A stretch of DNA of 64,000 nt from Bispira polyomma (Eukaryota), in contig OZ287750.1 in the NCBI GenBank assembly GCA_965649765.1, forward strand, positions 59,954,001 to 60,018,000, read 5' to 3'. The position numbers and the translations under genes were made by a program. The notes under the pieces are model-generated. The model had not been told where the DNA came from and ran no database searches. It was given only the letters and a program-made list of their open reading frames with translations. Shown here in pieces: positions 1-64,000 of this stretch. Numbering within the stretch: position 1 is the stretch's first letter; every line of letters starts with the position of its first letter.

Positions 1-1372
1 CGTTACTATTCCTGTCCTTTCTATAAATGTTATGATCTGGTGGGAATATTTCAAAGTTTGTAATGGAGCTTTCTAACCAACTTTCTGATCCCATAATACA
101 GTCTGGTTTAATATAATCAATGGCTGTTAAGAATTGTGGGTTATTCTTCTTAACGCTCCCACAGTTAATGACTATTGTTCTCCAGTGTTTTTTACTGGCA
201 GGACCTTTTGGCACCTTTGGTTTTGGAGTTCTTGGAGAAGATGTAGCCAGAGGGATTGAAGTTGGTTGAGGTGTGGACGGTAGTCCAGAGGTTGTATTTG
301 AAGACAAGAATTCAAAACGGCTTGAAACATCTAGTTCATAAGAATTAAAGAATGAGGAGTCAAAATTAGGCAGACCACAATTACAACAAATTCACGATAC
401 ATTTGAATGGTGTAGTGTGCTGTAAACAGCTGAGGATACATTTGCACAGGATTTATGATACCAGATATTACAGTTGTCACAGCATATACCTTTTTGGTTC
501 CAGCGAACGGCTTTATCATAACAACCACATGGAAATTTACAGAAACCTGGGGCCGTATTCACTAACAAGTGAAATATTTTTTCACTTACTTTCCAAAGTA
601 AGTAAATTTTTCTAAAGATTTCCTTGGAAGTGGTATTCACAAACAAGTAAAAAATTCTACTTACTTATATTTTTCTTAGAATCCAAGTTAGGAAAGAAAT
701 CTAAGGTACCTCATCTGTTTACTTGAAATCTAAGTAAATTTTTTCTCTAAAGTAAGTAAGTTTTCTTTCGTGAATACCACTTGGATCTAAGTTAGTAAAA
801 AATGGCCACAATACTTGAAATCTAAGTTAGGAATAGAATTTCACTTGTTAGTGAATACGGGCCCCTGGATTGATGTTTATGTCTCCAGAAGTAAGTAGTA
901 GTGATAAAACATACCACGATATGTTTCCATTTCCGTTTTTGTATTGCGATGGGTCTGCGGTAAGACTGTGGCATCTTTTTGTCCTGAAGGTGCTGACACA
1001 AAATAAATCCAATGATAAACTATCTGTTGCTTAAGCCTGTATGTACGTTTTTTTGAGTTTGATGATCTTTATGGCGAGTATGACTTAGAGTATTGATGAG
1101 AAGGTAGACGAAGCAGACAAAGAAGCACCTGGCAGCGGACATTTTGGTTTAATGAATCATGACGAGAAATGTTCTAACTCAAGATACAGAGTGGTAGTAA
1201 TTTCTGTATATATGATATCCAGTTGAAAATGATCACTAAACAATGTTACAACTACTTGAGTGATTACAAATTATAAATATCCAGTAAGATTTGAAATAAA
1301 ATTGATTTTGATCGCAGTTCCTAAGGACGCTTTTCCTATTACCACACATGCGCGTCAAAGTAACAGGAAGTA
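1..1372 (-). mobile_element. 5' part of an L2/CR1-type non-LTR retrotransposon (2A-like motif, PHD finger, start of APE endonuclease); degraded and continues beyond the window start
   Basis: Minus strand reads LLLTSGDININPG (about 865-905), PHD-like FPCGCYDKAVRWNQKGICCDNCNIWYHKSC (about 445-535), and endonuclease N-terminus WRTIVINCGSVKK...PDCIMGSESWL...FPPDHNIYRKDR (1-186). The 5' boundary is approximate. Confidence 0.85.
550..864. mobile_element. Harbinger-like MITE (CWG target) inserted in the LINE
   Basis: TIRs GGGCCGTATTCACTAACAAGTGAAAT / ATTTCACTTGTTAGTGAATACGGGCCC, flanked by CTG on both sides (547-549, 865-867). Confidence 0.9.
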
Positions 1373-1714
1373 AATGTTGATAAATGTATGGTTTGTGAAT
1401 TCATAAAGAAATTTAAGGAAATTTGACATAAAAGCATTTATTTTTACAAATTTCATTTATTCAATGTCCCAACTATAACCGACTACAACATTCAGCTGCT
1501 GCCATCTTTAAAATCAGAGTCCTCTTGCCCTTAGTGGAGACTACTTGGTGAGAATAATTTTCGCATTCCACTGATTGAATTCTAATCGTTTGGACCCCTA
1601 ATCCTTGTTAGAGGCATACCCCATGTACCTATGCCAGCCTGATCAAGGGTACACAGCTCTCTGGTCACAGTCTTTACAAGAACAACCTAGATTTATATGC
1701 CAGGGCAGGGCTAA

Positions 1715-2085
1715 AGGTAGATCCACCCACTGCAGTTTATCCGGATCTGGATCCATGTAATTATCCGAAAATGGATATTGTTTGTTTCAATTCACACAGG
1801 ATAGAAAATTCAGCCGAATAATGCACAGAAATGCACAGAAGCAGTTCATTTACTGCAAAAATTGTTACTTCTCAAAATTTTGTGCTACTTTGCAGGTTCT
1901 TGCTAAATATCCGCCTGGAAGATCTGCCGTAAATGAGAAATATAAACTGTTTAAATTTTATCAGGGCCGGATCAGCAGATCCAAATTGGGATCCGTCTTC
2001 TGTATGGATGCTCACACTGTTTTATTTGTATCAAAATTATCAGGATCTACAATCTGGATACTGGCTGGCGTGTGTGAATCAACCT
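1715..2085. mobile_element. PIF/Harbinger-like MITE, TAA TSD
   Basis: Imperfect TIRs AGGTAGATCCACCCAC / GTGTGTGAATCAACCT; TAA on both flanks; internal GGATCC/ATCCGG repeats. Confidence 0.7.
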
Positions 2086-2204
2086 TAAGGACCCAACATC
2101 ACTGAAGTCATGAGTAATAGATATTAATGATTTAAAGTGGGAACTTGTCCAGCAAGCTAGGACAATAGCTAAAATGTTTACGTTAAAGTAACGTTAAAAT
2201 ATTT

Positions 2205-2720
2205 ATTTATTGACTATTATGTTATTACATTATATTATGGAATGGTTGCCCTGTAAGTATCGAAGATATTTGTCAATGTTGAGACTCTGGAATAGGCTTG
2301 GTGAAATGAGATCAACCCGACAAAACCCGACAAAACATATATTTTTTTGGGAATATAAATATTGTAAGTCAAACTGGTCTAAACATGTGATATAATAAAA
2401 AGGAGACATTTGCTTAATTAAACATTCAAATTAAATATAAAAAATTAGATGTTATAAATATTTAAAAAAAAATTATAAAAGTTAAACTAGACCAGCTAGC
2501 AGAAACTGAATAGAAAGTTAATTTGAAACTAGCGCCAATAAAGATCACTTGGGGTGCAATTTAGGACTGTTGTATTTCCATTAAGAAAAAGAAATGGGTG
2601 GATTTAACTTGTCTAAAGATCATGTCATAAAATTGTTTAATTCTGCTGTTTTACTAAAAGTTAATATTGTCACTCTTTTGTTTATAAAATTTACACCAAT
2701 ACAATTAGATCTACTTATGT
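2205..2720 (+). mobile_element. Degraded LINE ORF2 C-terminal remnant
   Basis: MEWLPCKYRRYLSMLRLWNRLGEM...TKHIFFWEY...SNW, then a QFRTVVFPLR-like segment, resembling the post-RT region of invertebrate L2/CR1-group elements. Confidence 0.6.
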
Positions 2721-3428
2721 ATTTAAAGTCACATTTTCTATTAAGTAGATAATTTTATTAACAACACTGGTACACAATAAAAGCATTATTGTACATATCA
2801 CGGGGAACACTGAACCTAACTCAATTCTACAGCTAGGACTTCAAACACACAAAAAGTCAATCATTTAGATTTTAGTACTAACATGAAGTTTGATCCATCC
2901 AATCAGTGATTTAGTCTTTTTAGTTAAAACAATTATGTCAATAAATGAAACCTAATTTTTTTTTACCAAAAACATCTATATTTTATATTTTTTCCTTTCA
3001 GGGAATTCACAAGAGATATTTGTTATAAAACCTTTTTTTAGTGTCTTATAGATAGATATCCCATGTAAGCCGAGTCCAAGCAGTCCCAAGGCCTGGTTTA
3101 TCTCTCAGTCCATTTCATATTTCAAGTGTTTTTAAGTTTGTTTGTTTTTGTACGTAACTGAGGTTGAAAATGTTGCATTTATAAAATGCATTCCAAATTC
3201 TACAAATTAAACAGAAAATACACGTAAGTTCCAAAAATTTCAGGACAGTACTTATTTTAAATGAAAATGATATTCCTTTTTTCACACAGAAATACCAACA
3301 TTACTAAGAAAATACATCATGATGTTAAATTTTCTTTAAAACCAAGGGTGACAAAAAATGAATAAAACCCAAAGGGAATGGTAAAGATAGAATTAAATCA
3401 AAAGAGCTGTCTCTGTCTTTGCTGTTCA

Positions 3429-4958
3429 TTAATAGGAGGCTACTCTGGGTGACATAGGAAAGGTCTTGCGTATACCCATGCACTTCTCACGATCAACGGA
3501 TAGGGAGTTGTTCTTGACAGAGAGGTCCTGTTCCAAAGAGGCTTTGATACGGAGCAGGTGCTGCAGAGCATTCTCTGCCTCCCTCAGCTTGGCCTTCAAA
3601 CTCTCCACTGTTTCATTGATCTCAGACACCTCTGTTACCAGCCTGTGCTGTACTGGATCCCTGCATGACTCCACATTGGGTCTTCTTGTCCGGGTAGACA
3701 GCCTGGTCTGAGCTACCTGCATGGGAGCTGCCTTGTCCTGTATACACTTCTTCAACAGTTCGATGTTCTTCTCCATGTCAAAGATTTCTTGCAGAACCTT
3801 GGAGAGATGTGTCTGGAACTGATTCTTGGCATCCATATACTCGCGGATCCTGTCAGTGAAGGCATGGTTGACGGCATTCCACTGGTTGACCATGGCATTT
3901 GCACACTTGTTCAGCAACTGTTCAATTCGGTTGCGCATGTCTTTGGCAGCTGCCCGTTCTGCCTGAGAACGCTGGATGTTGTCATTGCTGAACTTAGCCC
4001 ATGACTCAGGTACAGATTGAGTATTATCCATCTGGGCGATGCCATCATGGTAGGCTATTCCCCGTGAGGTGTTCCCCAGCCCGTGACAGCTGTTGTCCAG
4101 GTTGAGAGCACTAAACTTGTCAGCAGAGTCCTTCTCCAGTTCATGCTGCCCAGCACAGTTCAGAGCTAATTGGTTGTTGGCATCCTGGACGAGTCTCCTC
4201 ATGTCTTCCTGGCATCTCTTGATGGTATCAACCTCCCTGATGAGCTCTTTCTCCACTTGGTCATGGACCAGATCAATGCCCTGTCTCTTCTCCCTGTTGT
4301 ACAGACACTCCTGGGCGATGTGCAATGGGTTCTCTGTCTCAGTCAGAGCCTTCTCTAGGACTCCCTTGGCCCGCTGAAGACCGTCTGTTTCTGTGATCAT
4401 GTTGTCAGTCTCGTTATTGACCTCTGTCTTCCAGAAGTTGATGTCCCCGATGCGCTCTCCCAGTTTCTTGCCCACATCTCTTTGGGTTCTCTTGGTCTTG
4501 TTGTCGGCTTCATTCACCAGGCGGCGGGTGTCTAAACGCACACGTTCGGAGCCACCGCGGACACAGTCAGAGGCCATGTAGTTGCTGGTGTTGGAGGCAG
4601 ACCAGTCGTTTGGGGTGTAGCGGGTGTAGAGGGCATTACGGGCAGCGGCGAACACTGGTGGCACCTTGATGCTGTCGAGTTCGGTGAGCCTGTTGCGTTC
4701 TGCCAGGGGCTCTTGCATTGAGCGAGTGTTTGAGACGTTGGGCTCCACTCGGGCAGTACCATAGTAGGTACTGGGTCTCCAGGGGAGGGTGGTCAGAGAT
4801 CTCCTGAGGGGGGTGGGTGCTGGGTAAGTGTCATAGGGCTTGTAGGAGGACTGCATGGTGGTACTAAGAGAGGGTAGAAAGTTCGGGGTAGAAGAGCTCA
4901 CCACACGGGGGCCTGACGTCATATAAGTAGCTGTCTTTGTATGGCCCAAATATTCCAT
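3429..4958 (-). CDS. TEKT3: Tektin-3/5-family ciliary microtubule inner protein, single exon, 509 aa from ATG 4958
   Basis: Uninterrupted ORF with tektin hallmarks: ARNALYTRYTPNDW, LGERIGDINFWK, PLHIAQECLYNREKRQGIDLVHD, RPNVESCRD nonapeptide, KNNSLSVDREKC. The ORF-track start at 5057 is a non-ATG codon. Confidence 0.93.
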   Translation of the reverse strand: MEYLGHTKTATYMTSGPRVVSSSTPNFLPSLSTTMQSSYKPYDTYPAPTPLRRSLTTLPWRPSTYYGTARVEPNVSNTRSMQEPLAERNRLTELDSIKVPPVFAAARNALYTRYTPNDWSASNTSNYMASDCVRGGSERVRLDTRRLVNEADNKTKRTQRDVGKKLGERIGDINFWKTEVNNETDNMITETDGLQRAKGVLEKALTETENPLHIAQECLYNREKRQGIDLVHDQVEKELIREVDTIKRCQEDMRRLVQDANNQLALNCAGQHELEKDSADKFSALNLDNSCHGLGNTSRGIAYHDGIAQMDNTQSVPESWAKFSNDNIQRSQAERAAAKDMRNRIEQLLNKCANAMVNQWNAVNHAFTDRIREYMDAKNQFQTHLSKVLQEIFDMEKNIELLKKCIQDKAAPMQVAQTRLSTRTRRPNVESCRDPVQHRLVTEVSEINETVESLKAKLREAENALQHLLRIKASLEQDLSVKNNSLSVDREKCMGIRKTFPMSPRVASY

Positions 4959-5123
4959 GGTGATCTTGTCTGTATCTGTGCAGTGACTCTGGTGTCGAAC
5001 TTCTTTGAAAACTATATATATTAGGAGGTCAAGATGCCTTAATGCCACGAACTGCAAATGCTGACGTCCAGTGTGTATAAGTACTGATCTCGGTTGTCAA
5101 ATATGGTGCCTTCCCCATTTACT

Positions 5124-5138
5124 GTCTCTCCTAGTTAC
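5124..5138 (-). promoter_or_regulatory. Candidate RFX X-box upstream of tektin
   Basis: Minus strand GTAACTAGGAGAGAC, about 170 bp upstream of the ATG; RFX X-boxes are typical of ciliary gene promoters. Confidence 0.45.
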
Positions 5139-5760
5139 AGGACGACGGGCCCAAAACGAGGCTTGTGATTGGCTACTCTGGAAACAATAATCCAACCTGA
5201 AAAGAAAGATTTTGGTAGTATGCATAGCTGTATTAGAAGTTTCTACTATTAACGAGATCACCACGTAACAGACAGATGATCTATATATCATTTATTCCAC
5301 AGTTAAACCAGGATTTGTTGATCTTCACCGGCAGAAAATCACTGGAATCTATTTGTGATATGAAAGAGCTTGTAAGAGTCAATTAAAGCACACAATGATC
5401 TCTATTCAAAACTCAAATCATGTTATGATCCAGATAGCTGCAGTCGTGTAGCATTATGTAGCCATGAAGCTACCATGAACATCTGATCCCTTGGTTGGAG
5501 AATATTTTTAAGTCAATAATAACCTATTCTAATTCTCGTCATCTTGTAGTGACTTGGACGTCTACCCTTTTACAGCTGTCAAAAAGTTTGAAAAAACCAC
5601 AAAAAAACTTTTTTTTTTAGCCTTTGAATTTTTATTAACCCCTTTTCACAATAAAGAAGATGAAGCTTGGAAGGAAAGACAATTAGGTAAGTATTACAAG
5701 ACCTCTATAATATTCGTAGGAATCTCGCTAAATAGAGACAGATTTTTCAGTCTACACCTG

Positions 5761-6443
5761 GGCCCGTATTCACTAAAGTTCTTATATTTAGAATAATTCT
5801 TATACTTAGAATAAGAATCATACTTATACTTAGAATAAAAATCATTCGAATTTTGTTATTCTTGTTCTTAGAATAAGAATTTTCTTAACTAAGAATTGTG
5901 AAAAGCAATACATAAGAATGAGAGGGGTTGTATTCAGTAAAGTTTTTATACTTAGAATAAGAATTTTTTTGTGTTCACTAAAGTTCTCATACTTAGAATA
6001 ATTCTTACACTTAAAATTTTTGCTTATTCTTAGAAAGTTTTCTAAGAATGAGCTTTGATTCTAAGAATGGTCAAGACCTTACTTAAGTTAAGAAAAAAAC
6101 ACAACATTCTTTGTGCAAGAAAAGCTAAGAAAATTCTTATTCTAAGTATAAGAATAAAAAATTCTTAGAATACAAAATTTTCTAAGTATAAGAATGATTC
6201 TTATTCTAAGTATAAGAATGATTCTTATTCTCAGTATAAGAATGATTCTTATTCTAAGTATAACAACTTTAGTGCATACAGCCCTATGTCTTTTTCTTAA
6301 CTTAAGTGAAATCTTGACCATTCTTAGAATTAAAGCTCATTCTTAGAAATTTTTCTAAGATAAGCAAAAAATCAAAGTATAAGAACTTTAGTGAATACCA
6401 AGAATTCTTATTCTAAGTATAGGAACTTTAGTGAATACAGGCC
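5761..6443. mobile_element. Harbinger-like MITE with internal TATACTTAGAATAAGAAT repeat arrays
   Basis: TIR GGCCCGTATTCACTAAAGTTCTTAT / ATAGGAACTTTAGTGAATACAGGCC; flanks CTG/TTG; many direct and inverted internal repeats. Confidence 0.88.
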
Positions 6444-7179
6444 TTGAACCAACATGAGTTTGTTTCAGTGGACAAACAATTTGACCCCTGGTTGTCCTCC
6501 TGTGCTCCTGTATCAGTCCTATGTTTTCCTTCAACCACTTAAACATGTGTGCATTACCTGTGCAATTGTGATGTTGGTAAATAGTCAGCAGAATTATCAA
6601 TACATTCACTTACATCCAGTATGTCAAAGTGTTCACACACTAAAATATTAGCCACTGGCAGGTCTAATGAATTTGATTTTTTTTATGTACAAACTCTGCA
6701 TCCACAGTATTATCAACATTAGAATGACATAGCACATTAGTGTGGCAATTCTCAGCATTATTACATTTCATACTAATATTATTTAGCTCCCAAAAACATG
6801 CTGCATGCAAACCTAAGATTTAATAACAAGTTGATTTTGTGATATGAATTTTCTAATAAATTGTTTAGTTCCAGGAGTTTTTTTATCAGCCAAATTGGGA
6901 AACTTATCCCACAATTCACTTTATCATGGCCTGTAATAAATTAAAGTAAAGACAGCAGTACCCAATTTATTTATTGATTGTTTTTGCACTAGCTTCATAA
7001 CCCTTTCTGTTGCACTTAACTTTTTGGGGGAAAATATTGTTGTATGACATCTTTATATCTTTATAGCAAATGCTTTTGTTACTCGCTAATACGTTGTTAT
7101 ATTTATCACATGGAATCATCTTAGTACTTTTTTAGTATTAAAAGGGATAAATCGTGCATTGGGTATAACACGCTCTTAC

Positions 7180-9520
7180 ATTTTAAACATCAAAATCTGA
7201 ACCCAGTCAAGCTTATCCGTCCAGGTCACTGACTCGTCCTCAATCTGGTGCATGCTGACCGCATATGCGTCCTGTGCAATGTGCCAGGACAGATTTTTAC
7301 CTAGCTTAATTGTTTCTTTTAGTTCAGACAGTATTGGGCGTGTAAAAGTGGGGTCAGTGGTGTCTAATATATATTTTTAATTGACCTATGACAAAGTTCC
7401 CCATAGTTAGTTAATCAAAGGTCTCTCTCTTATGATGCGGACCGATGAGACATGCTTCATTGGGCCTTTTCTCCTGGGCAGCCAGGCTGGATGTATCAAT
7501 AATGTTGTAACGGCCACGTTTTCGACTTCTGTTACCTTGCCCGAATTCCATTTTCACTTTGGCTTTAAAGGCTGCTATTCTCTCATCAACGAGCATCTGA
7601 ATAATGGGATTCGATCTGAGCATATCCAGTGTAGCAGGGCCATCTGGTGTTGCAGCATCAACTTTCAAGGTGCGTTTGCATGGTTCATTGGCTGGTCTGC
7701 TAGTACTGGCTGGCATCTGCTGCTGGACACCCAATGGCCACCTATATTGATCAGTATGGGGATACATGGCGTAAAGTTCAAATCCCGTGGGATGTTGCAC
7801 GCTTCCCCTGAGTGCTCGTCTGAGGTGAAAAACGCGTTCTCATCTGCTGCACACTGATTGTGTGCTGTGGTATCATTTCCAAGGACGAAATCCCGTGAGG
7901 TTGTTGCCAACCCTGACTTTGGGTCTGTCTTGCTTGGGAGAACAATGAGTTCTGTGGTGGCATTTCACTGACAGTCATACCAGTAGAATTCTTTTGGTTC
8001 CTTCAAACGAGAAGGAGTCTTTTTAGTTTTCACTACATCTTTCACAATGACAGCCGTGCCTAGGAATGTTCTGGTCATGTAAGTCTCAGGGCTTGTTCAC
8101 ACTGCAGTGTTAAATGGTATCGCAAGCAGTGGCTCGTGATCTGTGTCACTGGTAATGAGATTTGGAATGTCATTGTTAAAATCCTGCAACCTAGATGTTC
8201 CTACCTTGGTAGCAATGCCCACTATCCTCTGTTCGAAGAAGGCCATTCTGTCCCCTCTTGTCTGGATGGTTGATAAAACTGCACCTAGGACAGCAGCAGC
8301 AACAGTCTCCTTGGTAACAACACTGTAACAACACTGTTCCGGCTGACAGTGCGAAGAACCTAGGAGTTACTTTTGACTCTGACTTCTCCTTCAAAAAACA
8401 TGTCTCAAATATCTGTGTTCCTGCTACGGCAACATCCGTGACTTTCGCAGGATCCAACGACATTTAACCCAAGAAAATGCCATTGCAGTGGCAAATGCCC
8501 TGGTATCAAGTCAAATAGATTACTCTAACTCACTACTATATGGAATCGGAAAGGGCCAAATAAACAAACGACAGAAAATACAAAATAACCTGTGCAGAAT
8601 AGTAAGCCATACTGGCCCTCGCACTCACACTACTGAACTGCTGAAACAATTACATTGGTTACCTTTTGACTTTCGTATTAAATTTAAGGCAATTGTCCTA
8701 ATTTTTAAGACAGTCCATGTACATCAACCTGCCTACTTATCATCTATGCTGTCTCTCAGTAATCTCACCAGAGGCAATCGTCTCTCCACCTTAGGTTTCC
8801 AACCAAAAAAACAAATTGGTTCAAAATCATTCTTGGTTGTAGCACCTGCTGAGTGGAATAGCCTCCCTACCAGTCTTCGGACTGAGACAAGCATCATGGG
8901 TTTCAGAAAAAGGCTCAAAACCCATCTGTATCAGCTCGCTTTTCCACCCTAGCATGCACCTGGTGGTCACGACTGAATCTCTGATCACGAACCTTTTTCC
9001 GTCTACCGGACTATGCTCTTGCACACTTACTAGGATAAGAGCCACAGAGGATGCCTGGTCATCGATTGTGGTGCTATAGAAGTAAAAACATTAACATTAA
9101 CTAGCTGCGAGAGCTGGCTCTGTAGCACTCATCTCCTGCTTTCCCATTCCTTTCTTATCACTGTTTTTGCCCACTTTCCTGGGTGTAGGTTTCTTCAAAC
9201 ATTTTGAATTTACTGGGCGCTTGTGCTCGACCTCGCACCTCTTACAAAACACGGTTGTCTTCTGGTGTATAACCTAAGAGGCCGTAGCCATCTTGATATA
9301 AAAATTTATAATACTAAAAAAAATTAAAAAAGCTTTTAAAATAAATGGAAATTCGGAACTCGCGACTGTGAGCTCAACAAATGAAATATAATGAGGTTAA
9401 AACAGGGCTGCTTGGCCTTATATTGTGAGTGGTCTCTTGTGATTGGCCAGTAGTCAAATGACTGGGCGAGTCCATTGGTGGACTGGTCGATTTCGACTGA
9501 AGGTAATAGGGTATCACCCC
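7180..9520 (-). mobile_element. 5' remnant (promoter plus gag-like ORF) of a YR retrotransposon related to the 58-64 kb element, split by a LINE
   Basis: FCKRCEVEHKRPVNSKC (about 9200-9250) matches FNCSKCSGKHERPVGAAC of the full element. TLDMLRSNPIIQMLVDERIA...GQG...RPNEACLIGPHHKRETFD (7411-7650) matches VELLRTNTQIQSQVELRLA...SQG...WPQNHVLTGNFRTRPTYD. Contains stops and frameshifts. Confidence 0.75.
8325..9100 (+). mobile_element. 5'-truncated L2-type LINE (RT C-terminus, 3' UTR, short repeat tail)
   Basis: AKNLGVTFDSDFSFKKHV; ANALVSSQIDYSNSLLYG...LHWLP..RIKFK...APAEWNSLP...FRKRLKTHLY; ends in a (CATTAA)n tail. Confidence 0.9.
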
Positions 9521-9569
9521 TATTGCTCCTAAAATTTTGTAGTGTTGTGTCGTGTAGTTGGCGGTTTAT

Positions 9570-9720
9570 AAAGGCCTTAAGTGGTCATTCTCGAGACTCT
9601 CTCTTCAGTTAATCTGAATGACAGTTACTGGTGCTGGTTGTCTGCACTTGGGCAGTAAAAAACAGATTGTCCTTTTAGTTGTGATGCCTAATAAGAAGTG
9701 AAACTAAGAATTTACTCTCA
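9570..9720 (+). mobile_element. 3' portion of a SINE related to the 24181 copy
   Basis: Shares CTCTCTCTTCAGTTA...ATGACAGT.ACTG.TGC.G.TTG with 24398-24440. Confidence 0.55.
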
Positions 9721-9960
9721 CTTTCGGTTAGGATTGAGATTTTTTATGTAGAAATGTAAAAAATTACTTTCACTTTCATTTAGAATATAAAGAGTTTTTA
9801 TGTAGAAATATATAAATGTACTTTGAGTTAGAAGATGGAGATTTTTTATGTAAAAATATATAAATTTACTTTCAGTTAGAAGATGGATATTTTATGTAGA
9901 AAAGTAAAAATATACTTTCACTTTGAAGTTAAGAGGGCGGAGATTTTTTATGTAGAAATC
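9710..9960. repeat. Degenerate minisatellite, about 45-60 bp unit, about 5 copies
   Basis: Recurring TACTTT..GTTAGAAGATGGAGATTTTTTATGTAGAAA. Confidence 0.75.
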
Positions 9961-10841
9961 GGTCAGTTTTCTATAAAGTATTTATTTTGTGTATTGGCGG
10001 AAGCCTGGAACAGTTGTGTGGAACCAAAGAAAGGCATAACGAGAGTAGAATTTTAAAGGCGTATATTTTTATAAAAACATGGGTTACATTTTTAATCAAT
10101 GGTCTCCATTTCTAAGGAAAGCTTTGTTCACAGTGTATGTGGTATTTCATAAGTTTAATACACCTTTGATAAAGACAGGCCCAGGTCTCTGCGATGTAGA
10201 TGGTGGCCAAAAGTTTAACTTTTTATACATGATTTTTTTTGTACATTAAACACCAAGATCTTTTGGAAAATAAGCTCAGGTAAATGATGTAGTTTAAAAC
10301 GAAAGCATGATTGTGACAATTAGAAAAGCAAAACAAGATGAATAAATAATTTAGAACAATGGGTCCAGTGGACTTATTATTTCACTGTTCTTCAGATTTC
10401 AAAATGTCTGTATTTCGTATTAAATTAACCAAGGCTGATGGCATTTACTTATAACAAAGGAAGATCACAAGGATTCACACAGCAAGGTCATCTTTGTCTT
10501 AGGGTGTTTGTTAATAAACTCTTGCATATATGGAAAAACAAAACCACAACAAAGGGATACTGACTGGGATGTTCTTGGATAAAACGTGAATTTCTAAATA
10601 TACATGATAAAAATTTTCTCTTCAAAGTTGCATATTTTTTTATTTATACAAAGTCATGACAGTCATGAGTTATAGTCACTTCAACGCCCACATAATAACC
10701 TAAAAACATCATTGCATTACCTTAAAAAGTACCACTCTACTGTCTGTGAGTTGTTTGTGTCAAATACAAGCATATAGACCAAAGCTTACTGTTCTTGTCT
10801 TAGTAAGTACATGCATGTCATCTGGACCAGTTAATGACTAT

Positions 10842-11100
10842 CTAGGTCTCATATACACGGCTGGCCATTACAAACTCATCAAAAACTTCTTTGTATCGGT
10901 TAGTGACAGTTTGTTTCAACTTTGTCTCAGATTCATGTCCATCACCAGCGCTTCTGAACGTGGGATATCCGTTGATATCTGTCGCACTCTCACGAAAGTT
11001 TAGAAATGTTCCAAACTTTTGTGCACGGATCCTCATTCATTTCTTGGGGGGTGAGGGGCGAAATGATGATCTATGTGTGGCATAACGATCTATACGTGAT
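10842..11100 (+). repeat. Interspersed repeat (probable non-autonomous DNA transposon); second copy inverted at about 36760-36990
   Basis: AGGTCTCATATACACGGCTGGCCATTACAAACTCATC aligns with the reverse complement of 36950-36990. Confidence 0.7.
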
Positions 11101-11622
11101 GTAGCATGCCGCAATGAATGCTCTCAGATATAAGTATTAACATTTAATTATGGACCACATATTTAAAATCTTAAATGCTAATAAAAATACAATAGAACAT
11201 CTATTATCCAAAATATATGTTGTTGGAGGAAAAAATTGTTTGGATAATCAAATAGTTAAATAAAAGAATGTTGTAGGGCGAAAGTGATTTTTTTTTTCAA
11301 ATAAAAATTCAATATTCTGAAATTTATACTTTAGTACATTCCATTATCCAATCACACCATCTATAATGACAAAAAAAGGTTGTCTAATCATTTTGCATGA
11401 ACCAAGTGCAAGACAACAAATTGGTTATCTATTTTTATACAAGTAAATCTCAGACGTACCACAGAACTTGGCAATAATAAAACAGCAAAACAAAAACCTT
11501 ATTAGTTCTATAACATTTTACTAGATTCTGACTACACTGCACCCAGATATAGAGCTTAGCATATCCTTATATTATTACAAAATTTACAATATATAGATTT
11601 TTAATATTCAAGTCAATCCTGA

Positions 11623-12223
11623 CTATCTAAATGTAGACAGTGGAGTCTCTTTCTCTGTAGTACCTTTCATTTCAGAAGATAAAAGATCTGGACACTTATC
11701 CATTGGTTCACTGTTCAGTCCCCTGGAGTTGAGTTCTAAATAGAACGCCCCGTTCTTGGTAGTCTTACCAGTCCCGTTCACCGTGGCAAACCGCACGCCT
11801 TTTAGAGAACGCGAACTCTCGTATGTGGATGAGGAGAGTTGTGGTGTCGCGCAGCTGCTGCTGTCGTATTCCAGTTTAGTGGTGGATGCCAGGGACTGGG
11901 CAGGGATACAACAGGTTGTCTGTATGGTGGAACTGCGTAGGGTGTTAGTGCAGTTCTCACACTGGCAGAAGGTTGGGCCCGCTACGATGTAAGGACTCTC
12001 GGCGGCGGAAGATTGGCCTATAGGGCCATGTATGTGGCAAACAGTCTCTGAATAGTCACTGTTTTTAAGCTGCTGCTGAGGACGAAGCAGTGTGCCCATC
12101 TTTGACAGCATGGGTAGCCGCTCTTCCTGAGGATTGGTGAAGATCTTATCGTATTGTAAGGCCTCTTCGCTGCCCTCTAACTTACGTGGAACATTGTTGC
12201 TCCTGTCGTTGGTCTTCCGTTTT
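11623..12223 (-). CDS. Terminal exon: cytoplasmic tail
   Basis: Basic stop-transfer RKRKT followed by a Ser/Thr-rich tail with several Tyr motifs; stop at 11623. Confidence 0.85.
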
Positions 12224-15200
12224 CTACAAAACAAACAAAAGACACTTCTGAAAAGTGATATACAGTGGTATACCTCTATTTTTAAAACACATGTCTGTAG
12301 AGCAGAATTTTGGTTTAGGTAATAGAAGGTTTCATAAAATAGAAGCGGAAATTTTCTGTATGAAACATAAATTTAGGGTGAGTTGAAAAAAATCAAATAT
12401 ATGGATAATAGAAGTTTGGATAAAATAGGTTCTACCATACTGTCAAAAATTCAACTGATTATTTTTTACTGAATATACATGTCAGAGACTTTATAAATCA
12501 GTCAAGTATTTTACAATTTTTACAATTTAATTATCTCATTTCAAGAAGCTAATCTTGTTATAATCTTGTTATATCACAAGGTCATCTCATTATCACAAGA
12601 TTAACTTGTTGTTAATGATATCATTATAATGAGATAGATCTGGTGCTAACAAGATCATCTTGTTCTTACAATTCAATTATCTGGTTATAACGATGTAGAT
12701 CATGTGATAACATGATTATTACAAAGGTATCTCGTTCTCACCAATTAATTATATTTTGGGGACAAGATAAATGAAATTGTGAGCACAAGATAAACGTGTT
12801 ACAATGAGATAAGATATTAATAGATATGTCCTAAAAGGGGCTCCATGAATTTGTCAGAAAACAGTGATATTTGCACTGGTTGGATTATATAAGGCTCCCC
12901 CTCTTTACAAAGACCCCTTGTTCACTACTTATATATACTTACCTTTTGACGTACATGAAGCAGACAATCATCCCCGCCACATAGATGACGATAACCAAAG
13001 CCACTCCAAATATAATGAATAGGGACATGCCTGCAAAAAAATACAATAGAAAATAATTCTGTTTGCAGATGACTATGAGTAAATTAGTGCCCAATATAGG
13101 TTAATTTTCTCAACTGAGAAATTAAGACAACAATAGCTCATCCAAAACACTTTAAAATCAATCTATTGCAGAAATGAAACATTTTAGTTTGAAATTTTAT
13201 TTTCACTAATTTCATTGGAATTAAGTTTCACTATAGGCTAAGTTTTAAAATTTCACCAGAATTAATTTTTGCTAATATAAGTTAATTTTCTCAATGTTAC
13301 TAATGAAGACAACAAGAGGAGCTCATCAAAAACAATTTAAAATCAATCAATTGTAAAAATGAAACATTTTAGCTTGAAATTTTATATTCACTTATTTCAT
13401 TGGAATCAAGTTTCACTATAGGCTAAGTTTTAGTTTCAAATTTTTACCGGAATGAATTTTTGCTACAGTAAGTTATTAGCTACAAAAGCCAAAATTAAAT
13501 GTACTAGCCTAAACCTTACACATTTACATTACTTGATTATTATATGATCATGATGGTTAAGTGCAAACAAATTAGTACTATATTTTTTACAAATTGCATC
13601 TACATCACAGCAAAACAGTATATTTTTCATTGTTCTAGAAAGAATGTGCAATTAAATATTTTTGAATATCAAGGTCAACTGAGGTCAAAATTTCTTGAGC
13701 AGAGTCACCTATCCAAAATTGAAATGCGTAGTAAAGAATTTAAGAAAACATGGTCAGTGTTTGCTACCTTTTTGACGAAATTGAATATGTAATATAATAT
13801 TATTGAACAAGAAAGTTTTGTAACCTGATATTGCTAGTTCATTAATAATTAGCCTATAGCAATAATATATACTTTAGCCTTTATAATGTGTTTAAATGGA
13901 ATTTATGTGATAATTATTGCTAATCTGCAAAATAATGTGTACCAGTCTCATTTTTTATGTAGTATATAGTAAGACTCATACTGTGTATGAGATATTTTGT
14001 AAAACCTCAATAGGGGGTTGGCTATGTTCGCCTCAATAGGGTACTTTTTGTGTGTCCTTTGTTGATGTGGTTTTTTTTTTTTTTTGTATTGTTCATTTTT
14101 GTTGTCTATATTGAGTAATTGTGTAACTTTTTTTTTGTTTGTGTATTGTATTGTAATGTGTAAAAAAAAAAAAAAAAAAAAAAATCTGGGCAGAGAGGCA
14201 GCTTTATGGATTTTCTATTACAATGTTATTGCAGCAAATTTTGATAATAAACAAAAGTTTATAATAATAAAAAAAAAAAAGAAGACTTTTCGGCCAAAAC
14301 TAAAGTTATCAGAAAAATTTGGGGGGAAACAATTGTTATTTATTATAAAGGTGTACAGGGGCGAATGTACCTGGCCGATTTTTCTTCCGAATTCTTCGTC
14401 CGTTTCCGTCAGCTCAAAAATATTGAAATATATTAAAATAGAGAAGTAGAATACATATGGTTGATGGCACATCCGAATCGGGAGCCAAATTTTTTCTGAT
14501 TGCAGACGAGAATATAAAGTAAATTTTATTGATTTTTTTTTATTATTCAAAACATGAATGCTACAAAAATCGGCCAGTTTTTCTGGTACAGTCCATCTGC
14601 AAATTCTGATGACAAAAACAGATGTTGGATGACAGATTTGGAAGTAAAATCGGACAGGTACATTCGCCCCTTACTGCAGCGGTTAGAGCCCACTAACAGT
14701 TAATTAGGCCCTACCACCCTGTGAATGTAATGGAAAATTTCAAAAGGGCTGAAGTTTATGTCCAGGCATCCTCCAAGTAGGCACAACATCCATAGGGTGA
14801 ATCATAATAGTCTAAGTACATAATGGGGTTCATAAGGAAAATGTGGAGCGTGTACTGAAAGGAACCTTTAAATAGGATAAAGGGGTGAATGTACCTGTCC
14901 GATGTTGCTTCCGGATCTGTCATCCGACGTCCGTTTCCATTATCAGAAAAAATTAAAATCAAAGAAAACAGAGAAGAAGGATACACCTGGTCGATGTCAC
15001 CTCCAAATCGGGAGCCGAATTTTTTTTGGATGATGAAATGGACGTCGGATGATGGGTTCGAAAGCAGAGTCGGACAGGTATATTCGCCCTTTAAGCCTGC
15101 TTGAAGCTGTATGACATTAGGTGTATTCTGGAAGCGAGTAGGCTTGTTTAATAGCGGATATCAATAGGTTAATTTTTACATTTACTAGGAGCTGCATAAG

Positions 15201-18200
15201 TGAAAAGAACGACTACATGGGTGGCTTCGGCCTAACCTATGAGTCAATCTTTATAAGGATTGCGATGCAATATGATCATCAATCGGAGGCTTAATTAAGT
15301 TAGTTTTGTTTTATCTCTACCACAATAGTCATATTAAACTAATCACTGATTTTTTTTGATTGTGGGGCCTTAACTTCTGCAGTAGCCTATGTATTGTGTG
15401 TGATATTTAACACATTCTGTTCAAACATATTAAAGAACTATAACATGTTGATATAACCACACTATCCCCCTTAAAAACCTGAGTACATGTACGCACTCAT
15501 TATGCTTGTTACATCTTAGCAAAAACTACATAAAAAAAAAAAAAAATATTTTTTACAAAATGGCTTGATGTAAAGACTTATATCTGTATAACTTAACTAA
15601 AAATGTTGTTCTTATATTTAGTCCCACAAAATCTGAGTAAATACTGGAACCTTTTGCAAACTCTTTCTTTTTATAACTTCCAGTTCCCACTGACTGAAAT
15701 TGTGCTATATATCATGCAGGTAACATTACCTCATATATTCAATATGTAACATTTTACACTAAACAAAATGTAAAAATAATAAACTTTTCACAATTACCAT
15801 CACAAAATATAAATATTACAGTTGAGGAAAATTAAAGTACGTACACTATATTTTAACAATGCCAAACAAAAAGCTGTATACATATTTTATATGGAGCTCT
15901 TTACCAATCTTTAAAAAAATTGTATTATGGATTTTAAACATGCATTATTGATGCTAGGCATCTTCTAAAGTGCAACATTAAAATCAATGAACCAAGCGAT
16001 TTGTCCAGAAATCATAACCAAGTCACAAAGAAGGATATCTAGCATGTGACATATTGACTTTTACATGTTTTCGAGACGCAATATTCAACTGCTTGCTCTT
16101 ACTAGAAGCAAAAATCAACTTTTAAATTTGGATAAATTAACAGTTAAAAGAGAGGGAGAGATATATTTGAAAAACTTAGTTTTACTTTAACAAAACTTTA
16201 AACAAAATATTTTCACCTAGAGGAGGCATCCCTGAGGAGTCTTCATGCTGCTCCGGTGTGACAGGATTTGTTGACCCAGGAACTTTATCAGACCCTACAG
16301 GAACTATGACCATGTTAATCACAATAGACAGCCTGTTTAATGTTTATAGTTTGGATTTAACATCACTTTCAACACATCTTGTGTGATATATTACAACGGG
16401 AAGTTCACTGATGGAGTGAATCGGTACGTATAGTTGGTCAAGGATCTCTGCTCTGCAAACCGCCTTTCATCAGCAAGTTTACATTTACAAGTCACAATTT
16501 TCCCATATACATGCTAGGGCCGAGATTTAAACCCAAGACTGCAGAGGTGGAAATCGAGTGTGTTACTACTATCCCTCCGAGGTCCCCTACATACTTCATT
16601 TATACTAGCATTGGAGCAAATGCACTTTTGGTACTAATATTACGTTTGTTCATAAACAAAATTAAAAATGGCGGATATAATGTAGCTTAAAGGTGTCCTT
16701 TCCGAAGCAAAAATTAAACAAAAAAAAAAATATTACACAAATAAAAAAGTTAATAATTTTAAAAAATTTATTTAAAAAAATAATTTGTAACAGTTTAGAA
16801 AAACATGGGGGAAAAGACCCCCAAATTATCGTTAAAATATTAAAGTGGAGTTAGTGACGACATATTAGTACCGGAAAACTGCATTCTAGCCCTAGCATTT
16901 TATTTCTACTCTGTAATCCTTGCATGCTGACAGATACATATTCATAAATTTGGTTGTCACTTGGCACTGTTGTATACCATAAATATTAAAAAAAATATAT
17001 AATCGTACAGACAAATTGTGGATAAGAAAAAGGTTTCAATTAGACATACTGATGGAAATATTGCCAATGGAAGTAATTTGAGTCCATAGTTACAGGATGA
17101 TATTAAGGTAAATACACAAAACACAGGAGTTGACTCTGGAGGTGTAGATTGGTTGTACAACATAGTAACAGTAAAAAAATATCAACTACAACGACTACAT
17201 ATATAGTATCATTCATAGGATTCAATTACAGTCAGTGGAAATATGGAACAAATATAAAGTGGGTTTTATTTGTGGTCCCAAACGAAAATTTACTGTCAAA
17301 ATAGTATCTACCTGCAAATAGCTCTCAATTCAACCTATTTTTGTATATGCAATGTCTGAGAAAAGGTTGTTTTGACATCTCATCAGGATTACAAAAAAGC
17401 ATAATGCACACATACCAGCCTTCTTGTTGCTACAGTTTCTCAATGTGTCTCCAACCCATTTACCATCTTGACACAGAAATTCAAAAGTTTCAGAGGTTTG
17501 GTTGCACCTTATGATCACATGGGTGTCAGTGTTTCTGACATAGTGGTAATCTGCAGGTTTTGTTACAGCGGGACAACCCAGAACTAAAAACAAAGAGAAA
17601 CACAAATACTGTATTGTATTGTAGCATGTATTTTTAACGTGCTTTATTGTTGTATTGGTGTGAGGCATCTTCTAAAGCACAACAAGCGAATCGATAAGCC
17701 AATATCAAACTCATTGCATGTTTAGTTGAAGTGCAACAACCCAGAACTGAAAATGAATCATATAGAAAGTAAAATATTACTGACTAGTATTCCTCTGTTT
17801 GGACAAGAATATTGCTATCTATTTATGTGGCAAAGTTTTTTTTTCAAATTTCTTAAGTAATTTTTAATACACCTGGATATGGTACATGTTTTAAGAGGGG
17901 CACACACTTGTATACTTCACATAAAAAATGTATATTTGAATTTAGTCGGGTTTTACGTTGCTTTCAACAACTTAGGTCATATCACGACGGCCAGATTTAG
18001 TGGTGAAAGAAACAAGTGCTAACAAACTTTCTCACGTGTCGAATTAATAATGTATAATTACAATGTTTTTGAATTCAGTAAAATTTCAAAGAACTTCAAA
18101 TCTTAATCATCTATCGAAATATTCACATGAAACAGCACCATGGTCTCATTTCAAAGACGGTCAAAATTTACATTCTCTACTAATTTATTAATGTTGATAG

Positions 18201-21200
18201 GTTCACATCAGTTATTCCATGTTATACATTAATATATAATATTAAGACATCTGTGATGAAATAACAAGCATTTACAATTTCCCAAAGAACAGAGCAACTG
18301 CTGTTGGTGTCTGCACAAGTTTTCTGGGTAGTAAAATATTCTTTTATATCACAATACAACATTTTCCTAGCAAGATAATAACCACAGTGTCGTTGTATAT
18401 GATATCAGTCTGGCAAAACATCTGACAATTTAAAAAATCTTTCTCACAATGTCATCATATAATACGGCAAAATTTCAGAAGAATAACAATTTGTCAAATC
18501 ACACATATTGACTGAATATAGCTGAGACGTACTTGTATAATGGACAAGAAATGGCGTAGTCACAGCAATAATTTCCACTTCCACCGTATGAGTCTGTGAG
18601 ACATAAATATTGCTTCGTTGCTTGTAATTATTTCTACATATTGGAGTAGACGGCGCAAGACTTGCTTCACCTAGAAATATAAAATACAAGATTATATTAC
18701 TTATTTTTTGTCAAAAGCCTTTTCAAAGTCAGCAAGCTTTGCCTTATTGACAGAAATGGTTACATTTAATCCAAATGGATCCATGCAGTTCAGTTCAATA
18801 TCAAGAAGCCTAATCGCTATATAAATATCCTCCACTGTTTTCTTAGTTACTTAGCATATTGTCAAATTTTTTAGAACTAAATAGAGAGAGGGATATCGGC
18901 AATAATCTCCAATTTCATTTTTAAAATTGTGGTGCCTGCTATTGCCTTGTAGTCATCAGTTGATATGGTAATCAGAAGGTCCCCAAGTTCATTGCCTTGT
19001 TGTTAGCAGTTGGTTTGGGTACAGAAGATCCCCAAATTCAATCACTGGTAGAGCTAGAATGGTTATTGCTGGATAACATGCAAATACCTTCCCATCATGG
19101 CCAATGCAAGTTTGTAGGATTATTCCTTCTTGGAGGATATACATTATAGAGAATGCATTTTTAGCAATATGGTTTGATACAAAAGCATCACATAAACAAC
19201 ATAAAACTACAATGACCTCTATAAAGCCACTTACTAATTTTAAAACTACAATGTCATCTGTCAAGTCAATTGCATGTACTAATTCTAAAACTATAACGTC
19301 CCCTGTAAACTCACTAATTTTAAATTAACAATGTCCTCTGTCAAGTAACTTTTTCATTTTAAAACTACGATGTCCACTGTCAACTCAGTTATTCTAAAAT
19401 TACAGGCCATCTCCTGAGTCAATTACTAATTCTAAAACTATAACGATCCCTGTAAACTCACTAATGTCTAAATCAACAATATCCTCTGTTCAGTCACTTA
19501 CTGATTATAAAAAGCCTTTGACAGGGGTTGGCTGCCCCATCTGACTGTGACGTCACTGAGGACCTGTTAGTATAAGCTGCAAAGTCCTCCACACTCAGAG
19601 CTATCTTCTGGCCAGGACTGGCTTCTATCTGTTCATGCATATATACATACACACCTGTTTTAGTCTGAGTTAATGTAATAATCAGGATACAGAATTGCCT
19701 AAAACTATGCTTATAATGGTTGATACTGGATACAGCAAGAGCACAGACTACGTCTATAATGTTACTATAAAAATTCAGGCTATAGAACTGGCTTGTATTA
19801 CTTGATTTGGAGTATATGGTCCATAATTTTTTTTCAAAAACTTATATTGTGCAGATAGTATGTGACAAGACAATATTGAATAACCTTATTGATGGAATAA
19901 ATTTTAATTCATAAAAAATCACTGTGAATATATTATAGCAAATGCACAAATGCAGTGCAATGTATCCAGAGTTTCTAAGAGGCTTCGGTGGCTACACAGG
20001 CAGTCGCAATGTTGGCCGGATCATTATGTTATCCGTTGCATTTTTAACTAACTTACAGATGGAAAAAATATTTAAAGCACATGCTACTTTAGGTCTATAA
20101 ATTAAGGTACAGAAAACTATGTTTTATTTTCAAGAAATCTACATTTTAGACATTGAAATGTGCGTCAACCAACATTATGACCTGGCCAACATTGCGACCA
20201 CCCATGTAATGGTTAAAAGCGTTTGCTTCAGAATCATTGGCCAGCAAGGTATGTAAAACCCAACTAAATTCAAATTCCAAAATCTGCAGGCATCGGTCTG
20301 GTAATGTTTGTACTTGAAATTATCTTACCTTATAAGGACACATGGGTGTAGAATACATGGATGAGATGTCTCCAGAGTCTGGTGGAAGATGGATGTTCTG
20401 GTAATGTTTGTACTTGAGACTATCTTACCTTATAAGGACACATGGGTGTAGAATACATGGATGTGATGTCTCCAGAGTCTGGTGGAAGATGGATGGACTG
20501 GTAATGTTTGTACTTGAGACTATCTTACCTTATAAGAACACATGGGTGTACAGTACATGGATGATATGTCTCCAGATTCAGGGGGAAGACGGATGGTCTG
20601 GTAATGTTTGTACTTGAGACTATCTTACCTTATAAGGACACATGGGTGTAGAATACATGGATGAGATGTCTCCAGAGTCTGGTGGAAGATGGATGGTCTG
20701 GTAATGTTTGTACTCATACATCTCACACTCCTGGGCATGTTTGGTGTACACTGAAGAAAGAACACAATACATTCAACACAGAGTGGACTTAGCATTGTGA
20801 TTTTCTTACATAATAAATACTAAAAAACAATCAAATAAAGTTTAGAGTCACCACCTGCAATCTTGCAAATTTGCGAGTGTTAACCAAGTTCTGCTTACTA
20901 GCTATTGCTTTATATAACATATAATTCACATAAGACATCAGTGGTTGTTCTGACAAAGTTAATTAAACAGCAAAATGTTGATGAAAAGTGTGGCAAAATG
21001 ATGTGTTACGTGACAAAATAATGACAAACCATTTGCATTTTGTGTGGTTCATGTATGATAATGTAAATATTCTTAACAATAATCACAATTATACACATGT
21101 ATCAGCTAAATGAAGAATCATACTTTGGGTACGATTTGTAAAATGATATTATCTTGATTATGCATGTACTTATGTCTTAATATAATTAGAACTTGAACAT

Positions 21201-22091
21201 TTATTTTTAAACCAACACACTGATGAGTAGCCCATGTCTCACAAACCTGGCTGGCATCTGTACTTGGCTGACAGGTAGTTAGCAAATTCTGACTGACACG
21301 GTTCTGTTTTTAGAAGTCTGGGGTCTGAGGCGGCTATCTCACAAAGTCTCCGTCCAGAACACACAATGTCCATAATCTGCATGACGTCCTGTCGTAACAC
21401 ACAAGGCCCAAAAAATTGACCTCAGATCCAGTGTATATTAAAAGTTTCAATCTGCTATAACTCATCCATTAAACAAATATATACCTGATTATAATACTTG
21501 TGCACAATCAGGTGACACAGACTTCATACCAGGACAATAATAATAAGCCCATACATGACAATACCGCACTTCCAACAAGTAGTTTTTTATCACTTACTAC
21601 CAATTCCCCCAATGATGAATTGGTCATCGTTGTGTCTTTGGAATTTTGTTACACATTTTTTATACATATTTATACAACAATATACGCCAGATAAATGGTT
21701 ACATCGTATATTTTACCCCTAATTTTAATCAATAAACACATTATTAATTTTTTTTATGTTATAATATAAATTGTACAATCTTCTTATAAAATGTCACCAA
21801 TTTAAAATTATGACCAAAGTGCCTTATAAGCCTACCCGAGGCTGGGTTTGTTCTATGTAATATCTTTATTATTATTTATTTTTGTATACAAACAGGACAC
21901 TATAATAAACAATATTCCATTCTATTCTATTCTACATGTCACACTCACAGACTGACAGCCTTTGATGTACTTCTGGATACATCTCCCATACTCCATCCTA
22001 CCAAACCGGGCTCTCTCCATCACAATGACCTCATCAGCACCACATTCTATTTGGAACATTTCTTCACGACAGTACTCGCCCATAACGCCCT
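11623..22091 (-). CDS. Multi-exon type-I membrane protein: SUEL/Gal-lectin, CUB-like, Sushi-like, TM, about 200-aa cytoplasmic tail; 5' exon(s) not identified
   Basis: Nine GT-AG exons with matching phases: 21949-22091, 21247-21388, 20629-20750, 19502-19628, 18533-18670, 17416-17583, 16217-16294, 12943-13030, 11623-12223. Confidence 0.85.
12545..12846. repeat. Intronic element built of short palindromic ATCTTGTTAT/ATAACAAGAT-like units (probable non-autonomous transposon)
   Basis: Repeated direct and inverted TCTTGTT/ACAAGA/TGAGAT motifs. Confidence 0.45.
12943..13030 (-). CDS. Exon: transmembrane helix
   Basis: GMSLFIIFGVALVIVIYVAGMIVCFMYVK; donor gtaagt. Confidence 0.88.
13095..13470. repeat. 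Tandem duplication, about 185 bp x2
   Basis: GTTAATTTTCTCAA...AAGACAACAA..AGCTCATC...CATTGGAAT.AAGTTTCACTATAGGCTAAGTTTT occurs twice. Confidence 0.85.
14357..14671. mobile_element. Harbinger-like MITE, TAC TSD
   Basis: TIR AGGGGCGAATGTACCTGGCCGATTTT / AAAATCGGACAGGTACATTCGCCCCT; TAC on both flanks. Confidence 0.88.
14881..15091. mobile_element. Sibling MITE, TAA TSD
   Basis: TIR AGGGGTGAATGTACCTGTCCGA / TCGGACAGGTATATTCGCCCTT; shares internal ATCGGGAGCCRAATTTTTT with the 14357 copy. Confidence 0.88.
16217..16294 (-). CDS. Exon: juxtamembrane stalk
   Basis: GSDKVPGSTNPVTPEQHEDSSGMPPL; phase 1-1, canonical splice sites. Confidence 0.72.
   Translation of the reverse strand, partial: GLIKFLGQQILSHRSSMKTPQGCLL
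16349..16587 (-). mobile_element. tRNA-derived SINE, diverged
   Basis: Degenerate A/B boxes, TGGGAAA core and GATGTTAAATCCAAA tail, as in the 35920 copy. Confidence 0.65.
17416..17583 (-). CDS. Exon: Sushi/CCP-like domain
   Basis: LGCPAVTKP...VIIRCNQTSETFEFLCQDGKWVGDTLRNCS (4 Cys plus Trp). Confidence 0.85.
17935..18040 (-). mobile_element. SINE 3' fragment
   Basis: Reverse strand GTGAGAAAG...GATATGACCTAAGTTGTTGAAAGCAACGTAAAACCCGACTAAATTCAAA. Confidence 0.65.
18533..18670 (-). CDS. Exon: CUB-like C-terminal part
   Basis: SEASLAPSTPICRNNYKQRSNIYVSQTHTVEVEIIAVTTPFLVHYT. Confidence 0.82.
19200..19512. repeat. Degenerate about 38-bp minisatellite abutting an exon donor
   Basis: About 8 units like AAAACTACAATGTCCTCTGTCAAGTCACTTACTAATTT. 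Confidence 0.75.
19502..19628 (-). CDS. Exon: CUB-like middle
   Basis: IEASPGQKIALSVEDFAAYTNRSSVTSQSDGAANPCQRLFII; donor gtaagt. Confidence 0.82.
19995..20206. mobile_element. TA-TSD (Tc1/mariner-type) MITE nested in a SINE head
   Basis: TIR CACAGGCAGTCGCAATGTTGGCCGGATCATTATGTT / AACATTATGACCTGGCCAACATTGCGACCACCCATG; TA flanks. Confidence 0.8.
20295..20714. repeat. 100-bp tandem repeat, about 4.2 copies, containing exon 3' end and splice donor
   Basis: Unit CTGGTAATGTTTGTACTTGAGACTATCTTACCTTATAAGGACACATGGG... starts at 20298, 20398, 20498, 20598 and 20698. Confidence 0.95.
20629..20750 (-). CDS. Exon: start of CUB-like domain
   Basis: VYTKHAQECEMYEYKHYQTIHLPPDSGDISSMYSTPMCPYK; acceptor tttcttcag, donor gtaaga. 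Confidence 0.85.
21247..21388 (-). CDS. Exon: SUEL lectin C-half
   Basis: DVMQIMDIVCSGRRLCEIAASDPRLLKTEPCQSEFANYLSAKYRCQP. Confidence 0.88.
21949..22091 (-). CDS. Exon: SUEL lectin N-half
   Basis: EYCREEMFQIECGADEVIVMERARFGRMEYGRCIQKYIKGCQS; acceptor ttctag, donor gtgagt. Confidence 0.88.
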
Positions 22092-22489
22092 CTAGAATGA
22101 CACATACAAATACAGGGTTCACAATGTGCACAAAAAAGAAGTGGTTGAGTTTCGTCAGTTAGTTATAGTAACAAAAAAAAAAAAAAAAGCCTTGAAAAGT
22201 AGATAATTCTAAAATTGACCATTATAGACTTCAGATGAGTTTAGGGTCGAGACAATTTTTTACTTAAATTTGCAGCACAAAAAGTACGACAGATATGTCT
22301 ATGCTTCAAGGTAACTGAAATATTCAGCATAAACTTCATTAATGCATTAGTTATTCTTATAGTAGTTATATTCATTGAACTTACAATGGTCTTTGCTAAA
22401 ATTCTACTCAGTTATAAACAATGGAAATGTGCCTTGACAACAGGGACCAGTATAAGATCAAAGTTTAAAATGAACACAATGATTTCCAT

Positions 22490-22880
22490 TCTACCCAAAA
22501 TAAACCTACCCTGATATAATCTATCTGGTTCTATGATACATTTCACATTTGTATTAAAAATAAAACCTAATGTAATATAATCTATAGAGTTATACGATAC
22601 ATTTCACATTTGTAATTAAAACAAAACCTAATGTGATCTAATCAATGGGGTTATATAATACATCTGTACCCAGAATAAACCTAATGCGATTTAATCTATG
22701 GGCTATATGATACATCTATACCAAAAATTAAACCTAACGAGATAGAATCTAAGGCGTTATATGACACATTTGTACCCAATAAATCAAAATCAAACCTAAC
22801 CAGACATAATCTTTTGGGTTATATGATACATCTGTACCAAAAATAAACTTAACGTGATATAATCTAAAGGGGTTGTATGT
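22490..22880. repeat. Minisatellite, about 53-62 bp unit, about 7 copies
   Basis: AAATAAACCTAATGTGATATAATCTATGGGTTATATGATACATCTGTACC variants. Confidence 0.85.
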
Positions 22881-24180
22881 CATACAGCTTAGCATCTGCA
22901 CCCCAATTCTCAATAAGTAGACATACAAGTAATATTTGTAAAGTCAGTGGCTTTGTCCTCTGACGGACTCTAGGGCCACTAAATTAGCAGCATCATTTCA
23001 TGGTGGATTTAAGGAGATAAAGCAATGTCTGATGTATATTGGCTTTTGTCCCTTATTTCCCCAACAGAGAAAATAGATCCAAAGGCTTTAGCTGGATGTC
23101 CCACTCAGGCCCTTTAGTTATTGCTAATGTAGCTATAGCAAAAACTAGTGCAAAGATACAGTAAGGAATCATTGCAAATAGCAAAGTGTTGCATCAAGAT
23201 TATTGCAATACAAATGAACTTCTTCAAGTACAGAAAAGTAAAACAGGTACAGAAAAGCAAAAAATTAAGACAGGGAATTAAAAAAGGCATGTTTAAAAAG
23301 GGGATCCTTTATGGTATTTTAAAGTAAGTTACTTTAGGGACTGCATGACACTGATACAGGCCTTGGAAGTATTTGCTGAAGAAATCTGTCATCTGCATAA
23401 TAGCAAGCACCAATGCAAGTTACGTGGCCAGAATTGGAACTTCAAAGTCCAAAATGTGGCTGCAGTCATCAATTATTTAACCCGCTTTGTAGCAACCCTT
23501 CCTCAAAAAAACTCTAGAAAGTATTTACTTTAGCATTTGTTAATTCCTGCTGACGATGTAAGAAAGCCGTGTAAATGTCGTAAACTTTTCGTAGTAAGTT
23601 TTTGTGTGTGTTTTAGGTAGCATTTTTTGAAGAAAGTTCAACATGTATGGTCTGTGTCAGCTAATACCTTACCCTTACACAACCAGCATGTGTACAGTCA
23701 AAGCAACACTGGTATCTTTTACATAATTCTTTTAAATTAAGAGAGATACACATGGCAATGTTGGCATTTACCGAATGGTTTTACAAATCCTCAGTGGGAA
23801 GAGTAATACATATAAGCGTATCTGGCCTGATTTTTTTGGACAGTTTCTTAATAGTATGATCCAGTACAGTTCTATCTGTGTAAGAGACCCTCCTGTATCT
23901 GTCTGTAATGACACTCCTTTATTATAACAAGACTGTCAAAGAGAAGTGTTCCCCACCAAGGAACTCCAAGTTCACTAAAGTCACTAAATACATAGCATTA
24001 TAGCTAACAGCATCGTGGCAAAACCCATCTATTGGAAAATAATAATTATGTACCCTGAATAAAAACAAATGCCTTAGTAGTTATGAGGTATTTTATTTTC
24101 TTATTGAAATATTATAAATTTACAATTTATTTGTTTCTGGAGGTATAGATCTACTCTAGGCATCTCAACTAGTGAAATCG

Positions 24181-24460
24181 GTACCTCGTGGCTTAGTGGT
24201 TAGGTCGTTGATCAGAAGGTCCCAGGTTCGACCCCTGGTGCTGCCCACTAGTTTTATTGGTTAGATAACATCCTTGGGAAAGATGTGTACACTCATATTC
24301 CTATAGACTCGGATGACCACATAAAATGACGGTCGTCTGCCTATCCCCAGTGGCAAGCTAAGGACCATAGGGGATGTTGAAAATAGTCATCCTCAAGCCT
24401 CTCTCTTCAGTTAGGGAAATGACAGTAACTGATGCAGTTGACTATTACAGTCAGGAAAGG
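24181..24460 (+). mobile_element. tRNA-derived SINE (second family)
   Basis: A box TGGCTTAGTGG (24189), B box GGTTCGACCC (24225); related heads on the minus strand at about 25090-25185 and 32350-32458. Confidence 0.75.
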
Positions 24461-27400
24461 GTTAATGAGTGCTCTGAATTACCAGATTAAGGCAGATATA
24501 TACACATACAAAATAGTGTGCATGTATCATAACAAAACAGTTGACTCAGAAATTCTTCTATAAAACACATATTTATCTCCAAAACAGACACATGAATTGT
24601 TTATGAGAGACTCATATTATAATAAGAAAATCAAAAAGATTAAGAAGTCAAGAAATTTAGGGGTAGTGTTGCCGCAGTGGCAATATTTGGATCATGGAGT
24701 GGTTTCAGAATTGTGTTCCAGGTGAATAGCATGTTTTAATACTCACCATTTAATGTTTGCTTTACATTTTAATGTTCCCTTACCAGGCGAGGTGTACAAT
24801 AGGTCTTCCTCATATTTTCTTAATTATATGTCTAAAATAAAGAACTCAACTCAAGTTTTGCTTAATATTCTCCTACATATCTATCATTGTCTATCTAAAG
24901 GGGAAAACCTTATTATACATCTGAACAAAATGAAGTTAGCTTATATGTTAGTGTTTAACATCTATAACGCTTCTGTCGACATTCTCTGTGGTGCACATTT
25001 CAATCAAGGTCCAGAACAGATAGTCCTACAACAAACCATTGGTCGTCATCATCATTGGTAAGTATACATTCCCATCTGGCCCAAGGATATGGAATTCCCC
25101 GGAGTCAAACCAGGAACCTTTAGACCAACTCTGCAGCTGGGAGTTGAACGAGGGACCTTCTGATCACCCGACAAACTTCTAGGCCACAAAAATTAATTTG
25201 CTAAAAGCGATTAAAAACACAGATAGTGTACCATACTTGCTTTTACAAATGGTAAAAAACACTACCACTAAACACTTGCAGGATGATGTACTCTCAGACT
25301 GGTTCTGTCACCACAGCCATATATTCTAAAATATCTAAATAAAAACTACCAGATTGCTTCCAAATGCCAAATCCATAAAGTGACATAAGTGGCCTGCTAA
25401 AAGACCTAAACCAATTACAGCTAACGGTGGCAAGAAGATCCAGACCCCTCACATTAACAGGGGGTAGGGGAGGAGAGGGGAGGAGGGGAGGTTCCCTGGA
25501 CAAATCATATCTACCAATAAAGCCCCTCCAGTCTATGGGAGGGGAAGGCCCCTGATCTTTATTAACGATAGGACTTATTGATTCAATAAAAGGGGGTTGG
25601 CGGTGTTTTGGGCTGCTGTTATAGATGATAAAAAAAGCAGGGTGGGTTATAGTGGGGGGAGGGGGAGGGGTGAATTCTTAGGCTTGGCCTCTGTGTCCAT
25701 TGATTTGTGGTGGATTTCTTTCATTTATTAGCCAACAGGTGCAGAGGGAGTTTGCTCAATCTGAAGGCATTTCACGTCTCTCTGCCACTGACAATATTTA
25801 CAACTAAGATGCAAAAAACCCAAACTACAGAGTTTATTAATACACACGTTGAAGGTTAGAAGTTCATCTGTTTCCAGTAAAAACATTCAAAACTGATCTT
25901 ATATGTATGTGTTGTACTATGGTATAAAATCAGCTGTGTCAAATTTAAACAGATTATTAAAAACATAATTAGGTTAGACACACTATTTCTAGTGTCAGTA
26001 TCAACATATATTTGGAATGAAAGAACAGAACCCAAGAAGAAATTATCCTAATACACATGCAGTTGACATCTGTTTTATGCAGTCCTAAAACCTTGACTAT
26101 ATTAATTTACTGAAAATTGTTTCATCTTAATAGAATATTTTAGCAATAGTCAAGGTTACTGATATGGTAGAACCCTTCTCAAAATTTATCCAATCACAAT
26201 TGATATGTTGACCCTGTAGTCATAACAGATTGGAAATCTAGTGGAAAAGAAAGTCTGACATTGTAGAAATGCAGTAACTTATGAGAAGCTTATAACTTTA
26301 AATGCTTATATAAATATTTGTCACAGTAAAATTTGGTCTTGATACACTGAACCCTTTGAAAGTGAAGTAAGATATCACTGTTGTTCACATATTGGTGCAT
26401 AGAACAATAGACAATTGAGGAACATATTTCACAGATATTTGTCAAAACAATCAACTAAAAAAGGGTTCTTCTCTCTTTGCTGGAACATTGGTAGACCTGA
26501 ATCTAAGGGTTTATCCTTGTTCATCCTTGTTTGCTCTGTACTGTTCTCATGATAACAGTGTTTTATATTACTACCACTAAGGAATATCAAAGCAAAAAGT
26601 TAGATAAGGTACATCTATATTTTAAAGTATTTTAAGTAGATCATGGCCCAGGTTAAGGGTATATTGCATTAAATCAGGTATTTATATATATATAGTGTGT
26701 AACTATACTACTATCAGGATGAAAATCTGTGTAGTTCTTGCCCTGTGTATATATCCCCTCCTTAAAGGCACTGACATCTCTCACTTTCACGGGAACCTTT
26801 AAAAGAGACCATCATAGACTTTCTTGTGTGCAGATGATCCTGTGTTATTTGCCGAGTTTCTCTCTCTCTCCATGCCCATTGAGCATGAGTCTTTAAAAGA
26901 AGAGATGATAGGGATTGATTTCTGTATTAAATATCACTTTCGTTAAATAACTCAACCATGATTGGCAATTAGGGTGCCATTGCTGGCACCCCATTCATGG
27001 GAAATCAACATCTTGTGGAGATAAACTGTGTGTAAGTGGCTGCCCTTAAGGGAACAAGACATTGCTATCAAAGTTGTTAGAAGTGGCCGCTCTTGTCGTA
27101 GAAAGCCTAATTATTTTGTCTTTGCTTTTTGCTCTGCTTCTGCCTTATACTTTTGGAGGGTTATGATGAGCCTGAATTAATAACACACACTTAAATAAAA
27201 AATGTTTCACATGAAAGGAGTAGAGGAAGGGATGGGGACACAATGAGACCAGTACAAACATATCTAATGGATTTTGGCACTATACTCACTAGATAAACAC
27301 CAGGGTTGGTATTCTTGAATGTATACTCAGCTGAAAACTCATACTCGAGTCAAATCTGTATTATCTATATAACTCTGGATACAGTAAACATATATAAAGT

Positions 27401-30400
27401 CTGACTTCATATTTGGATTCAGTGTTGAAAGCTCTATTAAAATAAATGGTCACGAGGTATAGGTTATTTCCCTTAACACAATGATTTCCATGTAGCCTAT
27501 ATATATGAGCTGTGAGTATGAGTTTAAGCATGAGTTTATTTCAAGAATGCCAGCTAGGGATATCTTTATTCCCATCCTCTCCGTTCCCCTCCTTGTCATC
27601 ATATTTCCCCCCCCCTCCCCAGCAGAAGTCAAATGTTGACATGCCACCGTCACAGATGAAGATGGCAATTTAATGCATTTTCAACAGTTCCTCATGTTGT
27701 ATAACATGGCCAAAGCCATTAGGATGAGAGATTTAATGGCCTCAACTTTTCTTGATAACAACACACACACACAAACTAGGGAGTTTTTGTGTGTTTTTTG
27801 TGGTGGAAGTGGGGAATTAAGGGGAAATGACTCAGATGTTTGATGAAATAGGTCAAGCCTGTCTGGGCCAGTATGATGAATTATACCTTCTGGATCTTTA
27901 AACAGTTTTTACCTAAATTGATTTATTTTTTATATATATATTAATTTCTCGAACTAATGCCCATATTTTGACAAGAATTTTGAGTTATTTCCTGTCACTG
28001 TTTTCTTTTTCCCCATTTATTTACATGAATCACTGTGATGCATTAAAGAAGTCATGCCATAAATCTTCGATGAAATGCTAAATGATCAATTGCAGCATAG
28101 AAGCGGTTTTTAACATCCTGGGACTGTGTACAAGTATAAACAATTTTTTTACAACTGTAAACTCTTATTAATAGCAATTTTCCTCTGGTATGTTAGTATT
28201 TTGAAATACTAAAGTGTTCAATATGCAGAGCCTTTATTAGCATGATGCTTAGTTAGACCCAATATCTGTGCATCATATGTATTGGTTCACCTAAAACTCT
28301 TATTCTTTGAAACCTAAATCTTAGCTCATACATATTTACAAAATATGAGTAGTAAATATTTATGTTTTGCATGCTATTAAGTTTTAGCAATGAAAAACCA
28401 TTAAGATCAACCTGTTTTCATCGTAAGCAGAAGATAGTACATCCACTTTTCATAGACTGGGAACATCTCTCTCTCTCTCCCTCTCTGTCCATTGTTAAAA
28501 TTAGTACATACTACCTAATGTAGAGGCATACCATCACTAAACACTCAGCTTTTAAGTAACCTGATATGTGGACTTGTAATAACATTTACTATATCCCACC
28601 ATATAAGACCACTTCTTTGGCCTTTTTTAAAGTTCTTTCATTTCTTATTAGTTCCCCTACTGTAGACATACACACAGAATACTAAACCCCACACCACTTT
28701 GGTTTCACACACCGGTTAATAAAAATCCAATCTCGTAAGGCTAGCGTTTTCGATCCACATTCCCAGTGACATGCCAGAGAACTTCATTTTCTTTCTGGTT
28801 TCCCTTGGAAGTCCGTCTGATCGACAATCCATGACATTTTATTAGACCCAGGTGACTTCCTCTTAAGGACAGCAGCAAAAAAATTTATTCCTTCAGATCC
28901 TCACAAAAAAAAAGGAATTTGGTCATGGCTGAAACTCAAACCCAAACTTTTTCAAACATCTTCATCATTGCATATTTTTTTTCTGAGAATCAAAAGATTA
29001 GAAGTAACAGACAATTGTAGTAATATCTATTGGCTATTTATATTCAATGTTTGACTAAGTTTGTTGGAAACACATGGTTTACCAGTACGTGATGATGATG
29101 TTAAAGAAGACACATTTAAAGCAGAGGTTCAGTGTGAGAGGGTTAGTTTTTTAAGGTAATGGAGTGGGAGATATCAGACCTTCCACAATATGGTCACATG
29201 TGGTGTTAGTGGTGCCTGATGTTGGTTTATGGTAAAACTCCCTGGTTGACGACACACAGCTGGCCTGAGCTATAAAGAGGTTAGCATTCTCCAAACACAA
29301 TCTGCAGGACATTATCTCAACAACTACACACTGGTGACACCAATCTTAACAGTGTGTTTCGTTCTTGCTTTTTTAAAAGTCAATAGAACAAGAGATGTTA
29401 TATTTTTTAAGGTCAATTACACAGTTTGTTTACATTTTATTACCTGTTTAAGGGTGGACCGACAACATCAATTTGTTTCCATATAAATGCCAAAATTTAC
29501 AATTGACCTTTTTTGGCAAAAATCAGAAGGATGTTGACCTAAGGATAGGTATTTTATCCTTGTATAGAGTAGGTGGTGTTACACTGTTTAAAGTATAACT
29601 TTTAGGGTTCTTTATTCTAAAATATATATATCTTTAAACAGGTGTTTCTATAACACCTATCTGTTTAGGTATTTCTTTTAAAACAAAATGCCTCTAAGAT
29701 ATCTTACACTGTGATTATCAACCTTTCCACTCCAAAACCCAAACATCCTATCCCTTTAATATTTCAAGGTTTTTACTCAGCAATCCATTTTCTTAGATTC
29801 GAGTTTCAAACCTAGTTAGTAGCCCTGAGCAGGAGACTTGAGGACTGTAGCCAATCAATACCTGGACCCTGTCCACGGGTCATAGTTTCACAACAAAGCT
29901 TGAAGATAGCAACCCTCGTGGGGGAACCAACCAGCTTATCAAGTTTTTACCGTTTGAGACCCCAGCACTCTCCTAGGAACTCAGTTCTAATAAAGCATGA
30001 TTTATCAAATCTGGAGCGTGAATGATAAATTTTGATAGGGCTAATATAGGATAGGCAACTGTGGGAGTTTGTGTGGTGGGGGTGGCCAGCTACTGGGGAC
30101 AGGGGAAACATAAGGAGGATCTAGGTGAATAGTAAGTTGATTTGTACACACTACAACATAAGATACATCGAGGTCTGGGGACTGTTGGCAGAGATTCAAA
30201 GTGACTTGGAAGAGATGGAGTGGTTTGTGGAGATTACCCTACAATAATCCATGATGACAGGGTCTTCTGAAAAAAGGTCTGAGTCCTAAGACTGTGCTAA
30301 ACTACCCAGAAAGATAAGAATGGATGGTATGTTATGTCCACATTAACGTCGCATGCAACAACATCTGTATTATATTATTAAGACAGGCAGTTCCGCAAGT

Positions 30401-30615
30401 CCACTGCCAACTTTTCCCGCACACGTGTTATGGCGTAGGTTTTTACACATTGACTGAAGTAGTTGGAAACAAAAGTGGCATAGCCTTTACAACACAGAGG
30501 TCCCTTTTGGAGTTTTAAAGAACCCAAACCCTCAAAGTAACCTTGTTACATTCAATAGATTTTAATGTGATAATTAAGAGTATGATGCTGTTAAAAATAC
30601 CAGAAAACAAGATTT

Positions 30616-30840
30616 GGGAGTTGTGCTCTATAGTGGTTCTAAGCACCTGCTTTTAATATAACTAGCCTCTTACAGTTCTGGAACAGTGGTATCAAGTCTC
30701 TCAGCTTTTTTAATGTGAGAAGGTTTGCTAGTCATAGGTTGGTGACTTTCGGTACTAACATTTCTCCATAATAAATCTGGCCATCAAAATATGACCAAAG
30801 ATGTTAAAAGTGACATAAGAAAATTATTCAAATTCAAACA
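30616..30840 (+). mobile_element. Old tRNA-derived SINE
   Basis: TAGTGGTT.TAAGCACCTGCTT head, GTGAGAAGG core, TTCAAATTCAAA tail. Confidence 0.6.
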
Positions 30841-32349
30841 AAAACATTTCTTTACTTTACATGTACACACATTTTTTTCTCACATGGCAAAAAAGTTTCT
30901 TCACTCTTAAAATTGACAAAAAATACACATGATTCTACAAGGAATACTCTGTGACATCAGAACAAAACATTTAACATGCCACCTCAAGATGAATGCCTGT
31001 AAAAAAGACCCTGGCAGATGTGAGCTCTCATGTTTTGTGTTGATATTACCTTGTAAAAAAGCTGCAAAACTCTTGTGGTACTAGAGATTTGACTTTAATT
31101 GAACTGTTTGCCAGAGACTGGAGAATTGCTCAAAAGCATATCAATTATTAAAAAGAGCACATTATGTCCTTTCCCCATATTTTTACTCTTATATTTATTT
31201 TTCCTTAATACAGTTTAAGTCTAGTGAAAAGAGGTCCATATGGTTATAGGGTTTATTTATTTGGATGCTTTAATTGAAAGAAGATTTAAAGCCGGTGAAA
31301 AAGCATGCCCTGAACACTACTCTAAGAACAGATTTTTTTCTTTTTGCACTGACTTTTGGTATGTGAAGGATTGCACCAAATTGTATATTTAGTCTTTGTC
31401 TTAAGTTAGGAGAATGTCAACTTTGTCGAAGGTAACATGCGTTTATCTATAATAACAATTGTTTTGATGCATATATTTTTCATGAAATTTTTGTATTTTA
31501 TGGCAACTAAAGTATTTGTATTTGCTGAGAGAATACAGCAATTTCAAAGTTGACACACTGAAGAGGGTAACATTTTTTTTTTGTTGTAGTTCATGTGGCT
31601 ATGTTTCACCCAATGAAAATTCAGTATATATTTCACACGCATGCAAAGGGATCTTGAACTAAATATAAACATTTAAACTTAATTGCAGAGCTATTGTACC
31701 ACTTAGAAGGTAATTGTACTATTGGGTTTTGCACAATAGCTGTAGCAAGCAAGTAGCCACCTGGATTAATACTACTTTCAAATCTGTCTGTTAAAGATAC
31801 AGCTTTCTGGTGTATTTTGTTCTTCACATAATTAAACCACTGATACCATTTTTGAATGATAGCTACATTGTCTTAAAAGAAACCAAACTGCTTGTTCTTG
31901 TTGATTAAGACAATATACACAATATACAGGTTATCTTATCTAAAGGAGTTGGTAATGGTGTTAGTTAAGATGGAAATCAGTGGAAATCAACCTTTACATA
32001 TTTCTTGATCAAAAGGTTAACTATATATTTCCCTATTTAGAATAACATTTTGTTAGCAATACAAACAGAGATACTACTTATCAGAGAGATATTCACCATT
32101 TAATTCTGTCAGTGTGCCTTTATAGTTGGTACGCCCAGACTGATTTAGCACCACTCTATCAGAATGTTGTGTATGGCTTTGTATTAATATTATACTATGT
32201 ATATACCCTATTGGTCCATCATACTCTTTGACACTAATTCTCTGTAAGGGATAGTCATACAATACAGCCTTGATCATCATCAGTACGTAATGCCATGGTC
32301 ACATCTTGCCCAAAGCTGTTATCCCCGAATTAATCTTGAGGTATTAATG

Positions 32350-32458
32350 GCAGTCAAACTAGGGACCTTCTGATCACTAGACCACCTCCCCTCCAACTGG
32401 GAGGTGAACCCACGTCCATCTGATCACCTGACCAACTCCCTAACCACTAGACCATGGG
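32350..32458 (-). mobile_element. SINE head fragment(s), partly duplicated
   Basis: Reverse strand TGGTCTAGTGGTTAGGGAGTTGGTCAGGTGATCAGA...GGGTTCACCTCC. Confidence 0.55.
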
Positions 32459-35400
32459 ATTGGAAACCACTGTGCATGGTTAGGAAATACCTTTGTTACT
32501 GCAATATTAGACTCCACCAATGCAGTACTGTACAGTTTTAATCATTATCTTTTGCACAATAAAACAATTTTTAATGGTAGAAGTCTAAACATATTTTTTC
32601 CCTGCCAGCTTCTATATAGACAGGAGATCACTCGATATATCGGTGTAAATCTTCACAATAAAAAGCATATTCTCTTAAAGCAACCTTAGGCTAAAAAGTG
32701 TTTTCCCCAAATATTCCAAGTATATGAATGCTTATAGGTAAAGAAATAATGAAACACATGAAAATAATTTTTAAAAAAAACTATGGATAGAGATATTGAT
32801 AGATTTTCTTATGAGATGATCACCCCAAGCATTCTACTCCATAGTATTCTAAATTAGTTTAGAGAACACAAACTATCAGATAAAAAAAATAGAGCCCCCT
32901 TTTGTCCATCCAACCCCAGGCTTCTTCCTCTTCTGCCCCATTTCCTGTACCATCTGTGATCCAGTCGAGCCAAAGGTTTACGACACAATAAAGATTAATC
33001 CCAGTTTACATAAAATGCTCCAATTGCAGGGAGTGATTGGGTTAAAAGAGTATGTTGAGGAGGATGGGTGGAGGGGGCGGGGGATGGGGAAACTATTTTT
33101 TTGTTGTTTTTTGAAGAGTAGGGATCAATGTATAAAGAAAGCATGGGCATGGTTGGTGATGTGTTCTCTTTAAGGAGACCAAAGGGAAGCCAGCAGAGAG
33201 AGATAGGGACACAGAGAGACAGGGTTGGGTGTAGTACTAAATCAAAGTGAAAAAATCTATGGTGAGCATTTGTTGCTCTGCAATTGAGGCATGGGTGCAT
33301 CTCTTTCTCTTCTCTTGTGATATTCGGGGATTTTTTTAATTTTTTTAAATTTTTTTGCTATCCTTAAACAAAAGGGAGTTTTAGTTTTTATCTTTCTGTT
33401 GGGGGCTTGGAAAAGATATAGCCTTATCTATGATGTCTGAGAAGAAATATATCAATCCAAAACCATTGTTTTAGCTATAAAAACAATGTCCAGTGGTAAA
33501 ACAGTGAGTAGACTACTGAGTATATAATACATATAATGTTTAAACCTAAGCTTTCTCCTTTAAGCATTCCTATCAAAGTGTTGTCACCGCCCCACCCACT
33601 TCTTTTGATGGTTACCTAGACATAAAGGTATATATATATCATGAGTACTCTGCTTAAACTCAGTTACTTACCATTTAAGAACAATATTCATATGACAAAA
33701 AAATAAATACATTATTTATGTACAAGATTCTTGTATATATATTGTCAATGGGGAATTTTCAAAACAAACCACAATATTCAGAATTCTCCTTTCTTGTGAA
33801 GCATAACACAGTATAATAACCTCTCTCCTTGGACAAACAGACCAGTCTGTGTGAGCTTTAGACCCAGGTGGTATTATATTACATAAAATACTGTGTTCAT
33901 AAGTGGACCTCTTCTCCCAGGGGATTAAAGAACTAATTTACTATAATGCCTTTAAGGTGGTAAAAATCTATTCCCATTAAAAAAAATTTGAATTTTGATA
34001 AATTTTTCAACACCAAAAGTAAAAAAATAATTCCAATGTAATAGTAAAATTAGTGAAAAATTCTCGTCCAGTTGAAATTTTCACTTGTACAGTACTTAGC
34101 CCCCCTACTCCCCAGCTCCCCCCTCCTTTCCCAAATACCTTGGCAGGGCCAGCCCTCCAGACTCTAGTGTTCATTGAGGCGAGAGAGAGATGTCCTCTAC
34201 AGATTCCGGTGATACATCTTGTTTATCTCCCCCTTCCTTTCTCTCCCTCTCCCCCATCTTCTTCTTTACTTCTTTGTTTTAATAATCGACCCCTCCCCTA
34301 CCCCTTTCCTCTTACATCTTATCCCCTCTTTATACTACTACCCTTTCTCTTTAATATAAAAAAAAACTTTGCTAACAGTTCAATGGGGGCTATTGATCAA
34401 CATAAAAATGGATTTTACATTTATACATGGAGGGTATTTCTTTCAAACACATGTTTAGGTTAAATCTTAATGTAACTAACTTCTTCAATTTTAATCTCAA
34501 TATGGGGTGTGACCACGCTCAAGGTATTTACAACAATAAGCTTATTTGTATATATAAAATTTGAATATCACTTTTTGACCATAAACGTTTAATATTTTGG
34601 TCTTTTTCCTTAAGTTTAAACTTAAAGTTTTGAGAGTATTTTAAGACTGAAGCCTTTGTGTGAATACAAAGCTGGATATATTCGATATACATGTAATAAA
34701 CACAACATTTTAGTGTATTGTCTATATCATATGGAACCTGTTTGACTTCAAGATTGACTATTACTCAACTATGTGGCTACTTTTAGCCTCAACAGGATAT
34801 ACGATATATATGAGCACTAATCCAACCTTAGACACGGGATTCACCATTCTATTTTGTAAATAAAGGCCATTGAGAGCTTTTCAACTAATTTACAATTTTT
34901 AGTTTGATGGCACCTTCAATTTACTTCTTTTTAAAAAAGTTTTATGGCAGTAGTAAACCTAAAACATCACCATTTCAGTTTCTCAGTTCAGTGATGTCTT
35001 TCTCTGATGAGCTGTTTTTCTATCCCCCTCATTTACTCAGCCTACATCATCATCCATATCTGACAAAAGGGTTTAGAAGTCAGACATGCCCTGCATTCAG
35101 TTGAAACTGCAATTCTATCGGGGTCATCAGCATAAACTTGTGACAAACTGCCAGGAATCAATCTCGTCTATTTGTGCTGGAATACTCAGATTTGAACATG
35201 ATTGTATTGGATTTGATTGTGTAGTAATCAAGTCTATCCGGGCTTCTTATTGTTTATGTATGAATACAAAAAAACACAAAAAGGAAAAAAAAAACCCTGA
35301 GGACTTCGATCAGTCTTGGTCAAAAACAGCCTTTTTTCAGAGAAAAGTATTTAAGGAAGTGTTCTGCATGGAATCTTAGAGCTATGACAGCTGGAGAGCA

Positions 35401-35919
35401 TGAACTGAATTTTCTATAATTTTTAGTACTTTGCAAATATGAGCAATAGTTAAAATAGATAATAGGTTCATTAATTAAAATAGTACAATATATATTTTAT
35501 TTATTATATTGACAATTGTTTTGCTTGACATTCATACTTATATATATAGATACATTTTGTTGATAACACCCAGCCTTTAAGGCATATTAGTCATGTTACA
35601 ATTACAATAGAATTATACATTACTGGTGCATGTAATAGACAACAAACATGTATTTGACTAACTTTACTTTAACAAGACTAACACACAGATTTGTCTGTAT
35701 ACATATGTTACCTTTCATTTAGTTAAATATTAATTTATATTTCTTTTAGTTAAATATTAAGTTTTATTTTATTTTATAAGCATATTTTATGTAATTTTCC
35801 AAAGAAGAGTAGTGAACAGAAATTTCGGGTTTAAAATATTAATTATTTTGTACAATGCTTGTCCAGGTTTATAGTACTGGGGACAGGTAAACAAGTGTAA
35901 TTCATCCTGTATTTCATTC

Positions 35920-36169
35920 GGGGCCGCGGTGGCCTAGTGGTTAGCAAGCATTGCGCTTCACAATCACTGGTCTCTCACCTCTGGGCGGCGTGAGTTCGAA
36001 TCCCGTCGATGCCTATGTGGGAAAGGTGGTCGTTCCTTACTGTGGGCCGCTGGTTTCTCTGCAGAACCTTGACCGACTGTATGCAGTGTTTCCTCCAGCG
36101 TTTCCAACTACCCGTCCCTATATAACCTACTAAAAGGTACTAGAGTGGACATTAAATATCCAAATTCAA
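35920..36169 (+). mobile_element. Full-length tRNA-derived SINE with 16-bp TSD
   Basis: A box TGGCCTAGTGG, B box AGTTCGAATCC, CAAATTCAA tail; TSD ATCCT(G/C)TATTTCATTC at 35904-35919 and 36170-36185. Confidence 0.92.
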
Positions 36170-36759
36170 ATCCTCTATTTCATTCAACTCACATATTTGA
36201 CATTTTCTATCCTCTTTATTGGTATTAGAGTATCTATAATGTATGATCCTATCTTTTTTACATATAATTTGATCCAGCAAAAAAATATACATTGCTGAAA
36301 TAAATTTAGATTGTTAAGTAAACATATCAATATTTTAACGACTGTGTGGTAGATACAAGTGTTTTAATGCTCCGAGTCTCAGTTGGACCATAAACATCAG
36401 GCCAAAATTACAAAAGAACAAAAACAAGATAAAGGAAATTATGAGGTAACTTGTAAATGTCTTCAAACGTTTTGAATTAACTTGTCAACGTCTTTGAACT
36501 TTCTGTAGTGTGTATTCTTCTGCTAATTGGGGTCTATAATCCACAAGGTAGATTCGACTCTTGTCCTTAAGTTAAGGCCACAAGCTTTAAATTATGTGAA
36601 CTGTATGTGACTGGTTATTACACTGATGCCAACATTCAAGAGGTACATAAGCTTTAGGCCTTCAATCGAATGTTTGGCTAGGTTGAAGCAAAGGCCGCTA
36701 ACATGACCTGCTACTGACAAGAAACGTTTCAAAACTAATCAAGACGTATACTCCTCCGC

Positions 36760-36990
36760 CCGCCCCCTCAGTCACACACAAAAACCCTGACGAATGAGCT
36801 TTCATCCATGTAAGTTTAGAATGTTTCAAAACCTTCTTGACTGCTTGACTAATGCTTACGGATATCGACGAAGAGTTCTAAAGCGCTCCTAATGTTGGCC
36901 TACCTGAAACAAAGTTGAAACGTATAGTCCCTGATTGATATAAAGACGTTTGTGGTGAATTCGTAATGGCCAATCGTGTAAATGAGACCT
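36760..36990 (-). repeat. Inverted second copy of the 10842 repeat
   Basis: Reverse strand AGGTCTCATTTACACGATTGGCCATTACGAATTCACC. Confidence 0.65.
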
Positions 36991-39900
36991 AAGTAGTATA
37001 GTAGTATATAGTAGTATATAGTACACCAAAATAAATATTGAAAATATATATATATATTTAACTCTTGCAGCAAATTTGGAGATCCATACACATGACACAG
37101 TTCTCTTGACAGCTAAGATGCTTCAACACACTACAGATATTTGATCGTTTTATTATTTCCCAAACTCTTATGATGCTTACCCAAATAAGAATTTTTTGTT
37201 TGTTAATTTTTAGGGCAATTCAGAGAACAAGACAAAATAAGCAACTAAGACTATTACTTTACAAACTACTTTGGCTAAATGTTAAAGGCCTTATTTTAAA
37301 ATGTGACCAAAACAAGTAGCAATTGAATCTGCAATGTATATCTTTCAAATACATTACATTTCAAATGCAAATCCAATCCAACTTGTTTTATATATATCAT
37401 ATTACCGTCTAACTGAAGCTTTTAACTGTATACGGTTCCTAATCATGCCTGGCAGTAGTATTTTAAAGTCAGAGTATGCACCCTAGTCTTTGTATATAGT
37501 ACCACCAGCAGATTAGTAACTACAAAGACTCCCCCACAAAAGAGCCTTGCCATATTTCATCCTAAGCCTTTAACTCTAAGATCTTTCATACACAGTACCC
37601 CTCCCCCTAATGATGGATTACCCCCAGTCCTTCCCTCCCTTACCCCCATCTCTCCCCCTTCAGTCTAATCTGGTTTGGTGACAGCAGTCAGTTATCTTCC
37701 TCTGTAATTGTCTACACTAGAGTGGTCAGCCTACACTAAACTACATTTATCAACTACATCGTCCATTGTCTGTAACTCACACAGAACAACTGCAACTGCT
37801 TTTACTATACAGTGAAACTTGTATATAAGACAACCACACTAGGGAATCAGTCAAAATGATCACTGATTGTCTTTAAAAATCTTGAGGTGGGGGGGGGGGG
37901 GGAGGGCGATATTTAGATATATTGTGATAATTTTTATAAAAAAGAGTTGTCTTAAAAAATAAGAAATAGTGGACACACTGTAAAAGACACTAACGTTGAT
38001 ATAGTATCATTATTAATACTTAGCCCCGCTTGGCACCCCTACAAAAATTAATCTGACACCCCTCAGTTTGAACAGGTCGATAACTCCCAACCAATTAATG
38101 AAGGCCTTTTCTTATTTATTTCAAAGATGGCGGCACCCTTTCAAAATGAAAACAATATCAGCCTGTGCTTGATAAAAAAATAGGTATTATTATTATTATT
38201 ATAAAGGCATTTTTATATAATCCAGAGCAATTGACATGTGTGTGTGTATATACTTGTGTTTTTGTGTCTTACTTGTAGTATAAACAACACTAGTATTAAC
38301 AGGCTATTGCATTGTAGGCCCGCTGTGGATCCTTACACTTACTTTTAAGTATATGACATATTTATGCTTACTTTTTGTACATGCAATATACAAACACCAT
38401 ATACACTTAAGCTTTACTTAAGAAAACCTAGGAGAACCAACCTAACTACGTTTTTGAAATACAATTTACAATATACACATTTCCAGCTGGGAATTTATAT
38501 TTATTAATACTTCTCCATCCATTCATTCATTATACCCATTGGGACTGCCAATGGGACTATCAATAAAAACAGTACAATACATACCAGTCTACCTAACTTT
38601 TCGTACACACACAGAATCCTTTACAATTATGTCTACACTTAAAACAAACAAATCCCCCCCTACCCAACTCTCTTAAGAGCCTTGTCATTGCTAAAAAACC
38701 CCCTAATTTCAAGGTCATCAGCACCCTGACCCTTCTCACATCCTGCCATACTACACAGAACCTTGGAGGACCACACACTGATCCCACAACACAGCAAGAC
38801 AAATGGACCAGCCACCTGGGACGTCCACTAAATCTCCCCCAAAGGATGACCCAAACAAATTATGACTTTGTTGCAGAATTATGACCGAGTGGGTCCCACT
38901 GCACAGCGAGGCCTAATCTTTGCTCCGCTGTTCGATTTGGGGCAGGGAGTGGACGGGGTTGTTCCCTCTCCCACTTTCTAAGTCTGACAAACTACTGTAA
39001 AAGTAGTTATGTGCTTTGTGTATGTTTTTGTAGCAATACATATGCCACTGGACTTTTTTATAATGTCAGCACCATCCAGCAAGTATTTGTTTAAAAATAC
39101 AACAGATATCAAAAATATTTTTCAAATATTCCCGCATACTGTATACAATGGAAATTTATTTACACTTTTAGACACTTAAACCTAGCTTTACAAATTTAAC
39201 AGTTCACAGTTTCTTCTATTTTTAGCAGCAAGCAATGCAATAAGGGTTGGCATATTTGTTTGCTATTTTTTTAATCTTTACTCTCCTTTTTAACTTAAGA
39301 AGCCTGATGGTAATAATAATACCTATACCTAAGATCTTTAAAGATCTGTTCTAAAGTCTCTTAAGCCTGATCATGATAGGGTAGTGTATGCCCATTATTC
39401 ACTTACAATTCATTCAGTTGGGGTATTTTTCTTGATGAACATGCACTTTTAGTTCAGAATCCCCCAAAACCAATCTACCCCATAATTTTGGTATCAACCA
39501 GAATGTTAAAAAAATCCTCAATATATTCTCTAGTTAAAGTTCACAAACAAAACAAAAGCTTGCAAGAAAAAAAAAATTAAAAAGGAGATATTTCTATTAC
39601 ACTAGATATACATATTCAAATGTATTTTTTCCCTTTCAATTACCAAATTCTACAGACTGAGTTTAAGTTCTATAGAACGACCCCAACAGTCACACTTTAG
39701 CTGATGAATCAAGGGACTCGAGGGAGACATCAAATTGCTTTCTCAAATATGCCATGAAATTGTGGCCATTTCCTGGCTTGCCATCCATTTACGGGCTGGT
39801 TTAAATCACATGATTTAATAATAAAATACTGAATGGAAGGACAGAAAAATGAAAAAGGAGGGGGTAATTCTGAAACTGCACCAGTTATTATTGTTATCGA

Positions 39901-42900
39901 TTAACCCTGTGAAGCTGTATATTAGCTTGTTTTGATTAAAAATGATGCATGGATCTGATAAAAGCTGAAAGGGGCAAAAGTTTTAGGGTGGTGGTTTCAT
40001 TGTGTCTGATGTAAAAACACTATGTGTTGGAATCTCTTGTTTTATATTTTCTATCATACATTAACACATGAATTAGACATTTTTAGATATAATTAATCAT
40101 TGTGTGTTAATTGTGATTCAGTTTTATAATATGTAAGACTTGGTACATAATATTTCAAAAAAGAAACATGTTAAAAGACCAAAGTATGCCATCTTGAAGA
40201 AATACTAGTTTGTTCTGGAACAAGAAATTTGACTCTGTATTGCATACGTTTTTAAAAAGGCATTTCAACCAACGACAGTTTATAACATGTAAATTGTTTA
40301 TGGGTCCTCATTATTCAACGTTTCTGTTATATGAATTAAGTTTGGTACAGTTTAAGACGCCAAATATCAACGCCAACTTTACTTTGTAACATATAAAGAG
40401 CCATGACATACATAAATCACAATTGCAATGTAGTATAGCGCTCAATAATTTGACACACATGAACTGGCTTTGTTTTCTTCGTGCTAAAGAGCCCTGTTTA
40501 AAGTTTAAAGCCAATTGCTTGTTGTACCAAGACATAAAAAGCATAAATAAGACTTCAAACTCCACCAGGACAAGCTAATTAAGCACCTATATCAAGGGAG
40601 TGGCTTTTACTGCTGGAAGTGATGTTTGGGTATGAATCTTCATTTAAACACAGATACCTAAAAGACAAGAGGGAGGGGGAGGGGGTTTGGATGGTACATG
40701 TATATATGGGTCAAAAGACTGCTGCTTATGGACCTATATGGGGAAAATTTCCGGCTGAAATGTATGATGTCACTAAAAACACTAATGAAGATCTGGGGCT
40801 CTTTATTCTCCAAAGCAACTCCTGGCCAAAGACTCAACTCAAATGAAAGGTATGAGTAAGTCAGAAATAAACAGACATAACCTGTACTTGCAACCATTCA
40901 TTTTAGATGAGATTTAAGTGCTTAACTAAAGTATGCAGTCCAAATCAAGAAAGCCTAACTCAGGACAGAGATATAGGTAGACCACAGATTTAAGCTTTAG
41001 TCTGAGCCGGAGATGTTTGGAGTATATGGTCCTAGAGGTAAAACTCTAAAAGAGTATACGTATATATAAAGCAGAACCTCAGGAAAGACAACTTTCACAA
41101 AGGGAAGATGTTCCTTGTTGTCTAGACCAAACCTTTTGGTATTGTGCAGGATTTTGCACTTATTAGCAACGCTTATTGTTTATAGTATGTATACAGTAAT
41201 ATACATATACAGTGTGCAGGTTGTGTAGAATTATTAACTTTAACAGTTTCGTCTATTTTGGTTTAAATGTTTTACTATTTTTATCTTCACTCTACTTTTA
41301 CACCTTTTTTAAATGACATTTTAAAGATATATATAGCCATGTTTATGGCTCCCACTTCCTTCCTTACGACTTTGCAATGTCCATGGACCTAATGATTGGA
41401 CCAATGATTCTGCTGTTGCACTTTAGAAGATGCCTAGCATTAATAAAGCGCGTTAAAAATTCATAATACTAATAATAATAATATACATATAGTTTGTGCA
41501 CAATTTTAAGGTCTTAAAAGCAGGTTTCCACCAATTTTGCACCTTCGGATGAGATACAGATATATACCTACAGCTAAAAAGAAATGATGTGTCAGGTAAA
41601 CTTTGCACACCTGTAGGCCTTGTCACAACCTTTTTGATACAGCAAAACCTTTAACAAAAATCTTTAATATGTCTAGCAGTACACTGCCTAAAATATTTGC
41701 TATATAATATATATGATACAGCAAATCTGTGAAATTCTAGTAATGCACATAATCCCTGATTTTGTCAGTAAATATATGGTATGGTAAATATTTTAATGCT
41801 CCCAATGGATGGCATGCATCTTCCAACGCACAGACACAATTGACAATAACACAAAAGTATATACAAATACGCAAGATAAGATATAATAGAAAACATTTCT
41901 ATACATAATACAATCGTAAGCACCCTGCCCTAGATAGTGTTATCATGGGTAATCTTAATAGCTTGGATTTACAAACAGCAATGCCTGCAAATCATCCTTG
42001 GGAATCCTTCCTAAATGTAGTCAGAACATGTTTAAGTTAGATTCTACGATCTCCGATATATTTGCCCAAATCTAAAATCAAACGAGATTAGGTATTCAGT
42101 GGCAAATTTTAACTAGACAATAACAAGCAGGTCTTAACCAAGAGCAAGTTTACCAACGAAAGAAATACATAGTCAACCAGAAGGTCCAACTTAAGTATGA
42201 ATAAAAATATCAAGTTTAAGTTTTGTTTAGCAATGTAGACCATCATCCGTCTGCCAGAATCAGTAAAGCCCACATGATTGACCAGAGTTTTTTTTGGGAG
42301 AATATTTTTTTTTATTGTTTTAGGGAGATAAACAACATGGTATCTAAATTGTGACAAATGCCTGCATTGATCACATCTCTGAAAAAGGTCTGACATTGTC
42401 CTGTGTGTCACACAGATTGTGTTGGAATACTGGCTGCCAAGGTATCTCCCCCCATCACCCCCACTTTTGCCTAATGAAGCCACAGTTCAAGAAAGAGATA
42501 ACTGTACTCTTAAAAGTCCCTTTGGTGTATATACCTTTGGTCCCATACAAACTATTTTAAAAGATGTCATTCCCTTAATTTAAGAGACTCATTTTAAGTG
42601 GACAGCTGAAGCAGTATGTATCTGCCTCTACCTAGTCACCCACAAGCTAAGATAGAACCCAGATCCTCTGCCTCCCTGAGCAAGTGTGTTACCCAATATC
42701 CCACCGCGGCACGTAAATCGATGCAGATATGTTTTTTGCATAAATCCCATGGGGTAGTTGGTGGCCAAGTGGCTGGTATAGTTTCAATGGTTTTAATTGG
42801 TAATTAATTTTCAATTACTTTTTTGATGGACTTTAATGTAAATTGTTAACACTACTAACATTATAGTTTAACACATGTGTTAAATCATTTGTAACAAGTA

Positions 42901-45344
42901 CTAAATCTTCTCTAAAGTGTTGATTTAGTTTGTTTGGTATGACTTTATGAATGCATTGGTTTTAGTCAGACTTGGGTGACTCTTGGATGTAGAATGAACG
43001 GCATTCCTTTTACAATTACATTTCGTACGAAGGGGTGGAGTGTATATGTTTTGATTTGTTTTGGAACGTTGCTCGTCAGTAGCAGGTTGTGTTGGCTCAT
43101 TCTGGCTCTTTTTGCATTAGTGTCAATTAGTAGCAGTTAGTGACCATTGGTTGGTATCAGTGATGTATTAGTGGGCATTCGTTATTGTTTGTGTTATGTC
43201 TTTGTTTCTTATTAGTGCGTGTTAGTGGAGGTACATATCACTTTTGCTTCGTGGCAGTGGAGAGGGATGGGTGGATTTGAGGTGGCTTGTTCATGGACGA
43301 AAGCCCCCGAAACGATGATTTGCTAGATACAATGAATACTGACGAACATCTGTCTGAATAAGACTGAGCCTTACGGTATAGGCAGCTCTTAAAATATCCA
43401 GAGAAAAACAGCATTGAGTAATTCCATTTCTCTTTGGTACATAACAAATGACCTGAATTTACTGGCACTACTATATTACAGGGGTTAGTCATTAAAGCTG
43501 TCACCACAACAGACAGCTCTACAATGAATATTTTACCCCATGTGGCACATAGGGCTGGCTATAGTTCTAAATCTCTGTTTGACATGTGCAAGACATCTCC
43601 TTAGCCTTAAAGGTAAATTTACACTAAACTATAGGCCTTATACTTCAAGGATTTGTGCCACTGCCTACATTTTTGCAAAAACAAAAACCTCTTTTGTTTG
43701 TGTAATTTTGATATTGGTAATACACAGTTATTGAAGGGAAAACTGTTTCCTGCCTTTTAGATGTAGAGTTTTATTTTACTACAGCATTCTGTTTTACATT
43801 CAGATTTTGCTGTTTTCCAAATATAAAGTGAAGAAGGATGATGTTCTTTTCCTCTATCTTTGAACCTTCAGAAGTTGTCACTGCTTTAGCCACTGACTCA
43901 CACATAGCCACGCATAGAGACACACACCCATACTCTATACACCCCCCTCTCCCCATCCCCTCTTTATTAATATTTCAAGATGTTCAGACCCAATGGATCA
44001 CATTTTCACCTAACAATCCCTATAAAAAGAAACTACTCCAGTGAGTGTAGAGGAACAAAAACTACTGACATTTGTTAGGTTTGTGTAGTTCTTTACTGAT
44101 CTTCAGGGAAGGATATCTCTTGTCTCTTCTTTATGTTTGCAATTTTTTGAAAAAAAAAAAAAATATATATATATATTGGAAGACAATGACAACAATAAAA
44201 GTGTGGCGGGGGGGGGGGGGGATTTGTCGAGGTCGTCAGATAATATGTGTAAAAGATTGATCTTCTTCCTGAAATGTGTGCACTAAATTGACCCCTGGGA
44301 CTTCAATAATCCTACCTGGAGCTCATGTTTTGCAGTTAAATTGTGTTTTTTAATGAATCCAATGCTAATAGAGGGTGGAATATTCTCGTGGGGCTTCACT
44401 AGTCTAGTGGTATTACAAGAGCAATGTGCATGTGTAAATAAACCGCCCTCTCAAAAATGTTTTTTTTTTTAAGTCAAAACATAATTTTTTGAGTAAGTAC
44501 AAATGAGAACAGAGGGACATGTTAAGTTAGTTCAGAACTAAAATGTAAGTTTAAAAAGACTGAAATGTTCTACAAATAAAGCCAGAGTCGTGTAACCATT
44601 GACCTTACTAAATGAAACTGAGAAGTATTTCTGGGCTGCCAAACTTATGTGTCAAATGTATACGTATCTTTCCTGAATGTTAATTCATATGTCTGGAATC
44701 AAACGTTGAGAAAGCAGATGCAAGAATTCCTGTGTATTCCCGGTTTCTGATTTTTCTTCTTCTCCTATTTCTCAGCACAACTCCAGAAACTTGATATACC
44801 TTACACTTAATTATAAAGTGGTGTCTTGAATCTTCTAATTTCTCTAAAAATTGATATTAAATACCCAAATGTTTACAGCCAGTGAATAAACAGTTGATAA
44901 ATACAACATTATTGTAAAAAGAAAACCACTAATTCATTTTGATCTTTCCATAAAGAAGGCATTCTAAGGTATCCCTATGTGAATTTAAAACATTTGAATA
45001 CCATTTGTTACAGCAACAGTGTTTTTCTAAAACAAAACCTTTAGCTTTAATAGAAAGGGCTTTGTAGTGTAGTTCTGTGCAGAGATCACGGCAGGTGTTC
45101 CTTACAATTGTCACATGCGTTATTCATGACACAAACTCTGTCTTTGTATTGTAAGAAAGAAGCTAAAGATGGGACTCTAGAATGAATGAAACATGACATA
45201 GATGAACTTCTTAAAAATGTAGCAGTGAGTTGGGTAATTAATCTTTAAGAAACAGATTTTTACAAAGGACACATATTGTGTATATCAGTGTCTAAAAATC
45301 ATCACTATTCTAACCTGTATCTCTTTAAATTAAAAAAAATAATT

Positions 45345-46135
45345 TACTTGGATTTTAGGTCGCTTTCAACGGCTTGTGTGGAATTCACACATTTGCATTC
45401 TATACAGCTGCTTACTCCCAATGGCAAGAACTTGTGTGATCTGGAGTAAACGTCCAACTTCTAGGCATAAGCTGCAGAGATTGGCAAGAACCGGAGGCAG
45501 AGCCAGAGATTTTGATCATATTCAAAACTTTTGTGGGTGGTCGGCTCAAAAAGCACAACTGGAGAGAACTGGAGACAAGGGTATGGTTGGTGCTTAAACG
45601 GGGCATAAACTGCTTTGTACTTGTTTGATTTGGACTCGACTGTTGTAATCTGGTGTCATCTGGAGCAAACCTTGCATACAGATGCGTTGACCTGATGATC
45701 TGATATGGTCTGGGCATGAACTGGCAATAAACTTGTGAAAACTGGTACAAACTGGATATATCATAGGCATAGGCTAGGCATAAACAGGTCATATCCTGGG
45801 TATAAACTGGACATATCCTGGGCATGGTGAATGATATGCAAATGAGCATTTTTACCCATTCTCCCAGATCAAAGTCAAGTTCTAATGATCTGGGATAATC
45901 TGGTATAAATGTGGAGAGAACTTGTGTGATCGCTACATAAGGTCATATCTTGAAGGCGAGATTGAACGTTCGAAGAAACCAGTGCTGAAGCAACTGTAAA
46001 CCACCAACCTATGGCAAGTACCTGACAAACTCGCCCATATGACAAAACAAACATGATTTGAACCCACATTGGTGAGAAGAGGCCAGTGATTGTGAAGCAG
46101 GTGCTTTTAACCACTATGCCACCTCAACCGGTCCC
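45345..46135 (-). mobile_element. SINE interrupted by an insertion of about 560 bp (about 45375-45935) rich in ATAAACTGG repeats
   Basis: SINE head and core at 45935-46135 (TGGCATAGTGG, GGTTCAAATC); SINE tail at 45345-45372. Confidence 0.6.
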
Positions 46136-46459
46136 AAGTAATATCTCTTCCAACTCTGGTTAGCATAGCTCAGTAAAATATGAGTTTCATATGAAATCAT
46201 CTCCTATAAGTGCTTTAATATAGCCCGACAGTTTTCTTATAAGAACTATCGAATGAAGAAAATCTTAATGGATATAAGTAGAAGCAAAGGAAATGTATAA
46301 TCAACACATGCAAGTGCCACTACCACCTTAGTCTTATACAGATCTAATTAACTAGAGTGGTGTCCTATCAAAATCGATACCTCAAACTAAACAAGAGCCA
46401 TACTCTCATATATAGAACACCATAAACCCTGCAATATTTACCTCCATACACCAGGCCAG

Positions 46460-46566
46460 GGCCCGTATTCACGAAAGGACTTAGCCAGGTCTTAGGCTTA
46501 AATCTAGCACAAAAGTATACTGATTTAAGCCTAAGACCTGGCTAAGTCCCTTCGTGAATACGGCTC
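46460..46566. mobile_element. 107-bp hairpin Harbinger-like MITE, CAG TSD
   Basis: 45-bp near-perfect inverted arms starting GGCCCGTATTCACGAA, 17-nt spacer; CAG at 46457-46459 and 46567-46569. Confidence 0.93.
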
Positions 46567-47550
46567 CAGTGGTCTCTAAAGAAATCTAATCTCAAACTCA
46601 ACTCAAAAGAAGGCTACCTGTTATTGTTGTACATGGAAAAAAACCTATACTTGTAACCATTTCAACAGAGCTTTCGGCACTGAATTCAAATAAGTAGTCA
46701 TATTTTTTTCTCTCAACAGTGGTATGTGTACCTTAGATGTTAGCTTGGATCTTGAGTGAGAAGCTTGAGAATTTTTTTAAAGCCCACAGCCACAGTACAT
46801 ATAGTACACCTTTGTTTGTAACATTCTGCAGACTGCTGTTAAAGTAACAAACAAGACACACACACATGCACCCAAACACACACACATACACACACCCGCC
46901 CATGAAATCACTGACGACAGGTCACTTAATTAGATTTGTTCCCCCATTAAAAGGTCCGTACACGTCTGGCTATCTGGATCTATTACTGGCATTGTAAACT
47001 GAACACAATCCCATTACTTCCCCACCTAGAGGTAGTGAAGAGAACTGAGAGAAATTGATTTTGTCAACACTAACCTATGTTGACATAATGGCTATATCAC
47101 ACAGCACACACTGATTTATGACGCCAATCAGCTGAAAATAGCATCTGTTATCAAAGATTTTTGTCTTGCCAAAAGAAAAAAAAAACGAAATCCCCAAAAC
47201 ATCGACAGATTTTTAAATAATTTGGAATCCTAAAAAAAACAAGTCTGACAGTTTACTTGTGATATGAGTATTCTGATATGCCTTCAAGCAAGGTAATCCA
47301 ATGGTGTATGATTATATATATATATTCAACAAATAAACTTTGAATGGCATTGTTACAGCACCTTTCATTCTGAATGGGAGAGAATCAACGTGGCATGATC
47401 TGTATTGAAACAAAGATTACAGGCTTTTGCAAAAAGATCAAAACCTGTCTGTATCAACTCACTTTTCCACCATCACATATGACTGCTGGTAAGAACTAGA
47501 CTGTTTGATCACAATGTAGCTGTCAGCATGTGTGCCATAGGTGATGTCAG

Positions 47551-49377
47551 GGGCCGGTTTCACCAAACCTTATCTTAAATCTAATGGTTTCCTTAGATTT
47601 TCTCCTTCCTTTAGTAAAGTGTGTTTCACCAAACCTCTTTAAAATAAAAGAGACCTTGAAATTTAAGGTTTCTTCCTTAAATCTTAAGGAAACTCAAAAG
47701 GTACCTTAGTTTCCTCCTTTACATAAATAATCAAGTGTTTTTTTAATTTGTGTATACATTTTAAGCTGTTTTTTGCCTGTTAATTATTTGAAAGTGTAAT
47801 GCAAACATTTAAGAAAGAAATAGTTAGTGAATATTTTATCTGAAAGTAATTATCTTCATCCTAATTATTCATACTGTACACTGTACCAACCATAACTTTA
47901 GTTTTTCATGTAGTATTTAAACAGATCATCCTAAATATTCATAAAAAAGTCCTAAACTCAAACAATACCCCTATATGTAGGTTATAAAACCTAACTTTAA
48001 GCTTATGCTCAAATCAAAATTAAATACTTATTCCTAAATAAGCTTATATTTAAACCCACTTAGAATCCCTAAATATAGGGATTATATTTAAGTTTACAAA
48101 GTCAGTGTCTTTAAATATTTAAGTCTTCCCTGTTATAAGTTAATTAAGCATAGAAATATTTTCTACTTATTTTGAAACACAACCATACTTCCTGGGATTT
48201 TCCCAGTATTGCTCATATAATATTTATATATACATGTACATTGTTTCAATCTATTGTTTAAACAATGTATGAAGTTTTAACATGCTAAAGTCTTGTGAAG
48301 TATTTCTTTTTGTTAATACTTAATAACTGAAAACCTAATTTTTATTTTAAATGTTATTTAGTTTACTTACAGTTATGTTTATATATTACAAAATCACACC
48401 ATTCACAATGTATAAATAAGTACAATAGCACTCTGTATCAAAATCAATAATTAGGTCAAACATGTGCCATGTCTAGTAAAGCAAACAAAATTCTTCCCAT
48501 TATAATATTTGCCATTTCAATGTTAAAATTACAAAAAAAAGTATACTTTTCATTAATGACAATGATTACATATATAAAAAAATAGTTTTAATTAAAATAG
48601 TTCTATAAATATGGTAGATGTTATAAGCCACAACAAAATTTAAGTGCTTTCCTACTAAGGTTAAACCTGTGCCATTATGTAATGTTGTCTTTGCAATTAA
48701 AACCTGTTTATTTATTTCTGTTGTATATACTGTAGTATCAGGACATAATACAGTATGACATATATTAACTAAAATAGTGTTTTAAATGTTTATTAATATA
48801 TCTATTGTCACCTGGATACACACATACTTGGGATATTTATGTTTAAAAGAGAACCAAATTAAAACAAACAGAAAAAAATTCTGTGGGAAAATTGGTATCA
48901 TGTGTTGTAAAATAACCAAACAAATGATACAAATTTACCTGTCGAATTTATGCAATTGTATTAGGATGTATTTTAGACTATTTATTCAGTGATACATGTG
49001 TTGTTTTTCGGATAATTTAGCAAATGAAACTTTTAGTTGGATATGTTTGTGGCCACTGTAAGGTAAAGTATCAGTGCATTATTTTTGCTACTTCAAAATT
49101 TCATGTATTATATTACCAAGAATTCCCTTAAGATTTGACATAATTTTGATAACATACAAAAGCTTATAATTTGTTTTTGCTTACAAATGAAACAGGGATT
49201 TTCATTGGATAACAGTGATAATCTCCCTCCTTTAGTTTAAGGAAAAAACCTTTGGTAAAGAGAATTAAAGGAGGCTTGGTGAAACCGGATTAACTGAAGG
49301 CCTTACCAAAGGAAGGAAAAGCTCCTTCCTTTAGTTAAAGGAGGGAGAAAACTAAGGAGGTTTGGTGAAACTGGCTC
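47551..49377. mobile_element. 1.83-kb non-autonomous Harbinger-like element, CAG TSD
   Basis: TIR GGGCCGGTTTCACCAAACCT / AGGTTTGGTGAAACTGGCTC, subterminal repeats, AT-rich non-coding interior, CAG flanks. Confidence 0.88.
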
Positions 49378-50049
49378 CAGGACATTAAATTGTAGCATTG
49401 TAAATCTTTAACATTAAATGATGGCCCAATACGCTTACCACTCTTCAGCATAGTTACCCAAGTATAAATATATTTCCTTTCACATATCAGTGCTCTGTAA
49501 TTAAATAGAAATATACTACATAAACGCTGATGCCAATGAAACCTTACGCCCATAGTAGGTGCCCTTGTAAGTCCAAAGGTCAAAGGTCAAAATTTAGGCA
49601 ACATCAGAATCTGCACATCACAGACTCCACTAATATTGTATTATTGTTATGACTCAGATGCCATTGTCCAAATGAAGGCCAACAGCTGGCAATAGTACCC
49701 CAAAGTTAATGGCGGAATGCAGAATAACATATCGTAAAAAGGTTTATCTGAAAGACCATCAGAACGGGAGAACACATGTAAAATGTGACCACCTCTGTTT
49801 TCAGACCGTCTTACAGGTTCTTCTAAGATACAATTGGAACAAGAGAAGACATGTAAAATGTGACCACCTGTGTTTATAGACCACTGGTCAGGAATAGGTT
49901 TCTATTAAAACCTATGCTAAGAGAGTACCTCTCCTTTCTATTTTTACTTTTTTTGTGTGCTGACATGTTATGTCACATGACAGGATGGGGTCACCTACAT
50001 AGTCTATTTGTCAATGTTTCAGTTCTCTGTATGAAGAGAGTTTGGAGCA

Positions 50050-50278
50050 GTTTGGTGTGTTTTTGGTTATATTGGTGGCACATTGTTCCCACTGTAGTAG
50101 ACATTAGACACAAACTTACACAGTTAGATGTGTTTTTACTATAGTTTATATTGGTGGCACAAGGTGCCCACTGTAGTAGACATAAGACACAAACTTACAC
50201 AGTTTGGTGTGTTTTACTATGGTTATATTGGTGGCAAAATTCCGTCTTTAGTAGAGATTAGACACAAACTTACACAAT
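50050..50278. repeat. About 72-bp tandem repeat x3
   Basis: GGTTATATTGGTGGCACA...CTGTAGTAGACATTAGACACAAACTTACACAGTT. Confidence 0.9.
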
Positions 50279-51540
50279 TTATTTGATGTACCAATATATT
50301 GGGTAACATCCTCAACATTAGTAAAAACCACAAAAGTAACCTTGTGCAGGCAAAATATAACCCCTCACAAATACAGTTTTTTAAACCTTTGTTTTGTGCC
50401 GAAGAGACAACAATTTGTACAAGGGATTGTTATTTTTTCCTAGAATAGAAGAAACAAATAATAGAGTTTTTGTTATTTCAATTCCCCAGTGAGTGTTGTT
50501 TTACATGTATGTCCATGCATCGACTATTTTTTAAGTGCGCACAAGTAATTCTTGTTAATGGAAGCTTGCATGTAGTAAGCTTTCTTTTGCACACTATTTT
50601 TAGCTATTAATGGATGACAAAAATTGAATGGTCAATAATAATACAGGGCTTGATCAATACACCCAAATGATGCCAAGTATTACAGACACCTTCGATGTAA
50701 ATCAACTATTTCTTTTATTGTAGAGGTAATTTACTCCAACCAGTAAGTAACATGGCCATAGGTAAGCAATTTTAACATGAAACATGCCAACCAAGAGAAG
50801 TAATTATTAGTTGGTGGTTAATTTGAGTCAATTACCAGGAACAGTGAGGGAGACATTTCCACCAAGTACATTTATAGTCACAGTAAAGGTATCTCATTTT
50901 TGATTTTAGGTAACAACAAAACAAACATTTGGCCTTATAAACATATTATTATTGTTTTATGATAATGAATCAATTTGTACAGTGGTAGATTGGTGTACAT
51001 CCTTTCAGATGATTGTTGCCCAAGAAGGAATAGTTCAAAATACAAAAAATATGTCGAAACAAAGAACATGTCATCAGTAAAATGTATTATATTGTTAAAG
51101 TCATAAGACACAGAATGATTGTATGTAGCAGTGGAATAATGACTTAGCATCTATATATAAACAAAGTAGAACCTCCTTCATCTAAACATAAAATAATAGT
51201 GCAATGTTAGTACAAAACACTAGGACAAATTAATACTCACAGATGTGAACATTCAAATAACAGAAGTTCATATAATAGAGGTTCAACTACATATTGGTTT
51301 ATTATAAGTAAATGTATGTATCGAAAAAAAATAGTTACATTATATTATTAGTTAAGTAATTTTTACAGTAACAGGTGTTGCAGTATGTTCTGGAATATAC
51401 AGTAAATGTCATTGTTTTACATCTTTGGGCTACAATTGGTGTGCAGTCATCCTTTGTGGCGCAGATCTTAATCAATATTCAAATGGATAATTCAAAGAAA
51501 AGGTTTGTGATTAGAGTTCAGTCATGACCAGCAACCGAAT

Positions 51541-51835
51541 ATTAGACAGAAAAGCAAGTTCATACAGATGTGTTTTGAGGTTTTCTTCGGAAGCCTGTTA
51601 TTCTTTTTTAGTATGAAAACTGGCATAGAAACTATTCCATTCAGCAGGTGCTGCACCTGATTTTGCCCCGGTTGTTTTTTAGGAAAGAAGTGGTGGAGAG
51701 ACTTTTTCCTCTGATGAGATTGCTGAGAGATAACGTAGATGGTAAGTAGGTTGGCTGATGCACATGGACAGTATATACAGAACACAAACTGTGGCAAGTT
51801 TTTGAAGCAGTAACCATAATGTCGTACTTAACTGG
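51541..51835 (-). mobile_element. Degraded L2 3' fragment of the same family as 8325-9100
   Basis: TVHVHQPTYLPSTLSLSNLIRG vs TVHVHQPAYLSSMLSLSNLTRG. Confidence 0.85.
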
Positions 51836-51989
51836 GGCGTATACATTATTGTTAGATGTATTGGGCAGGATGAGCTTGACATTGATTTTTAATTCCTCAA
51901 TCATAGTACATGAACTTTTTTATAACATTTTACATCTTTTACAAATTATTCATTGTTACTTTTGTTATTAATATTTTAAATATCAGTTG

Positions 51990-52520
51990 CAACTGAGTTG
52001 CTACTGGGGTTCTGTTGTACTATGGTTGCGGTTCTGTGATATGCATGATAGAGTATGCCGGGTGGTGGCATGACTGTAAGATCTAGTCAGTTTAACATTG
52101 CAAGTAGCATATTAATTACCTGTAAACTAAATGAATTAACTGTGGGCATAAGGTCCCCCTGTATTATTAAAGTACATATTGTACTCATCTAATTAAAGTT
52201 GCACTTAAAACCTAAGTCAAACTTTAATTTGTTAATCTTCAAAGTCATATTTAAGTTTCAACTTAAATCTAAATTTCTAAATTCAACTTCTTTATTAGTT
52301 AGGGTTACTTAAACTCATTCTGGTTTAACCTAAAGTCCTAAACTCAATTGAGTTAAGGGGACCTTATGCTCACACAAGGTGTATATCATGTCAAAGAACT
52401 GTACATAAATATCTTAGTAATAGTAGCTGTAAATATAAAATAAAATATATTTAACCGCAGTATTGTCTTTCTATGACTTGTTCGGTTAATTCAGTTTCTC
52501 AGGCTACCCCGAGGAACTGG
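51990..52520 (+). mobile_element. Solo 3'-terminal remnant of a related YR retrotransposon
   Basis: Ordered motifs shared with reverse 58260-58775: GGG..TAAGGTC, AAGTACATA.TGTAC, TAAACTCA, GACCTTATGC.CA, AACTGTACATA, TTAACCGCA, AATTCAG..ACCCCGRGGAACTG. Confidence 0.6.
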
Positions 52521-53099
52521 TAGTCAGTCCCAAATAATCTAAAACTATAGAATATAGTTTTGTAATAAGGGAAGATGCACAATAAATGTAAATCACTGTA
52601 ATCCTGGTGACAAATAAACCATTGGACCTGGACGCCACCTATAATGATATTACTAATAACCAGAGAGCACTGTATGTTATACACTGATAACAAACGTGTG
52701 TGCATACGTGATGTCATATACAATTGTTTTTATTCAACGTGACACAACTGAGTCATTAAACACACATCCATACCAATTATTTCCATAAATTTCATAACAC
52801 CAGGTATCCATAGTTGTTGTATAAGCAGCTTTTTGTAATGCAGTACTATAGTTTTAATTCTTTCATTTAATGTTTCTGTCACCCCTGTAGCCATGTTAAA
52901 AGACACGAATTCACACACCAATTTTGGGATACAACAAAACTCCACTCTCTTACATTAAGGTGAACAAAGAATAACATAACTGAAAAGCATACATTTGACT
53001 TGCGACTATAATAATTGTATTTTGGAATTTTAACATGCAATATCGATGTTAAAAAATCCCATACAAATTGATAAAACCAGAAAGTAATAATGAGATTGT

Positions 53100-53260
53100 T
53101 TGTTTAGAAGGGGTCAAACGAGCTTTAGACACACATTTGTCATATCATGATGGGCAGTTCACTGGTGGAGGAAATCAGAACAGGGGTAGTTGGTTCAAGG
53201 ATTTTTCATCTGCAAACGGCCAGTTTTCAGCAAATCTACTGCCGACCTTCCTGCATCATA
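53100..53260 (-). mobile_element. SINE core/tail fragment
   Basis: Same motif order as the 16349 copy (GTTCACTGRTGGAG..AATC, GGTYAAGGAT...CTGCAAAC). Confidence 0.55.
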
Positions 53261-54547
53261 CACATGGTAATAATAATGACTTAATAATACAAACTTACCT
53301 TGTTGGTAGGAGTTCGTAACCAAACCCAGTAGCACTAGCAAAGTCCAGATTATACCACACTGTGACATCGTGTACCAGTTCATTAATTCAACAATTTATG
53401 TCCAGTTTCTCTTAAAATACCAGATGTTCACCTTATTTAGTGGTAAAAGTAATTGTATCCTGTTGTGTTTCTTTGCAGCACAATTTTTTTTAAATTTCTT
53501 AAAAATTTGACATAAACAAGTTTTTTTAATTTTTTCCTTTCTCTGTTAAAGAAAGTTTTACATTAGTAAAAATATATCTGGGTTGTCTTTATTTTAAGAG
53601 TATCTGAGCAGTACAAATCACATCTCCTTCTTTCTCAATTCTATTCCATAAACAACTTTTCACCATTCACTTTGGAACAAGACTCAACTAATTAATAATA
53701 TACCCCCTAAATCGTGTGAGCTCTGGTCATGCCTTTAATTATATCTACCTACAGCCCCCATTCAATAATACCGGCAAGTTTTACTGCCATGTGCAAGTGC
53801 CTTGTCATATAGTTGCACTAATCAATTAAGGGCACCCCCTTTTTTATCAATTACAGTGACTTGGTGAACACTAAAGCCCCCATAGAAAACTCCTTCACAT
53901 TGTGTCAATGCGCGGCTCTACCTCCCGAAGTTGCTCTGATTCTCCTTTGGCTGTGTCTTCTGAAGTAATGGCTTCTGAATTGTGAGTCTTGTTCCTACAC
54001 CCTACACCCCCTCCCCTCTTCATCCCCTCTGCCCTCTTTTTGGCTGTGATTGCTTCATTATGATATCGGAAAAAGCCCCCCTCTCTCCCTCTTCCTGCCA
54101 ACCGCCAGTTTTTTGCTTTTAATCCCAGCTACCCTCCAGCACAGAAAATACACACACACACACACACAGAAGTGAGAGACTGTCAATGTTGCACGTTGAC
54201 CACTTTCAGTGTTTTAATTATTATATTATTAAGACGGAACCCGGAGGGGCAGTTGTAAATGATTTCTTCAAGATTGACACATGCACGTCAACTGGGAAAG
54301 GTAAACATACAGCAAAATTGCGTGGATAATTGTGGACTGAAATTGGTGGCAAATATACATCTTCCAACTTTGCATAAGGAAAGTGTTGTAACTTGAAACC
54401 AAAAATAATATGTACATTAGTGATCATAACAACTAAAATTAGTAGAACTTGTAAACAAAAAATATGCTGAAAAGATAAATGGCAAAATAATGCAACCTTT
54501 TTACGATTATCATAGTAAATTATCAGATTTACCTTTTAGCACAACAA

Positions 54548-54652
54548 TTCTTCAATCGATCAACATTATTGAATTTGGAAATATAATTGAAAACCTTGAA
54601 CTAATTCTCCAATTAACCAACATTATTGAATTTGGTAATATAGTTGAAACCC
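54548..54652. repeat. 57-bp tandem duplication
   Basis: CAACATTATTGAATTTGG.AATATA.TTGAAA.CCTT twice. Confidence 0.85.
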
Positions 54653-57534
54653 TTCACAAAGAACTCTGTAAGGATTAAATTCCCTGACACCTAGAGGGAA
54701 ATATATGGTCCCCAATAAATATATTTTTAATAAAAAATACCTTAGTAACCAGGTATTTCTTGTTGTCCACCTGAGATTGGGTGATAGGGTTGCATTTATA
54801 AACACTGTGCATATAGTAGCGAGGCAATGGTCAAAGCAAGATAGGTGGTAAGTTCATGAAAAACAGTGAGATCATTTTTGTTTTTTTGTTTGTTTTTGTA
54901 CACATTAGTATATGTAAATACAATTTTACAGATAAAAATAATGAATACAAATTTAAAGTCTCAAAAAACATATAAGTGACACGAAGAACTGGTCATAAAA
55001 CATGAAATACAATCCGGTACATATAACAAGGACTAGCCAAGAATTACCCATAAATGTACAAAAGTAATGGTATAACATCCATACATAAAATATAGTCATA
55101 ACTCGGCAAGCAGAAAGAACTTCACTATCAAGCAACCAAAGTCAATCTACCATAAATGTACCACAAATATTGACTACAAAAATTATAACACTATCAGCCA
55201 CAAACTTGGCATAATTGAATTAAATTGCTCAACACATATATTAAATAAAAGTGCTGCTTTGTATGATAATGCCATAGAGGTATGCCAAGAATAGTACGAA
55301 GAAGTCAGGACATGCTTAGACAAGATTGGGAGGGAACCCAGCCAACAGTCTGAAGTAGCCTTAAATCCTTAATCTACCTAAAGTTGACGCCTCTGGATGG
55401 GAAAGGCTGAGGGGAACAGTAGCTGGAATTAACAACCGGTCAACAAAAGTAAGCATGCAAATAGCTAACTACTAATTAAGTGTCTAGTAAGCTGGGGTAA
55501 GCTTGACGTTTACATGTCAATTCAAGTTTAATATGGAGTCCAATTACTAGTTCTGGGATTCACAAGGTAAGCAATATAATTGGTCACAGGAGGTGGACAG
55601 AAGGTGAGAATAGTGCTAGCTACACACTCCAGGGAATAAGGTAGGACACATATTTAGTGTATGGACTACTGGAGTGTGAAATATATATATATATAGCAGA
55701 ATTACATTTTTGTAACAGATTAAAATTTTAAGATATACACAAACAGATTGGTAATAATGGACAGTCTTGTGGAACAGATGTAGCATAATATGAGAAAATG
55801 GTATAGCCGTTTTCAATAACATCTCTTGTTCAACAGGCTGTCTCTTTATCCATTTTTTTTCACAGAAGACTCTTGAATTTAAACCAAAATCTCATTTTAA
55901 TACCTTTTTATATGGCGTTTCTTATGTAGCCCTTGCAAAGTATCACCTCAGGGGAGAAATTAATTTCTACAGGTTTTTTTTAAGTTCAGAGCAAGGGATG
56001 GAAGTGATGGATTAATGAGTAATGAGTGGAGGTAGTGTTTTAATTCTAGCTTCACTCAATCATGCTAATATTCTACCCATGCATCACACCCTTAGCAACA
56101 CCCCTCCCACCTCTAGGGCAGACCTAGGTTATTACTCCTCTACACCCACCCTCCTTCTCCAGGAATAAAGCATGCAAAAATTAGATTCTGCTTCTGGAGC
56201 CATGAAAACACAGTTTATATTTCAAATATTCCAGACATTTCTTCATCGTTACTCTAATTTGTATCAGATACACACACACCACCCTTGTCCCACACTTTTC
56301 TCTCCTCACTTTATTGAATTAACAAAACCTAATCAAGTGGAAAAATCCACAAAGTCTCGGCTGCAAAACTGGAAACGTTTTACCCCCTCTCCTTTGCCCC
56401 ACTGTGTTTCACAATGGCCGACCGACTCTTGGCGGGAATTTGTATTCAGTCGGAGAAATTACTAGTATGAAGAAAATATCTCCACTCAGTGGCTGGCCAG
56501 GAATTAAAGGCATAAAAGTGTGTTGCGGGGTAAATTGGTGCCTCGGGGCTTAGCACACCAGCTCAGCAGCTTTTACTGAAGTAGTTCCTGGAGGGGATAT
56601 AGCTAAGTGGGGAAATGGTCACAAGTCAGCCATGTGACCACTGGATCACAAGGAAAAACACCTCTTTTCTTGATATATTCAACAAGGAGGGGAATTCCTT
56701 AGAGTTAAGGTTCTACTTAAATATTTAGTAGTATATGAAGAATAAATGTATAGTTTTGGGCTTCTAATAGTGACAACAGAACTTGTGTAAAGACAGCAAC
56801 CCATGTTAGTTGTTCTAATTGCTTTGCAATGGTTATATGTAATAGCCGAAACCTTAGACTGTGCTAGATGTAATATATACAAAATACATAGTGATATTAG
56901 ACAGGTTATGGATAAATTTAAGCACAATATTTATAACCAAGAAGACGATGTTTGTACAGGTAATATTAAGGACTTCTTATAGCAGCAGATCTATCACCTG
57001 TTTTGAATTTATTAATGTTCAACTTTAACAGTTATTGTATCATTTTTGAGCTCAATGCTTTTGCCCATTTATGTTCCATACTGTTTATGTTTAATGTTAT
57101 TTATTTATTTTGTTTTGCTCTTCTACTTAAATTTTCTTTTAAATTTTATGTAATGTACCTTTTAATAAATAAACATAAAAAACAACAACATATTAATAGT
57201 GAAAGAACGACTAATAGACTGAATGTTAACTAAGAACGAAATCATAAAATGGTCTGTCAATAATGGAAAGAAATTAGTAGAACTACTACAATATAATAAT
57301 AATAATAATAATACATAAATAAACTTACAATACTGAATGATAGTTGTAAGTACTAGTTTATAGTGAAAAGATATATTGAATGATCTCACTATATGGTCAC
57401 AAGTAAAAATTGTTATGCTTTTGACACAGAAACTTTCATTATCATTTATTGTATATAGGCCCCTGTACCAGTGTATAGATTTCGGTTGAGAAAGAGTTGG
57501 GCAATACAAAATCCAAGATGTAATTTAATTATTT

Positions 57535-57965
57535 TGTTGGCTCTTTACGTAGCTTTCAACATCTTATCTTATATTGCATTGATGGTAGAATTCAATGGTT
57601 GAAGAAACCAGTGCAGAAACACTGTAAACAACTACTCAAACTACCTGACAAACTTTCCCACATAAAGGAACGAATAAGTTACAAACCCACATGTGTGTCC
57701 AAGATATAAATGTATGTATTCTTTTATGTCATCTCAATTATGTAGGTATCACAAACTGAACCACAAAAATATCTTTTGCATTTTGTCATATATTTTTTAA
57801 TGAATTAGGGTCTAGTTTTACTTTAATTACATGTTTTGTGTCAGTTGACTAGTTTGAAGAAATTCGAATAGCAAACCGCTATTGCAAACCACCAGTCTTC
57901 AGCAAGTCTACTGCCAACTTTCCCACATAAACACGAGGCCGAGGTTTGGACCCACGATGGTGGAA
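57535..57965 (-). mobile_element. Two SINE fragments (about 57535-57665 and 57870-57965)
   Basis: ACTTTCCCACATAAA core in both; TTACGT.GCTTTCAAC tail in the first. Confidence 0.5.
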
Positions 57966-58884
57966 GTTTGACGGTTATTTATTGATGGATACTTTATGGG
58001 TCCAATATGTAAAAGAGATCAACTCACAGTAAAGGCCACTTATTTGTTTTCAATTCTTTTCTCTTTGAGGAGAAATTTTGTTAAAAAAAATGTTATTATG
58101 GCTTAATGAAACTTTTTTTTTTAAATCGTCCCCCCCCCACCAAAAAAACAACAAAAAACCCCACAAAAACATCCAAAAAAGAGAAGAAAACCCCCAAACT
58201 AATTGGCACTGGAGAATGAACATATATGTTGTAACCTTCATAATAAATATGTTTGTGTTTTTTCAGTTCCCCGGGGTTGGAACCTGAATTCAATCAACTG
58301 ACAAGCATACTACCTTTGAGTGTAACACAATGAAAAGACTTGCGGTTAAGTTTATTAGTGACTAGCATGTTAATGACTACTTCATATATGTACAGTTTCA
58401 GCTTTTAAATTTTGGGCATAAGGTCAACTTAAGTAACCACTTTTGACTTTAAGGTTACCATAAGATCACCTCAATTTAAGTTCAATTTAGCAATAAGGTC
58501 ACCTTAAGTGTAGGTTATTTCCAAAGGAGGGACACACTAGGGTGGCCATAAATTAAGTTAAGGGCAGCCTGAGGCTACCCTAACTTGAGTTTAGGAAGAG
58601 TGTTAATTTTGAAAGGTATGCAGCAAGGGGATCATATATTGGCCCTAAGTTGAGTTTAAGCATACCCAATATCTTTATTAAAGAAGTACTCTGAATGAGT
58701 ACGTTATGTAATTGAGGTTGGGCTGACCTTAAGGGTACATTATGTACTTGAGGTAGGTTGACCTTAGGCCCCAGCCAGGTAGTGTTTTACACTGCCCAGA
58801 TTTATACTTTATTAAACATTCATTTTATACATGTTATTTCTTTTTCAGCTGACCAGAACTCCAGAACATCAAACCCATGAACGC

Positions 58885-59870
58885 CTAAGAAGTAGTTTGT
58901 AGAGCCTGTCTGAAAGAATCCGCAACTTGGGAGCCTACTTGGGCAGAATCTGTGATATACCTCAAGACACAATCCGACGTCCAGGTGCCATGACGTTGAA
59001 TGTCCTGGACGTTAACATTATTATTAAATGCAAACGTGGCACCTGAACGTCGGAAGGAGTGGAAGGTCAGATTGGCCTCATGACAACCCAGCAGCTGAAG
59101 TACATTTTTCAGGTGCCGCCTGACACGAGTGTCAGTGAGAGGGCCCCAGGAAGAGCCAACCTTGAATTGAAACAGGGGGGCATTTTTACCAGGGGGAGTT
59201 AAAGCAAGTACATTCCTTAAGGCTGTTACAGGACAAAGGGTCGAACTAGAAATAACTGGAAGGGTCAGTAATCTAATACTATTGTTTGTTTGCATTGTTT
59301 TTAACCATTTTATAAGTAAAACTACATAGCCTGGTTTGAACAGGACATCCCCTCGAGCTAAGTGCTTTAAAGGAGAGTAAGTGGCCACAGAGTGTGGAAA
59401 AAGATTAGACAATCTAAGAAAACTGAAAAAGCTGGTTAAATACACTGCCTTAAAGATTTGATCCATGTATGTACAATCACACTTAGCAATTAATGCTTTA
59501 AGTAGAGGGATGTCAAAAATGCTCTTCAGTTTTGCTTGCAAGGGTTTGTTTATTACAAGAGACCGATTGAAGTACGAAATTCTAGGATCTGCAAAGCAGT
59601 CCACATTTACATGATGGAGAATACATTTAGCCTTCACAGCAGACAAGTAATTTACTATTTGAGTAGACGACACAGAGTTATGATTTAGAAATTCCAAAAA
59701 AGACAATAGTTTAAACACATTCACCTGAATAGAGGGCCAAGCCATAAAGGCCCCAAAGGCAATGAAGATCTTGAACATATTGTCGTAAGCTCGAGCTGTG
59801 GAGGCAGCAAAAGCAGAGTGTAACCTCTGGCACGCTCTATTTGCAAGCAGTGAGTCAACAGGATGCAGTC
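58885..59870 (-). CDS. Tyrosine recombinase (phage-integrase fold) of the retrotransposon
   Basis: Open frame; LRLSN (R), KWLKT (K), HSFRRSGAT (HxxR), HGTW.S, RY catalytic Tyr; no ATG before the AFAASTARAY helix. Confidence 0.93.
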
Positions 59871-59907
59871 CTAAAATGTTACAGAGAGACAACACGTAAT
59901 ACAAGTC

Positions 59908-62507
59908 TTAAATAGTCATGTCTATTTCCAACAATTGCTCATCCGCTTGTAGCCAGATGACATCCCCAGCCCGTTGCTTAAGTAAGTGCTCATTATTATT
60001 TGTTTTGTCCTATCGTGAGAGCAGATCTGCTATTTTGTTTTTGATACCCAATATATGTATCACTCGTATTTCGATATCGAAACGGCTAGCCCACATGTAG
60101 ATATTTCGTGTGTACGCAGCCAATGTGGGATCTTGAGTACGGCCCGTTTGTAATACACTGACAACCGCTTGGTTATCACATTTAAACAGTACCTTCTTAC
60201 CCCTCCAGTTCCTCGACCAAAGTTTAAGTGCTACTAGGATATTAATCATTTCGAGCGATGCTATATTATTATCAGTCATATGGCTTGGTACTGTCAACTT
60301 GTACACCTGGTTTCCACAAATACCTCCAATGCCAGTCAAACAGGCATCCAATTCGACCTGGGCATGTGTGGGTTTATGACAAAAGAAGCTAACGCCGTTG
60401 AAGTGACTTACAAACGTGGTGAACCAATTAAGGTCCTGCTTAAATTCTTTTGTTACTTTGAATTTTTCCCGACTATAATTGTCACGTAATAGCTGTAACA
60501 TCCTGTTCAGAAAAATACGTGCATATTTTATGCATTTAGCTACATATAGTAATGAACCCAATAACGATTGCAGTTCTCTCTTTGTGCACGGAGTTTTACT
60601 TTTCCAGCTTTCACATTTCTCTCTAATTTCGGTTAGCTTATCATCCGGAATGGAATTGGTGAAATTTTCTGTATCTACCATGATACCTAAGCACACTACC
60701 CGTGTGCTGGGGGCCACTAATGTTTTGCTACTTACTGTTAAACCGAGTTCAGCTAATAGAGCCTGAAGGCGTTCATAAATGCATCCAATTTTGCTGGGTA
60801 AGTTTACCACCAAAAAATCGTCTATATAGTTGTGTATGTTATAACCCTCTGACGTCATAATAAACCTAACTGTGTCCGACAAGCGTTGGAATATTGTACT
60901 TCCGTTCTGATACCCAAATGGAAGGCATCTGTCGACATAGTAGTTTTTCCACTGAAGACCTAACAAATTAATGTCGCCCGGGTCAATAGGGACGTGGCGA
61001 AAGGCCCTACTGATGTCGACTTTCAATATTTTGCAACTTCTGCCAAGTTGAATAACTTCATTTGTTATATTATCAACCGATGGGTAGGACAAGAGGAATT
61101 CTGTATTTAAGTATGATGTGGCAGATGCCCCTGCATTTACAGATTGACCACGTGGCCAGCTCAAATCAACTATTACCCTTCTGTTAGTGAAACTAGATTT
61201 ATCACGAGTCATCATGGTTGAGCAGTGCAAGTTTTTGATTGGAGGTTTAGTAAAGGGTCCTAGTATGGCCCCAAACTTGCACTCTTCCTCCAGATACGTG
61301 TCCACATGTTCCAGGAATTTATCCGCTGAGCTGTGGTTTATATTGTCGGACTGACTGATATTATTACGTTTCACATCTAAGGGAAATCCATATTTAACTA
61401 AAAGGGGAAGCTGCCAATCCCAGTAGTGTTTAAGGTAAGTCACCCACTTACTAGCATTCAATTGAGAGGACACAGCCAATTGCAGCCCCTTATAGTTATG
61501 CCTATCATCAGCATGCAATTTTTCATGCATTTGAAATATGTTAAGTCCATGGCTGGTATTACCAGTATCCCCTACTTTTTCACCCAGTGTTGTGAGTGGG
61601 ATAAAACCGTAATCTACCTTGTTTTGTTTCTGCCATTCATTATAAGTTTTGTCATTCTGAGCACTGTTTAAAAGTTCTCGCTTGTTTTTTCTTTGCTTCA
61701 ATTGTAAAGTATATTTGTCATTTAACCCATTGTTTTCAATGTGTTCTTTCTGTACAATTACTTTTTGTGCACATTGTGCGACCCTAGTTGTATGACATTG
61801 TTTTACATTTGTGACAACTTCTTGTGTTCTATTCACTTTGCACTCAACGTCCCCCTTGGTGCTAATGAGCCCCCCCCATTGTTCTCCACAATGTCCGTTT
61901 GGTTAAGAGGCCAAAACCTATTTTGGAGGGCGACACCCGAGTTGACACTTTTTGAAGTGTCTTTGTGAGCACTTTGCCTAATTAGTCTCTGCCTGCCCTG
62001 TTGTTCCTTTCCACAAGAATTGGATTTCTTTTGTGTCGTGGGAACAAAAGGGGAAGGGCAGTTGTCCAGAAAGTTAGCACTCGAGTTATTTTTAAAGCTC
62101 TTAGATGCTTGTTTTTGATTCATTGGTTTTCGTTCAAGGGTTGTAAATACCCCCTTTTTGTTACTTGGCAAGTTGACACTCGCTGTATTTTGAAGGCTTT
62201 CAAATGTTTGTTCTTGATTCACAGTTTTTTGTTTATGGGTTGTAAATACACCCCCTTTGTCACTTGACAAGTGCATTTTACATTTTTGACCCGTTTTCCG
62301 ACTTTCTGGCATATTAGGACAGACATCATTACACAAATATTTATTATGTACACCTTTGACAGCCTGGCTGTAAGTACAGCCAGTCTGTCTGCCTCTACTA
62401 TATACAAACATTTTTTCCCTATTTTGTTTATCAAATAACTGCAGCTCCTGGAAGCTAGAGTTATAAAAAATGAGATTATCCACTGAAGTAATGCAGTGGC
62501 CACTCAG
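59908..62507 (-). pseudogene. pol: long N-terminal extension, RT and RNase H; one frameshift (about 61835-61875) and a premature TAG (60010)
   Basis: RVIVDLSWP, KVDISRAFRHVP, LPFG, YIDD, CLGI, LQSLLGSL; RNase H LDAC..GIGG, LEMINI, CDNQAVV, NKIADLLSR*; frame continues to TAA at 59908. Confidence 0.9.
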
Positions 62508-63508
62508 CTTTTTGAAATCTTTTTACTACATGTGCTATTCTTGTGTGTGCCCCCACACCCTTCACAAACGTGTTTAAAGTAGGTGCTACCCGTTTTGTGA
62601 CTTACTGGGTACTTACAGGTTCCCTCCTGGAAGAACTTGCAATTAGCTGTAGTTTCTTTTGAATTCTGACTATTTTTATTGGCACCACGACTACTGTTAT
62701 TTTGCACAGCACTGCTGTTAATTACGTGCCTTTGGACATGCGCCCTTCTCATGCGCCCTTCTCATGTGCCATTTCCATTTGGGTCAAAACTACAGCGTGG
62801 CAAGCTTTTGCTGCCTCCCAGGAGAAATCCTCCGAATCCTCCATTAAATTGGACATGTACTCTAACATAATTTCCTTAATTTCACTACATTTCTCATCCT
62901 GAATAATTCGGGTGAAACCACAGACCCATTGAGCAATAGAAAGGTCATCATATGTGGGTCTTGTCCGAAAATTACCAGTTAAAACATGATTTTGTGGCCA
63001 TTCGACCACCCGTTTGACAATTATGTCAACACCCCCGCCTCTTTGTGATTTCAATTTACCTTGGCTGGGGCTTTCGTTAATTCTCTTAAGTTCAGCTAAA
63101 CGCAATTCAACCTGACTCTGTATCTGAGTGTTGGTACGCAAAAGCTCAACAGAAGGTACAACACTTTCGGGAGTGGCTAACACGTCAGAGTTACCGTTCA
63201 CAGAACTAGTACTGGCATTAACATTAGTCAAATTACTGGCCTGATTTTTGCTGTGATCTCCCGCCAAAGCTGCTTCTGTAGCTTGGATACGCTGATCCAT
63301 CCTTTCCATCATGGCACTCATTGACTGGAGCTGTAGTAATATCTGACTATTTACCCCAATGTCTGTATTCGAAAAGTCCACATTGGATGGATCAGCGTGC
63401 TCAGCGTTGACAGAAGGATCCTTCACCAGCTATTGTAAGTTTGCAGGCAGCACCAACGGGTCTTTCATGTTTCCCAGAGCATTTTGAACAATTAAAAACC
63501 GGAGGCAT
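62504..63508 (-). pseudogene. gag-like ORF1 with N-terminal Cys/His knuckle, coiled coil and C-terminal CCCH/CCHC-like fingers; two frameshifts
   Basis: MPPVFNCSKCSGKHERPVGAAC (ATG 63508); WPQNHVL..RPTYDDLSIAQWVCGF..SWEAAKACHAVVL; CKFFQEGTC..H..HVCEGCGGTH..C; frame breaks at about 63430 and 62755. Confidence 0.8.
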
Positions 63509-63681
63509 CGTAACACACACAGTAGATAAAATGATAAAAGTTTAAAATTCTAAAACCAGAAACAATTGTAAAAATTTAAACATAAAATTCCCAGAAAATT
63601 CCGGCTTCTGTTTCTGTTTAAAAAGTTGTTGTTCTGTGAACGTCTATTGTTTAAAGAGGTGGGAGCATTCGAATGGCTGGT

Positions 63682-63690
63682 CTTTTATAG
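63682..63690 (-). promoter_or_regulatory. Candidate TATA box of the retrotransposon
   Basis: CTATAAAAG about 175 bp upstream of the ORF1 ATG; the remnant has AATATAAGG at a similar position (about 9415-9423). Confidence 0.45.
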
Positions 63691-64000
63691 TAGCCGCAGT
63701 CATTCAAGCGTTACAATAGACTGGTATCCCAGAACTGAATTCGTCGGCGCTAGGGCGCTGCCTTATAAAAAGACACTTCTTGTCTTTTTCAGACTAGTAC
63801 CCTATCTGCGTGGTGGTTTGAAGAGACATTTTAGAGGTAGTTATGTGAAGGACCAGCATGGGCCAAACACATTGATCCCTGTTTCATCTACTTCTCAGCG
63901 TGCCATTAAAAAAACTTAAACCTAGAAATACAACCACAGTCATGGCATTATTACATTTTACTAGAAACACTGAAACTTTTACTGCTTGGAATGGACTCAA

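Follow-up and report, generated by a model that had tools for sequence, protein, structure and literature searches.

Conserved splice signals predict a fusion of Gag with the tyrosine recombinase in Ngaro-like retrotransposons

Ngaro-like retrotransposons of Bispira polyomma, one of which resides in the 64,000-nt stretch of DNA analyzed here (the window), probably make their tyrosine recombinase (YR) as a spliced fusion with the N-terminal part of Gag (Gag-N). On the basis of the conserved sequence signals, we put the probability of this reading at roughly 85%. The donor and the acceptor of the predicted intron form a conserved pair which fits the GT-AG consensus of spliceosomal introns and matches in phase. 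By comparison of related sequences, the feature is genuine, and its conservation reaches far past the window copy. A sequence-only reading of the window had placed the intron between a GT at 63059-63058 within gag and an AG at 59872-59871, an interval of 3189 nt, and these positions were found to be correct. As had been proposed, both sites fall in phase 1 and the predicted join is in frame. It reads ...ESPSQ-G-LHPVDSLL... and continues open up to the stop codon of the YR.

The window element spans approximately positions 63770 to 58264 of the minus strand and contains gag, reverse transcriptase (RT)/RNase H and YR in this order (Table 1). It fits the order DIRS, with matches to the Pfam families RVT_1, RVT_3 and PF00589 and a YR instead of a DDE integrase. 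According to published structural definitions (PMC4157794, PMC8547959 and PMC9210276, in their accessible parts) rather than by tree placement, it is a Ngaro-like YR retrotransposon. What it has in common with the Ngaro elements described there is the succession of the three genes on one strand, the lack of a methyltransferase and the split direct repeats. The pol frame ends about 34 residues past the RNase H match, and the last 148 amino acids of an intact pol matched only RVT_3. The Ngaro arrangement A1-[ORFs]-B1 A2 B2 is present in fuller copies (L219, L207, L198, L210), albeit with an extra, conserved spacer of 550-790 nt between A2 and B2 (A1-ORFs-B1-A2-spacer-B2). The window copy is without the A2-spacer-B2 tail; its only repeats are A and B. 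It is this conserved spacer, together with the conserved acceptor before the YR and its matching gag donor, that separates the elements from described Ngaro elements. A DIRS1-like element was rejected since neither terminal inverted repeats nor a methyltransferase are present, and a PAT-like element, which combines split direct repeats with a methyltransferase, was rejected because the latter is absent. Two distant relatives possess a downstream GDSL/SGNH hydrolase, which is also carried by Ngaro-like families of Xenopus (PMC9210276, accessible part). The window copy itself is broken, with frame damage in both parts of gag and in pol, and would make none of the products Gag, Gag-Pol and Gag-N/YR intact. 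The gag frameshift suspected near 63430 was located near 63417-63430. Moreover, the C-terminal part of gag is disrupted near 62755, pol has a frame break near 61833-61902 and a premature stop at 60012-60010, and the frameshift signal at the gag end contains one mismatch each in the slippery heptamer and the hairpin.

Table 1. Coordinates of the features discussed, given as positions of the window
Feature	Position	Strand	Remark
5' terminal repeat A (A1 of the split direct repeats)	63615..63767	-	Recurs downstream of B1 in the close copies L219, L221, L033 and L224
Gag N-terminal coding part, predicted exon 1	63060..63508	-	Cys/His knuckle and two long helices (predicted structure of the relative L052)
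gag frameshift of the window copy	near 63417-63430	-	Within predicted exon 1
Predicted splice donor GT	63058..63059	-	AAG/GTAAAT, phase 1, in the gag linker
Gag C-terminal part	62504..63059	-	Helical domain and C-terminal Cys/His finger; within the predicted intron
Predicted -1 frameshift signal for Gag-Pol	62480..62513	-	Slippery heptamer, gag stop, short hairpin
pol (RT, RNase H)	59908..62503	-	No methyltransferase after RNase H; within the predicted intron
Spacer of 37 nt from pol stop to predicted acceptor	59871..59907	-	TTTTAG (AG 59872-59871), phase 1
Tyrosine recombinase frame, predicted exon 2	58885..59870	-	327 aa; first ATG at residue 31
3' repeat B	58264..58865	-	End of the window copy
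Remnant gag of a distant YR family	7414..7839	-	Homologous phase-1 donor (GT 7535-7534)

Conservation of the two sites was analyzed in 101 copies, comprising the window element, 60 of the 122 matches of one search and 40 copies chosen from further searches. They were assigned to 40 subfamilies at 85% YR identity, the YR identity across the set ranging from 33 to 100%. Many families of this kind are present in the genome. Three YR protein searches of it each yielded more than 100 scored matches from about 13,000-14,000 candidate stretches, and the tree of the subfamilies, which all stem from this genome, is deep. Two groups of more distant relatives were included: 20 loci of the family to which the remnant gag belongs (YR 25-35% identical) and 79 loci fetched from metagenomes (24-38% identity), 53 of which were scorable for the acceptor. 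No relative was found in viral contigs. As the subfamilies share ancestry, counts of subfamilies are not independent and do not represent probabilities.

In the predicted structure, the donor is situated at the start of a low-confidence linker following the second long helix of Gag. A phase-1 donor was detected in 67 of 72 scorable copies and in all 31 scorable subfamilies, the other 29 of the 101 copies being those in which the gag motif could not be located; in the five scorable copies without it, the site is altered by point changes or deletions private to single copies. Across the 31 subfamilies, the exon ends with CAG (18), AAG (11), GAG (1) or AGG (1) and the intron invariably starts with GTA. 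The residue preceding the donor glycine (Q, K, R, P, S, T or A) is variable and so is the residue following it (K, R, N, T, M, I or S), even though the first base of the latter codon is A in 31/31. The glycine codon itself is GGT followed by A in every one of the 31 subfamilies. In 24 conserved glycine columns of pol which served as a control, GGT occupied 275 of 835 subfamily cells (33%); the best single column had GGT in 25/36, and none had GGT plus A in more than 12 subfamilies. Judging from these codons, the constraint on the donor acts on bases and not on residues. A fixed CAAG/GTAA at codons for QG, as anticipated by the sequence-only reading, is thus only partly borne out, because the GT is kept at synonymous positions but the motif is (C/A)AG/GTA with various residues before the glycine. 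Similarly, the window donor (CCAAG/GTAAAT) had been called strong; it is present, but its strength is only moderate, with agreement at 7/9 consensus positions and an A at +5. The donor is located 8, 14 or 23 nt from the next conserved motif, its position shifting in whole codons and with phase 1 kept. As a background value, a phase-1 donor-type site was found in 15% of 16-codon windows (306/2056). Coding constraint biases the donor controls taken in the other phases. No other phase-1 donor is common to 23 gag-N regions, and a second candidate donor (GGT-GAR) after the knuckle was rejected since the subfamilies do not share it. The donor extends to the distant relatives. The remnant in the window is a gag homologue (profile E 2.4e-9) with a glycine at the matching place, and the homologous donor CAAG/GTAACA already noticed in it could be substantiated. 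A phase-1 donor exists in 20/20 loci of its family, five of them with the weaker GTGGGC. Distant metagenome gags revealed it in 20/20 scorable sequences versus a background of 20%, in a search window that was chosen after inspection of those sequences and with a variable donor position.

The acceptor of the window copy follows the pol stop codon (TAA at 59910-59908) at the distance of 37 nt that had been read before. Within -24 to +15 nt of the homologous site, an in-frame YAG is present in 99 of 101 copies and in 40/40 subfamilies, as had been expected for a phase-1 acceptor that always precedes the YR; the two remaining frames have one in 21 and 20 copies, representing 11 and 7 subfamilies. 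In 98 copies, the acceptor lies at offset 0 or +3. Forty representatives, one per subfamily, showed T at -6 (38), T at -5 (39), a pyrimidine at -3 (40) and AG (40), and the strict motif TTNYAG occurs at the homologous site in 37 of them compared to 0.5% per phase-1 position in pol/YR. The spacer between the pol stop and the acceptor varies from 6 to 69 nt and is unconserved apart from the acceptor motif. In the family of the remnant, 15 of 16 scorable loci (four of the 20 were unscorable) have an in-frame acceptor at the same offset, and 51 of the 53 scorable metagenome relatives have one no more than 15 nt from the site, off-frame acceptors amounting to 9 and 11. Many YR proteins in databases possess N-termini that read like translated acceptor tracts, which is to be expected if gene calls ignore introns.

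The YR frame of the window has its first ATG at residue 31 from the acceptor, corresponding to residue 43 of the listed open reading frame, so that the reported lack of an early start codon is correct. Across the 40 subfamilies, A19, T24 and Y28 are invariant and L8, A12, R15 and F20 nearly so. All of these conserved residues between positions 8 and 28 are located upstream of the common first Met31, on helices 1 and 2 of the model. Conserved N-terminal residues without a start codon indicate, at the sequence level, that the YR needs an N-terminus from elsewhere. An in-frame ATG, or a pol-overlapping frame, upstream of the YR in intact copies had been named as an argument against splicing; many intact copies have neither such an ATG nor a usable overlap, but in 19/40 subfamilies an in-frame ATG does occur no later than residue 8. 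These ATGs would suit an alternative in which the acceptor is real but joined to another donor, in the 5' leader or from a host promoter, or in which the YR has its own short transcript, translation starting at a nearby ATG or a non-AUG codon. In four subfamilies (20, 22-24), the early ATG is found directly after the acceptor. A leader donor is in fact used for env by retroviruses. Nevertheless, this alternative is unlikely. The other 21/40 subfamilies have no such ATG despite the conserved residues 8-28, and among them is a young family in which 11 copies do not differ at all in the 401 nt surrounding the acceptor; its member L207 has three open frames. Several early ATGs are located upstream of the acceptor and would be lost on splicing. 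Moreover, both sites stay in phase 1, which a leader donor would not require, and synonymous sites of the gag donor are under constraint.

Another possibility is that the YR is made as an extension of Pol by ribosomal frameshifting or stop readthrough. This was proposed for Ngaro in the review of Poulter and Butler (2015) which, in the sentence quoted in PMC13003380 (2026), describes a -1 overlap of the YR with pol and a programmed frameshift as its probable means of expression. To some degree the present elements are consistent with it, as 12 of 35 scorable subfamilies have a short -1 overlap, and in eight others, as well as in the window copy, the YR is in frame after the pol stop, which makes the window copy on its own compatible with readthrough. 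On the other hand, the -1 overlap is confined to these 12 subfamilies, seven have a +1 overlap and in eight the passage is blocked by further stops (87 copies counted; six with broken pol ends were left out). Unlike in the reviewed Ngaro elements, the frame relation is thus scattered, and it even differs between sister copies. A slippery heptamer was present in just two of the 23 copies that have a -1 overlap, the spacer between pol and YR has the variable length and sequence described above, and the gag donor would be left unexplained. Expression as a Pol-YR extension is therefore very unlikely.

For pol itself, frameshifting is the preferred explanation. Signals for -1 frameshifting classically consist of a slippery heptamer followed by a hairpin. 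At the end of gag, A AAA AAC with a hairpin 5-9 nt later was detected in 63/101 copies and 24/40 subfamilies, compared to 6/101 copies in a control region in the body of pol. By inspection, pairs of the hairpin stem swap between subfamilies, and several further subfamilies have the heptamer with longer stems. Pol is likely to be made via this predicted -1 frameshift. The family of the remnant has no slippery signal; in some of its members gag and pol form one frame across a stop. Splicing of pol from the same gag donor was considered, with a phase-1 CAG in the 3' arm of the hairpin as candidate acceptor, but this CAG has no T-rich tract, and pol is explained more simply by the slippery site with its hairpin. 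Finally, that the motifs of the predicted intron are kept without any splicing, for the protein or for other reasons such as a required glycine, AT-rich spacer DNA or shared descent, is hardly credible: the glycine is conserved in most related gag proteins and T-rich spacers raise the odds of TTNYAG, but the codon GGT plus A persists over seven different next residues, unlike in any glycine column of pol, and the acceptor stays at one offset over the deep tree and in relatives of only 24-38% identity.

The gag gene was named by its position, its Cys/His motifs and synteny; there was no Pfam match, and a fold search gave nothing at E <= 0.001. The knuckle residues are invariant in 14/14 gag-N sequences, and the prediction of a Gag-N dimer received a score of 0.02. 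The YR matched Pfam PF00589 weakly, and its model (pLDDT 87) has a Cre-like fold. The fold matches, at 12-17% identity, cover the greater part of the chain, with a best E of 9e-8 and a TM of about 0.65 to Cre. Residues of the catalytic type are present in the window YR (R152, K190, H270, R273, W296, Y304). The protein thus resembles Cre, Xer and lambda integrase in its fold and catalytic-type residues, but differs from them in its low identity, in being encoded by a retrotransposon and in the predicted Gag part that would replace a native start.

Traces of the spliced product were sought in reads, genomic copies and protein databases. Three read runs of unrecorded kind, genomic-looking with flat coverage that included the flanks, were aligned to the window element and a young copy, and no donor-acceptor joint was among the joints listed (89 and 29 more were unlisted). 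Spliced genomic copies were absent from the best 40 of 358, 40 of 218 and 40 of 166 matches of three queries spanning the sites and from seven loci chosen because their YR frames are long or truncated. Two short junction probes had no match either; the second contained a one-base error, which left no room for any further mismatch. The searches for genomic copies are weak tests, and packaging of a spliced RNA is not a requirement. No Gag-N/YR fusion was present among 268 YR-like database proteins (120 of 207 near-length matches plus the best 150 of 15,502 representatives), 55 gag matches or two longer gag-N matches.

According to the splicing reading, part of the full-length RNA would remain unspliced and act both as the genome and as the mRNA of Gag and, via the -1 frameshift, of Gag-Pol. 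The spliceosome would process another fraction to the Gag-N/YR message by joining the phase-1 donor in the gag linker to the phase-1 acceptor just past the pol stop. The moderate donor would fit the need to leave much of the RNA unspliced. For the subfamily of the window, the fusion would comprise approximately 477 aa, as calculated from the close copy L218, whose open gag-N has 149 codons and one base before the donor; the earlier estimate of about 475 aa is in good agreement. It is conceivable, if speculative, that the knuckle and helices of Gag-N deliver the recombinase into Gag particles or to the nucleic acid they contain.

Retroviruses express Gag-Pol by -1 frameshifting and env from a spliced RNA. 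The predicted strategy is similar in that a third gene would be read from a spliced RNA devoid of pol, and pol via a slippery site plus hairpin. It is different in that the donor is located deep in gag, by which about 130-230 gag residues would be fused (350-380 in the family of the remnant), and in that splicing would yield the enzyme for integration instead of an envelope protein. With regard to earlier descriptions, spliceosomal introns in some YR retrotransposons are reportedly mentioned in the 2004 abstract of Goodwin and Poulter, so that the splice may have been described before. No description of a Gag-N/YR splice was found in the accessible parts of the literature searched. Splicing or introns are not mentioned in PMC3783388, PMC3266345 and PMC9210276, and the accessible parts of PMC4157794, PMC8547959, PMC12477816, PMC10294476, PMC9341512, PMC2632668, PMC9940879 and bioRxiv 10.1101/2020.06.13.149070 contain no such splice; the intron in PMC7192593 is, in the part available, an engineered marker intron. 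Splicing of a retrotransposon is known from Ty1/Copia, where, according to the accessible part of PMC5580714 on Arabidopsis EVD, conserved alternative splicing of gag balances the proteins and gives a short Gag-only RNA. In contrast to Copia, the product predicted here would be a fusion of Gag-N with a recombinase.

The odds lean slightly towards a wider interpretation, namely that splicing of Gag-N onto the YR is the ancestral, clade-wide route in a major Ngaro-like branch, that the true enzyme is a Gag-loaded chimera of which the annotated YR frames are start-less fragments, and that a retrovirus-like plan, undescribed in print, was reached independently. The view that the YR is translated by a probable frameshift from pol is at odds with the scattered frames of the elements studied here, while the splicing reading would explain YR frames without a start and offers an exact and cheap test, as there is one junction per family. 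If it is true, biochemistry on the annotated YR frame misses an N-terminal part of 130-380 residues, which may govern packaging or target choice, and the gene models for an abundant class of elements would need correction.

At the end of gag, 63 of the 101 copies carry a slippery heptamer followed by a hairpin, a predicted -1 frameshift signal for synthesis of Gag-Pol. The front of pol is variable and contains a 99-nt tandem duplication in the window copy; similar duplications were also detected in other subfamilies. The gags in the family of the remnant (L232-L251), a gag piece of a distant YR family, are longer, with open frames of about 440-590 aa and 350-380 residues preceding the predicted splice donor. 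These gags lack the slippery site. In L248 and L251, pol lies in the same frame as gag, after the gag stop, which suggests a different route to pol.

Features of the window and of the compared loci
Feature	Position	Strand	Remark
Predicted -1 frameshift signal, Gag-Pol (slippery heptamer and hairpin)	window 62480-62513	-	conserved at homologous sites
99-nt tandem duplication	window 62071-62272	-	variable front part of pol
Remnant	window 7414-7839	-	family: L232-L251
A2-B2 spacer	L219:1092-1751		also L224, L221, L033, L207, L198, L210
GDSL/SGNH hydrolase frame	L124:5008-5694; L158:4419-5036		downstream of YR; distant relatives
Complete tektin domain	window 3429-5096	-	single uninterrupted frame; Pfam E 6e-145
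189-aa frame	window 8383-8952	+	

The hydrolase frame of the two distant relatives is also known from some Ngaro elements. Among the other frames in the window, the tektin frame is possibly an intronless copy. A Pfam search with the 189-aa frame gave no match; judged by eye, this frame looks similar to the end portion of a LINE-type reverse transcriptase.

In the copies listed for the A2-B2 spacer, the split direct repeats deviate from the textbook order B1-A2-B2, as A2 is separated from B2 by a conserved spacer of 550-790 nt without a long ORF. A single B forms the terminus of many copies, including that of the window. Head-to-tail tandem copies, or a gag located directly 3' of YR, were found at L208 (tandem with a 5.5-kb period), L218 and L048 and on the metagenome contigs L094, L102, L118 and L162. 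Such arrangements might have originated from circles integrating into earlier copies.
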